Positions 1 to 64,000 of a stretch of 64,000 nt of DNA are shown one piece after another; position 1 is the stretch's first letter, and each line of letters begins with the position of its first letter. The stretch is from positions 66,898,001 through 66,962,000 of the forward strand of contig OX597822.1 of NCBI GenBank assembly GCA_951406725.2, written 5' to 3'. A program made the position numbers and the translations under genes. A model generated the notes under the pieces. That model did not search any database, had not been told where the DNA came from, and saw nothing but the letters and a program-made list of their open reading frames with translations. The stretch is from Octopus vulgaris. Lineage: Eukaryota.

Positions 1-145
1 AGCCGTTACCAGTATCACCAAATTCAAAGTGTGATACTTAGTATTACTTAAACTTTCCTCGAATGGGGCTTTTACGTGCCGAAATCTACTTGGTAAAATT
101 AATGATTATTCCAAATTAATTAATTTCACCCTATATTATTACTGA

Positions 146-148
<3 letters not shown>
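1..148. mobile_element. Probable terminus of a Penelope-like/unclassified repeat abutting a (TA)n tract
   Basis: Non-microsatellite sequence ending abruptly in (TA)n, like the other PLE termini in this window; family assignment is from memory only. Confidence 0.25.

Positions 149-206
<58 letters not shown>
149..206. repeat. (TA)n microsatellite
   Basis: Directly visible pure TA run. Confidence 0.95.
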
Positions 207-209
<3 letters not shown>

Positions 210-567
210 GCAATTTAAATATCCCACTTAATATAAATACATCGTGATAATTAAATTCACCACAGTATTCATTCGGAGACAATGTGTTTTTGGACGTACT
301 GTGTCTAAAACCACTCGCTGACAGGAGGAACATCATAAGTATTTCTGTCCTATTGGGCGATCTCAATAGCTTGAACTCACAGCCAACATGCTTAGAAATA
401 ATTCGTTACCACCTATGCATATATGCTTTCCTATGCAAGTACCTCCATCTATATTTGATTCTAAAGTCACGCACACTTACATATTCACGTCTACGTGTAT
501 GTATGTATATATGTGTGTGCCTTTGTGTTATACATATATATATATGTGCGTATGCATAAAAATGTGT

Positions 568-600
<33 letters not shown>

Positions 601-602
601 AA

Positions 603-995
<393 letters not shown>

Positions 996-2112
996 AAGTA
1001 CGTGTTTCCGTATGTGCATCGGAGGATGAATGGGTATATTACTTCATTTGTTGGAATTCATTTATGCATTTTTCTTGAGCGCTAAAATGGCCCATCTGAA
1101 ATTTTCTATGAGAAAAGTGCTCTTATATGTGAACAATTGGACATCGACTCCATGTTCAGATGCATACTTACCATTTTACATTCGATACTCGTTTATATAG
1201 AGCAAAATTCCATTCAGCGTACCGGTTTCAATATATAGTTTTATTTCATTTTATGTTGTACAGTATTCTTTTTGTATTAAAGTTTATATTTCTTGCTACG
1301 TTGAATAACCAGTGATAAAGTTTAGATGTTGTTCTGTTCATGCTGACATAATCAGCCCAAGTATACGCTGCTGAGCCGACAGTTGGAAATTTGGGATGCG
1401 AAAAATACCGCACTCATTGCCCAGAAAAGGAAACTAGAAACTTCTCTGTGTAGCACGCATTGCATTGGTTCTAAATGATTTCAAATATGACTTTTGAAAC
1501 TCATATTCGGATAATAGTTGGTAACGTTTTCACACGATTCACTTAAACGTATCACCTTTCTACACATAGTTGACAAATTGTCACACAATATTTATTCACC
1601 TTCGTTCCATCAGTTCTCTTTAATTTCTATTTAACGGAGTACAAAACACATCGCTTTCTATTACGTATAGTACAAAAGTTATCGCTCTTTTCATCTTTCA
1701 GGAGAATTTTTCAGATTTTTGTGTTTCTTTTTTTTTTCTGCGTTTCTTTATTTCGTTACAGACCTATTCCATGATTACTGGTTTGTTCGTGCACTTGCGT
1801 GTATAACTGGTGTGACAATCAAAACGTCAGAAATTATAAACTTTCTTCAAACCATTCCATATTCATTCAGTTCTATGAGACCGATGGACTAGTAACTGTC
1901 TAAGAGTTAGGTTAGATGTATTCCAAGAACTAATTCGAACAGGTAGCAGTTTGGGGAAATTACAAGAGAAAAGAATACCTGATCTACCGCAAAAATATCA
2001 CGATACTATGCAATAGTGACGAGTAACATTGCTCCCGTTCACTCCCACCAAAACACATATCCCCACACACACAGACACATACTACAATACATTACACACA
2101 CACACACATACG

Positions 2113-2148
<36 letters not shown>

Positions 2149-2746
2149 AACATACATACACACTCACATATGAATACGTATGTATGTTTAGATACAAAGA
2201 TCGATGGAGGAACTCACATACGAAATATATCTTTATATGAGAAAAAGAGAGAGTGTTTGTGTGTGTATATGTGTGTATACATGTATACATAAGAACGATT
2301 TGTGTTTTTGTGACTGCTTTTCTATATATGTATACATTTTTACGAATATCAATTTACTTATAGTGATAACAATTTTTTTATATATATTTGTTTAATAAAT
2401 AAATATAATGTGTATACGCAATGATATAAAAACAATGTTTTGACCAATTTTTATGAAAAAAATTAACATAACAGATACATCATTTCTAGTATTAATTCCA
2501 CTTAAATTGTTTGTCTTATAGATGTATATCAGTTAACAATTTTCTATATATGAGAAAACAATATGTCTGGTTTGTATCTGCCTTTATTTATTTTTTTGCT
2601 TTGGTTTTTTTCTTTTTTGCACAAACTGTTGTTCATCACCAGTCATAGGTTTGACAAGCATTTGTAAAATATATTACAGTTCATCATTTATCATTTATAT
2701 CCATTCATTCTCTTTGTATGTACGAATTGTTGTGTATATAATTGTA

Positions 2747-2784
<38 letters not shown>

Positions 2785-2909
2785 CACAAAAGTATACATA
2801 CCTAAGCAAAAATAAATACACACAACACACACACATACATACCCACGCGACAGACACACACACATATATACATATATATATGTATATATATATATATGTA
2901 TATATGCAC

Positions 2910-2961
<52 letters not shown>

Positions 2962-3413
2962 TAACGCATTTAACTGTAATTGCCTTTCGTAACACTTAAA
3001 AGAGACTGTTTGTTGGACATACAAATATGTATATGTATGTAAAATTATGCATGTATATATATATATATATGTTTCTCTCTTTATATGTATAATTATAAAT
3101 ATACTGACGTATATACATATATATATATATATATGCATGTGTCTCTGTATATTTATAATTATACATATAAAGAGAGAAACAAAAATAGATACAGCGAGAT
3201 GTATCAATATATTGTCGCAAAAATAGAAATAAGAAGTCTGTAAACAATGAGAGACTTAAGTTCATAAATACATCTATAAATCATTTTTAGTTTGAGAATG
3301 ACAATACAACAACGGTCTCATAAAAGAAGAATATATCTTATTAGAAACATATATTTGAGTGCATAAAACACACACATTCATACGTTCATACCATAGTATA
3401 CCTAAATATATAA

Positions 3414-3447
<34 letters not shown>

Positions 3448-3548
3448 GTATATGGTGGGGTGTATCTTTCTATCTCTCTATATAATAAATAGGTTTCTCG
3501 CCCTCTCTACTTCTGTCTGAATATATTTATATATATATATATATATAT

Positions 3549-3692
3549 GGGGAGAATTTAGAAATAAAGCAAAAGACGAAGACAGGTGGTGTAGACAACA
3601 AACAGTAGATGTATTGGTTTAAGCCTCGGGAAGTGAAAAAAAGTCTTTACGTTTCGAGCCTACGCTCTGCCACAGAAAGAAACAAGGAGAAT
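3549..3692 (-). mobile_element. Penelope-like terminal repeat fragment with decayed minimal hammerhead
   Basis: Minus strand reads TTT-CTGTGGC-A-GAGC-GTAG-GCTC-GAAAC-GTA-AAGAC (3643-3680): PLE-type type-I hammerhead layout with a degenerate core; flanked by TA/CA repeats. Confidence 0.5.
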
Positions 3693-4019
3693 ACCCCCCC
3701 ACACACACACACAAACACACATACATATAGATATGTATGTATGTATGTAGATTTATATAGAGATTTATATAGATCTATATATGTGTGTGTTTGCGTGTGT
3801 ATACATATCTATCATACATATGTATATCTATATGTATATATATATCTATTATACATATGTATATATATATATGTATATATATATATACATATGTATGTGT
3901 ATATATATACATATATATATATACACACACATTCACACACACACATATATATATACACATAAGTGATGTGATGGCTGTTCACTCTTCACTTAGGAAGACC
4001 ATCACTGAACGCTAGGAAT

Positions 4020-4560
4020 ATTTAGCACGGTGTTTTTACACCAGCATTGGACTTAGCTCGATTCGGGCCCGCAAAATCTTTGCTCTCTGAAGCACCATCC
4101 ATCTCCACCAGTGATCGAAAATAATCCTCACCGGTTGTAGCACACCCGAAACTTTTAGATTCGGTTTGTTTTCACACCATTACCATGATCCCGAGAGAAA
4201 CCAGAGCAAGATATCCAGTGCTCAGAAAAGTGGGAAAAAAATAGCAAGAACTTTCAATGCCATTCCCTGCCTCGTTCATAACAGGCTGACATCTAGAAAT
4301 ATTCTTTAGCAAATGCTAACAGCTGCCTCACTTGATGGACGGGTTGCTGTCCAGCACGCGAGTGACCCAACCGGAACTTCTGAAGGCGTGTGCTGTTGGT
4401 AGATATTCGTTGAACAAATCCTAGGTTCATTCGGTCAATTATCACATTACGCGTGAGGTCTTTCATGGGTGGTGCTGCTAATATGGAAACCACTACATCG
4501 TGTTGCATGGTCGGGTTGTCGGCATCCTCACTTTCCTAGGTTGCTAGAAACCCAGCAGGA
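4020..4560 (-). mobile_element. Gypsy LTR retrotransposon gag remnant
   Basis: ORF 4293-4508 has STRLQKFRLGHSRAGQQPVHQVRQLL, resembling the RLQxLL..LGDxxPSxxLRxMxxL gag motif; a downstream CWC word resembles the CWYH motif; frameshifted. Confidence 0.45.
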
Positions 4561-4614
4561 CTAAGAAAAATAATATTTGGATATGTGTATATTTTTGTAT
4601 ATATATTTTTTTTG

Positions 4615-4652
<38 letters not shown>

Positions 4653-4960
4653 GATGAATAATGTACTTAAGTTGAGGCACCAAAATTTAGTATGGTGTTA
4701 TCCATACAATTTAAAATAAGATGATTATAATTGAACAATGCAAATATTACATCAATTTAAAGTGTAGAGCAATCTTCAGCAGCACAAAAAACATGGAATC
4801 TAATTAAATTTGAAGGACACATTAGTATAATTTTATCCAAAATTTCCAAGAGGATAAGGAGATAGACAAAGAACATGTTTTACCAAGATAGACAAAGAAC
4901 ATGTTTTACCAACAACATCACAGTATATATACATATATATACACACACACATATACATAT

Positions 4961-5150
4961 TCAAGGTTGGCCAAAAGTCACCCGACAGTAAATCAAAATT
5001 TCATATGTATCATCTCTAAATCTGCATTGACTCGAAAGCAAAAATGCGTTGCTCAAGAACGACTTTAGTTTGAACAATTTTGTTGATGTTTCATATTTAC
5101 ATGCTCTTCTGCATATATGCATAGAGTGAAGATATAGATACTTATACAAT
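4961..5150 (+). mobile_element. Tc1/mariner-type terminal inverted repeat end (fragment)
   Basis: Starts CAAGGTTGGCCAAAAGT after a TA-rich tract, resembling the Tc1-like CAGxGxxGxCAAAAGT terminus; partner TIR not found. Confidence 0.4.
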
Positions 5151-5159
5151 GACTGATTA

Positions 5160-5526
5160 TATTTCTTCCGTTTCTCTTCAATTTTCCCGCTCAATCCTGC
5201 TTTTGAACCCTCGTATGTCCTATTACAGTCTGTAGACAAATAGTGTTTTATCCTGCAAAATATGTATATTGACTCCAAATACCAGGCTGGTATCGCCATG
5301 CCGCAGCGGAATGTCCCAGCATATATATGTGACCTCGTGAGTACCGCTGACGAATGTTTTCCTCTGTCTTCCCTTCTCGGGGTCTTTCCTTCTCCTATGT
5401 TTCCGACGAAGAGCTCCGCTCGAAATGTTATACCCTCCTTCTTCCCTTCTTTCCTGAGCGTCCAATAATACTTTATTTGTTCCACGTCCTCGCGTTGTTG
5501 TGTTTTTTTTGTTTTCTTGTTTGGAT

Positions 5527-5531
<5 letters not shown>
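5160..5531 (+). mobile_element. Penelope-like element terminal region; homologous to 62415-62600 in opposite orientation
   Basis: 5355-5531 is a near-identical reverse complement of 62415-62595; carries a hammerhead-like motif and ends in (TA)n. Confidence 0.6.
5399..5433 (+). ncRNA. Minimal type-I hammerhead-like motif, variant core CCGACGA (GAAAC mutated to GAAAT)
   Basis: GTTT-CCGACGA-A-GAGC-TCC-GCTC-GAAAT-GTT-ATAC. Confidence 0.5.
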
Positions 5532-5573
<42 letters not shown>

Positions 5574-5967
5574 TAATTCAATCCCATTAACATATTAACT
5601 ATTGGGTGATAAATTTACCAGCTGTAAACTAATCTATTAAGTTTATACAATTTAAAATGCGAAACTTACTGAAAGGTAAATTGACTGTTTTTTTTCTTTC
5701 ATTTTGTAAATAAATTGAGTTAAAATTTTCATACAGTAAATATCACTCCGTAAAACTAAATATGTCGTAACTTATTTTTCAATTTTGTTTAATAGCACAA
5801 TTTTAGTCTATTTTTTCGTTGTCATTTCGTTGACATTGTCAATAATCCGATATCTATTCTCACTTAAGTACACCGCTATTACGATTTCTATTATGATATA
5901 TAATGCACTTCTTATTCAAAGAGATATTAAGTCTTTAAACGTAATAGCACAATTTGACTTCGCATCA

Positions 5968-6122
5968 TGGGTGGCTGTGTTGTAAGTAGTTTGCTTACCA
6001 ACAACATGATCCCGGGTTTCACTGCGTTGCACCTTGGACAAGTATCTTCTACTATAGCCTCGCGCCGATCAAAGCCTTGTGGTTGGATTTGCTAGACGGA
6101 AAATGAAAGAAGCCCGTCGCAT
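5968..6122 (+). mobile_element. SINE family 1 (tRNA head, CORE-like segment), 5' half
   Basis: TGGCTGTGTTGTAAG box-A-like head, CACCTTGGACAAGTATCTTC, ...GAAGCCCGTCG; matches reverse complement of 21263-21420. Confidence 0.8.
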
Positions 6123-6851
6123 ATCTAATATATTTAATTCGAAATAAAATTTCTGTGTCAGTGTGTCACACTTTGACCCCACTTTCTCACTATTGAATGA
6201 CACTTCTACCATTGCTCATACTAGGGTGAGAGTAATCCTAGGCATGGAGAGAGTGAGGGCAGTGGCGAAGACAGACGGAGAGAAAGAGAGAGAGAGGGAA
6301 AATGAGAGCGATAGAATGAGAAGCAAATTTAGGGAGAGTTCATGGTGTTTTATTGAAAGTGATAGCGTTGATGGTGGCAGTGGGAGTAATTATAAGAGAA
6401 AGAGAAAGATGGGTATGTGAGAGAAAGAAAAACTGAACAATGGGCCGACATACTGAACTAAGAGGCTTTTCATGATAATGAGGTGATTGCAATAGTGTGA
6501 GCTGTATTTGTGATAGAGGCGGGGGCGCGGTTGATGATGGTGGACGTGGTGGTGGTGGTAGTGGTGGGGTAAGGAGGCAGAGCCAAAGATATTAATGGTG
6601 GTGGCGTCAGAAGTCTGAATGGTGTGTGTATGACAGATGTGGTGGCAACGGTGGTGGTACTGTTGTTTATCATGCAGCTTTGCAATAAGTTCCAAGTCGT
6701 CAAATTATATCATTGTTTTGATGATAATTGTTCATTGCTTGAAAAATATTATACAAGTCTAATAAAAATTTAATGTGTACTCGATGCATAAAGTGACATT
6801 GTTGGGCCCAAGGTCTAAAGAAGAGCTCTCCACAGTAGCTTGCTCAAAAGC

Positions 6852-7010
6852 CGCCCACCATCGCTTGACAAACTTAGGGGTTCCGCAGAAAACATCGATA
6901 GAATAAGTACTAGGCTTACAAAGAATAAGTACTGGAGTCGATTTGTGCGACTAAAAGCGGTGCTCCAGCATGACGCAGTCAAATTGCTGAAACAAATAAA
7001 AGAATAAAAT
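6852..7010 (+). mobile_element. SINE family 1, 3' half
   Basis: CGATAGAATAAGTACTAGGCTTACAAAGAATAAG...GCGGTGCTCCAGCATG...AAATAAAAGAATAAAA. Confidence 0.8.
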
Positions 7011-7024
7011 ATATATATATATCT

Positions 7025-7580
7025 GTCATTTCTTCTGTTTTCTGTTCCTGGTCAAAGATTTTCTCGTCTGAGAAAGACCAAATCACACCATTTTCTAGTG
7101 GATTTTTAAGTTTGTTCAAAAGTCTTTTGGATCCGATTACACGGTTATTTCTGACATGAATTAAACTCTCCTCATCACGTAAGATTTGTATCTGATGTCT
7201 TCATGTACAACATTTTTAATTATTTCTTCTAGCACAGGAAATTTTTTGGCAGTTGACCTCATTAACTTTCCGTGTTTGTCTTCAATGTTTTGCTTAACCT
7301 CCTGAATAAATTCAGGTTCCCTGATAAGAATAAGGGTGTTTGGAATTTTATGAATTTTACGTTTTGATACCAGTAATACGCCTCCAATCTTCTTTCACTA
7401 ACACCGAATCTTGTGGAATCTTGCAATTTTCAGAAAGCGAGAAATTTCTAAATCACCATGCTTAGCCTTCAAAGCGACAATCATTGTTATTTTCTGAAAT
7501 AGAAGTTCAATAAAAGTTAGTCAAATAAAATAATGACTAAAAATGCATGAGTCCTTAAATACCGTCCGCACCTCATGTGT
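7025..7580 (-). mobile_element. Tc1/mariner transposase remnant (N-terminal HTH to first catalytic D)
   Basis: Minus-strand pieces translate to MIVALKAKHGDLEISRFLKIA, NVVHEDIRYKSYVMRR and LFSDEKIFDQEQK (FSDEK motif); stops/frameshifts present. Confidence 0.7.
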
Positions 7581-7602
7581 ATATGTATATGTGTGTATTT
7601 GC

Positions 7603-7643
<41 letters not shown>

Positions 7644-7715
7644 TGTGTGTGTGTTTGTGTTCGTGTGTGTGTGTGTTTGTGTGCGTGTGTGTGTGTGTGC
7701 GTGTGTGTGTGTGTG

Positions 7716-7968
7716 TGGAGGCGCGTGGCTTAGTGGTTAAGGCGTCAGCACCATGATCGTAAGATTGTGGTTTCGATTTCTGGACCGGGTGACGCGTTGT
7801 GTTCTTGAGCAAAACACCTCATTTCACGTTGCTGCAGTCCACTCAGCTGGCAAAAATGAGTAACGCTGCGATGGACAGGCGTCCCACGTCCAGCTGCGGA
7901 ACACATACGCCATTGAAACCGGGAAACCGGGCCCATGAGCCTGGCTAGGCATTAAAAGGGCGCATCTA
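7716..7968 (+). mobile_element. SINE family 3 (tRNA-derived head)
   Basis: GGAGGCGCGTGGCTTAGTGGTTAAGG (box A) ... GGTTTCGATTTC (box B), GTTGTGTTCTTGAGCAAAACAC; homologous to 45258, 56565, 61638. Confidence 0.8.
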
Positions 7969-8007
<39 letters not shown>

Positions 8008-8010
<3 letters not shown>

Positions 8011-8340
8011 CAGCATGGAATTTTAAAATCCAAGGCTGTAAATAGTTTTCAGAACATTTATAAAGAGGTCTTACAGCTGTTTCCGGGATATTTTATATAT
8101 CTTTTCATCAGAGACGACGCGAAAAAATGCTAAATATTTATTATAGAGAAGATATGAGATACAGAATGAAATAAGACCTGAGAGACGTAAAAATATTGTA
8201 TGTACATTATACTATATGAGGTTTGGAATAAAGAAATTTTATTTTCAGCTTAGTCTTTATTGCCTGAACGGCGAAAAGGTTCAGCTGTAATAAATAGTAA
8301 TTCATAAAGACAATTTACTTAATAACTATCCGCGATAAAG
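8008..8340 (-). mobile_element. Penelope-like element terminal fragment
   Basis: Contains a PLE-type hammerhead and terminates in (TA)n. Confidence 0.5.
8068..8115 (-). ncRNA. Minimal type-I hammerhead ribozyme (PLE type)
   Basis: Minus strand: GTCT-CTGATGA-AAA-GATAT-ATAAA-ATATC-CCG-GAAAC-AGCT-GTA-AGAC; canonical CUGAUGA/GAAA core, stem I GTCT/AGAC, palindromic stem III ACAGCTGT, GUA cleavage triplet; base of stem II mismatched. Confidence 0.75.
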
Positions 8341-8639
8341 AGAAAACGGTGCAAAACTCGATTTTTGCGCCTCATAAAAGCCACGCTGTTGAGACTAACT
8401 TTCTTTTTTAATTGGCAGAAATTCACAATTTCTATAAGGATTTCAGAGATTACTCCTATTTATTTATATCCATGATCAGTAGATTCAGTGCTACTTATTT
8501 TAGCGAAGAAGAGAAAGATAGAAGGTAACTTCGAGCTCATGGTAATTAGAACTTAAAATATAAACAAATGAAATTGCTTGCTGCAAGGATTTATCCTCCG
8601 CTTTTCAAGTGGTTTGCGCTACTAACAGTCTGACAGCAG

Positions 8640-8641
8640 AA

Positions 8642-8693
<52 letters not shown>

Positions 8694-8771
8694 GAAAATG
8701 CGTGCCGTAAAAGGAGCAGCGAGCAAAAACGTAATATGCAAGAATGCAGCGGTAGCAGCAGTAGCAGCAAC

Positions 8772-8839
<68 letters not shown>

Positions 8840-8936
8840 CAGCAGCAGTAGCAGAAAAGGACTAGGAGGAGAAGTAGAAGTAGGAGGAGGGGAAGAAAAA
8901 GAAGTAGAAGAAAAATGAAGGAGAAGAAGGAGAGGG

Positions 8937-8967
<31 letters not shown>

Positions 8968-9030
8968 GAGGGAGAAGAAGGGGGAGAAAAAGAAGAGGGA
9001 GAAGAGGGAGAAGAAGAAGAAGATGAAGAA
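8640..9030. repeat. Compound trinucleotide repeats (AAT)n, (AGT/AGC)n, (GAA/GGA)n
   Basis: Directly visible. Confidence 0.9.
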
Positions 9031-9582
9031 CTAAATGATAGTGATACGGAAAAAAGAAATCGGAGGAATAGTGCGGCCTTCATTGGTGTTCTTTCTCCGG
9101 AGTTTTCAAGGTGACAAAAGAAAATCAATAAAGCTTCCAACAGTTGAAATTACGTGAAGTGTGTCTTGTGTATGGAAGATTTGGTAGATTAGCCAGTGGA
9201 TATTTTAGAAAATGGCTCAATCGATATTTGGATGTATGCCATTGTACACGTGTTACTGGTATCTGCGTAAACCCGTGTTTCGGTGAGTGTGTGTTTAAGT
9301 GTGTGCATTTGTAAGAGAGAGTGGATGTACATAAGCGTAAGCGGAGGTAAGTTTCGTATGTTTCGCGTTGTTGATTCAATGAATACATTTCATATGAATA
9401 TAGCTACCCAAGCGTGAACTGATGCGATTCGCATTATTGCCTGTTAATGCGTGTGTGTGAGTGTGTGTGTGTGCGTGTGTGTGAGACAATTTATCTGTGC
9501 ATATCTCTGTCAACAAGTGTTTATACAAAATGCTTATACCTACGTGTCCATGTTCGTATGTACATTATACTTATGCATGTAT

Positions 9583-9614
<32 letters not shown>

Positions 9615-9859
9615 AGGCTACATACATACATACACACACATATAGATATATATGTGTGTAAGCATATATATACATACATATGTACATATGTATATATTTA
9701 AGTAGGTATATGCATACAAGTATATAAATATTAATGTGTAAATGTGTTTATATATTTATATGTACACATACATGTATATATATATATATGTGTATACATA
9801 TATACTCATATACATATATATATATATATATATATACATACATACATACACACATATAT

Positions 9860-9907
<48 letters not shown>

Positions 9908-10334
9908 TCATCGGTGAATGTATGTCTGGTGTATGTACATGTGAAAGTGTGCACATGTTTGTTGTTTTATAGGAAAATACAACATGAGAGTATGAAGGAA
10001 TTTGACAGAATGAGAATTTGACATGAACACAGTTAAAAAAAAATCTCTCTATAATGAATAATCTTTTATATACGATGTAATAACGTATTATATGCCGAAT
10101 ACTTACTAGTACTAATTCATTTCAGCAGAGAATATTGCTTTCATTGGTTTTAGTATGATATATGGATGAATGCTTGTTCAGAGCAATAGATACATGGATA
10201 TCAGTATAAAAGTTTGAATAGTAAACGTTGGAATATAATCGTATTTCCATGTATATTTTTTAGGTGAACCAATCATATAGGGATATATATATATGTGTAT
10301 ATATGTGTGTGTATGTATGTATGTTTATATACAT

Positions 10335-10388
<54 letters not shown>

Positions 10389-10949
10389 ATGTATGTATAT
10401 TTATTGGATAACTTGCATGTATAGACACATACGTACATACGAGAATACTTATCTATATTGGTGTGTATATATGTATATTTGCAAATCGATGCGTTGTTAT
10501 GTTATCTTGCAAGCAAAGATAATAAATATAAACAGCACCAATATATGTTTTTCAGTTTTCGGGAAAAAAACTAATGGATATATTGCAATTATATCTGCAA
10601 ACCGCATTCAGTTATACATGTGTTTGTGTATGTAAGCATGTATGTATATATGTATGTATGTGCTTGTATGTATGTGTATGTTTGTATATATATATTTACC
10701 GATTCCTACGCAGATATGTATAGGATTAGAGAAATTTGGTGAAATATATCCTCACTTTAGAAAAAAATGAAAAGAACTTTCGGAGTGTATTGAGTAATTA
10801 TTTCGAGCTTGTACATCTAAATACGCATCATCCTCTCTGCATATAAAAAAGTGACATATTATATCCATATAAAATTGTGTGTTTGTGTATGCATGTAAGC
10901 ATGCATTTATATATACGTACATACACACATAAATTCGTTTGTTTCGATA

Positions 10950-11640
10950 CATCAGAAGCAAGGCAATAAGTCTTTCGTCTCGCAGCGTTACTTCTCTACT
11001 CATGGAGGAGGACTGAGACATTACTGTTCTCGGTTCAGCAGGATCACCACTCGCAGTTGAGGACAGCCTTTTCGCCAATTTTAGATGTATCGGTATTCGC
11101 GCACATATCAATAGGTGCATATTTATCCGTAACTTAGAACAGGAAGAGTACTACTTTAAAATAATCAACGCAAAAAAAAACTGTTCACTGAGTTATGCCT
11201 CCGGAGATATCTCTAATGGTCACGCTATGTTTAAAAACACAAATATATCATTCATGAAGAAAATTCCTCCAATCAGCAAGCCGCTAGATACGGAATTCTG
11301 CATAATGACCCCTGTCAGTAGCATGTACATTCTGTTAATTGTATGGTAAAACAAAATTCGATACTACTGATGTAGGAATTGGTGATTTAACAATCCCTTG
11401 TGTAGTAATTATTCGCCTAGCCAAATAAAAATTTGCTCTATGCAGCAAAATTGATATTAGATTAAAATAGCCAACAGCATGTTATACTAAATGCAGAAAG
11501 ATCGCTCAAAACAAAGTATTTTCGCTATTCATCCACAGATAAATATTTGAGGTGGTCAAATAGTCATTGTTCACATAGTATACTGATTCCATTATGTTGC
11601 GCCCTTATAACAATGGTAAATGTTGTAATACATACGAGAT
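10950..11640 (+). mobile_element. Helitron Pif1-like helicase remnant
   Basis: Collinear decayed motifs: MPPEISL (~GxPPHxL), ISFMKKI..DTEFCI (~IMLLRNL..NGTRL), IKIANSMLY*MQK (~LAYAMTIxKSQG), GGQIVIVH (~GQxYVA); heavily degenerate. Confidence 0.45.
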
Positions 11641-11664
11641 CATGTGAGCGTATTATATCTATAG

Positions 11665-11711
<47 letters not shown>

Positions 11712-12138
11712 TAGAGTTATAGATATAATTGTGTCTTGCGGAAAATATAGAGCTGCTAAGAGGAAGTGCTCGGGTCGAATTCGAGACAGAAGATAAGAAT
11801 TAATTATAAACTCAGTTTTTTAGGCAATCATACTGACACGTTTATAAATTCGACTTGAAATGCGTATACATATATTAATACGTATCGACACATATGAATA
11901 CCAGGACAAAAACTCTAGATGCGGCCGCTCAAAGTAAACATTCTCGGACTGTATTATATACCGTATATGCCATTTATATTTAAAAAGAAAATATACCGAA
12001 CTCTATGACTCTTTTAATCGAAACTCTTAACCGCTCTTAATTTCAGTACATTTTTTTATATCCGTCCTGCTTTTCTCACATTTCCTTCCATACGTATCCC
12101 ACATGGGTTTTATTTACATGTATTTTATCTATGTATAT

Positions 12139-12197
<59 letters not shown>

Positions 12198-12304
12198 CAT
12201 ATATATGTATATATATAAGTATATATATCTTATAAATACCTTTTTTTTAAAATTCATATGTATCGATATGTATTAATATATGTATACGCATTTTAAGAAG
12301 TCGA

Positions 12305-12343
<39 letters not shown>

Positions 12344-12510
12344 CATATATATATATATATGCGTATATATCATATACACACATACACAGAGAAACGCAGC
12401 CTACAAACGCATGCATACCATACATGCATACATACATGCATACCTACATGCATAAATACATGCATACATACATGCATGCATACATACATACATACATAGT
12501 TCTATATGCA

Positions 12511-12765
12511 TAAAGGGACAAGAGTAGCTGTTCACAATAAAGAATAACTTCTTTTGTAAATTTGAAAATCTAATCTATGCAATTACATGCTCAGGGTGTG
12601 AAAAGCATTATATATGACAAATCAGCGTATCATTAAGACAAAGCATGAGTCTAAATATATCAAAGTATTCCGTAAAGAAATCCAGAAGATAGGACTATCT
12701 ATCCATAGCTAACATATGGACTCGTGCAGGTAAGAAACAACCAAATTTTAAGATCTTATTATTAT
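12511..12765 (+). mobile_element. Penelope-like GIY-YIG endonuclease remnant
   Basis: Translates to FTIKNNFFCKFENLIYAITCSGCEKHYI*QISVSLRQSM, matching NxIYxIxCxxCxxxYIGQT..LRxR of PLE endonucleases. Confidence 0.8.
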
Positions 12766-13327
12766 GATTATTATTTGCTTATTGATTGCACGATATAGCA
12801 GCAATACATCTGGGAACAACCTTCATAACCAAATTTTGGCCGCACTGAGACACCTGTGTGGGAGAAACGGACAGTTAACTACCACCAATAATACTACATC
12901 ATTTTCCACTACTAATCTTGTTACTAATTACAATAACACCACCACAAAGTCTATAACTACAAGCATCGTATCTTCTACTGCCACCACGGATCGAGATCAT
13001 GCTTCTACTACTACTAGTAACAGCATATCTTACATTCTGTTACTACTAGGATCCTGTAGCAATAAAAAATAACGAAATTTCAGCACCGTGTGATTTTCGT
13101 AATGAAAAAAGGAGAACTCTCAGAACTGATACCTTGGGAGTTTAATTTCATCCAATTATTTTTCCCTTCGATTGATTATGACCAAATCATATTTTAAGTG
13201 ATTGAAACCGGTAGGCTATTTTGATAAGAATGTAAATGCATTCATATATCCATGATAACGTTCTTCGTTGTATAAATATATCTGGGCATATACATGTACA
13301 CACACACACACAAAAGCACACACACAT

Positions 13328-13358
<31 letters not shown>

Positions 13359-14173
13359 CGTATAAACACAGATACACATACACATATATATGTAATATGT
13401 ATGTGTGTAAGTATGTATATATGTATAAGATAAGTCTCTTTCTCTCTCTTCTTCATTCTATAAGAGAAATTGTGGGGAATTTTGTACAACAGTACCTGTC
13501 TTTTTATACCTCTTCATCAGCAGATTTCATGTTATTGTCAGAGAGAGATGTGGCGGTTGTATCTGAAAATAAATGTTTAACAATTCTTCTCAATTGAATG
13601 GCGAATAATTTATGCAAAGCGTTTATATCGATTGTTGCCTAATTTAAGAGCAAATAGCAGAATTAACGAACATGCAGACAATTCATGCAATCAGTCATAT
13701 ACATACACACATACACAAACAGAGAAAACCGCATATATACTGTACATTGCAGTGTGTAAGACGCACACTTATATATTTAACGAAGACAAAAAAGGATCGA
13801 AAAAAGAATCTTGAAAATTACCATACATCTTCTGCAATTTGGTTAAGGAGTTGTTGTTGTGATTTCTAAAGATTTGAAGAAGAAGAACATGTTTTTGACT
13901 GTTTTACTGGACATTATTTTTAGAGATTTACAGACTTTGTGATTTTTATTATGTACTTACATGAAATTTGAATATGTCTAAGTTTTTTCCAAATTTATAT
14001 TTTGACATTTACACTTTTTTTTTTACAAAATCAAAGTAAGCACTCATATACATATATACATTTGCTTATCTTCTGCTAATAAAGAATGTTATTCGCGTCG
14101 CCTTCATACAGATAAAGTGAAAAGACAGCAAAATTTAAACAGTGTTACCGTAAGATTCTTATTTTTTTTAAAG

Positions 14174-14590
14174 AAGGCGGTGAGCTGGCAAAAACGTTAG
14201 CACACCGGGCGAAATGCTTAGCGGTATTTCGTCTGCCGCTACGTTCTGAGTTCAAATTCCGCCGAGGTCGACTTTGCCTTTCATCCTTTCGGGGTCGATA
14301 AATTAAGTACCAGTTACGCACTGGGGTCGATATAATCGACTTAATCCGTTTGTTTGTCCTTGTTTGTCTTCTCTGTGTTTAGCCTCTTGTGGTTAGTAAA
14401 GAAATAGGTATTTCGTCTGCCACTACATTCTGAGTTCAAATTTCGCCGAGGTCGACTTTGCCTTTCATCCTTTCGGGGTCGATTAAATAAGTACCAGTTA
14501 GGCACTGGGGTCGATGCAATCGACTATATCCGTTTGTCTGTCCTTTTTTGTCCCCTCTGTGTGTAGCCCCTTGTGAGCAGTAAAGGAATA
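14174..14590 (+). mobile_element. SINE family 2 (Meta-domain-like) tandem dimer, tails A-A
   Basis: Head AAGGCGGTGAGCTGGCA, box B GAGTTCAAATTCC, core GCCTTTCATCCTTTCGGGGTCGATAAATTAAGTACCAG; second unit starts at 14407; ATTCTT-T-rich direct repeats flank. Confidence 0.9.
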
Positions 14591-14749
14591 ATATTCTTTT
14601 TTTTTTATTAGAAACTAGTGTTATATTAACGATTTTCATTTCTTTTACAGATGCTTTCTTAAAAATTGTGGTTATCCCAACCATAAGATGACAGCGGTTG
14701 GTTAAGTTCAAAACACACCGAACAGCAGTATCCAGCGGTAGGTAGTCAT

Positions 14750-15010
14750 CAAGATGTAATGGTGGTTGTTAGTAGATGTTTGCTGGACAACAGTGGCCGG
14801 TGTGATAGCAAAAGCGAAGTATATTGTTTTATGTACCACAATAATACCCGGCAGCAAACCACATGTATGTGACGAATGATTATTGAATAAGTTTGACGGT
14901 GATGATGAGCACTTTGATGATTGTCAAACAGACCCGTAAATTCATAGATCGAACTGTGAAAGATCGTTGTTTTCACCGACTGACAGGTATATAATTTTAA
15001 ACCCAATGTT
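14750..15010 (-). mobile_element. Possible Penelope GIY-YIG remnant
   Basis: ORF IIIRHIHVVCCRVLLWYIKQYTSLL weakly resembles IYxIxCxxCxxxYIGQT. Confidence 0.3.
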
Positions 15011-15575
15011 TTTCCATTCAGTGAATCACAGCTAAATATTCCTTATAAGCATGCTCATCTATCTATTTGGCCGTCTCCTTGCCTCCTTTTAATTACCATT
15101 GTTAGCCGTAAAATGTTGTCCGTTTTCCTCCTCCACTTTAACAATCCCTGTGAACTTTCATCCCGGTCTTGCCCCGCCGAAGAGTTTTAGTTTTTAGTTT
15201 CATTTCTTATTATATTCTTTATCTTATTTTCATTCTTTATCTTCTTTACATTTTTTAAACTTTATTTTTAGCATTTTCTTTTCTCTGAAGTACTTATCTA
15301 TTATGATGCCTTGGTCTATCTAACAGTCTTTTTCAAATTATATACACCTGTCGAACACTTTTCTTACACTACCAGCATGAACATTAAGCGCTATATTTAC
15401 CCTATCAACCTGAAAGAATTACTCGACGCGCTGCTTAGATTTACCTGGGATTACACATAAGGAGGTACACCTTCACGGAAATATGGATACATCCCTCCGG
15501 AACAAGATTAACTATGAACTTTATACGTTTATCTACTTTAAATTTTATGTCTAGAACATTCTTTTACACGCACAT

Positions 15576-15675
15576 TGTCTCTGATGACAGAATCACCAGT
15601 GTATACGGATGTTGATCAACATATTGAAACATATTGATCCAATACCTCGGATATCTCAGCAACAGCTATAAGACA
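15576..15675 (+). ncRNA. Decayed PLE-type hammerhead with long stem-II insert, inside a Penelope-like terminal region (~15030-15790)
   Basis: TGTCT-CTGATGA ... GCAACAGCTATA-AGACA; same frame as the 8068 motif but GAAAC>GCAAC and GTA>ATA. Confidence 0.5.
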
Positions 15676-15806
15676 GTATTTACTTCTTCATTTCCTTAAT
15701 TGCATTCACTCTTACTTTAATTAATTAAAATATTCAAAGTGATCTTTTTACCTTGTCCTGCATTGGTTTCCTTTCCATTTAATTTATATATATGCAGGCA
15801 CGCACA

Positions 15807-15850
<44 letters not shown>

Positions 15851-16149
15851 AAGGCACGCGCACACACACATATATATATGGGCAGATAATTTTGCTGTTC
15901 CGTTGTGCATAAAAAGTACAGAACGCTTAAGAGAGAATGCATAGCTTCTTTAACCCAACAGCTGTTGCTAGGAACTCAGAATTACGTATAAATCATAATG
16001 GTCTTAATTAGCAGATGGAATGTGCAAAAAGTCATACTAATGCAACGAGCTAACTGTTGCGTATACATACATACGAACACACATACATACATACATACAC
16101 ACACATTCACACACACACACACACACACACATAAATATAGAAATATATT

Positions 16150-16460
16150 AGAATATCGCGATGCAACCACGAGGTCAAGAGAACGATCTCAATTGGTATT
16201 ATCTTGAGGAAATAGCATTTTGAGGATGTGTCCTTCTGCGGACGTGGCATTTTCTTTAGCCTTGAGTCCAATTATACATTCTAGACTGAAAATGAACTAA
16301 AGGAAAGTGCATCGAATACCGTCTGATGGAACATTTCAGAAATTCAAAGGTAGAGTCTTGTCAAACCATGGTTTGGGATGCTGGTTCATTCTGAGAATCA
16401 CATTGAAATATGTGTCTATTGAATGCCCAGCGAAGTACACATTGATTTAAGAGCAGGCAA
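16150..16460 (-). mobile_element. RTE-clade LINE 3' remnant
   Basis: LLNQCVLRWA and VILRMNQHPKPWF resemble xQLRWAGHVxRMxxxRxPK of the RTE C-terminus. Confidence 0.45.
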
Positions 16461-16670
16461 ATCAGCTCACGTGCTCGTGGACAAACACACATTCACATTC
16501 ACACACACACACAAACGCACACATACACACACAAACGCTCCTGGACGCAAGGACCTTCACCTAAACCGATAACCATAATATATGTGTGTATGGATATATA
16601 TATATATATTTACATATAAGCATATATTTTATAAATATTGCATAAATATATATAAGTATATATATATGTA

Positions 16671-16719
<49 letters not shown>

Positions 16720-17439
16720 GAATATACGTGTGTAGATGTATATGAATATATAATAACACTTCTTATCAACTCTTGACATCAGAGGTTAATCCAGCTTTGG
16801 TGTAAGTGAAATAATACCGTAGGTACAAATTGATTCTGAATATTAACAGCATACAAACATGAAATATCATGTCTGGTTTGTTTAAAATGTATTTCACTTG
16901 AAATCAACTGTATCATTTAATTTCATTATTCTGATCGCATCTATAATTCATAATTATTTCTTCGAAATTGAAATCAATCCACTCTTATGTACATACCTCT
17001 CTATTTAATTATTCATTTTTATGTTAGTCTCTGTACCTACTTCTGATTTATCCTGTTGTTAACCTTAGTGCGTAAATAATAATTCATATCATAGAACCAT
17101 TCTTTAATTGGCTACATAGAATAAATTCGAGTACATATTATGACTTAGTATCTTCACACGTTTTTTATCTCAAATAAATCCAGTTTTCCGAATGATATCT
17201 AGTAATAAAATACATCTTTCTTGAAGCATTTGGATATTTGAGTAAATTAGTCAATGCTCAAATTACTATGCCGTTTTTCTGTATAGTTATCTCCTTTCTA
17301 TGTTTTAAGTCGTACGCAAATTTTCAGAAGCCTTATGGTACATAACACAGCATTCTTGAAGATACGGTAATTTCATGTTCTTCAATCCATATTTTCGCAA
17401 ATCATGAAAACGCTAGGCCCTTCCTTGGACAAGTATTTG

Positions 17440-17660
17440 TTTCAACTTCTGGCAAAAGATCAGCAATTTCAGGGAAGCGGAGTAAGTCTATTAGATCGAC
17501 CCCAGTGTTTTACTGGTACCTAATTTATCGATCACGAAACGGTGAAAGGCAAAGTCGACCAAGGCAGAATTAGAACACAGGTAATGAAGACAGACGAAAA
17601 GTCGATAAACACTTTTCCCGATGCGGTAGCGAAATCACTAGATCGCTACATCTTGCCTTA
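17440..17660 (-). mobile_element. SINE family 2, old copy (tail C)
   Basis: GATCGACCCCAGT..CTGGTAC..TTTATCGA..GAAAGGCAAAGTCGACC. Confidence 0.75.
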
Positions 17661-17667
17661 TACCAGG

Positions 17668-18241
17668 ATTAAGTCGATTATATTGACTTCGGTTCTCAAT
17701 TACTCTTTTAATCTTTTATTTGTTTCAGTCGTTTGACTGCGGCCACGCTGGAGCACCACCTTTAATCGAGGAAATCGCCCCCAGGATTTATTTTTTTAAA
17801 GCCTAGTACTTATTCTATCGGTCTCTTTTGCCGAACCGCTAAGTTACGGGGACGTAAACACACCACCATTGGTTGTCAACTGATGTTGGAGGGGGGGGTG
17901 ACAAACACAGTCACACAAACACACACACATATATATACATAGACATATATACGACGGGCTTCTTTCTGTTTCCGTCTACCAAATCCACTCACAAGGCCTT
18001 GGTCGGCCCGAGGCTATAGTGGAAGACACTTACCCAAGGTGCCATGTAGTGCGACTGATCCTGGAACCATGCTACTTACCACACAACCACTCCTGCCACA
18101 GTCATTCGTAACTTATTTTATACACCCCGAATGAAATGCAAAGTCGAACTTGGCGGAATTTGAACTCAGAACGTAGCGACGGACAAAACGCCTCCAAGCA
18201 TTTCACCCAGCATGATGATGATTCTGTGTGCTCACCGCCTA
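17668..18241 (-). mobile_element. SINE family 2 copy interrupted by a full family-1 SINE (17700-18097, minus strand)
   Basis: Family-2 core split at ~17699/18100; the insert has the full family-1 structure with internal CA/TA repeat. Confidence 0.8.
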
Positions 18242-18819
18242 AAACTTTGCCCAAATATTGATTTATCATATTCGATTTCTGTGTTCAACACACTTTTGAG
18301 CTCCAAATTTAGCAGCCATTTGATGCTCTGAACACGATGTATTGAACACTATGGCAGAAAATATTTACAGGATATGCATTTCTATGCATTTCACAACATA
18401 TAATTTATTATGTATGTTTGTGTGTCAGTGCATATTCCTAGGTATGTGTGTGTATGTATCCGAACGCGGGTATAAAGAATGAGAGAATATAAAGGAGATT
18501 GATTTGGAATACTGGTTTTAAACATTTTCTATTTTTGTCAAATATTTTCCAAATTTTGTATAGACAAGATGTGTATGTACAGCTTATTGGAGGTTAAGTT
18601 TATGTGACGCTCTCAGGAATGCATCAATATTTTCTATAAGTTTTGCATAATTTTCCACAATATCTCTTTCACTGCTGTTAGCGAATTCTTCGATTAGTTT
18701 CGTGTGCTGGATGGGGAGCGCAATCGAATTATTATATATTCCGTGTTGATGATGTTACAGTAATCTAGATGTTTTGTATTTTTGTTTTCTTTTGTATTTA
18801 TCCATTACATATATATCAG

Positions 18820-19000
18820 TCATCCGGCTGCAGCAGCCATGCTGGAGTACTGTCACCAACAGTTCCTTTACTTTACTGAATCGACTCCAGTACTGATGTT
18901 GTGTTAAACCTTGTAGTTATTCTATCGGTCTCTTAGGGCCGAACCACACAGTCACAGGGACGTAAGCACATCAGCAACTGCTTGTCAAATGGCGGTGGAA
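18820..19000 (-). mobile_element. SINE family 1, diverged 3' half
   Basis: GCAGCCATGCTGGAGTAC...TTATTCTATCGGTCTC...GGGACGTAAGCACA. Confidence 0.65.
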
Positions 19001-19123
19001 ACAAACGTGGACGCATACCCACGGGGCTCGGGGTTATGGCAGGACACATTTGCTCATATTATCACAGCAAATCACGGAGACCAGATACTTGCAAATGACC
19101 TTCATAAACACAGATTTGTGTAT

Positions 19124-19179
<56 letters not shown>

Positions 19180-19187
19180 CCAGTAGA

Positions 19188-19530
19188 CGTGGCAAGGTGG
19201 CAAGTGTCTTGTATCACAGCCTCGGCACCACCAAAACCTTCTATGTGGATTTAGTAGTGGAAACTGAAGGCGCTCGCCATGCATGTGCGTGCGTGTGTGT
19301 GTGTGTTTACGTATGCATATGTGTCTGTGTGTGCCTTTGTTCCTCCTCCACCACCTCTTCACAACCACTGTTGGTGTGTTTTACCTTCTTGCTATTCAGC
19401 AGCGGCTCGGAAAGGGGTGAGCGATAAAAAATGAACTCGTTTTACAATAGAACTGCTAGTGTGAATTTCTTCCACTGAAATTCTACAATTCGTTATCCCA
19501 GTATAACCGCATTTTAATCACTAAACTAAA
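19188..19530 (+). mobile_element. SINE family 1, highly diverged copy
   Basis: GGCAAGTGTCTT..CAGCCTCGG..GTGGATTTAGTAG.GGAAACTGAAGG, internal (GT)n, GGTGTGTTTTAC. Confidence 0.55.
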
Positions 19531-19563
<33 letters not shown>

Positions 19564-19584
19564 GTATATACATACATGTGTGTA

Positions 19585-19800
19585 TATGTTTGTGTGTCTG
19601 TGTTTGTCCCCCCAACATCGGTTGACAACAAATACTGGTGTGTTTACGTCCCCGTAACATAGCGGTTCGGCAAAAGAAACCTATAAAACAAGTACTAGGC
19701 TTCCAAAGTATAAGTCCTGTGGTCGATTTGCTCAACTAAAGGCAGTGCTCCAGCATGGCTGCAGTCAAAATTACTGTAACAAATAAAAGAGAAAGAAAAA
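19585..19800 (+). mobile_element. SINE family 1, 3' half
   Basis: TGTCCCCCAACATCG..GGTGTGTTTACGTCCCCGTAAC..AGTACTAGGCTTCCAAAG..GCTCCAGCATGG. Confidence 0.85.
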
Positions 19801-21037
19801 TATAACAGAGAATATACATGTATGTATATATGTATATGTGTGTGTATTCGAGTGTGTGTATGTGTGTACGTGTCTGTGGTCGGTGTGTGTTTGGTATCTC
19901 TATACATACAAGCCCTTAGATAAATGTGCAATAAAATATTATTTACTTGAATAACAATTTTGCTTCAGAGGTAAATTTGTTATTTTTCTGCTTACTGACA
20001 AAAGGCAGGGTAGAGTGGTTAAGAATTTTGTTACACAACCGTGAGATCCATAATCGATTGAGCTCGTTATATGTAAGTGCATTTACGTTAGTTCCAGCCA
20101 AAACTTGTGAATGAATTTGAACTGACGGAAGCTCTACAGGAATCCTCTCAAGAAGTGTATTCCTACAAATCGAAGAAGAAAGAAATAGAAAATTTTGATA
20201 TTTAATATTGAAAATAAATAGTCAACATGCCTTTATTTCTTCCCAATATCTCGAATTCTTTTTCATAAATATAAAATTTCAGTGACTTATTTTGCTTTTT
20301 TTCTTTAAAAAGAAAACACATATGACTCAATAAGAAGTTATTAAAAAAAAAACACTGTTAACTATGAATGACATTTTACACGTGTATGGAATATGCTGCA
20401 ACTTCGCTCAATTTCATTTGTGAGTTGTTCAGTTGATCGAGCAATCTCACATTCATCCGACGAAATTGACAAGAGAATCCATCATTCCAATTTTTAAAAC
20501 TCCATGTATGATTTCAAGGATTATCAGGTGTTTTTCCTGCAGGCCGAACAATACCATGGTTACTCATATGAAGACGTGTATAGCTTAAGTATACAGCGGA
20601 ATTTACTTAATTTTGGGAAGATTAGGTTTTAAAATTGTTTATTTTACATCGTTTAGTTAAAAACTGAGCTAAGGGTAAAAACATATATAGCTGTAATGAC
20701 TGTATGATTTCTTTTTAAGAGCCTGGTTCTTGGTTCTGATTTTATGTCTCAAAAAATATGAAAGACAATATGTTCTACAATGCATTTACTGGCTTAAACT
20801 GGATTGCAGTGGGGAAAAAATGGATTTCTTCATTGCGTGATGCAATATTACATGAAAACAGTTGAATATCGATTGAGCTACAAAACGCATGAAATTACAC
20901 TATAAAATTAACTGTTTTCATTCTGGCATTTAGTCAACACAATGCTATCTTTGAATAAACTGATAAATTTTATTTCAGCTTAACTACAAGCCTCTACTAC
21001 ACTGCATTATTTATATTAAATAAACACCTACTTATAT

Positions 21038-21428
21038 ATTACTCTTTTACTTGTTTCAGTCATTTCACTGTGGCCATGCTGGAGCACCGCATTTAGTCGA
21101 AAGAATTGACCCCAGGACTTAGTCTTTGTAAGCCTAGTACTTATTCTATTGGTCTCTTTTGCCGAACCGCTAAGTTACGGGGACGTAAACACACCAGAAT
21201 CAGTTGTGAAGCGATGTTGGGGGCCAAACATATGCACACACACATACATATATACATATATACGACGGGCTTCTTTCAGCTTCCGTCTACAAAATCCACT
21301 CACAAGGCTTTGGTCGGACCGAGTCTATAGTAGAAGACGCTTGCCCAAGGTCCCACGCAGTGGGACTGAACCCGGAACCATGTGGTTGGTAAGCAAGCTA
21401 CTTACCACACAGCCACTCCTACGCCTAT
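21038..21428 (-). mobile_element. SINE family 1, full length
   Basis: Minus-strand head AGGAGTGGCTGTGTGGTAAG (box A), GGGTTCAGTCCC (box B), internal CA/TA repeat, tail AAGTAAAAGAGTAA. Confidence 0.9.
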
Positions 21429-21687
21429 TGCATAAGAAATTGAAACGTTTCCTTTAAATTCATACATCAGATTATTGATAGAAAATATCGCGTACTGCTA
21501 TGATGAATAATATGAACATGTGTTTGTATATAGATAATAGCTGCACTCATACTTCCTAGCCTGAAGGAGGGCGGAAGAATGAACAAATGTAATTACATAA
21601 ATATCGATATATGTATAATATAGATATATGCATATATACATACATATATGAACATACCTACATCTATATGTATGTATACATGCATAT

Positions 21688-22260
21688 TATTGGTACAGGA
21701 CATCAAAAGAACGTTGAACACAATAAGAAACGAAAACATAGAAACAAACTTATTTTGGAACAACGAAAAAAAACAAACAGAGAAACGAGACATACAACAC
21801 AAAGAATATTCCCTTTCTTCAGTTATCCCTGTTTCAACTACTCCGCGTTCGAAGGCAAGGACACGACGTGACTTCTTTGAAACAGTCCTTGCTGCAAAGC
21901 AAATTAAACTTGGGATTTTTTGCAGAGGGTGAAAGTGGTAACAAGAACAGGACGGTGAGAACAAAACCGGAAAAACAAACGGTGAGTGCTGTTAAGTCAA
22001 GACGATAGAAAAATTATTATGAACGCTAGGAAGACGAGCTTATGAAAGAGACAGTATAAGCATGTTTAGTCTTTACGAGGGTTGTGGGTAGAAAGGTAGG
22101 TTCTCTTTCGTTATGTGTCAGCGACGAGAGAGTCGAGGAGGAGGAGTGAGAGAGAGAGGGAACTGTGAAGTAAAGGGAGAAGAATAGGGAAGGCTGGGAG
22201 AGAAAACCAGAAAGGATGAAGAACAAGAGTGGGAGAGAGATAGACAGAGAAAACATAGTA
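21688..22260 (-). mobile_element. Probable Penelope-like terminal region
   Basis: Purine-rich plus strand with the same organisation as the 3549 and 62415 fragments; no intact ribozyme core. Confidence 0.3.
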
Positions 22261-22287
22261 AAGATAGAAGAGTCCGCATTGTAATTA

Positions 22288-22518
22288 AGATAAAACTTAC
22301 TTGGAAAAGGATGCGTGGCGTTTGATCATATGATGATATGAATAATATATAAATATATGCATATATACATACACATATGTACATACCTCCCTCTCTCTCA
22401 ATCCTCCTCCTCGACTCTCTCTTAGGTACGTACATATATGTATGTATATATGCATATATTTATATATTATCTATGTTATTATATGATCGAACGCCACGCA
22501 TCATTTTCCAAGTAAGTT

Positions 22519-22524
<6 letters not shown>
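22288..22524. mobile_element. Foldback/MITE-like element with ~100-bp inverted arms
   Basis: AGATAAAACTTACTTGGAAAAGGATGCGTGGCGTTTGATCATAT (22288-) is the near reverse complement of ATATGATCGAACGCCACGCATCATTTTCCAAGTAAGTTTTATCT (-22524); CT-rich ~35-nt loop. Confidence 0.8.
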
Positions 22525-22582
<58 letters not shown>

Positions 22583-22914
22583 ATATATATATATATATAT
22601 ATACATGTTTCTGCGTTCAGGCCCATTATGTAGTACCCTGTGGATGTGACTTCTCCGGTAGTGGCGGTTGACCAGTGGATTCAGTAGACGGAGAGTGTAA
22701 AAATCCCGTAGTAAATGTATATATGTGAGTGTATGTGTGTGTACGTACCTTCGTGTTGGTATTTGTCTCTGACCACCTCTTGACAACAGGGTCGAAAAAG
22801 AAAAAAGATCCAAGAGAACAACTACTTTAAGTAGAATATTTTTTTTTAAACGAATAAGTACTCGAGTTAACAAACATCCAGTAGAAATTTCTTGCAGCAG
22901 TAAAGCAATGCTGG

Positions 22915-23070
22915 TTCCAAATCTTGGCACCAAGCCAGCAATTTCGCGCTGGTGGGTGATTACGTCGTTTATATCGACCCCAGTGCTCAGCTGGGACTTA
23001 TTTTATCGACATCGTAGGAATGAAGTGCATTTCGCCCAGTGCACTAACGACTCCACCACCTCACCATCTA
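22915..23070 (-). mobile_element. SINE family 2, old partial copy (tail C)
   Basis: TTGGCACCAAGCCAGCAATT..ATCGACCCCAGTGCTCAGCTGG..TTTTATCGAC. Confidence 0.65.
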
Positions 23071-23089
23071 AGGACTAAAGCATTATTAA

Positions 23090-23378
23090 AATAATGGGAA
23101 TGTACCAACTCTCTTATCAACCGTCCAAGAGCAGAGATTGAGGTTTGCTGGCCATTGCTGGAGAAGTAAAGAAGAACTTGTGAGTAATGTGTGACTGTGG
23201 ACACCAAATCGTGGTGTCACGGCAGCTGGAAGACCACGAAGACGTATATACAACAGTTTGCAGAAGATGCTGGGTGCCAAGTTTAAGACCTAAAATCACT
23301 AATGGAAGATCGGGAGGGATGGAGAGAAGTAGTCAGGTTGGCCCGGGCCATCAGACTGACTGGATGATGCCGCGATAA
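23090..23378 (+). mobile_element. RTE-clade LINE 3' end
   Basis: GNVPTLLSTVQEQRLRFAGHCWRSKEELVSNV*LWTP..GRP / KTYIQQFAEDAGC..LMEDREGWREVV: typical RTE C-terminal RLRFAGHC, GRP and DRxxWR motifs. Confidence 0.85.
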
Positions 23379-23619
23379 AAACTTAATTAATTAATAATTT
23401 CGTTATAAATCGTTAATTTTACGGTATCTTCTTGATCTCTGTGAATCTAACGAAAATCTCTATAAGTAGACTGATGGATTCATAATGAATATGGAACACC
23501 AGATGAACTAAAAGGAAGCAGAAATTAAATTTCGAGGCAAATTGGATAGCATAGAATTGAAGTAAGATTATCAATTCATTTGGGGATGGTGAATTAGCTA
23601 AATATTATGGAGTTGTACG

Positions 23620-24459
23620 CTTATTTAGAAAACATATGTCTTTTAATACTTATTATGTTTATACTTTGTTTAATACTTGCTGGGTTTATATCTGTGTCTT
23701 TGTATACTCGTGATTGAAAACAACTCAACTGTCGTGTCAGCCATTAATAGCAGGCGCCCAAACCTATTTCCTTCCGCCCAATAATATCCATCAGGCCTCA
23801 ACCGATCCTTGCTATCTTAGTGCCCCTAAAAAACGTTTTGCACTTAAAATCAATCTTTCTGTACTAAATTGTCTCATCGTGAACCCGATTTCCCTCTTAT
23901 CCTGTTTCTTGTCTCTTGTACGCCCAGTTGAGAGTGTTCCCTGACCTCGATTTGTGTATTTTGTGACGACTCCAAATCATTACCTACGCCCGTGTTTTCC
24001 ATTTTGTTATTACTTATATCGTTAATTATACCTCTTTAAACTGCTCAACACTTCAAATTCCTCAACCCTTCATCCTTCCCGCTCGAAATGATACATATTT
24101 CGCGGGAACTACAGTACGCCACTTACTTGTATTTCTTTGTATTTCCTCTTTCTGAAGATCTCGTCTTTTAATCGATCTGATCAAATATATTTTATAACTT
24201 ATAATTTATAATTTCGGATTTATTGATCGATGAGGACTATCGATCGCTGGAAAGTTCGTAATGCTTAACAGATAGACGAAATGCCAAATACCTTCATCCT
24301 ATATATTCTCTTATACTAGATGTACGTCGTAGCTCAATGGTATATGCATCTGCCACAACCGGATCACGTGGCTAAGGGAGTTCAACATAAATTCTATTAA
24401 GAAGCGCAATCTTATAAATTAATTTGCCATGCACCATGCACCTACCGCATTCCGTTCCA

Positions 24460-24462
<3 letters not shown>
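23620..24462 (+). mobile_element. Probable Penelope-like terminal repeat with decayed hammerhead (24228-24285)
   Basis: CGATGA-G-GACTATC ... GATAGAC-GAAAT; pyrimidine-rich upstream tract; ends in (TA)n. Confidence 0.45.
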
Positions 24463-24505
<43 letters not shown>

Positions 24506-24806
24506 CAGATACTTTTATTTAAAAAGTATGCTACAGATTGTAATCTGCTTCGACCGCCCTGGGAATTTATCAAGCATTGATAAAAACGACTTTGAATGAA
24601 TTGAAGCGGAATAGAGCGGCCATTCATGTACAGTGCGGAACAAATGATTGTTAGAAGATGATTTCGGTCTTCCAGTGGATGAGTTTAGAGTGGTAGTTTC
24701 GAATACAAATCAGTGTAGTTAAAATAATGTGGTCATAATGAAGAGGTAAAAAATAATTGTTTGCATCTAGATAGTCAAAGGGAGGTGTGAGATACTAACG
24801 TTGTAT

Positions 24807-24807
<1 letters not shown>

Positions 24808-24866
<59 letters not shown>

Positions 24867-24887
24867 GAGGAGGAAGAGGAGGGGGGA
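24808..24887. repeat. (AGT)n then (GGA)n microsatellite
   Basis: Directly visible. Confidence 0.9.
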
Positions 24888-26500
24888 TAGGTGTAATCTT
24901 TTTGATCTATGGGCAGAATATATCGTTAAATTTAACATTCTACAGAGAGAGAATGTAAGCGAGCAAGAATGTAATAAATATACAAATATTATGGGATACT
25001 GGGACTAATAAGAATGGTGACACACACACACACACATATACACACTCACGCATACATACGAGGATGTACATATATACATACCTACACATATGTTTATGTA
25101 GTGTACGGGTGCGTGTGTATGTACATATGTATAATCAAATGTATGCATAAGTATAATCAGTATATGTTCACACCTTCGTAGTTAGGTGCCAATCCTGTAA
25201 CGCCATTCTTTCGATACTCGGTCTATGAGACATGTTGTGTTGATAAGCAAAGCATGTCATTTCATGTTACATTGACCTACTGAACTATAAATTGGATACT
25301 ATCCGAGTTCTATTACAATTAGCTCGGACATCACACAAGTAAAACCGTATAACTAATCCAAAACATATATGATAATAAAAGACAAACACATAAAAGTATG
25401 TATATATATTTATACATATGCGTGTGCGTGTCTCTGTGTGCGTAAGTATATATGAATGAAGATATATATATATATATATATCCAATTCATTGGAAAAGCT
25501 CAAGCTGTACGCGTTTCCAAAAATTTATTTTCTTTCGTTCACTACTCAAATGTTCCTTCCTGAAATTCTACAGGTTCACTATTCTAATATTTTCAGAGTT
25601 ACAAAATATTGCCTATCAGATGTGCATTCATTCTAAAAGCAGGCTGGAGTCTTTATTTCACAATTCCGAATGGCATACTGCCATTAAAGGTATTTTCAAC
25701 AAATATAATAATAGGAAATTAATTGTACATGTTGCCATATTTTCTTAATGTTTCGACCAAAGATTGGTCAAGGCCATGTCTAACTTAATAGCAACGCCTG
25801 ATAAGATTATCTAAATCCTGTTTAAGTCAAGATTTGTTTATGGTCCTGTCAAGTAGTGAGTTCTTGTTCAGTGAGATGTATCCAGATATGGGTTGCTTAT
25901 CCGGTATTCCTTGACGAAATCTGTCCGGACTCCGTTTATAGGTGATGGGATACTTTTCCTCTTTGATCACTTTCTGAACAATGTTAAACAGGGCAGGGCC
26001 TGTTGAGGAAAAGAAATCATGTTGCAGTGTAACTATATGCTGTGATCCTGAATTGGGTAGGGGACGTATGGTGCGTCGTCCCAGCCTTGGACGAACCTTG
26101 AAACTAACGTTCAGCTCGTCTGGGCAATGCTCACTATAATAATTTGGTGTTCTGCTCTACAAAATTTGAATCATGATATTTGTTTGTGTACATGCGTAGT
26201 GACACAAATCTAGAATTGTTATATGATCCCCAGAAGTCACTAGGACTTTATATCCGTATAGAGATCCACTCGACATCTTGCTATTTAGATGCATCAGCTC
26301 TTAGCACCTGGATTCACCACATCATAAAAGTTACTAACAGCCAAGTTACTGTCTTTTAAATATTAGGCATGTGTTTTCCCTCAGAATATGAGAAAAAAGC
26401 CTCTGCCTTTGTAAATATATGCGGTTGAATGATAAGTAGTGGGAATGGAATTCAGGGATAAAACCTTCAAAAAGAACATGAAATTGGAATGAAGTGTTGC

Positions 26501-26817
26501 TTAACCCTCTTGTAACACCCGGGCCGATTGTTCGGCCCAAGTGATACAAGCTGAAAAGACGTTGACCCCAATCCATCATCCCGATGAAACAAACATTTTG
26601 AAGCGTAAATATCATCCCTATTAAGGAGATTCTTTCAGTACATATAATATAAAACTATATAATAAATGTAGTTTTATATACCAATAGAGTAGTTTTAGGC
26701 CCTTTATCATTTGTTTCTACACACGTACCCATCAATTTCAGTCTCAACAGAAAAAAAGGAAGAGTTTGGTGTTTTTGGTTATACATACCAAAACACCGTA
26801 TGTCTCAAAAGGGTTAA
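26501..26817. mobile_element. piggyBac-like non-autonomous element (MITE) with TTAA target duplication
   Basis: Left TTAA-CCCTCTTGTAACA; right end reverse complement TTAA-CCCTTTTGAGACA; subterminal hairpins GGGCCGA-ttgt-TCGGCCC and GGTGTTTTTGGT..ACCAAAACACC. Confidence 0.7.
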
Positions 26818-27199
26818 ATCGATACTGAGTACTTGACTATGATTTGAACTCAGAACGTAAATAATCACAACTAAATACCGTAAAGCATTTTGTTCTTCGC
26901 TCAAAGATACTGGAAATCCACGAAGTAAAATACATTTTGGGATGTTGCACATGCATTTGTGATATAATGCATAAAAAAAACTACTCATCGCCTTTAGAAT
27001 AATTTCTTCTCCAAACCTATAAATCCATATCCTGGAATCAAATTAAGCAGAAATTCCCAAAGACATAAATAAATAAATCGATTTAAAAATAAATATAAGA
27101 GAGAAAGATCAAAGTGGAAATTCTTGAAATTCTTTATTAAGCTTTGCTAATTTTTCGCTTCTCACCTTTAATTTGATAATGGTTGAAAATTCTTTCATT

Positions 27200-27720
27200 T
27201 CGATCACCCAGCTTTATTACAGGTTCGATCCTCCTTTTCACCTAGACTGCAGGGATTTCTCTTTCATTTTTTTTGTTTGTTTTTTTTTTTGTCGTAGCAC
27301 CGAATTTTGTCAGAAATTAAATTATAAAAGCTTATTTGTAATAGTTGTCACATTCACTGCCTCTGGATCTTCTGTGATTTATGGTGGTGCTATTGCTCCT
27401 TTTAAAGTTTCTAGTGGAGTTCCAACATAAATTAGTGTTCTTTGTTATTTTTTAGTATTGTTTGTATTAAGCGACGTTCAGCTGATGTTGAGACAACGCA
27501 TATGTTCGACGTTTCCAAGATCTTATCTAGATGACGTGTTGCTCCACTAATGCTTCTTCTGTTGCACCTTTTTCTTCAATATACTGTGTTAATGAGTATA
27601 ATTATGATATTCGTGGTCTTATCCATAGGGTTGAGAATAGATATTGTTTTAATCCTCAAGCTGACAATAAATATTCAGATCCCAAACTTTATAATGAGGA
27701 GGACACGGATGAGGCAGGAG
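27200..27720 (+). mobile_element. CR1/Jockey-type reverse transcriptase remnant
   Basis: HLDCRDFS (~DxxYLDFSKAFD), FKVSSGVPT*ISV (~VxSGVPQGSV) and YLDDV (~FADD) in the expected order. Confidence 0.45.
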
Positions 27721-27751
27721 GGATACATGGAATTATCAATATGCTTAATCA

Positions 27752-27784
27752 GATGATGATGACGACGACGACGACGACGATGAC

Positions 27785-27819
<35 letters not shown>

Positions 27820-27964
27820 CGAAGACGATGACGAAGACGACGACGACGACGACGATGATGATGATGACGATGACGATGACGATGATGATGATGATGATGA
27901 TGATCATGATGATGCTGATGATGATGACGATGATGATGATGATGATGACGACGACGACGACGAC

Positions 27965-27996
<32 letters not shown>

Positions 27997-28126
27997 CGAA
28001 GATGATGACGATGAAGACGATGATGATGACGACGACGACGATGATGATGATGATGGAGATAAATGGGAAAATATGAATTCAGGTGATTCCATTGACGGCG
28101 ACGACGACGACGATGATGATGATGAT
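27752..28126. repeat. Long mixed (GAT/GAC)n trinucleotide repeat
   Basis: Directly visible; yields the poly-M/T, poly-H/R and poly-S ORFs. Confidence 0.95.
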
Positions 28127-28464
28127 TGCCATGTTGCGTAAAAGAAGGGAAGACTTTGATACCAACACAGACTTTGATACAAACACATATAAACTCCACA
28201 GGTGTCAAAATAACATCGTGAGTAACACGTTTTAAGTAACTGTAACCTACTGAACCAGTCTATTAACCTTTTTTCAAATATTAAGCTTGCTATGTAAATC
28301 TGTTAAATGCAATCCCATATTGTTTGTGATTTCTGGTCGCTTGAACATTTTTCACTAAAACTTAAACGACCGTAGAAAAAACACGTTGAAACCACCACTT
28401 CCAGTAAGAAATATAATTATAGTTACACTGAAGTTAGTTACAATACAATGACCAAAATAATTAC

Positions 28465-29047
28465 AAGGCGGCGAGCTGGCAGAGACGTTAGCACGCCGAG
28501 CGAAATGCGTAGCCGTATTTCGTTTGCCGTTACGTTCTGAGTTCAAATTCCGCCGAGGAGGACTTTGCCTTTCATCCTTCCGGGGTCGATTAAATAAGTA
28601 TCAGCTACGCACTGGGGTCGATGTAATCGACTTAATCCGTTTGTCTGTCCTTGTTTGTCCTCTCTGTGTTTAGCCCCTTGTGGGAAGTAAAGAAATAGGT
28701 ATTTCGTCTGCCGCTACGTTCTGGGTTCAAATTCCGCCGAGGTCGACTTTGCTTTTATCCTTTCGAAGTCGATTAAATAAGTACCAGTTACACACTGGGG
28801 TAGATATAATCGACTTAATCCGTCTGTCTGTCCTTGTTCGTCTCATCTGTGTTTAGCCCCTTGTGGGTAGTAAAGAAATAGATATTTCGTCTGCCGATAC
28901 TTTCTGAATTCAATTTCCGCCGAGATCGACTTTGCCTTTTATCCTTTCGAGGCCGATAAATTAAGTACCATTTGCATACTGGGGTCGATCTAACTGACTG
29001 ACCCCTTCCCTAAAAATTCAGACCATGTGCCTAAAGTAGAAAAGAAT
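28465..29047 (+). mobile_element. SINE family 2 trimer, tails A-A-B
   Basis: Single head at 28465; units restart at 28698 and 28881 after TAAAGAAATA; flanking AATGACCAA direct repeat. Confidence 0.9.
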
Positions 29048-30599
29048 GACCAATACGGGGATACATATTTTCAATAAAATGATTATAAGCGATTTGAAAA
29101 CTGATATCTGAAAAGCTAACATTAATAATATAACCAAAATGTGATTAATATAATGGTTCATTTAATAGACACAGCATACGTCAAGCAGAGAATATAAACA
29201 CCATACAAAAGGGGAAATTAGCTTACCCTTCAACTAAACATGGAAGTAATACAGTGTACTAAATTATATCTAATTATTTTATTCAGTATAACCATGAACT
29301 GAAAAAATGTGGCTGGCTCGGATTTCTACACTGTTATACATAGACTATAACATTGATTTTTGAACTGCGATATTATAGTCTTACGCTTACCGAGGTATTA
29401 AACCCAATAACCCTGAATATTTATGGCTAGTATTTAGTTATGTGACCTTCTTTCAATAGATTTTCTCCTTGTACAATGTACAATGGTAATATGTCAAAAT
29501 TATAACATTGCGTTTCCCAGAGAGACATTTGAACCCGTTTCATTTTACTGAAAGGTGACTTGTCTGGAGATGGTATTGGTTTATAATCGCAACACAACGT
29601 GACAACAAAATCTGTATTTTAAGCTACACAAAAGCAATAGGCATTTCTATTTACCATAAACAATTACGAAAATGTAGTCTCTTAGTCGTTGATATCTTTC
29701 CCCAAACTTTGTATCGTTTACATGTTGGCAAACTATGATGTCTAACACTAGACCATTTCATGTATTATGCTACATCTGTAGCATAATCTTGCAACAGGAT
29801 CTAAGCGCTCTTAAGCTGTAGGATCTTAATAGAAAATTTGCGGCCTTCCAAAATTAGCAATCCAAATTTTGTGAAGAATTGTATAAACTTAGTATGTCTA
29901 TTGATATGGTTATAGTAAGTTAGCAGCAGATGGACACTGATTGATCTGACTTGATCAAATAATTCAAATCTTGACAATCCTTTCTTTTTTTAATATCTCG
30001 TATTGGTTTTATTAGCGCTGCAGGGTGTGATCTGAAAGTAATTGCACGTTATCTCTAATAAGTTTAACGATCATGGAGAGGTACCCTCGTAAGCCTGAAA
30101 TTACGTAATTGGTATGTTAATTTCTAGTTGATGCTGATTATTCTATATTTAATCATGCTTTCCGGATGCGTTTATATCCGTATTCTTTTCTGGTATACAG
30201 TTTGATGTTTTATGTTATGTATATATATGTATATGGAAGAAGTCAATTCCCTATGGATAAGGTAGGAAGGAAGTTCTCAAGAATGATAGCATTTTCTATT
30301 ACCTGTATTGAGGCCCCATGTTTTGTCACTAACTTGATGCAATTGGATGTATTTCTGTACCATTATATCGTCCCTATCTTGTAGTACACGCTTGATGTAC
30401 AATGTGTACGCAATCTTCAATTCGAAACATGTCCGACATTACTGCTTGGCTTACGAAAGCTACAATCCGGAGTTTAATTATAAGAACCAGGTGTACAAAA
30501 TTCGAAGAAGAAAAAAAAACAAAGCAGCAAGAACAACATAAACAAAGGCAATAAATAACAGCGAGATCCCACATCGTAACATAATGTATTTATCACAAA

Positions 30600-30950
30600 A
30601 TCTTAATCTATAATCAAAGTTTTCCAAACACTCCAGTGGACATATTTGCATGTTGCCTTCAGCTAAACTTTCATTTCCAAATTAAGTCACCATGATACTA
30701 TGATTGAATCTGACTGCTTTAAGTCCCTTAAGAAATTTACTAGATGTCTTTCATTTTGCCTTTCTTTTGCTGACTTGTAAAACAAGGAAAGTAGTAATGG
30801 TTTCCCTTATTCCCTACTGCAATTTTTTGCACTGGTGAAGAAAAAACCCTTCCAGGCCTACACCTTTCACGTGTAAGGTTGTTCTTTATAATCTGTATCC
30901 AGCAATCACCAGGGTGTTATGGCGCCATATAAGTTTAAAACTGTCTGTCC
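30600..30950 (-). mobile_element. Possible LINE APE endonuclease remnant
   Basis: VIAGYRL*R..KGVG (~IxGYxxxRxDR..GGGV) and a later GDL word. Confidence 0.3.
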
Positions 30951-31064
30951 TGCACCATAGTGATTTTATTTAAATATCTTTTCCTATTTTATTCTTACTA
31001 TTATATACATATATATTATACAAAAAATACCTCATAGATATATATATACAGATATATACATACC

Positions 31065-31131
<67 letters not shown>

Positions 31132-31473
31132 ATATATATAAATACATACGTGTGAATATATATATATATATATATATATATACGCGCGTGTGCGGGTGTA
31201 TAAATGTGTGGGTGTTCGTATGCGGGTATGTATTTGTGTACTCGTTCTCACGTGCAGATTTACTTATGTTTATTCATTTATGTAGGCGTGTAGGCGTGCA
31301 TGACATGTAACTGTTTGCTGTTCTAAGAGAACGTAAAAAACGAAGGGAAAAGTAAGAGAAATTAATTATAGAAATAATTAATTACAGGAAATGATATCCC
31401 AAGTTACAGAGCTGAACATGGTTTCATTTAGATATATTATAAAGTAACAAGTAAGCAATGTATGTCACTATCC

Positions 31474-31536
<63 letters not shown>

Positions 31537-31607
31537 CGTGTGTATACATACCTACACATACATATATATATATATGTGCGTGTGTGTGTGTGTGTGTATA
31601 CATACCT

Positions 31608-31649
<42 letters not shown>

Positions 31650-32619
31650 TACTTTTATAAAATATATTTATTTATACTGATATATACATTTGATATATAC
31701 ATGTATATCATGCTTACAAACACAGACATACTTTCTTACGTTTATATAAAATTCCATGAAAATCTCCGTTTACTGTTCTCATAAACGTTCGTCATCGACA
31801 TATCCCCGAAAACCATCATCATAGAGCAGTATAGTAATTTATATGAAATGCTATAAGAATTTGGCAGTGGTATAACAAACGGACGAGGAAAACAGAAGGG
31901 ACGCATCGAGAATAATTGGACGCTTTCTGCTACACACTCTTGTATATTGATGGATGCACTGGTTGACTATAGACACTCCACCGGAATAAGTCAAATGAGT
32001 GAACTGCATATTGATAGTATAAAAAAGCCAAAACTACAAGAGCCTGTTACATGTGAATAGTCATATGAATCCCATGTAGTAATGAGACAAATCATGCAGA
32101 GACTGAACAAGTAATTGAATGCTAAAACTTTTACAAATAACGAAGATATATCTGCTCGAAAGACGATTAGTAAGATTACATATTTATTCCTAATCTCCTG
32201 GCTGAATTTCAATTCCTGCCTGGCTTTGGAAGCACGCATTTTCAGCTAATATTTTCTATTGTATTTCTTTTGAATGATCATAAAGTACAACTGAACCGTT
32301 CATCAAGAGAAACTGCTAAACGCCCACACGTACAACCGTACAGACTTCGTAAAAGGAAAGGTAATTGCAGCATCTTGGCATCCGTATATTGGCATTGATT
32401 TTGCTGCAAAAAATGCGATGTTTCTCATGATAAATGTGAAGTGTACATCTGTGGATGTCTTTGTGTGGGTACATATGTTGGCATGTGTAATATGTGTACA
32501 GGAATGCGTGTGGTTATCTGGTCTTGTGTGTTTTATGCGTTTGTGTGTGTGTGCGTGTGTGTATCTGAGCTTGCTTATGTGCGCTTTTATGTGCAAGTGC
32601 ACGACCGCCACCATGCGTC

Positions 32620-32812
32620 GATGTGTGTGGTTCTGTACTAAAATAGTTCGTAAGAATGGATTTCCTTGTATCCTACTATCAAGATGGAAAAAAAGAAGGG
32701 TGTGTGATGTTTCGAGTATGGCTCTTGTTCTGAAAGAGGAAAGGTTTAGAGGGAAGGAAAATATATTACTAAAATAGCACGGGCGTCATTACGTGGTTAA
32801 GGTGTCCAGATG
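32620..32812 (-). mobile_element. Penelope-like terminal fragment with decayed hammerhead frame
   Basis: Minus strand ..CAGAACA-A-GAGC-CAT-ACTC-GAAAC-ATC; same layout as the 62516 motif but core eroded. Confidence 0.35.
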
Positions 32813-32879
32813 TCACACACGCACACATATATATATATGTATGCAGGTATGTACGTATGTATGTATGTATGTATATATT

Positions 32880-33083
32880 TGTGTGTCTGTTTGTCCCCCC
32901 AACATCATTTGACAACTGATGCTGGTGTGTTTGCGTCCCCGTAACTTAGCGGTTCGGCAAATGGGACCGATAGAATAAGTACTAGGCTTCCAAAGAATAA
33001 GTCCTGTGGTCGATTTGCCCGACTATAGGCGGTGTTCCAGCATGGCCAAAGTCAAATGGCTGAAACAAGTAAAAGAGTAAAAG
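32880..33083 (+). mobile_element. SINE family 1, 3' half
   Basis: CCGATAGAATAAGTACTAGGCTTCCAAAGAATAAGTCCTG...AAGTAAAAGAGTAAAAG. Confidence 0.85.
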
Positions 33084-33259
33084 TGTATGTATGCATGTAT
33101 GTATGTATGTATGATGGAAGTATCTCGTAGTCCCTGATAGGCGGTTCTGCATTTTCTTGCTGAAGGGTCTGTATTTGGTTATAATAATGAAATACATGCT
33201 TTGTACACGAGCACACACCCGCCATCAAATCGATGCTGTCTGAAGACTTGCACGGTGTG

Positions 33260-33400
33260 TCACACAACAGCTGTCGAGGTGATCGCAGGACAATGTAACT
33301 GAAGTGATTTCCCCAAAAACACAATGCACCTATCCTTGCAGAAATTGAATCCACTATCCCGCTATTGTGAGTGCAACGCCCTAACCACTACGACATACGT
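33260..33400 (-). mobile_element. SINE family 3, diverged 5' part
   Basis: CCCTAACCACTACG (reverse of box A) and AAAAACACAATGCAC. Confidence 0.5.
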
Positions 33401-34071
33401 ATATATGCGCATATGTATACAAAGTGAGATAGCGTGGGCTGTTGAATTAAAGCAAAAGATAAAACACTTAATGCAATACCCGGAATTTGGAGCACATACG
33501 CTTCTTATTCTGTGACATTTGCAACAAGAAAATCATTACTAACTACTCTACTTAAAATATCATATAGCATAACGATTGACAAGAAGTTACTCTGAACTGA
33601 AAACACCGCTCTCAAAGCCCCATGCATCTCCTATCATGTAATCATCTCTAGAGCATTGCTTAATTTTCTTTCGAACTCCAAATGACGGCTTACAAGCCCT
33701 CTTCAAAAGTGGATTGGACATATTTAATATACGTATTTTCACCGCCATTGATCTTAATATCAAAAGTGCGACTTGGAATGACCAATAGAAATGTAGTTCT
33801 ATTGAAGTCCTGTTACCTCAACATTGAAAAGTAGCCATCTGCAAATTCCTTCAAGTCAAAATTTACCAAACTATATCGTAATCGTTCCTTTTGGAAGTTC
33901 TACATGTGATAAATCTTCGGGACTATAATAAAGATAAACAATATGTACTAGAATTTCGCTGTTTATTCGTGACAATTTCATCTGTATGAAATAGGTGGGA
34001 CAACCTATTGCTCAAGGTCTTCCCTAAATTATATACCAGTGCAAATTCAATCGATCTCGTATCATATTTTA

Positions 34072-34104
<33 letters not shown>

Positions 34105-34145
34105 TGTCTTTCTCTTTCTCTTTCTTTCTTTTTCTCTCTCTCTCA

Positions 34146-34189
<44 letters not shown>

Positions 34190-34192
<3 letters not shown>

Positions 34193-34960
34193 CGGAAGGG
34201 AACCTATTCATTTTCTTAGTGACATACAAAGTCAATGGCCACGTAGTCTCGCAGAATATAAGCGGTTACACAATGAACAGGTTTCGAAAGAAATATTAGA
34301 TCTATTCAAAGGGCTCCTCTTCCATATAAGTATTTCCCCTAACTTAATCATAGTCCATTTCTTAGATATTACGTTAGACCTTAACGTAAATACGTAACAG
34401 TAGTAAAGGAATCAAACGAAGGCATGATATGTAATGTTATTACATACAGTCGTGATCATATCTGATAATAATGAATTTAGTAACAAGTTTATCTCCAACT
34501 CCACCCCTTATAACAAGATTTCTGACAAATTACACAACCCCTCTAATATACTGACTCTTTAGCGAAGTGTGTCTCCATGGAAAACATAGTTAATGGGTGA
34601 AACCCTGACTCACACCGGATTCAAAGAGAATCAGGAACTGGAAAATATTGTATAATAATTCCAAATATATACTCACATAATTAAAGCACTGCTGCAAGTA
34701 TAGCTATGAAATTTTGTTTTACAAGATAGATACTTTCTAATTACACATGAATATCAGAGGCCCTTCAATGTGCATAATTTACGCTACAACAATCACTCAC
34801 TGCAATTCAAATCATATATCTCGGCACAATAGTAGAATTTTGCTAAAATCGAACCATTTCCGGACTAAGCCTGTTCTGCTTTCCGAAAGACGATGTGCAA
34901 TGACTTACAATCACTCCATCACATAACATACAGGTAGATTACAAAGAAATTACTACCTCT
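34190..34960 (+). mobile_element. Penelope-like RT plus GIY-YIG remnant
   Basis: KEILDLFKGLLFHISISPNLIIVHFLDITLDLN (~KxIxxFKxxGLxITIxxNxxxVNFLDVTxNL), later ENIVY and RYNNH endonuclease words. Confidence 0.7.
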
Positions 34961-37324
34961 GTCTCTAACATGTTATATAACTCATTTCTGAATTCTTTTA
35001 GCCCCAGAGACAGAATAATCTACAAGTGCTAATAGTGTTTTATTTCGAAACTTTCAACGGATTATATAACTTTATACCTTGAAGTAAACCGTGGTGTACT
35101 TCAAAAAAATCGGTGGTCAATTTCAATTGCAGGCAAAAGGGTACAAAAGGGCCAATAAAGACACACCTTTCCCATTGAAGCAACTACTTTTGCATGCAGA
35201 GATACTGCAAAAGCTAATTAATGGCTGATAATACACGCTAAAATTGCCGGAAACGTCAGCAAAATACTTCGCGTATCCCGCTTCACTGTTATAGAAATAG
35301 ATCCTTTTTTGTGTTTTGTTTGTTGTTTGTCTTTCTCGCCATTACATTTTCAATGTGACAATGGTCAATGGAGGGCATTTAATCTGCAAGAAAAAAAAAT
35401 CGATTTTGATGTGCAATCCGGCCAAATACGGAATAATTTATTGCGCAATATGATCATACATTAGTGCCGTACGCTATATCTTTAACTGGAAATCGCTCAA
35501 GTCTCTCTCTTCATCTTACTAAGTGGTTTTGTATTTTGATCTTGGCAGCTATATTGATTCAGTGATCTTAATTTCTTTCTTGACGATTAAAGAATTATTG
35601 ACCTGATGGAATATGCGTGCATATATGCTAGCTATGATGCTCATAACACAAAGCATCTTGTGGGCTTCCTTACAATCTAAACAACCACCCGGTTCAGCTG
35701 CAATATTATAAAAGTATCATGCAGGTGAGAATCAATAGAAATGAAAACGTGCAACTCACAGCTTAAACGCTGTTTTAAATTGATGAAACAAAAAGTGTTC
35801 TACTTAAAATTTCAGCTGCGTTAATTCTGATTTAAATATCAATACCCTGAATTTTGATGCTCCCTTCTCATGTTACGAAAGAGAATGTTATCTCCTTTTG
35901 AAGCTTATTATTGACTGTTGATTGAAATATGGATTGTACCTAAGATGGTGGTTGAGTACGTACGTGTCAGTTTAATTCGTTTGCCACATTCAGTTTCCAT
36001 ATTTTTTCTGCAAGAATATAGTTTGAATTATTTCAAGACATTACAGATCTTGACGAATTATAATACATCCTTACGCTTACAAGGAAATGGTGAGTTAAAT
36101 ATTTGAGTCAGTCACTATACTTTTCAATCTATCTTTAAGTAAATCGGAATGAATACCGTGAGATATTGCGTACAACACCCTAACCACTCTGCCAACTCAC
36201 CCCCTTAAAACAGAAAACTAAGATGTATCCTACAAATAATAATACCTCTTCTGAAAAATCTTTAACCCCCGCTGCTAGGAAACATAGATTTATTCTCTTT
36301 TGAAAAACTTAGAGATTAACATAGCTGACAAAAGCAAAGCTATGCAAATCAAAGCAATATATAAAATATACCTATATTTGGGTGTGAAGGAATTCCGAAT
36401 CATATCTGATTGAAGACCGCCAGCTGTTACAACTATGTATATTTGCTAAACTTTCGACCCTGAAATATTACATAGAATAGTAAATGATTTAGTTACACTT
36501 CTCATTCTTCCACTTGAGACGCCACAGGAAACAGTATAGACCAATATATTTTATGACAGACATTAAGTTGTTAATGTCCAACGGCAAATATAATATATTA
36601 ATAACTTTAAGTATCATGTGTTGATTGTTTTCATACACATATATTCGCTTATTCAGTTTAACTATATCCACTGAGTACGAACAACCAGATGTGACGGTAA
36701 GCATTCCTACAGCAGTGTCGGCGACACAAGATCGATTTCCATTTAAGCCCACTCCATTTTAAAATTCGTAATTCATAAACTACTTTCATTCAAGACATAA
36801 TGTTTTCGGTAAGGGCCACCCCTTCTAATAAAATACGAGCCATTTATGAAAATGGAACTTGCTGTTGTTAACGGGTAACTAAGCTTCAAACAATGGTATT
36901 CAACGTAAATGGATACAAAGTTAGTAAAATGCTAATTAACTTCAAGTGCTAATGGCTAATAAACAAAGTGAGAATATATTCATGTGTGTGCGTCTCCTAT
37001 TATGGAAAGGAGTGTAACACACATACTCTCAAGTCCTCTAATCTATATCACTAATTAGTATTATTTTGCTGCAATTCAACAAGACGTATTGCTATAGGCA
37101 ATGATCTAGTTTGGAGAAAGAGCAGTTCATAAGTTATGTCTAAGAAATAAATTTACAAAATCAGGGACATAATGATATTATGCAAACAAAAATTCTGCTT
37201 CTGGAGAGAGTGCAGTGTTATACAAGCCAATAAAAGAATCGAAACGTGGTCAGTCGTCATACTAGAAATAGCAACAAATTATCCCCGAATCACACTCGAT
37301 TGTCTAATATAAAAAGACATATTA

Positions 37325-37550
37325 AAGCGGTGAGCTGGCAGAATTGTTAGCCTCCTGTTGCGGAATGCTTAGTTGCATTTCGTCCATCTTTGCGTTCTGA
37401 ATTCAAAGTCCGACGAGGTCACCTTTTGCTTTCATTTGGGGGTTTGTATGTAACGATGAAATACACACCAGTTGAAGATTGGGGTCGATGTAATCGAATT
37501 TCACCCTCCCCCAGAATTGCTGGACTTGTGCCAAAAGTTGAAACCAATAC
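37325..37550 (+). mobile_element. SINE family 2, old single copy (tail C)
   Basis: AAGCGGTGAGCTGGCAGAATTGTTAG ... GGGGTCGATGTAATCGA ... CTTGTGCCAAAAGTTGAAAC. Confidence 0.8.
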
Positions 37551-37861
37551 GAAAAGCACATTACATAACGAAGTCCCAAAGTATCAACACCGCTTGATGC
37601 CCCAAAATGGAATGGTTTGAACATAAGCTTGATTCGTGTCGACTGGTAGAGTGCTAAAAAGAACAGCAAATTTTACAAATATAACTATTACCAATAACTG
37701 ATAGCAGTGAGAGTAAATATCACACATACATACATACATACATACATATATACATACATACATACACATATATATATATACATACACATATATGCAAATA
37801 TGTATATACGTTTGTGTGTGTATATATACATATATATATATATACACTCATACACATATAT

Positions 37862-37908
<47 letters not shown>

Positions 37909-38106
37909 CATTATAAGGAAAATAAGACAAAGTAGAAAATGCTAAAATAATTTTATCATGAAGAACATTTTAGTGCCGGTTTCAGTATTTCCGACGATCG
38001 CAAAGACTGAAAACGTTAATAAAATGTTTTCTATGATAAAATTATTTTACCACTTCCTACCTTGATTTACTACATATCAACTCGTGCATTCCTCTTCAAA
38101 CTTCTA

Positions 38107-38191
<85 letters not shown>

Positions 38192-38879
38192 TCGAACTGC
38201 AGAAATTTGTTTCATGCCTGTACATTCTGAGTTCTCATCAACTGAATGTATCGTTGATTTTGTTGTTTTTATCATTCTGGGGCTGATAACATAAAGGTGG
38301 TCTCTTAATTAATTGAGATTTATAATATTGAGAAACACACTTCTACAAAATGTATAGCATTGCACTGGAAGGCAAAACAAAAACGCTGCAGATCACCGGA
38401 TGAGACAACTTGAAGTATTTTTTGTGATCCCTTATATGTTTTTGATTAAACCTGGGTGTTGTTCAACATCAGAATTCATGCGTACCGTCCTCATATATTT
38501 AGAAAAAAAAATATGCATTTTGAGTACTTTCAACCAACAACTTCTATTATGTATTTGAGCCTTCTTGTCAATTTAAGCAACGACAATTAGCTTTTATAAT
38601 TAGATTACTTGACAACAAAGGAAATCATATGAAGATGAGTAGGCTATTGTTTGCTGTTGTTGAGAAATGGGTGATAGTTTCTTTCTAGGTCCTTAAGGCC
38701 AGTAATGGGAACAAAAGTAGTTAAAGAGGGAGGTATGAAGTGTTCTCAAATGAGGAAATGAATATGTCATTGACATCTCACTGACCCATCTTTGTATCAG
38801 CTAGAAGCTCTGATGTCATAAACCCTAAAGGATTTCATTTTTCACGGATTTAAGTCTTGAAAATTAGTACTTGAAATCA

Positions 38880-39216
38880 AGAATAATTAAAATTTCGATG
38901 GATGATTTTATAATTCACCCGCCTATTGGATAAAGAATTATGCGATCGTCTTATGAGACAGAAACGTAGCCAGTGCAATATATTAAAGGAACGAAATTTT
39001 TACCTGGTAAAAATAAGGCCGTGTAAAGAAGTAAAGAATCAGTTTTGATTGATTAAATACACGGTGAACATTCTGCATATAAATTTGCAAGGCTCATCCA
39101 CTGATAGTAGAGATACTGCTTCAGTACCCTAAGTTTGATCTGCATATACTGTTCCTTTTAGCATGTAATGTGTCTTGTTAGGGTCACCTCTTTTGTGTAT
39201 GAATGTACACTAATTA
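38880..39216 (+). mobile_element. Unclassified (possibly Penelope-like) repeat end; terminal ~35 bp shared with 42964-43000
   Basis: GGTCACCTCTTTTGTGTATGAATGTACA(C/T)TAATT occurs at both loci; ends in (TA)n. Confidence 0.4.
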
Positions 39217-39236
39217 TATATATATATATATATATA

Positions 39237-39399
39237 TATTTGCGAAGAGAGATCATTGTTCCCATCTCTAGCCTTACGGGATACACACTGACACAGCTTT
39301 CTGGGTAGTAAACCGTCATCAGTGTTACTATTCAGAAACGCGGGTCGATGTCTATCACGTAAGGCTAGAGATGGGAACGATGATTTCCTTTCGCAAATA
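39237..39399. repeat. 163-nt near-perfect inverted repeat (foldback/MITE or hairpin RNA)
   Basis: TATTTGCGAAGAGAGATCATTGTTCCCATCTCTAGCCTTACG pairs with CGTAAGGCTAGAGATGGGAACGATGATTTCCTTTCGCAAATA; inner stem TTTCTGGGTAGTAA/TTACTATTCAGAAA. Confidence 0.9.
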
Positions 39400-39584
39400 C
39401 TAATCGGATGTAGTGTGTCGTTAGCCAGCTGGTGGATATGTTTTCCTAGCGCTATAAAAAACAGTAGCGTCGTCCCATATAGGTCAGCCACATTTAGATG
39501 CTAAATATACTTGACAATATCGTACTGCTACTGTTTACATCTATATAAAAACTGAAGAGATGTTCTGTAAAATCGTAGCAGTCT

Positions 39585-39632
<48 letters not shown>

Positions 39633-40271
39633 GAAGCTAAAACAATTCACAAACTGCTACTTAGATGTCATTACACATAACTGATATTTTGGAACAGACG
39701 TTGCAAGTGCTCAGTCTTATCTGATGATAATATAATTATCAGCTAACTAAAACACTGATTTCTGAGTTCTGAACCTCAAAAGAACAGCATATTTTACTCT
39801 CGCTTTGGTATTGGATTACCATTTTCTCTGACGTGATCTGCCTTTACGTAATTATATAATCACATACCTACACATACATATATATATATATACGTGTGTG
39901 TATGTGCGAGTGCATCTGTGTGTGTGTGTGTGTGTTTAATTGTACTGTGTATGAGTGGAGGGACCTTCGTAATATATATATATATATATTGCCGTATATA
40001 CCGCTTTCTTCGTTCTCAGTTCAAATTCCAATGATACAGCCTTTTACTCGGATCGATAAAACTACTCTCCCAGTTAAGTAAGAGTAACTATGCAATCACC
40101 CGAGACCCACACCACTAAATCTGCTGTTCATCCCCCTAAATCAGAAATAATTTGAGTGTTGTGATATTTGTGTGTATGAGAGCGTGTTGAGTGAGTATAT
40201 GTGTGTGCGTGTGTCTGGCTTCAAGGGGAGAAAGAGTGGAACATGTTTTGAGATGAAAATCTATTGATATT

Positions 40272-40690
40272 ATTCTTTAAGCTTTTACTTGTTTCAATCA
40301 TTTGACTGCGGCCATGCTGGAGCACCGCCTTCAGTCGAGCAAATCGACCCCAGGACTTATTCTTTGTAAGCCTAGTACTTATTCTATCATTCACTTTTGC
40401 CGAACCGCTAAGTTACGGGGACGTAAACACACCAGCATCGGTTGTCAAGCTTTGTTGGGGGGGGGGGGAACAGACACAGACGCACAAACATATACACACT
40501 CATATATAAATACACATATATACTACGGGCTTCTTTCAGTTTCCGTCTACCAAATCCACTCACAAGGCTTTGGTTGGCCCGAGGCTCTAGTAGAAGACAC
40601 TTTGCCCAAGGTGCCACGCAGTGGAACTGAACCCAGAACCATGTGATTGGTAAGCAAGTTACTTACCACATAGCCACTTCTACGCCTATG
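40272..40690 (-). mobile_element. SINE family 1, full length
   Basis: Collinear with 21038-21428. Confidence 0.9.
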
Positions 40691-41214
40691 ATACTAATTT
40701 TCGTTTTTAGTTTTTAGTTGTAACTCAAGTTTAGGTGCAGCATGTATGTCACCAAAGGATTACGTAATAGAAGAAATCAAACAAGTGTTAGAATACATCT
40801 ATAATTGTATTATGATGTATATTTTCTTCTGTGATTAAAAAGCTCCATAGAAATATTGACGAGAATACAGTAGACAACAAAAAAAACACAGTTATGACTT
40901 AACATAAAAATTCTTCACATCAATCCATACCAAGCAATGTAATGTGTTTCTTTATTTTTTTTCGATGTCTGTTTTTAGTTTTGGTTTCTCTTAACTCGTA
41001 TCATGTATTAATTTGAGATTATTCTTTGCATTCGGAAATACATTTGTATTTAATAGTCTAGAAGTTTTGCAGAAAAAAACAATATATTAATAGTTGGGAA
41101 ACAATGAAACGATTGCATATTTATCTATCTATCTTTATATCTCTAATAGAAGATATACACCGCATACAATGGCATACAGAAAAAACTCAAACAAACATGA
41201 GCACAAATATTCTT

Positions 41215-41469
41215 GTATATATAATATATATGTATATATATACATATATATACTTCTATATATATATATGTATATATATATACATATATATATATATACA
41301 TGTATTTATATAAAACCATATATATATATATACATTTATATATAATATATATATTTATATATATATATATATATATACATATATATATAAAATATATATA
41401 TACATCTATATAATATATATATCTATATACACACATAAATATCCATACATACAAATATATATATATGTA

Positions 41470-41535
<66 letters not shown>
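41215..41535. repeat. Degenerate (TA)n-rich low-complexity tract
   Basis: Directly visible. Confidence 0.9.
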
Positions 41536-41537
<2 letters not shown>

Positions 41538-42040
41538 ATTGTTTTTTGTTTGGGCTATTTACAGCTTTATTTTGGTTTGTTACGCACTGTTGGTTCTGTC
41601 TAATAGATCCGGTGTTTTTCCTCTTCAACAAAACAGAATACACCGCAGTTATTAGTTTCTTTGCAAATATTATCTCATTATTCGACGTATACTACCTCAC
41701 TAAATTGTATTTTCTATGTATAATCTTCCTGGTATATTTCTACGTTCCTCGTTATTCCATTATTATTATTATTATTATGTGTTTTTTATTATCACCTATT
41801 TAGGAGAATATTGAAATCATGTCTAGTCGCTTCACTGCTGTTATTCTTTTTTTGTTTTTTTTTTTTGTTTGTTTGTTTTCTCTTTCTGTTTATAGCTATT
41901 ATAGAGTGTAATGTACAAAAGAGAAATGAACATAGGAAATCAAAGTAAATAAATTTCTGATTTACATAGGCTAAGAAATTAGCAATAAATCAAGTGTTGA
42001 TTATGATGATGATGATGAAATAATAATAATAATAATAATA

Positions 42041-42082
<42 letters not shown>

Positions 42083-42172
42083 GTAATAATATTAATCATT
42101 TATACTATAGGCAAAAGGCCTGGAATTTGTGGGTAGAGTACTAGTCGTTTACATCGGCCCCAATGTTTTTCT

Positions 42173-42231
<59 letters not shown>

Positions 42232-43187
42232 TGAAAGAAAGAGATAGTTTAGCGTACAAATTCCACTGCCATTAGAAGTTAACTTTCCATTTCTTTTGTC
42301 TGTCTTTAAGTACATCCGGGGTGCTACTTTTCGATAGAGTTTTTAATTTCTTATTTGAATATCTGCAATTTGTCAATAGAACTAACGGCTTTAATTGTTT
42401 CTCTGTGTTGTAGCAGTTTGCAGTTGCTGTATTAATGTAAGACAGAAATAAGTTAACATATATTATAAATGTAACGAAGATCTTCATTATGCCTGGTAAA
42501 TATGTCGAAAAGCGGTTATAGATATCTGGTCACCAAACATTTAGGCACAAACGTTATTGATATAGCGTCTAGGAACAATATGCCAAAAATACACTGACCC
42601 GCTTGTAAATGATCCTGAATTTCTCTACCAATACTATCATATCTATCTTGTCTCATTCACCACCACAAAGGTACAATCATTGTATGTATAAACAGAAAAA
42701 AAAAACGATGCCTTAAGAATAGACATCACACTAGTACAAAACCCAGAACACGGTTAAAAGTAATTTCGAAGGCGAGGAAAAATAAAGACATTTTCAATAG
42801 TTACCACTTGTTCCTAGGATTCGAATATTAATGACAAAATTAAGATAATTTGTTATACGTGTTCTTCGTCAGTAAGGTCGCTAGTAATTAATGTACAATT
42901 ATGGGACAAATAGAGAGCACACGTCTCATCTTTATACAATATAATTTTTGAAATGCACCGCGCAAGGTCACCTCTTTTGTGTATGAATGTACATTAATTT
43001 TATATGAAATATATGTTGTCTATTGACTAGTTTATGCATGCTAGCCATTGGTAGAATATTTCTTTAATTTCTCTATCCTGTATATATTTTCATAATATGA
43101 TTTTAGTAATTTTGAAGAAAGTCGGTATATAAATGTTATTTACTGCCGACTATAACTGCGCTTGCGCGGTGGATTTGAAAGACTATA

Positions 43188-43278
43188 ATGTATAAAGATG
43201 AGACAAATTTTTTTTTCTGATGTGGGTACTCTAAATTTAGGGCACCCGCATCTGAAAAAAAAATTTACTTTTATACAT
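43188..43278. repeat. ~90-nt inverted repeat (MITE-like)
   Basis: AAATTTTTTTTTCTGATGTGGGTACTCTAA pairs with TTAGGGCACCCGCATCTGAAAAAAAAATTT; outer ATGTATAAA/TTTATACAT. Confidence 0.75.
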
Positions 43279-43334
43279 AATTTAGATATTCTAAGAACAG
43301 TCGACTACTTCACATACACTCGCACACCATTACC

Positions 43335-43420
<86 letters not shown>

Positions 43421-44237
43421 CTATATATATATATATTCATATATATACGTATGTATGTATATATGTACGTATGTACGTATGTATATATGTGCGTATGTAC
43501 GTATGTATATATGTGCGTATGTACGTATGCATGTATGTATATATGTACGTACGTATGCATGAATGTATGTATGCATGTATGTATGTAAGTATGTACGTAT
43601 ACATGCACTTATGTATGTAAGTAAGCATGCATCTATATAGGTATGAATACATATTGTGTCGAAATTCGTACGTATATATATACTTTCGAATGTCTGTATT
43701 CTATAGTTCGCATTGTGCGCAATGAATTGTGGTTTGGAAGCATCATTCCGATATGACATACACACTTCAAACTGTACTTGTTACTTGCACATCTTGCGGA
43801 AGAAAGTCCTACCCTATTTTTATCTCCATTTTTATCACGTACAAAAATCTTCGATATTCTTCTCAATGCGGTAAAATGCACTCCCTGTTCTTCGCAGTTG
43901 TTTTTATAATTTATTAAAAGATAGAACGATAAGTTGTATGTTTATATTGCTTTGTCCTATTTTCTTGACTTTCATTTTTTTACGGTTGCATTTGATTTCT
44001 TTTTCGATAATGATGTTTACACGCGATGGTAAATAGCACCAACAATTTATAATAAAAATAAGCTAATGGATTATGTACTCGTATATATTGTTGCCATTTC
44101 AATTTGGCTACTCGTCATATTTATTGAAATTTTCTTACAATTTATTGAAGATGATTGATTATTCTTTTAAATGACAAACTTATTATTTGTGGCGATTCAC
44201 TTATTATTGTTTTGTTGGTATGATCAGGAATCACTTT

Positions 44238-45842
44238 AAGGCGGTGAGCTGGCAGAAGCGCTAGCGCGCCAGGCGAAATGCTTAGCGGTATTTTGTCTTT
44301 CGCTACGTTCTGAGTTCAAATTCCGCCGAGGTCAACTTTGCCTTTCATCCTTTCGGAGTCGATTAAATAAGTACCAGTTACGCACGGGGGTCGATATAAT
44401 CGACTTAATCCGTTTGTCTGTCCTTCTGTGTAGTCCCTTGTGGGTAGTAAAGAAATAGGTATTTCGTCTGTCGTTACGTTGTGAGTTCAAATTCCGCCGA
44501 GGCCGACTTTGCCTTTCATCCTTTCGCGGTCGATAAATTAAGTACCAGTTACGCACTGGGGTCGATGTAATCGACTTAATACCTATGTCTGTCCTTGTTT
44601 GTCCCCTCTATGTTCAGCCCCTTGTGGGTAATAAAGAAATAGGTATTTCATCCGCCGCTACGTTCTGAGTTCAAATTCCGCCGAAGTCAAATTTGTCTTT
44701 CATCCTTTCGTAGTCGATTAAATAAGTACCAGTTACACACTGGGGTCGACATAATCGACTTAATCCGTTTGTCTGTCCTTGTTTGTCCTCTGTATTTAGC
44801 CTCTTGTGCGTAGTAAAGAAATAGGTATTTCGCCCGTCGCTAGTTCAAATTCCGCCGAGGTTGACTTTGTCTGTCCTTGGTTGTAACCTCTATATTTAGC
44901 CCATTGTGGGCAATAAAAAAATAAGAATCTTTAGCGCGCTGTTTGAAATACTTAGCGGTATTTCGCCCGTCGCTACGTTGTGTTCAAATTCCACTGAGGT
45001 CAACTTTGTCTTTCTTCATTTCGGGTTCGATAAAATAAGTAACAGTTAAACACTTGGGTCGATGTAATCGGCTCATCCCCACCTCCGCAAAGCTTCTCTT
45101 TTGGCAAAAATTTGAAATAATTATTAGGAATCAATATTTAAGGCTGCATGTTGACAGAATTGTGAGCACGCCGGACGAAATTCTTAGTGGCATTATTCCC
45201 CATTTACGTTCTGAGTTCAAATTCCGTTGAGATCAAATTTTTCTTCCTTGGTCGATGTGGAGGCACATTGCCTAGTGGTTAGAGCAGCAAACTCACGGTC
45301 GAGGGATCGAGGGAGGGTTCGAATCTCAGACTGGGCGATGTGTGTTTTTATGAGCGGAACACCTAAGCTCTACGAGGTTCCAGTAGAAGGTAATGGCAAA
45401 CTTCTGCTGACTCTTTCGCCACAACTTTCTTTCATTCTTTCCTCCTGCATCTTGCAGCTCACCTGCGACGGAACGGCGTCCCGTTCAGGTGGGGAACCTA
45501 TACGCCAAAGTAACCAGGCGTGGCTCGAGAAGGAACATCATTATTCTTGGTCGATAAAATAAGAACCAGTTTAGCACTGATGGCGATGTAATCAACTTGG
45601 CCTCATCTCCGAAATTGCTGTCCTTTTGTCGAAATTTGAAACCGTTAATAGAAATCAGCATAAGTGCGAACTGACAGGATCGTCATCAGTTAGCGGCATT
45701 TCGTCCGTCTTTTCGTCCTCAGTTCAAATATATCCCAGATCGTTTTTGCCTTTCATTCTTTCTGGCTCTATCAAATAAATACCAGTGGCGCACTTACTCC
45801 GCCCCCAAAATTGATGGCGCTGTGCCGAAATTTGAAACCAAT
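44238..45842 (+). mobile_element. SINE family 2 stack of ~7 units (A,A,A,partial A,C,C,C)
   Basis: Units restart at 44458, 44642, 44824, 44924, ~45139 and ~45661; divergence increases 5' to 3'. Confidence 0.88.
45258..45537 (+). mobile_element. SINE family 3 nested in a family-2 unit
   Basis: GGAGGCACATTGCCTAGTGGTTAGAGC..GGTTCGAATCTC; host sequence TTCTT..TGGTCGAT repeated on both sides. Confidence 0.85.
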
Positions 45843-46169
45843 ATTAGAAAATGGGAAATCATGCATTTTTTTTATTCGTTTCCTTCTCCCTGTCTTTTTC
45901 ACCATGAAAGAAGGAATTTTTTCCAGAAACGTGAGTGGGGATTGACATATGCCTGTTTTTCAGACAAAAGCGATGGAAATATGTGCCATGTCGCTAAGAA
46001 CGAGGGTAAAACTAGAAGCAAGTGAACTAGTCGAGACTCATAAGACCAAAAGATACTGATATAACTATTGACTCTTGGATTGTCATCATCATTACGATAC
46101 AGCGGATACTGGTATGACCTATGTAGGACGGACCTACATATTTTGATTAAGTCATTTTTGTATTATCTT

Positions 46170-46470
46170 CTATTCATTCTGTGTAAATATTTGCACGTTT
46201 TGGAGGTTTCTTTCATGAATTTTCAACTTGGTCTTTAAATAATGCATAATGTTCTTCACCCTTCTATTCGACTTTGTAGAATTTCTTGTTGCAATCCGTG
46301 CACGTTCGTAAGTATCCCGTCCTTCATACTTTCTTGTGTCCTTGAGCGTGTGCTTGCAACTTAGGACCTCGCGAAACAAGTACATGACTGTCAGTAGCGA
46401 TTTCTTTCGCTAGTCAGTGGAATTGATTAAGATTCTCTGTGTCAGGATCCGATCGATCGACAGTTGAATC
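46170..46470 (-). mobile_element. Possible piggyBac transposase C-terminal remnant
   Basis: KHTLKDTRKYEGR then (frameshift) RTCTDCNKKF, resembling the H-x-L...RCxxC cysteine-rich domain. Confidence 0.35.
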
Positions 46471-47925
46471 AAAACTGGACATTTATTACGAGTTTACTGA
46501 CTGTTATCTCTCTCTCTTGTATGAATATAAGAGGAATTAGTCCTTTAAGATTTGCTAATGTCTTCATCGCATGTTACTATACAGTCGCTTAACCGTCAAG
46601 CCTTGCCGCAAGGAATATATAAGTAAACAGCAGAGATTACTTTACCACTTTTTAGTAAAAATTTCAGCTAGTCAAGAATATGTTTTTCTCACCAAATTAG
46701 TATTGTTGTGACACAGTGAGACTCACACATCGGCAGATAATAACGTCACCACTCTCACGGTGACCACAATGAAAACGGAAGCGAATTTATGTAGGCGTTT
46801 TTCGTGAGACACGTTTCACCACAGCCCATTTTCTTACCAAGCTGTAATCAAGGGCGATGCGCAGACTGATATTCGCTGCGTGGCATCTATAAAGTTGGCA
46901 GCGAATCAGACTAAAAATTTGACAAATATTAATACCATGCTTTCCGGAGATCAAATATTTGCGGTGTCCGTATAATATGCGTAAGTAGCGTACGTTTTAA
47001 ATCTAATGAAGCTGAGGAAAGTTTATTGCTAACGGAAATACTAACATTCACCAAGAAATCACACGATTACCTCCCTTTATAGTGTTATTTTTAAGTTCAT
47101 CGTTTCTAATCTTACAACACAAACCTTTACATTTTTTTTTTGTTTTTCGGGGTTTTATTTTTCTCTCAGAAATAGTCATGTTCACCGGCTCCATGATTAT
47201 TAATTTCCGACTAGATAAACATAATTGCCGTCCCTATCAAACACATCTGGATGTTATATGAACCAGCGCATGTACCACTGTAGGGAAGAAATTATGCTTG
47301 GTTAAAGCCATCATTACTGATGGCTTCTGATACAGCAATTAGTGAAGGTTTCCAAATATGTTGTTATTTACTTGGCTAACACAGCTATCAGTTATCTTAT
47401 CTCACAGTCGCTGGCAGGCATTTACAGATACGCCATATCATATTAATGATACCGTTTGTAAACATTGTATACCTGTATGCACACATCAACAAGGACACAC
47501 ATACACATAGTATAACACAAATATATATCCATGCACGAGCAAATATGCAAAAATATATACAAATACGAACACATGTTCAGATTTACATATATATACGCTA
47601 CTATATATAGAGTCTTCCATTTCTTCGGTTTCATTTTTCATAGTGAAAATGTCATATCTCACTCTAAGAAATAAGTTTTAAAATGAGAACGACAGCTTTC
47701 CCAGTGACAATTAAATTTAGAACGCTGAGAATTGCAATTTTTCACTGTAAGACATTCTGTTTAGTTATAGAAAGTAAGGTTATTTTGAAGTATATTAGTA
47801 CTGAAGGGCAGTTTCATATGGAGTGTGGTCATGAACTATTGTGAAACCAATGTTTCAGATTCACATACATATACGGATATATCTGAAGGAATGTACCGTT
47901 CCATATTGTATGCGTTTGCGTTTGT

Positions 47926-48362
47926 AAGGCGGCGAGCTGACAGAAGCGTAGGCACGCCAGGCGAAATGCTTAGCTGTATTTCGTCTGTCTTTACGTTCTG
48001 AGTTCAAATTCCGCCGAGATCGACTTTAGCTTTCTCCATTTCGAGGTCGATAAATTAAATGCCAGTTTCGTATTTGGGTCGATCAAATCGACTGGCCCGC
48101 TCCCCCAAAATTTCGGGCCCTGTGCCTAAAGTACGAAATATTATTGTATGTGTTTGAGTTTGTAAGGCGGCGAGCTGGCAGTATCGCTAGCACGCTGGAC
48201 GAAATGCTAAGCGGTATTTCGTCTGCCGCTACGTTTTGGGTTCAAATACCGCCGTGGTCGAATTTGCCTTTCATCATTTCGAGGTCAAAGACATAAGTAC
48301 CGTCTCATGTAAATGATTCATCTCCACCACCCCTAAGCTGTCCTGTGGCCAAAAATTAAAAT
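47926..48362 (+). mobile_element. SINE family 2 pair (tail B then tail C) separated by a duplicated 22-bp target
   Basis: TATTGTATG(C/T)GTTTG(C/A)GTTTGT precedes both heads (47904-47925, 48142-48163). Confidence 0.9.
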
Positions 48363-48509
48363 AATTATTATGTGTAGGCATGTGTTTGAATCTAAATAAC
48401 ATTATACGCATCTAAATTTATAAGTACAAATTAAGTGTATAGTTCTCTCTGTGGATAACATTTTGCATGCAGGCACATATGTGTATGTGAGTGCATGTGT
48501 ATATATATG

Positions 48510-48883
48510 CTTTTATTCTTTTCTATCATTTGTTTCAGGCATTTGACTGTGGTCATTCTGGAGTACCACCTTCAGTCGAACAAATCGACACTAGTACTTA
48601 TTCTTTCTAAACCTAGTACTTATTCTATCGTTATCTTATGCCGAACTGCTAAGATATGGGGACTTAAACACATCAACATCGGTTGTCAACCGATGGTACG
48701 GGGACAAACACAGACACACATATATACGACGGGCTCCTTTAGTTTCCGTCTACTAAATCCATTCACAAGGCTTTCGTCAGCCTGAGGCTAAAGAAGACAC
48801 TTGCCTAAGGCATCACGCAGAGGGACTGAACCCGGAAGCATGTGGTTGGGAAGCATGTTAATCACCACACAGCCACTCCTGCG

Positions 48884-48888
<5 letters not shown>
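48510..48888 (-). mobile_element. SINE family 1, full length
   Basis: Collinear with 21038-21428. Confidence 0.88.
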
Positions 48889-48970
<82 letters not shown>

Positions 48971-49178
48971 CATATTGGTGAATTGAAGAAATGGAGCTAT
49001 GAACAGAAATCGTTTTATTTCATTCTACACGTGTTTGCACAAATTACAAAATCCGATTGAATATGGGACCATATTGTGTCTTTTCTTCAGAAGAAAATAG
49101 AAATCCGTTGGAAAAACAAAAACAGAACAGAGGCGGAGCAAAAACAAATCGAACTATGCTCCTAAGTACTGTAGATGT

Positions 49179-49230
<52 letters not shown>

Positions 49231-49252
49231 GTGTGTGTATATGTGTAGATAC

Positions 49253-49284
<32 letters not shown>

Positions 49285-49629
49285 GTCTGCGTGTGTGTAT
49301 GTGCATGCATGTATGAACATACATGTGTGCTCATGCTTATATAGGACGAATGATATGCATATTTATTCGCGATTTGAAAATCACAGTTTACGGTAGATAT
49401 TTGTACAAATGAATGTGTCGCTTGTGTAAATATATAATAGAAGGAGATTAATCTTCACACAGCTTCCTTACTCAGAGTAAACATTAATTCCCTTAACACA
49501 TGAATAATTCTAATCAAACAATGGCAAATTCTATCTCGAAACTAATTATCGCAAAATTAATTGGTTAACCTCATGTTTCCAATTAGTATACTAGTATTCG
49601 AATAATCTGTGCGTGAATAATAATTAATT

Positions 49630-50998
49630 GTTTCTGATTTAGGCTCGATGCCAGCAAATTTGAAGCGAGAGGGTTATTTGATACCATCGACTACAGTACG
49701 TGTTAGGTACTATATATTATTGACCCTGAAAGAATGAAACAAAATACTGACGTCAGTGGGATTTGAACTCGGGTCATAAAGGTCCAGACAGAAATACGTC
49801 AAAACATATCTTCAGATGATCAAGCGAATTTGAAAGCTCGCGCTATTTGGGTGATTAATAAATAATGGCTTAAAATATTGACATATGGCCAAAAGTCTTT
49901 GCCGAGAGAGAGAGAGTGCGGTTCATTACATCGTCAACAGTTTTAGACTTCTACTTATTTTGTCGACCTCGAAAGAATGAAAGGCAAATTAGAATTCGGT
50001 GAAATTTGAACCCAGAACGAATAGACGGACGAAATGCCGTTATGCATTTTACCGAGCGTGCAAACGTTTCTGCTGACTATTAAATAATATTTTCTACTCT
50101 ATACACAAGGCCTGAAATTTTAGAGAAGAGTCTAGTTGATTATATCGACCCAAGTACTCAACTACCACATATTTTATCGATTCCGAAAGAATAAGGGGCA
50201 AGGTCGACTCCGGTGGTCGAACGGAAAAACAGGCGAAATGACACAATGAATTCTGCTACACCCTGTAACAATTCTTCCTGCACGTCATTCACTGATTAAT
50301 AAATATTCTTTTCTACTCTAGACACAAGGCCCCAAATTTTGGGGGCGGGTGCTTGTCGATTATTTAATCCCAGTACGCAACTGGTTCTTAATTTATCGAC
50401 CCCGAAAGGAAGAAAGGCAAAGTCGACCTCGGCGGAATTTGAACTCAGCCCCTAACGGCAAACGAAATACTGCTAAGCATTTCGCTCGACATGCTAAAGT
50501 TTCTTATTTCTTTATTGCTCACAAAGGGCTAAACAAAGAGGGGTCAAACAAGGAAAGACAAACAGATTAAGCCGATTACATCTACCCCAGTGCGTAACTG
50601 GTACTTAATTTATCGACTCCGAACGGATGAAAGGCTAAGTCGACCTCGTCGGAATTTGAACTCAGAACGTAACAGCAGACGAAATACTAAGCATTTCGCC
50701 CGGCGTGCTAATGTTTCTGCCAGCTCGCCAACTTATGATTAATGAATATTTATTTCTTTATTGCCCACAGGGGGCTCAACATAGAGTGGACAAACAAGGA
50801 CAGACAAATGGATTAAGTCGATTACACTAACCCCAGTGCGTAACTGGTACTTATTTAATCGATCCCGAAGGATGAATGGCAAAGTCGACATAGGCGTAAT
50901 TTGAACTCAGAACGTAACGGCAGACGAAATACTGCTAAGCATTTCGCCCAGTGTGCTAAAATCTGTGCCAGCTCGCGGCCCTACGATTAATAAATATT
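49630..50998 (-). mobile_element. SINE family 2 stack of six units (from head side A,A,B,B,C,C)
   Basis: Units ~50750-50982, 50504-50732, 50306-50503, 50090-50290, 49867-50073, 49630-49843, mostly separated by GATTAATAAATATT-like spacers. Confidence 0.88.
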
Positions 50999-51554
50999 AG
51001 ACGTATACTTGTGTGTCTTTGCATACATCTTGCTTTAGTTTTGCTTAAGGCAAGGTCTATACTGGATTACCGCGTTTCACGATGTTTTTTTAAATTCTGG
51101 TTTTCACTTCAAACATGCTCATATCTAACAGGCCAGTAATGTTCCTTACTTTATAAATGCACGTCGCATCGCTAATTGGTGGGCACATCAAAGAGTTGTT
51201 AGATGCTCTTCTGCGGTATTTGAACCGTTTTGCTATGATTTTGATATAAAGAATGTGAACATCTAGGAGGCTACTAATTTTCTTTACTTTATTAGTGAAC
51301 ATGCCATCGTTAGTTGATGGATCAAAAGAGTTGTTAGAAGTTGTTCTGCTTTAGTTGAATCGCTGTTCAGATGGTTGGATGCATACCTCCGTAAGAAATG
51401 TATGTCTCTGCCTCCTAAATGTCTAATGCAAAATTTTGGTCACGTTTTATCGTACTGTATGTATTCTGTGGTAAAAATGAGGATGTTTCAAATGTAAATA
51501 TAACATTATATGTTCCTTATGAGCGTAGCTTAGAGAATGTGGAAAGGGTTTTCA

Positions 51555-51905
51555 ATGTGGATATGGGGTAAGATGTTTACTTCCCATCCACATGGTTCCG
51601 GGTTCATTCCCCTGCGACCATAGCTTCGTATCGACCTCGGCGTTGCGAGTAAATGTGGTTGACGGAAAAGGAAATAACGCCGAGTATATATATATGTGTG
51701 TGTGTGTGTGTTCATCCCTACCTTTGTTTGCCAACAGGTCTTTCTTTGTTTACGTCCATGTAACATAGCGGTTCAACAAAAAAACATTCCTATAGATTAA
51801 GTAGCAGGCTTTAACAATATTTGTATTAGGCAGTATTTCTTCGAGTAAACCTTCATAGGCAGCACTCCAGCATGGCCATAGTTCAATGACTGAAAAAAGT
51901 AAAAT
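51555..51905 (+). mobile_element. SINE family 1, diverged full copy
   Basis: CACATGGTTCCGGGTTCATTCCC..internal TA/TG..GTTTACGTCC..CTCCAGCATGGCC. Confidence 0.75.
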
Positions 51906-52471
51906 TCACTTCCCCATTCTTCTTATCTAGAATAATACATGAATACATACATACAAACACACACACGCACACACACAAACACACACACACATACACAAAC
52001 ACAAACACAAACACACGCACATGCACAAGCGCATATATGACGCCATCATTTTTTCCTACTTTCGTTCCAAACAGTAGAAATTCAATCCGTGAAAACGCTG
52101 CAAACTTTTAAGCTTTCCGATTAAGCTGATTGCACTTGATGCATTTTTTGCTAATCTAATCCTGCATTGCAAAAAACAAAAACTTTGTTTGCTATAATAG
52201 CATAGATTTAGTGCTACATTCTAAATCAAGTGATTATCAGATTTAACGCCGTTGTCTGATCTTTGGTTGCGACACCAGTGCCTGTTCTGGTACAGATTTT
52301 CTATATATTCTTAGCGGGGAGATGAGTCGCTGCTATCTCTAGCGGTCGAAGGTCCATCACCGACGTGATCAAAAGAGCTCGAAATCTCGTGATCTGGTGG
52401 TCTCGGCGCTGGAGTTGATGGGGATTTATCTTCCCGCTGCATTCTGCACCAAAAACCTATATGAGAGTTTC

Positions 52472-52697
52472 TTATTTCTTCATTGCCCACAAGGGGCTAC
52501 ACAGAGAGGGGACAAACAGGGACAGACAAACGGATTAAGTCGATTATATCGACCCCAGTGCGTAACTGGTACTTATTTAATCGACCATGAAAGGCAAAGT
52601 CGACCTCGGCGGAATTTGAACTCAGAACGTAGCGGGAGACGAAATACCGCTAAGCATTTCGCCCGACACGCTAACGCTTCTGCCAGCGCGCCGCCTT
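52472..52697 (-). mobile_element. SINE family 2 single young copy (tail A) with target-site duplication
   Basis: CCTATATGAGA(G/A)TTTCT present on both sides (~52456-52472 and 52698-52714). Confidence 0.9.
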
Positions 52698-52749
52698 CCT
52701 ATATGAGAATTTCTGACACGGTATATACTGTAGTATATACCGTGTTCTA

Positions 52750-54680
52750 ACAGAACAACCATGTTAATGTGAGAATACATACAAGCTCTCGGTATTAATG
52801 CTGCCTCTGTCGCCAACATACGTTCCTCACTTTCAGTATCTCCCAGCCTCTTATGTTGCAGTTTGGGTGTCGTACCCGTTGCGCCAACTACCATAGTAAC
52901 AATTGTCCCCTCAGTCTTCCATATTGTTTCCACGTCTCCAGCTAGGTTCCGATACCCCTTCAGCTTCTTCCTTTTTCTCTCATGTTCAGTATATAATCAT
53001 ACAGCATTGCAATGTCTATGATCGTACACTTTCTGTTTTATATTTCTCTTCAACAATTCATATATCTTCTTGCTTCTGCGGAATGGTCAGTCTTTATGAA
53101 GACATAAATATAATTCTGAAATTATTATTCATCATCGAAGACTCTAGATCATATTCATACCATTCTCGGACAGTTTTAAATCAATCATTTGTCTAATTTC
53201 CCTGAATACATACTTACCGACACAGTCATTCCTTTGCTTGTATTCACTTTGTGCTAGCTTACATCATTCACTTAAGAGACGGTTACTACGTTTGTCTCCA
53301 TTTTCAAAGATTCCGTATCTCACTAATCAAATTCGTTCTTCTATTTTCTCTCCTATCGGCTATAATTAGCTATTTAGTTTTTCTTTGAGGTTTTCATTTG
53401 TGAACTAAAACCAGCGCTATTTGCTACTAGCATCAAATGATCAACAATCCCTTCAATTTGCTTTATGAATTGGCTATGTAATCCCTTGTCTTTCCAGCTA
53501 TTTGTCAAATCCTTCTTCAATTCAATTCCTATTTCACTAACATTTTGGTAATTCATAGTCGCAGATAATTTTCTCTCTTCATAATATATAAATAATTTCC
53601 AAATCCATTATATCAGTATTAATGGTATATTCCTCGATTAAAAATCTTCCGATACCTGCTTTCATTGGTATTTAGAGCTTAATTATGTTCCTTTAAGAGT
53701 GGTGCTCGTTGTGAAAAGTGAGCAGCTTCCTCGTACGTCTAATTCCTGTAATTTGGTCATTGTCCATTTTGGAAAAGCAGCAGAGTGTCTTAATGTTGAT
53801 ATGGCCGTTGTATACATTGCCTAATTAATATTCTCTCAAGTTAGTTGCTCCGGCTTTTTTCCGAATTCATCTAACGTTTCGAGTTTTTCTCATTTCTCGT
53901 TACCTTACTCAATCATCCTGTAGAACTTCTAGCTACATGTATGACTTGCATCCTTCACTATTTCTCAACGATCTCATAACATCTGATGGTAATTTTATAC
54001 CATCAGATTTAATGTTGAGTCTTCTCTTCATAAATGAGGCTGCATATTTATTTCCTCCAAACAGCAGGCCGATGCCCTTACTAAATATTCTTACTCACAG
54101 CTTCCTTTTCGTTGTTCCTATACTCTCTGAAATCATATATATAAATATAGGAGGTGATTTATTTTCATTCGCGTTTTCGTAATGGCAGAGGCAAGCCTGT
54201 ATTTTCTTAGTCTTCTTGTTAGAAAAATGAATGCAATGACGAAAAGTAATGTAGAAAGCACGATTAACTGGAATGAAACTCATGGGAATTTTCACATTTC
54301 CTAATGCATTTCTGCAGTTTATTTCTACTTCCTGCAATCTTCTCATTGACTCCTTCTGTCATCAATCAGCGCAAGAGCCAGCAGTGTAGAACACTACTGC
54401 AGGCTTTCTTGTAATCTTATCCAACCAATAGCTAAATATTTCTTTCTTATTCCTATTCAATGCATACTCTCTCATTACTCTGCTACTTGTTTCAGTCATT
54501 TGTCTGCGACCATGCTGGAGCACCGCCTTTAGTCGAGGAAATCGGCCCCAGGACTTATTCTTTGGAAGCCTAGTACTTATTCTATCGGTCTCTTTTTCCG
54601 AACCACTAGATTACGGTGACGTAAACACACCAGCATCGGTTGTCAAGCGATGTTGTGGGGAGAAACATAGACACACATAA

Positions 54681-54743
<63 letters not shown>

Positions 54744-55135
54744 CATATATATACGACCGGCTTCTTTCAGTATCCGTCAACCAAATCCACCCACAAGACT
54801 TTGGTCGGCCCGAAGCTATAGTAGAAGAAACTTGCCGAAGGTGCCACGCAGTGGAACTGAACCCGGAACCATGTGGTTCGTAAGCAAGCTACTTACCACA
54901 CAGACAGTCCTGCGTCTATAGAGCACTATCAAAATACAAAAGACGAACAGTCCCCTTTATTTCGTTCTACATCCGTTTTGTTCCTACTTCTCCGGATAGT
55001 AATAAATCTGCCATGAGATCAGTTAATTTCCTGAGTAAGGGTAGGCATGTAGCAGGCCTGTATTCACCGAATTACAGTTCCCTTTTCTGTATTCTGTTTA
55101 GGGTAGACTTACTTTTTGTCAGTAACCATGTCAAT
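52750..55135 (-). mobile_element. Dong/R4-like (RLE-clade) non-LTR retrotransposon remnant, RT to C-terminus
   Basis: YRPATCLPLLRKL (RT start, ~55030-55065), WKDKGLHSQF (~WxxKxLHGQF), IWKTEGTIVTMVVGATGTTPK (~MWxxxxxxIPIVIGALGxIPK); many stops; interrupted by a SINE. Confidence 0.75.
54475..54920 (-). mobile_element. SINE family 1, full length, nested in the Dong/R4-like LINE
   Basis: Collinear with 21038-21428; expanded internal (CA)n(TA)n. Confidence 0.9.
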
Positions 55136-56218
55136 TTACACGATGTTCGAGATGTTGGGAAACATAAAGGAAAGTAAACTTAAAGCAAAGAAATGGGCCA
55201 AGTGATTATGATATGATGTATTTTACTATACACACTCAAGTATCAGGCACTAGCATTAAACTGAGCAGTAGATTAATCTATGTTGTGCGGATGACTTTTG
55301 ACGAAGGGTTCACGAAACTTTCAAACTTTGTATGTGTTACGTTCCACCATGAAAATTCCAAGTATATGCTATATAAGTTGTGCTATATAAATGTTATATA
55401 ATTATATTTTACAAAGCAATCATATATTAATCATTAAAGTTCGTTTAACCTCTGTTTTCTTCGAACCTCTAATTATGCCATCCGCCACTTGATACTTGCA
55501 TAAATCTAGCAGAACAACAAAAAGTGAAAATAAAATGAGTAGCAGACAAATGGTCAAATATAATAATGTCTATTCATTTTCAACTTTCAAAGACAATTTT
55601 TTTTCTAAAATATATATTTCTTTTAATTTAAGATTCATCATTTCAAAAAATTTGATAGTATTAGTCTGGACAATTAGATCAAAAAGATCAATTGAATTTC
55701 TAAAATTTCTGAGTAATCATTTTCTATATTCAAAGAATTTTTAATAATACAATTTTATCTGAAAAACGTTTATCTTCCTGTTCTTTAGTTCCATTTTGGT
55801 TCCATTTACGTATGGAAAAATACTTTTGAAATTTGAGAAACTAGGTCGAATGAAATGCAATTCTTCATAATATAAAAGAATGTGAATTCTATGTCATAAA
55901 TAGAACATTGATTAACGAAATTCGAAGCGTTAATCAATCTTTCTTTTTGATTTCTTTTCAAATTTCTTTGCTCACATTATGTATGGCTTATTCCTTTTAA
56001 ATCCTTTACGGCACTTACTTCTTTAAATATGAAATTACAACCAGATTTAATTCAGTAAATCAGTTAAAATCTTTGACTAAAATGAATTACGATTTTGTAT
56101 TTCTAAAAAGAAAATGAATTTATATTTCCTCGCAAAGCAAATAAATCTTTAAAACTTATTTCCTATAATTCTATATCTCTGTTCCTCCTTGTCTGTCTGT
56201 CTGTCGATCTCTGTCTGC

Positions 56219-56261
<43 letters not shown>

Positions 56262-56377
56262 ACATTCTTTTTCAAATATCACTAGCAAGCAATAAAGTTA
56301 TATCATATCTTTCTAACCTGCTATCTCGAATATTTTTCCTGATACTATTCCTCCCTCTCCCTCTTTATACATTTTAG

Positions 56378-56490
<113 letters not shown>

Positions 56491-56564
56491 ACCTTCAGGA
56501 CAAGGAAATGCCCGACACAATTACTTAATGATAGGAACTATGTTTGTTTTGTTCTTTTGCTGTT

Positions 56565-56810
56565 TGTTCCTTCTCAAGCCATGCCTGGCTCATAGGACCG
56601 CTTTCCCGGTTTCCTTGGCGTGTAGGTTCCCCACATGGACGGGATGCCGGTCCGTCGCAGGTGAGCTGCAAGATGCAGGAGGAAAGGGAGAGAGAATGTT
56701 GTGGTAAAAGAGTCAGCAGAAGTTCGCCATTACCTTCTGCAGGAGCCGCGTGGAGCTTAGGTGTGTTGCTCATAAACACACACATCACCCGGTCTGAGAT
56801 TCGAACTCGC
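56565..56810 (-). mobile_element. SINE family 3, 5'-truncated
   Basis: Reverse complement matches 45315-45535 (GTTCGAATCTCAGAC..GCAGCTCACCTGCGACGG..GGCTTGAGAAGGAAC). Confidence 0.85.
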
Positions 56811-58114
56811 GAACTATACGCATGAAGAAAGACACAACTCTACCCATGAAGAAAGGCAGAACAAAATTTTAATACTATGAAGCAAACTTAATTCTAATAA
56901 TAAGAACTGTACACAAATGATAAAATTAAAACAGAGGAAAATAACACAGAAAAAATTATTTCAAATAGAATTCGATGTAAAAGAGATAAGGATAATACAT
57001 GAATAAGCACCAAGAAACAATAGAAGGCATACATAAACCAAAAACAAATAACAAAGATAGAAACACTGTGAAGATAATAAAATTTGAATATAATAAAATA
57101 GAAAGGCCAAAAACAAAACACTATGATAATGAAAATTGTGACTATTTAAATAATAACCTAAATAGGATAAGAAATGATAAAAAAAGGTAGTTATTGAGAA
57201 CTTAATCGGTATATGCAATGTAATTCTGTAAAGCATTACATCCCTTGTATAAAAGTAATTAACCTCCATAAGAGTTACTCTAAAAGGAATTGCTATGAAA
57301 ATAATATAGCGTGGTTCAAAATACCATTTACAAAACAAATTCGAATCAATATATTGAAATAATTCTACAAAGCGGTATCTAAGTAGTTTTCAAAGGAAAA
57401 TATATATCACAAAATGATAAACTCACGCAAATTAGGGGTGAATTTCTGCGTTTCGAAACACGTTGCACAAATTATATCTGCACGAAATACTAAAAAAAAA
57501 TAAATGATGTCTTTAATAATAGGAGTAAAGAAAAATACAAATGATTTACTTAACAGCCACACAAACGAAGATCATAACGATAGTAGGAAATACACAACCA
57601 ATGAAGAAAGGGAAATAAGCCTTAATGATTTTTACTTTTTAGATGCATAATACAATATTAATTGCAAAATATGAATGAAAGAAATTGAAACGTAGGCAAT
57701 ATAAAATTGACAATTATATAAATAAATTGATTTTTTCTTCGTTGAAACTCTCCATTTCTCTGATATATATAGCTTTATTTGTATGTATGTATGTATGTAT
57801 GTATGGATGGATGGATGGATGGATGTACGTACATACGGATGGATGTACGTACATACGTATGCATGTACGTGTATTATGTCTGTATGTATTATGTATATAC
57901 CTTTGTATATCTAGCAAGATGTCACAATATTAATTTTAATATAGGTATTTGGAAACGACACTTTCTGCGAACAATTCACCAATGGGTATTGACGAGGATT
58001 TAAATGGCATTTAATATTAGGACATTTTCGGTCTGGATAATTCTTGGTATCAGTCTCCACTGGGATAATACCCGGTATCATGTGGTTCGGAAGTAAGCTT
58101 CTTATCACACAGAT

Positions 58115-58900
58115 GCAGAATTACGTGCAGGGTTTCTTTCAAAACTAGAACAAGAGGACCAAGAGGCAGTAGCTCAAGAATGTCAAATAATTATCAACCT
58201 CCGACAGACCGTGAGGAGAACTGAAGAAAAATGAACAATTTAACAAAATGAATTTTTCGACCAAATGCCTGCTATATGTGGGGAGCTCTGCATTTTAAGA
58301 AAAACTGTCCATTTAAAACACGGAAATGTTTTAGCTGTCAAAAAATAGCACGTAAAAGTTCGCACTGCATAGCGAAGGGTTGGAAAAATTCTTCTAGAAA
58401 AGTTTGCTCAACCGGAAACCTTGACGACACCGAAAAAGAAAATATGTGTATGCAAAAATAAATGACGCGAACGTGAAACTACAACCAAACACAGGTAGCG
58501 ACATTATAATTATTGATGCTGTCTTGACTGAAAACATCGAAAAGTGGACGAGGAGTCACAGGTGAAAGACTTCACTTCTTAGGCGATATGGGAATCGATA
58601 TTACATATCGTAGTAAAACTGTAAAGCAAAATCGTTTGAGTTAAAAAGCGCAACAAACTCCTTCAGTACTGTCTGGAGTTGTTTGATTTATGGGACCTCC
58701 ACATATACTTGATCTTCAAAAACATGAACGATTGTACCTCCTGTAAGAATTAAGCGTTACACGAATTCACGAAAAAAATTTTAAATGCTTTTTCTAGAGT
58801 GTTGTCGGATAAATTAGGTTCGTGTGCTAAGACTGAGGCATGTTTCCAAATTAGGGAAAACGCAATAACCGTGTTCAAACTAAATGCAGTAGCTTTCTTC
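58115..58900 (+). mobile_element. Gypsy LTR retrotransposon gag-protease remnant
   Basis: Zn knuckle GALHFKKNCPFKTRKCFSCQK..SHC; protease KLQPNTGSDIIII (~LDTGSD); GVTGERLHFLG; VLSDKLGSCAKTEACFQIRENAITVFK (~VFSxxLGxCxKxxAxxxLKENAxPVF). Confidence 0.85.
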
Positions 58901-59098
58901 CGCCGAATACACGTAGCTGCTTAGTTGAAATTACCCAAATACGACAACTTTAACACGAGATAACTTCTTAAATGGGAACTTTTGTCAAAAACGTTCAGAG
59001 TAAACCGAGTTCTACGCGAGAAATTGTACCAGTATTCGGGATTTCAAACTGCTTAGTTAAAAAAATTAATTAAAAATCTGTGATTGAGACGGAATAGG

Positions 59099-59137
<39 letters not shown>

Positions 59138-59141
<4 letters not shown>

Positions 59142-59364
59142 TTTTATTCTTTTACTTGTTTCAGTCATATGTCTGCGGTCATGCTGGAGCACGCCTTTGA
59201 TCGAGCAAATGGAGTCCAGAACTTATTCCTTGTATGCCTAGTACTTATTCTATCGGACACTTTTGCCGAAGCGCTAAGTTTCAGGGACGTAAACACAACA
59301 GCATCTGTTGTGAAGCGATGTTAGGGTGACAAACACAGACACACAAACATATACACACACATGC

Positions 59365-59404
<40 letters not shown>

Positions 59405-59597
59405 ATGCATGTATGTGTATTTATATACATATATACGACAGGCTTGTTTCAGTTTCCGTCTACCAAATCCACTCACAAGGCTTTGGTCAGCCTGAGGCTA
59501 TAGTAGAAGACACTCGCTCAATGTGTCAGCAGTGGGACTGAACACGGAACCATTGGGTTGGTAAGCAAGCTACTTAGCACACAGTCACTCCTGCGCC

Positions 59598-59600
<3 letters not shown>
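59138..59600 (-). mobile_element. SINE family 1, full length
   Basis: Collinear with 21038-21428. Confidence 0.9.
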
Positions 59601-59634
<34 letters not shown>

Positions 59635-59639
59635 GTGTG

Positions 59640-59832
59640 TGTTTGTCCTCCCACCATCGCTTGAAAACTGACGTTGGTGTGTTTACGTCCCCGTAAATTA
59701 GCGGTTCGTCAAATAGATTCAGATAGAATAAGTACTAGGCCTGCAAAGAATAAGTCCTGGGATCGATGTGTTCGACTAAAGGCGGTGCTCCAGCATGACC
59801 ACTGTCGAAATGACTCAAACAAATAAAAGAAT
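59640..59832 (+). mobile_element. SINE family 1, 3' half, inverted relative to its neighbour
   Basis: GGTGTGTTTACGTCCCCGTAA..AATAAGTACTAGGC..GCGGTGCTCCAGCATG. Confidence 0.85.
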
Positions 59833-61554
59833 TAACGAATAAGCATCAGGTACCAGTTCATCGCAGATTAAGGATATATAAGGATATATCAGGTTTCTTT
59901 CTTTACTTTAGTATACATCCGCAAGTATCCCGGTCCTGACAGGTCAAGAAGTTCCCAAGTTTATTGTTTGTATGTGTGAATGTATAGGTACACCACGAGA
60001 AAGGAATTTCCTCGTAATAGGCACAGAAGTATACGGGAGCTTACTTCTACAAGCACAGAAGTTTGTGTGATGAAGCGGCATTATAAGGAATAAGTGCCCG
60101 CCTCTGCACATATTAATTGGATGCAGTAGTTAAGTGTTATTAAGCATCTGTGTGTGGGGGTGGAGGTGGGCAAAACATAAGGAAATGGAGGGGGAGATTA
60201 GATGCAATAAATGTATAACAGAAAATAATTTATTATAAACATTTCCATACACACAAAAATGAAATACTTATATGGAGTGAGTTGTGAATATTTTCTTGAT
60301 AATATTGAAATAATGAATACATTTATACACATATTTGCGTGTACACGCACACACACACAGATATATGTATGTCTATACATATTTATAGTTATATTATTAT
60401 TTATATACATTCACACATGCATGCTTATACATGTATATATATTATATGGACTTATGTATGTATGTACACATATGCACTACTTTTTCTGGTTGTCTGAGCA
60501 TGAAGGAAAATATCGGTGAAAATTAAGTATCGATTAATCAATGAATGAACGGTCAGTACAAGTGATTGAAATTGTACCTTTATCAGTGCATATCAACATT
60601 TATTAAAGATAAATACACGTTGCTGGTAACATACATACAACATTGAATGAAATAGACACAAGCTATAATTTCTGCTGGTTTGCCTGATTACCGTAAGCCT
60701 GCGGCATACCTGTACATTTGCATTCCAACACATATTATCATCTGTCTTGTAGGCTCGCAGCGTGATGCTTGCTGTGAGTCAGTGTGACGGCGTTCATGAG
60801 TGTTAAATAGGGTAAATCAGTCTAGAAACTGAACACGCGAGTTATATGCAAGAATAAACTCAAACATGAATAAATGTATACGAAAAAACCTTCGCAGAAA
60901 CGTTCACACACAAACTCGAACATAGAAACATAAATATACACGCACAACTCTTCAACATACAGAAAGGGTAATGCATCGATATTGATTTACATACAGAGGA
61001 ACGCCCATATAATTTTCAATCTAGCGTTCGAATCTACATTTTCCCTCTGTCACTATCGACCTTTGCCCCGTCAATACTTAAGCGTCTTTTTAGACTATAT
61101 CTATTTTCCTACCTGCAATACTTGTGCAGTATTTTGTCAGCTCTTGCTTAATCTAAATAAAATAATAATTTTATCATATAGATAGATACACACACGAACA
61201 CATTTAAGTACATACACATACATATAAGCTGATCCTGTATATTAGTATATGGATATAGATAGAGATGGTTGTGGTGTGGCCACTGGTACGATGCATTGGC
61301 AATTTCGATGATTCATAGCACCTTCCTTTCAATCGACCATTTTGTTATTTTCAGGTATGCAACATTGGGAGAAATAATCAAAACTGAGAATAGATATTTT
61401 CTACGCAGTATTAACATGTATTTACGTATAGTGTTAAAAATGAAACAGGATATACTTCGAATCTAGGTGAGTATACAGCACTGATAAGCGGCAGAGACAG
61501 CGAAATATCCATCAATAACAGTCATCCTGCGTAATACACAGGCACGCACACACG

Positions 61555-61603
<49 letters not shown>

Positions 61604-61637
61604 TCTGTATATATATATGTGTGTGTGTGTGTGTGTG

Positions 61638-61973
61638 AAGGCTCATGGCTCAATGGTTAGAGCGTCGAGCTAACGATCTTGAGGTTGTGAGTTCGAATCC
61701 CGAACCGGGCTGCGTGTTGTGTTCTTGAGCAAGACACTTTATTTCACGTTGCTCCAGTTCACTCAGCTGTAGAAACGAGTTGCGACGTCACAGGTGCCAA
61801 GCTGTATCGACCTTTGGCTTTCCCTTGGATAACACTGCTGGCGTGGGGAGGGGAGGCCGGTATGCATGGGTGACTGCTGGTCTTCCATAAACAACCTTGT
61901 CCAGACTTATGCCTGGGAGGGTAACTTTCTAGGTGCTCTGCCATGGTCTGTGTCGTGACCGAAGGGGGTCTCA
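61638..61973 (+). mobile_element. SINE family 3-related (same tRNA head, different 3' body)
   Basis: TGGCTCAATGGTTAGAGCG (box A), GAGTTCGAATCCC (box B), GTTGTGTTCTTGAGCAAGACAC..CACTCAGCTG as at 7716; 3' part differs. Confidence 0.85.
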
Positions 61974-61974
61974 G

Positions 61975-62059
<85 letters not shown>

Positions 62060-62330
62060 CTGGTTTGAGTTGTTAAGCATTGTTTTTCCCTTCCCTAGTT
62101 CCGCATGATCTCAGCATCCAGCCAATTAGCTCTCTGCTCATTGTATTCTTTAAAATATGGACCTAAATCGGCGTGCCATTACTCATATCGCACCCATTGC
62201 CGCAAAAGTATCTCAATCCAGCTCGGTCCTGCGAATAATAATTGTGATTTGTTCTGAGGTGATAAATGCTTGCTTGAATTTCTTCTGAAATAAATTGCTT
62301 CGTGTTTTCTTCAATGCCATATTGTTAGCT

Positions 62331-62414
<84 letters not shown>

Positions 62415-62418
<4 letters not shown>

Positions 62419-62620
62419 TTAATCCAAACAAGAAAGCACAAAGAGACACAACAACGCGAAGACGTGGAACAAATATAGTATTATTGGACGCTCAGGAAAG
62501 AAGGAAAGTAGGAGAGTCTAACGTTTCGAGCGGAGCTCTTCGTCGGAAACATAGGAGAAGGAAAGATCCAGAGAAGGGAAGACAGGGGGAAAAAATCGTC
62601 AACAGTACACACGCGATCAG
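62415..62620 (-). mobile_element. Penelope-like terminal repeat (same family as 5355-5531)
   Basis: Near-identical reverse complement; abuts (TA)n. Confidence 0.65.
62516..62550 (-). ncRNA. Minimal type-I hammerhead with variant core CCGACGA
   Basis: GTTT-CCGACGA-A-GAGC-TCC-GCTC-GAAAC-GTT-AGAC; stems I and II pair, palindromic AACGTT stem III. Confidence 0.65.
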
Positions 62621-64000
62621 GAAAAACGTGGTTTCAGTATTACCTGTGATAAACGTATATTTTCGGTGCAGTTGCTGAGAATAACAGCCTGGGAAACGAA
62701 ATAAGTGTATGAAAGGAACACCAACGGTTCCAAAAGATTTTCCTGACCGTGTACTCATCTTATATCTCCTCTGAGGTGCCTGTAACTGTTTGCGAATGTT
62801 TTTACTTTTAGAACCCTCATCGCATTATTTAGCAATTTCTCCTGCTATGCTACGATCAATTAGGTTATGCCATATTCTTATACAATCATATCCTTATAAC
62901 TATATGGGAGCTTTCTGTAAATTTGAAATATATTACATCCATTTTAGACTGGTCGAGGTACTATTTAAAACGCCAGGGTCGTTATATAGGTCACATTATT
63001 CGCTTATTTACATTGAATTTCCATTAAATTTCCATTGTAATGTCGATAATTAGATTAATTGTACATGAAGAGATGTTGCCATCTTCATAGTTACTTCTGA
63101 AACATCTTGTAATTTTTTGAATTCTCTCCTCCGAATGTGTAATTGGATAATCTTAGCTGCAAAATTTCAAAGTTAATGTGTTTACTCCAATTTATTTGAA
63201 ATGCTATGGGCCCAAGAGATATATTTCCTTATGTATTTAGAAATCCATTGATATTTCTAACAGTGATTTCCCCTTCAGGTGTAGCAAATGAGAGTGTCCT
63301 ATCCATGCGTTCATCGCCGTTGTTAGTTTCTTTCATTTAAGGCTTAAATAGGTTGAATTATATTTCGGAATACTTGTATAGGAATTTAGATCCTAATCTA
63401 CAAATAGAGACTATTGAAAATAAAAGCATCAATAACCGAAAAAAAAAACACAATGCGGTATTAGGCAAGAATAAGATTAAACACCTGAGTAACAACGTAG
63501 AAATTTAGTAGACAAAATTTCAAATTCTTGTGGACCCCCGGAAAAATATATTCTAATCCACTTGAAAGCATCTGCAATCGCCACAAATGCCTCTAGCTTA
63601 ATGCAAGTATGGCAGGGAGCCTCCGCTACAGAAAGGCAAATTTTATCAATTTCACTCACTTCTGCTCATGCATGTGTTTTATGTCGAGTAGAGGTTTCTA
63701 GGTGAATACTCACGTATAAATACACACATGTATTTTAATGCATAAGAGATGCCTATGCAGAGATGCCTATGCAGGCGAGTATACATTTCCCATTCATACA
63801 TTTATATAAATTATATTTTACGTTAATAATTTCATGGACTTAATCTGTCTTTCAAATTAATGATGGTGGCAAGCGCTATGTTTCATCTGGACCACATTGG
63901 CGTAGCCTATAGTTTATAAGCAATACTCGTAATGTCTCTCAAGGCTATGAAAGTCTTTGAAAGCAAAATTGTAATGCAAAAGATTTGCTCACAACTGGAA

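Follow-up and report, generated by a model that had tools for sequence, protein, structure and literature searches.

Many copies of the Dip, B1, B2, and Ves SINEs occur in head-to-tail multimers on the same strand, and the accessible part of the report on these families leaves open whether such multimers arise by insertion into an existing copy or from complex templates (PMC8466645). These multimers consist of full-length units thought to be joined at their tails, whereas in the family described here the joint lies inside the head, at position +50 (numbered with AAGGCGG as +1), and 49 nt are lost from all but one unit. In the SINE-derived satellites of squamates, as far as the available text describes them, tandem units shorter than the SINE are accompanied, as here, by one longer terminal unit that reaches the SINE end, breakpoints vary among short loci, and long arrays homogenize, which is ascribed to unequal recombination (PMC10702118). 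In contrast, the present breakpoint is exact to the base across dispersed loci of 2 to 5 units, the units are not homogenized, and the tails are mixed. The satellites are defined by at least 4 middle units with a tendency to homogenize, whereas at most 3 middle units are present here and neighbors are 10.9 to 18.4% apart. Nested clusters of the LINE Zepp likewise grow by repeated insertion into earlier copies (PMC3446292, accessible text), and site-specific non-LTR elements of the R2/Tx1 type combine insertion at a fixed site with homology-assisted joints (for R2, PMC13586686, in part). Those elements are autonomous, whereas the one described here is a nonautonomous, widely inserting SINE with a base-exact hot spot within itself. 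In U6/L1 chimeras, according to the available portion of the report, a full-length polymerase III RNA and a 5'-shortened partner are joined by RtcB ligation before insertion, and the downstream partner is variably truncated (PMC6789731); here, the partner is fixed at +50 and belongs to the same family. Retrozymes, in the accessible account, are also short tandem units of a nonautonomous retroelement (PMC4918200). Unlike retrozymes, the present units have no hammerhead core, are not clonal, and keep a head. A SINE whose own head carries a junction exact to the base was not reported in the literature searched, including the accessible parts of PMC13295347, PMC3747384, and PMC8967140; most subscription papers, Repbase, and the 1994 octopus paper lay outside this coverage, and an earlier description is possible. 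The system works like self-nesting by non-LTR retrotransposition and is set apart from known SINE multimers by its exact internal joint and its single head.

In the alignment of all copies in the window (the whole stretch of 64,000 nt that was analyzed), the unit is 233 nt long and consists of a tRNA-like head, a common core up to about +168, and then tail A, tail B, or older tails. Tail A terminates in AAAGAAATA. The family makes up 6.7% of the window, and 56,510 to 175,328 contigs per public contig set match the element. Each of the 7 blocks examined is flanked by near-identical repeats of 9 to 24 nt, which are short in two cases (9 and 11 nt). The element, being short, dispersed, and very abundant, with variable flanking duplications, behaves as a SINE. 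An A-box pattern fits at +13, the strict B-box pattern fits nowhere, and +77 reads GTTCAAATTCC, one base longer than the B-box consensus. The head was not recognized as a tRNA by ARAGORN (0 hits) or as an RNA family by Rfam (0 at the gathering thresholds and at E values up to 5). Within the 64-kb window, tail A matched SINE copies alone and no LINE carrying it was found. There were no convincing genes in the window, and Pfam searches of three open frames gave nothing above the cutoff. One of these frames (52622-52996, minus strand; no Pfam match) adjoins a solo copy and is presumably similar to the C-terminal endonuclease region of R4/Dong-type LINEs. The element had no matches among viral contigs or bacterial and archaeal genomes, and metagenome matches at 2 loci were attributed to chance, as the DNA there is AT-rich and coding and contains no SINE.

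We take the element to resemble the tRNA-derived OR1/OR2 SINE families of octopus, which gives a lead to both the family and the organism. OR1 and OR2 were reportedly described by Ohshima and Okada in 1994 as two families with a common tRNA-like head and core and different tails. A second family, SINE-like and characterized by an internal TA/TG repeat, is present at 17715-18105 (-), 51612-51903 (+), 54484-54913 (-), 59151-59594 (-), and 59598-59827 (+); its 3' part has core sequence in common with the main SINE, and one copy breaks an old head at about 18110. We take this family to be similar to OK of octopus, where the OR1/OR2 pair is presumably likewise accompanied by a third family, whose internal repeat is TA, in an AT- and microsatellite-rich genome. 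The window is very microsatellite rich, with a long (GAT)n/(GAC)n trinucleotide array at 27752-28141. The OR1/OR2 names and the 1994 reference are given in PMC4758252, PMC4824008, and PMC5804259, and the accessible text of these papers makes no mention of multimers or an internal junction for OR1, OR2, or OK. No published OR1/OR2 consensus was found in the supplementary files of two papers, PMC13282606 among them (one file per paper unsearched). Among octopus repeats, 893 of 900 recently active SINE families are unclassified, and the available parts of PMC13282606 and PMC12988792 do not mention such junctions.

The junction sequence TAAAGAAATA|G(G/A)TATTTC occurs six times in the window with 0 mismatches, always on the plus strand, against 0.04 occurrences expected, and 0 of 100 shuffles reached six. 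All six sites fuse a tail-A end to +50, with junction bases at 14407, 28698, 28881, 44458, 44642, and 44824, exactly as an earlier sequence-only reading of this DNA had placed them. That reading had also proposed a second fixed site near +19, at 44924 and 50503; the junction is real, but it lies at +17, where AGAA(A/T)C begins, at 44924 (+) and 50504 (-). Eleven tail-A 3' ends are present in the window, six of which lead to +50, two to +17, one to the duplicated flank of another copy, and two to ordinary flank. Each of the four fused blocks (14174-14590, 28465-29043, 44238-45126, and 50733-50311 on the minus strand) contains a single complete head, and the last unit of the 28-kb block has tail B, both of which had been correctly noticed before. 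The unit length in the arrays is fixed at 183 to 184 nt, and the 18 close neighbor pairs, which are not independent of each other, all lie on the same strand. The features are as follows.

14174-14590, plus strand: dimer of a full unit and a headless tail-A unit, with a +50 junction at 14407 and a duplication of about 18 nt flanking the block
28447-28455, plus strand: likely target-site duplication, upstream copy, 9 identical bases
28465-28697, plus strand: full-length tail-A unit (+1 to +233, by alignment) with the block's sole complete head
28497-28526, plus strand: head hairpin, +33 to +45 with +50 to +62, loop +46 to +49
28688-28705, plus strand: junction 1, tail end joined to +50, with the inverted repeat GAAATA-GG-TATTTC
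28698-28880, plus strand: headless tail-A unit (+50 to +233, by alignment)
28871-28888, plus strand: junction 2 of the 28-kb block, at +50, whose partner has A at +51
28881-29043, plus strand: headless, more diverged unit with the shared core from +50 to about +168 and then tail B
29045-29053, plus strand: likely target-site duplication around the whole 28-kb block, downstream copy
44238-45126, plus strand: five-unit block with +50 junctions at 44458, 44642, and 44824 and a +17 junction (44924) whose partner is an older copy with another tail; divergence climbs from 5' to 3'
50311-50733, minus strand: tail-A unit joined at +17 (50504) to a tail-B copy
50751-50982, minus strand: full tail-A unit within the upstream duplication of the next block, with three copies of the same flank
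52473-52697, minus strand: tail-A monomer standing alone, with a target-site duplication of 17 nt starting AGAAA; reference for the contig alignment

The 28-kb block lies about 320 bases downstream of the trinucleotide array. A short inverted repeat (52710-52745) lies directly upstream of the duplication of the solo monomer and is covered by a few contigs in three sets.

Contigs of 4 of 24 sequencing runs (X1, X9, X13, and X16) were aligned to the flanked monomer (52410-52760) at 80% likeness; the six best-supported loose ends per set were considered, and all contig counts are lower bounds. A loose end at 52648, which corresponds to +50, with a tail-A consensus was present in at least 492 of 175,328 aligned contigs in X1 (agreement, 0.72), at least 387 of 127,645 in X9 (0.69), and at least 372 of 56,510 in X13 (0.95). 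The agreement of 0.69 to 0.72 in the DNA sets indicates that other sequences precede +50 in some contigs. In X16 (159,097 aligned contigs), this loose end was not among the best six, and a joint between 52631 and 52475, fitting the +50 class, was present in at least 2 contigs. The same joint in X13 represents the +50 junction with a partner of an old subfamily, which starts GATATTTC and has the same +51 variant as the unit at 28881. The remaining listed loose ends reflect the reference monomer's own deletion or the divergence points of older subfamilies and tail B. Compared with the loose ends of the reference deletion, those at +50 numbered 372 versus 1,343 in X13, 492 versus 8,398 in X1, and 387 versus 6,186 in X9, X13 being a contig set whose RNA origin is a guess. 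Joints of the +17 class were found in 1 or 2 contigs each among those listed for X1, X16, and X13. The +50 junction is thus a genome-wide hot junction, found under organism labels A and D at the least. Contigs with an empty site in place of the 52.5-kb monomer were not seen, at low coverage of the flanks, nor were orthologous alleles that are empty or monomeric.

A 13-bp stem (+33 to +45 with +50 to +62, loop +46 to +49) has its 3' arm beginning at the junction base, +50, and pair probabilities of 0.83 to 1.0 are predicted for it in the full RNA; the same fold is predicted for the top DNA strand (-6.4 kcal/mol). Covariation in the stem is weak: among 11 of 15 heads, those with gaps in the stem region being left out, 94.4% of 143 cells are paired, 10 of 500 shuffles are as high, and 2 pairs show double changes. 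The head at 28497-28526 has two pairing-preserving double changes, +35/+60 (also found in the copy at 50504) and +45/+50. In addition, the element's last six bases (GAAATA) have an exact complement, TATTTC, which occurs once in the monomer, at +52 to +57, so that the junction reads GAAATA-GG-TATTTC; the chance of TATTTC falling within 0 to 3 nt of the junction is about 0.002. Three other explanations of the site were rejected. Cleavage of the tRNA-splicing type would cut near +43 and +56 rather than +49/50, according to tRNA geometry; the first helix of an HDV-like ribozyme starting at +50 has no internal partner on inspection; and inverted insertion primed from TATTTC predicts the joint AAAGAAATACCG, which has 0 matches in the window, where all close pairs have the same orientation.

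Comparison of the copies argues for repeated, independent formation of the +50 joint, since neighboring units are no more alike than distant ones, diagnostic bases are swapped, and old or other-tail partners start right at the joint. Adjacent units differ by 10.9, 11.5, 11.7, 14.3, and 18.4%, and nonadjacent tail-A units differ by 7.4 to 16.5% (up to 22.0% with the short unit 44d). The mean number of shared nonconsensus, non-CpG bases is 0.6 in the 5 adjacent pairs versus 1.16 in the 50 other pairs. The diagnostic positions +127 and +130 have opposite arm orders in the 14-kb and 44-kb blocks, and no arm-specific diagnostic bases are common to all dimers, the positions swapping between three blocks in this small sample. 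Young and old tail-A copies as well as tail-B copies serve as partners at the junction, and their own changes start 1 to 13 nt past the joint; partner-specific changes start at +51 in the unit at 28881 and at +59/61/63 in that at 44824. These patterns are poorly explained by a single dimeric master, by local duplication, or by rolling-circle copying from one RNA. Junctions scattered along the head and position-specific diagnostics of one master, which the sequence-only reading had named as counting against it, were observed neither in the window nor among the contig ends listed.

Inheritance of a joint that arose once or a few times would yield base-exact identity without a special target. Dimers would be read through by RNA polymerase III, which is possible as the unit lacks a TTTT terminator, and would retrotranspose, and recombination or gene conversion would spread the joint and lengthen the arrays; dimeric SINEs are known (PMC3531059, accessible text), and an inherited junction could explain the recurrence of the G51A variant in partners starting GATATTTC, at 28881 and in the X13 contigs. 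However, the swapped arm order and the lack of arm-specific diagnostics, which also fit poorly with the dimeric master suggested by the sequence-only reading, speak against this explanation, and crossovers would be needed within about 10 nt of the joint, given how soon old or private bases begin in all three kinds of partners. Such inheritance is therefore considered improbable. Rolling-circle reverse transcription of a circular 184-nt RNA (+50 to +233), in the manner of retrozymes, would account for the fixed unit length, and predicted pairing of the ends could bring them together. This circular-RNA alternative, also raised by the sequence-only reading, is very improbable, because units of the same block are no more alike than those of other blocks and differ at subfamily-diagnostic sites, the tails are mixed, the doubled unit has no hammerhead core (CTGANGA) on either strand and no Rfam match, and each block retains a head that would be absent from the circle. 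Local tandem duplication of DNA by slippage or unequal crossing-over, as for SINE-derived satellites, could use the GAAAT likeness between the tail (+228) and the head (+38), but this microhomology predicts a joint at +43, not +50. Shared private changes expected between the units are absent, and a tail-A unit could not be placed ahead of a tail-B unit in this way, which leaves local duplication hardly credible.

On balance, the blocks, in which units of one SINE family are chained through +50 of the head, were probably assembled unit by unit, through LINE-driven target-primed reverse transcription into older copies. Insertion sites just upstream of heads are reused serially: in three cases, the duplicated upstream flank of a family copy contains the end of the preceding copy on the same strand (50311-50998 on the minus strand and 47926-48301 and 44924-45245 on the plus strand), and one flank is present three times at 50.3-51.0 kb. 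From 5' to 3', changes per site amount to 1.1 and 4.9% in the 14-kb block, 4.3 and 4.4% in the 28-kb block, and 2.9, 3.8, 4.9, and 7.0% in the 44-kb block, counted in tail-A units alone, with rare subfamily variants possibly included as private. An equal-age null gave a P value of 0.027 (0.072 without unit 44d), and the trend is flat across the two tail-A units of the 28-kb block, ahead of its older tail-B unit. The comparison of unit identities, from which the sequence-only reading expected mixed tails and a gradient under serial targeting, yields mixed tails and a weak gradient. The other-tail unit is the 3'-most one in 3 of 3 mixed blocks. No solo copies starting at +50 were found among 29 alignment rows, and none of the 3 blocks with +50 junctions lacks a head. 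The age polarity and the absence of solo copies from +50 appear to mildly favor serial insertion into older DNA over joining at the RNA level. On the other hand, the head at 28465 has 3 differences in 49 positions and looks as young as tail A, and the tail-B unit, the presumed original target, has 15 in 101 in its core; this counts against serial insertion, as a head inherited from the tail-B target should look older. Private bases common to neighbors within +50 to +66, as expected from a hidden duplication, were not clearly found, +63 and +61 being the only ones and both common variants.

In the RNA-level explanation, different SINE RNAs would be chained before or during one insertion and inserted at once, for which the single duplication around each whole block and the mixed subfamilies would be expected. 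An RNA cut or a reverse transcriptase stop at the hairpin apex would create a 5' end at +50, immediately past the loop of the predicted stem; the GAAAUA of another RNA would pair with +52 to +57; and end-to-end template jumping or an RtcB-type ligase would join the two. The ends of a +50 to +233 RNA are predicted to pair with a probability of about 0.28, compared with 0 in the full RNA, and the highest loose-end agreement was found in X13, the set guessed to be RNA. Precedents are template jumping by the R2 reverse transcriptase (PMC13586686) and RtcB ligation of U6 and L1 ahead of retrotransposition (PMC6789731), each as given in the accessible text. However, units of equal age are predicted, whereas the 3' units are more diverged, with private core changes of 4.9 to 7.3% in the tail-B copies at 28881, 47926, and 50504 versus 0 to 6.1% in tail-A units; the predicted solo or headless copies from +50 are missing; and the +17 junction and the flank reuse are left unexplained. 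RNA-level joining is hence regarded as unlikely.

Under serial insertion, the endonuclease of a partner LINE would nick an older copy between +49 and +50 on its bottom strand, at a pyrimidine|purine step. Reverse transcription would begin at the RNA 3' end (GAAAUA), possibly held by pairing with the freed top strand at +52 to +57. In the target, the top strand, cut about 13 to 18 nt further on, would anneal to the identical stretch of the new cDNA, leaving a seamless 5' joint, an invisible target-site duplication, and one head. As the head would be restored, the event could repeat, and each new unit would land 5' of the older ones. The +17 junction may represent the same reaction at an ordinary AGAA(A/T) target that happens to fall in a head. 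That non-LTR elements prime and join through homology or microhomology is established (PMC6007223 and PMC13586686, accessible text). RTE elements leave a stretch of T as a signature, located upstream of the duplication by about 10 nt (PMC6007223, in part), and such a T run was seen by eye in 1 of 6 independent upstream flanks here.

In SINEs mobilized by RTE elements, the duplication is expected to start with the base that is repeated in the tail. Here, the starting base is A at all 5 tail-A ends that do not belong to the +50 class and G at 6 of 6 +50 joints. The +50 joint is thus made without direct microhomology between tail and target, which counts against the serial-insertion account. Ordinary targets of the family (RRTATTY) are similar to the +50 site; the flank after 50751, for example, begins AATATTC. 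At most 21 of 183 RRTATTY sites are +50 sites of the family, yet they received 6 of 7 such insertions, for a motif picked post hoc in a possibly enriched window; for AGAA(A/T), likewise post hoc and possibly enriched, heads hold at most 15 of 623 sites, yet 2 of 3 insertions (P of about 0.002). This excess in heads over the site counts indicates that the local motif alone is insufficient. The simplest reason would be efficient completion of insertion into a homologous copy, with a perfect match of 13 to 18 nt between the target strand and the new cDNA, which would also account for the single head per block. Tail pairing with the top strand, hairpin extrusion, and tethering of the polymerase III machinery at heads could add to this effect. 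Judged by its sequence, the +17 site looks like an ordinary AGAA(A/T) target and not a second special site. The sequence-only reading had proposed sequence-specific nicking inside the head with homology-guided 5' joining. Homology-guided joining and repeated formation fit the data; the specific nick fares less well, as both sites resemble ordinary targets, and the excess in heads may reflect homology-assisted completion, structure, or tail-target pairing instead of a specific nuclease.

A further, doubtful proposal is that the SINE RNA chooses its own target: GAAAUA, the six bases at its 3' end, would pair with the top strand at +52 to +57 of an older copy, at the hairpin arm, so that the RNA end would lie beside the nick. 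Copies with C at +52, which breaks the predicted pairing, were invaded in 0 of 5 cases, a difference that is not significant (P = 0.15). If true, this would represent RNA-guided site choice by a SINE via the nonprimer strand and a landing pad that renews itself and leaves host sequence untouched. Such tail-target pairing would be a natural case of RNA-assisted target choice with seamless homologous joining, relevant to the mechanism of retrotransposons and to RNA-templated genome writing. With a single internal junction exact to the base, tails of two types, and loci that likely number in the thousands, this high-copy family makes the origin of SINE multimers a directly countable question. The blocks also suggest a route from a SINE to a tandem repeat. 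Caution is warranted in practice, as such joints mimic the back-junctions of circular RNAs and inflate family counts in repeat annotation.

Some heads have changes in the hairpin region. The copies at 23027 and 45690 have lost one hairpin arm. In the copy at 50505-50733 (-), a 3-nt deletion at +48 to +50 (about 50687) falls exactly on the junction site in an otherwise intact head and is possibly the scar of a repaired break.

What the first reader, a model, noticed from the sequence alone, without database searches (positions are those of the whole stretch)
49630..50998. Polarised SINE stack with repeated target spacer: a chronological insertion record
Seen: six same-orientation family-2 SINEs, with a GATTAATAAATATT-like word recurring between or around them (~49853, 50075, 50294, 50737, 50985). 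Tail types from the head side run A,A,B,B,C,C, and both units and spacers look more decayed away from the head side. Inference: each new copy inserted just upstream of, or into the head of, the previous one and re-duplicated the target. Unequal crossing-over would instead give like-aged neighbours. The architecture is loosely CRISPR-like (polar addition between duplicated repeats). Established: site-specific RLE non-LTR elements such as R2/R4/Dong can build tandem arrays. I do not know this as a described property of these SINEs.
Basis: partly seen in the sequence, partly recalled or inferred. Interest (0 to 1): 0.8.

Follow-up and report, generated by a model that had tools for sequence, protein, structure and literature searches.

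The report
SINE stacks grown at old heads
Six copies of one short retrotransposon sit head-to-tail here, younger-looking at the head end and separated by a repeated local 14-base word, likely because new copies keep landing just in front of, or inside, the head of an older copy, which would make such stacks a rough record of insertion order.

Summary
Six same-strand SINE copies lie on the minus strand, head end at 50998. A 14-base word occurs 4 times with at most one mismatch, all inside the stack. Divergence rises from head to tail end (11, 7, 13, 34, 25, 35%). Neighbours are not each other's closest relatives, which argues against local duplication.

It is a family trait: 16 of 27 family pieces in the window abut a same-strand neighbour, none an opposite-strand one (0.24 expected). 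The gradient repeats in four other stacks (p=0.0005). Each stack has its own repeated word. Eight junctions have no spacer and enter an older head at position 18 or 51, sorted by tail subtype. These forms recur in contigs of related organisms.

Corrections: the order is only partly chronological, spacer decay is not monotonic, one 'C' tail cannot be typed, and no shared target sequence supports site-specific R2/R4/Dong targeting.

Likely mechanism: repeated target-primed insertion, completed by pairing with the old head. Target-site triplication and tandem SINE arrays are known; mixed-age polarised stacks at this frequency were not found in ten searches. Verdict: new variant of a known kind.

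The parts
50985..50998 (-). Outermost (head-side) copy of the locus-specific 14-base target word; keeps the native upstream flank
50751..50984 (-). Unit 6: full head, core, tail type A (A2 subtype); core divergence 19/166
50737..50750 (-). Target word copy, 13/14
50505..50735 (-). Unit 5: full head, core, tail A (A2); 12/164; joined without spacer to unit 4
50308..50504 (-). Unit 4: begins at about head position 18, tail B; 19/150
50294..50307 (-). Target word copy, 14/14
50092..50292 (-). Unit 3: badly decayed head (24/50), tail B; 53/157
50075..50091 (-). Weak target word copy (11/14); may instead be the AT-rich end of a B tail
49867..50074 (-). Unit 2: first ~13 head bases missing, tail unassignable; 38/155
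49853..49866 (-). Target word copy, 13/14
49629..49850 (-). Unit 1, likely founder: weakly C/B-like tail; 58/167
49615..49628 (-). Possible innermost target copy (11/14, p 0.14 against background)
44238..45846 (+). Second stack, seven units (A, A51, A51, A51-deleted, C2 from position 18, C, C) with its own spacer word
47904..48370 (+). Third stack (B, C2) with a 22-base target word repeated before both heads
28447..29055 (+). Stack A, A51, B52 inside one short direct repeat
14153..14610 (+). Dimer A, A51 inside one direct repeat
17425..18244 (-). Two-unit stack; head-side unit (34/162) split by a family-1 SINE, tail-side unit C (47/167)
52452..52714 (-). Solo young A2 copy with a 16/17 target duplication (control for a single insertion)

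Best explanation
The stack is six head-to-tail copies of one SINE family of unequal divergence, likely laid down by separate retrotransposition events that each landed just upstream of, or inside, the head of an older copy, probably because pairing of the new cDNA with that old head helps the insertion finish. Shown: same orientation, repeated locus-specific word, age trend, independence of neighbours, two fixed spacer-less entry points (head positions 18 and 51) sorted by tail subtype, recurrence across the window and in contigs of related organisms. Inferred: a partner LINE nicks the bottom strand at a loosely preferred AT-rich site and copies the SINE RNA from its tail. If the nick lies a short way 5' of an old head or inside it, the freed top strand carries old head sequence that matches the end of the new cDNA and primes the second strand. 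A nick at the left edge of the old target duplication gives word-new-word-old. A nick inside the head gives a seamless new unit followed by a 5'-shortened old one. A nick on the tail side, or in the other orientation, has no such match, which explains the polarity. Interior heads stay usable, so the order is only partly chronological.
For: 16 same-strand and 0 opposite-strand tail-to-head adjacencies among 27 family pieces; null mean 0.24, maximum 4 in 100,000 uniform placements. 37 of 41 within-stack pairs are older toward the tail, p 4e-5; p 5e-4 without this stack; non-CpG sites net 28 of 42, p 7e-4. Within-type core divergence A 0.127, B 0.289, C 0.369, independent of any consensus. No excess of private variants between neighbours; neighbouring A units in three stacks carry different linked core variants. 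The repeated word is specific to each locus and, at the clear junctions, runs to within a few bases of the old head. All 6 A tails joined at position 51 lack the C that all 5 other A tails carry at one tail site (Fisher p 0.002, noticed post hoc). In one related organism's contigs the loose end at that head position is the same tail subtype (341 contigs); A-tail-to-position-18 joints appear in all 3 contig runs and B-tail-to-head joints in 12, 8 and 8 contigs. Unit 6 shares two rare head variants with unit 4, as a copied old head would. Completion through an existing copy is on record for 6 of 226 new Alu inserts (PMC3415434, passage).
Against: The specific prediction of copied old heads is not significant: same-stack excess of rare shared variants p 0.07-0.25 over nine settings. 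The higher divergence of unit 6's head (10/50 against 9/116) is echoed in a solo copy (5/50 against 4/109). 4 of 15 adjacent pairs run old-to-young. The word between units 2 and 1 is better kept (13/14) than 20-25% decay per copy predicts (p 0.02-0.006), though AT-rich sites may decay more slowly. No unit was seen gained or lost between organisms, and no contig spans the stack. The partner LINE is unidentified: no tail matched the one LINE-like remnant in the window. The window was picked for this feature and the placement null is uniform. Position-51 units could have arrived together from multimer source copies.
Confidence: 0.5

Rival explanations
1. Plain re-use of a hot nick site. The upstream copy of the target duplication keeps its native left flank, so a site-preferring endonuclease (possibly R4/Dong type) cuts it again in the same orientation; homology plays no part.
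For: Word copies start at the same base each time. Sequence upstream of heads is AT-rich in contig loose ends. Identical-site re-use with target triplication is described for mammalian SINEs and snoRNA retrocopies (PMC1687206, passages). Dong-R4 is active in Octopus vulgaris (PMC13282606).
Against: Targets at nine loci share only a short AT-rich start, and a pyrimidine-AATA word occurs once per 252 bases of either strand, too common to give re-use in about half of insertions. It does not explain eight spacer-less entries inside heads or their sorting by tail subtype.
Confidence: 0.2
2. Tethering by the RNA polymerase III machinery bound at old SINE heads, as for TRE5-A or Ty3 at tRNA genes.
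For: All entries lie within about 25 bases upstream to 51 bases inside the head. Young heads fold as tRNA-Arg-like in 3 of 4 copies at a relaxed ARAGORN threshold. One never-revisited old copy lacks the B-box region.
Against: TRE5-A faces the tRNA gene with its 5' end and lands about 47 bases upstream (PMC5391098, passages); here the 3' end faces the head. Unit 3 has lost its B-box region yet was revisited. No factor binding data.
Confidence: 0.12
3. Co-insertion: multimer source copies or reverse-transcriptase jumps between RNAs put several units down at once.
For: The position-51 and position-18 junctions are recurrent forms tied to tail subtypes; two such stacks lie inside a single direct repeat. 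The young A tail ends in a hexamer complementary to the start of the position-51 unit.
Against: Cannot place a locus-specific word between units (three clear copies here, one 22-mer at 47904-48163). Unit order and core variants differ between the three position-51 stacks. Units within stacks differ widely in divergence.
Confidence: 0.1
4. DNA-level unequal recombination between target duplications or between copies, with later ectopic conversion of tails, as proposed for bivalve arrays.
For: The same two layouts, TSD-(SINE-TSD)n and TSD-(SINE)n-TSD, are described in the blood clam and linked there to unequal recombination (PMC11481361, passages). One neighbour pair at 44825-45128 shares five non-consensus bases.
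Against: The bivalve arrays are of highly similar copies; here neighbours differ by 15-44% in the core, have different tails and show no excess of private variants. It gives no reason for polarity.
Confidence: 0.08

Closest known systems
Target-site triplication and tandem insertion of mammalian SINEs (PMC1687206, passages; El-Sawy and Deininger 2005 and Lee et al. 2015 seen only as cited references; their content is recalled)
   Same: A second retroposon inserts at the very site of the first and the target appears three times; ascribed to consecutive events at a site that is 'somehow marked'.
   Different: Described there as occasional pairs. Here 16 of 27 pieces in a window are joined, stacks reach seven units, growth is on the head side only, and fixed entry points lie inside the head.
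Tandem HCD-SINE arrays of the clam Scapharca broughtonii (PMC11481361, passages)
   Same: Mollusc tRNA-SINE multimers with both layouts: separated by the same target duplication, or 5'-truncated units inside one duplication.
   Different: Those are highly similar copies, about 3% of SINEs, with 23% of structures palindromic, and linked to unequal recombination. These are mixed-age, mixed-tail, polarised and all same-strand.
Alu insertions completed by recombination with a resident Alu (PMC3415434, passage)
   Same: A new insertion finishes through homology with an existing copy, leaving a chimera and no flanking direct repeat at that junction.
   Different: 6 of 226 inserts there, often with deletions; here it would be a main route that adds a unit and keeps the old one.
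SINE-derived satellites of squamates (PMC10702118, passages)
   Same: Tandem units made of part of a SINE, with distinct leading and trailing monomers; the 184-base units here look like short versions.
   Different: Those reach hundreds of units and approach concerted evolution; these stacks are short, heterogeneous and age-ordered.
TRE5-A of Dictyostelium (PMC5391098, passages) and site-specific RLE elements (PMC4640811, passages)
   Same: Repeated, orientation-fixed insertion beside a Pol III-type head or at one target, making tandems.
   Different: TRE5-A has the opposite orientation and a ~47-base offset; RLE elements share a target sequence across loci, which these loci do not.

Membership tests
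tRNA-derived SINE | Short interspersed repeat in at least 100 copies | tested here: met
   29 profile hits in the window; 183,000-402,000 contig records laid per run in three related organisms
tRNA-derived SINE | tRNA-related head | tested here: inconclusive
   No tRNA at default ARAGORN or Rfam; tRNA-Arg-like in 3 of 4 young heads at a relaxed threshold
tRNA-derived SINE | Variable target-site duplications | tested here: met
   16/17 at the solo copy, 20/22 at 47904-48163, others weaker
tRNA-derived SINE | Tail shared with a partner LINE | tested here: inconclusive
   No tail matched the single LINE-like remnant or any non-SINE place in the window; no genome held
tRNA-derived SINE | Pol III transcription | not testable with these tools
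   No RNA holder listed
Deu/Nin-domain SINE superfamily (octopus tRNA-Deu) | Central domain homologous to Deu/Nin | not testable with these tools
   Likeness is recalled; no reference sequence was found in readable supplements
Target-site triplication | Same target word before, between and after independent elements | tested here: met
   4 clear and 2 weak copies around units with different tails
Bivalve TSD-(SINE-TSD)n arrays | Highly similar copies truncated at the same tail position | tested here: not met
   Neighbours differ at 15-44% of core sites and in tail type
SINE-derived satellite | Several like middle monomers from local amplification | tested here: not met
   No excess of private variants between neighbours, p 0.38
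Site-specific RLE tandem arrays (R2/R4/Dong) | Target sequence shared across loci | tested here: not met
   Nine upstream words share only a short AT-rich start
Site-specific RLE tandem arrays (R2/R4/Dong) | Mobilised by an RLE-encoding LINE | not testable with these tools
   Partner unknown; a decayed RLE-like remnant lies at about 52750-54400 but no link was shown
TRE5-type Pol III-tethered insertion | 5' end faces the Pol III gene, about 47 bases upstream | tested here: not met
   3' end faces the old head, 0-25 bases upstream or inside it

The most novel reading that the evidence does not exclude
A very abundant SINE family, probably of octopods, homes to itself: about half of its insertions use an older family member's head as landing and completion site, and one subfamily carries a 3' end matched to a fixed point in that head and spreads only inside its own kin. 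The genome would then hold many thousands of polarised, datable stacks, a self-made safe harbour for a non-autonomous element.
Probability: 0.3. Interest if true: 0.72.

Novelty: new variant of a known kind. Interest (0 to 1): 0.48.

Why it matters
If true, a non-autonomous retroelement can steer much of its own insertion load into earlier copies by homology, a route known only as a rare event for Alu. It would give a direct genomic test of how the 5' junction of target-primed reverse transcription is formed. It would give an internal clock for ordering SINE subfamilies and tail swaps. It also offers a different origin for tandem SINE arrays now ascribed to unequal recombination. It has no evident host function, and the building blocks are known.

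Tried and rejected
No genome is held, so no genome-wide count was possible. Six pattern scans of viral, metagenome and prokaryote contigs found 0 loci. Earlier-findings look-ups by place, sequence and words were empty. Rfam gave only a chance-level bacterial sRNA match. The raw-read run laid only 18 reads, none 95% alike or better, and was uninformative. Orthologous contigs of organisms B (about 2% apart) and C (about 9%) cover both ends but none spans the stack; 64 unaligned bases upstream of unit 3 in organism C could not be read; no gain or loss shown. Rolling-circle copying of one RNA was rejected because neighbouring 184-base units carry different core variants. Local duplication was rejected. 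The test for copied old heads was not significant. The core tree was poorly resolved and used only to see that stack-mates do not group. The LINE-like remnant gave no Pfam hit and no word-index homologue; a full scan gave 9 unnamed or hypothetical proteins; its 3' region matches no tail. The fragments at 26842 and 40008 were left out of all divergence tests, and the split unit at 17660-18244 was left out but included.

Full report
Observation. The stretch 49615-50998 holds six copies of one repeat family, all on the minus strand, so the head side is the high-coordinate end. Each has a shared head and core of about 170 bases and a variable tail. A 14-base word at 50985-50998 recurs at 50737 (13/14), 50294 (14/14) and 49853 (13/14), and weakly at 50078 and 49615 (11/14). 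With at most one mismatch it occurs 4 times in the window, all inside the stack. Units 5 and 4 join with no spacer, unit 4 starting near head position 18. Tails run A, A, B, B, unassignable, weakly C/B-like; B and C tails are related, A is distinct, and a fourth subtype (C2) appears elsewhere in the window. Core divergence from the head side is 19/166, 12/164, 19/150, 53/157, 38/155, 58/167 (exact trend p 0.028). The spacers do not decay in order.

What the element is. It behaves as a tRNA-head SINE: 29 profile hits in the window, clear target duplications at young copies, and 183,000-402,000 contig records laid per run in three related organisms. The tRNA link is weak by tool: nothing at default settings, tRNA-Arg-like in 3 of 4 young heads at a relaxed threshold. 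That the host is an octopod and the core a Deu/Nin domain is my recall and was not tested. It fits reports that tRNA-Core and tRNA-Deu dominate octopus SINEs (PMC8967140, passages) and that O. vulgaris has a SINE burst at distance 0.065 and 60.9 Mb of tRNA-Deu (PMC13282606, first third of the text, passages and supplement passages). Supplements that I could not read may hold the reference sequences.

It is a family trait. Of 27 family pieces, 16 abut a same-strand neighbour tail-to-head within 40 bases and none an opposite-strand one; uniform placement gives 0.24 on average and at most 4 in 100,000 trials (two interrupted copies were each counted as one piece). Five other stacks exist: 14174 (A, A), 28465 (A, A, B), 44238 (A, A, A, A, C2, C, C), 47925 (B, C2) and 18244 (split unit, C). 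Across five stacks 37 of 41 pairs are more diverged toward the tail (p 4e-5; p 5e-4 without the finding's stack); on non-CpG sites with the sixth stack, net 28 of 42 (p 7e-4). Mean within-type core distance is A 0.127, B 0.289, C 0.369, so the age order does not rest on the A-rich consensus. The other abundant SINE of the window shows, among about 14 real pieces, one same-strand and two opposite-strand contacts, all at TA-rich microsatellites.

Neighbours are independent. They differ at 25/163, 22/147, 52/140, 54/145 and 68/155 core sites. Variants private to two units fall on neighbours 6 times against 5.0 expected (p 0.38). Adjacent A units in three stacks carry different linked core variants. 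This argues against local duplication, unequal crossing-over between the words, and rolling-circle copying of one RNA.

Two junction types. In the first, a locus-specific word lies before both heads: the 14-mer here, a 20/22 match at 47904-48163, a weaker word in the 44238 stack. The words differ between loci and share only a short AT-rich start. AT-rich tails give some cross-matches between stacks, so the weak copies are uncertain. In the second type, an A tail joins straight into a head, six times at position 51-52 (the 184-base tandems) and twice at position 18. All 6 tails joined at 51 lack a C that all 5 other A tails have (p 0.002, post hoc). Contigs of related organisms, laid at 80% likeness and so mostly paralogues, show the same forms: a loose end at the position-51 site whose consensus is that tail subtype (341 contigs in one run; 20 of 4,457 loose ends were listed), A-tail-to-position-18 joints in all three contig runs, and B-tail-to-head joints in 12, 8 and 8 contigs (15 of 4,157 joints listed). 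These show recurrence, not frequency.

Mechanism. I take serial, independent retrotransposition on the head side as well supported (about 0.85). For its cause I commit to homology-assisted completion (0.5 overall). In target-primed reverse transcription (established knowledge) the bottom-strand nick fixes the 3' junction and the freed top strand must prime on the cDNA. If the nick lies just 5' of an old head or within it, that top strand carries head sequence matching the cDNA end. One geometry then gives both junction types, the fixed orientation, the absence of tail-side growth and words that end at the old head. Direct support is thin: unit 6 shares two rare head variants with unit 4, but the pooled test is not significant (p 0.07-0.25). 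A consequence is that unit 6 may predate unit 5, which entered an interior head; 4 of 15 adjacent pairs are inverted, so the record is a partial order. Rivals are plain hot-site re-use (0.2), Pol III tethering (0.12), co-insertion from multimers (0.1, most likely for the position-51 runs) and DNA recombination (0.08).

Orthologues. Organism B contigs cover 49400-50121, 50160-50325 and 50933-51600 at about 2% difference; organism C covers 49400-50118, 50090-50286 and 50951-51600 at 9-13%. In both, the right flank runs into a family head.

Partner. A decayed open-frame remnant at about 52750-54400 has motifs that I recall as reverse-transcriptase and restriction-like-endonuclease ends of R4/Dong type. 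Pfam gave nothing, and its 9 relatives are unnamed or hypothetical. No SINE tail matches its 3' region. The partner stays unknown.

Comparison with what is known. Target-site triplication by consecutive insertions is described in mammals (PMC1687206, passages), and tandem Alu insertion is cited as common (PMC3415434 and PMC12840619, passages; the source papers were not seen). Completion through a resident Alu was seen in 6 of 226 new inserts. Both layouts found here are described in a clam, for highly similar copies and linked to unequal recombination (PMC11481361, passages). Squamate SINE satellites (PMC10702118, passages), TRE5-A (PMC5391098, passages) and RLE elements (PMC4640811, passages) differ as listed. 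Passages of PMC4758252, PMC9115989, PMC5804259, PMC4824008 and PMC3531059 gave background only. Ten searches of open-access text turned up no account of mixed-age polarised SINE stacks or of fixed head entry points in octopus; one search returned 0 papers. Subscription journals and repeat databases were not searched.

Verdict. The feature is real, non-random and family-wide. It is a new variant of a known kind, interest 0.48. The most novel reading, a SINE that homes to its own heads as a main route, has probability 0.3 and interest 0.72 if true.

Noticed in passing
window 52750-54400 (-): Decayed LINE-like reading-frame remnants with motifs recalled as RT C-terminus and restriction-like endonuclease (R4/Dong-like); a young solo family SINE sits about 50 bases past the end.
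   Followed up: partly
window 14407-14414, 28698-28705, 44458-44465: At position-51 junctions the last six tail bases are the reverse complement of six bases just after the junction; the entry point lies beside the loop of a head hairpin in the predicted fold.
   Followed up: partly
window 44924-45128 and 48163-48370: A fourth tail subtype (C2) shared by two copies, about 16% diverged, between B and C in apparent age.
   Followed up: partly
window 17703-18096 and 45262-45542: Copies of two other SINE families inserted inside family-2 units, giving nested age constraints.
   Followed up: no
window 59140-59835 and 18797-19795: Family-1 SINE pieces back to back or in series at TA-rich microsatellites, a different targeting habit from family 2.
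   Followed up: partly
window 50092-50292: Unit 3 has a head about 48% diverged but a well-kept B tail, possibly a chimera; it also differs more from its match in organism C (25/197) than the flanks do.
   Followed up: partly
window 33990-34397 (+): Short frame ending in a motif recalled as Penelope-like reverse transcriptase; no Pfam hit.
   Followed up: partly
window 22288-22524, 37928-38064, 39237-39399: Self-matching segments in the all-against-all comparison that look like palindromic elements.
   Followed up: no
window 51123-51362: Two diverged copies of a ~100-base unit, 135 bases apart, in the flank beside the stack.
   Followed up: no
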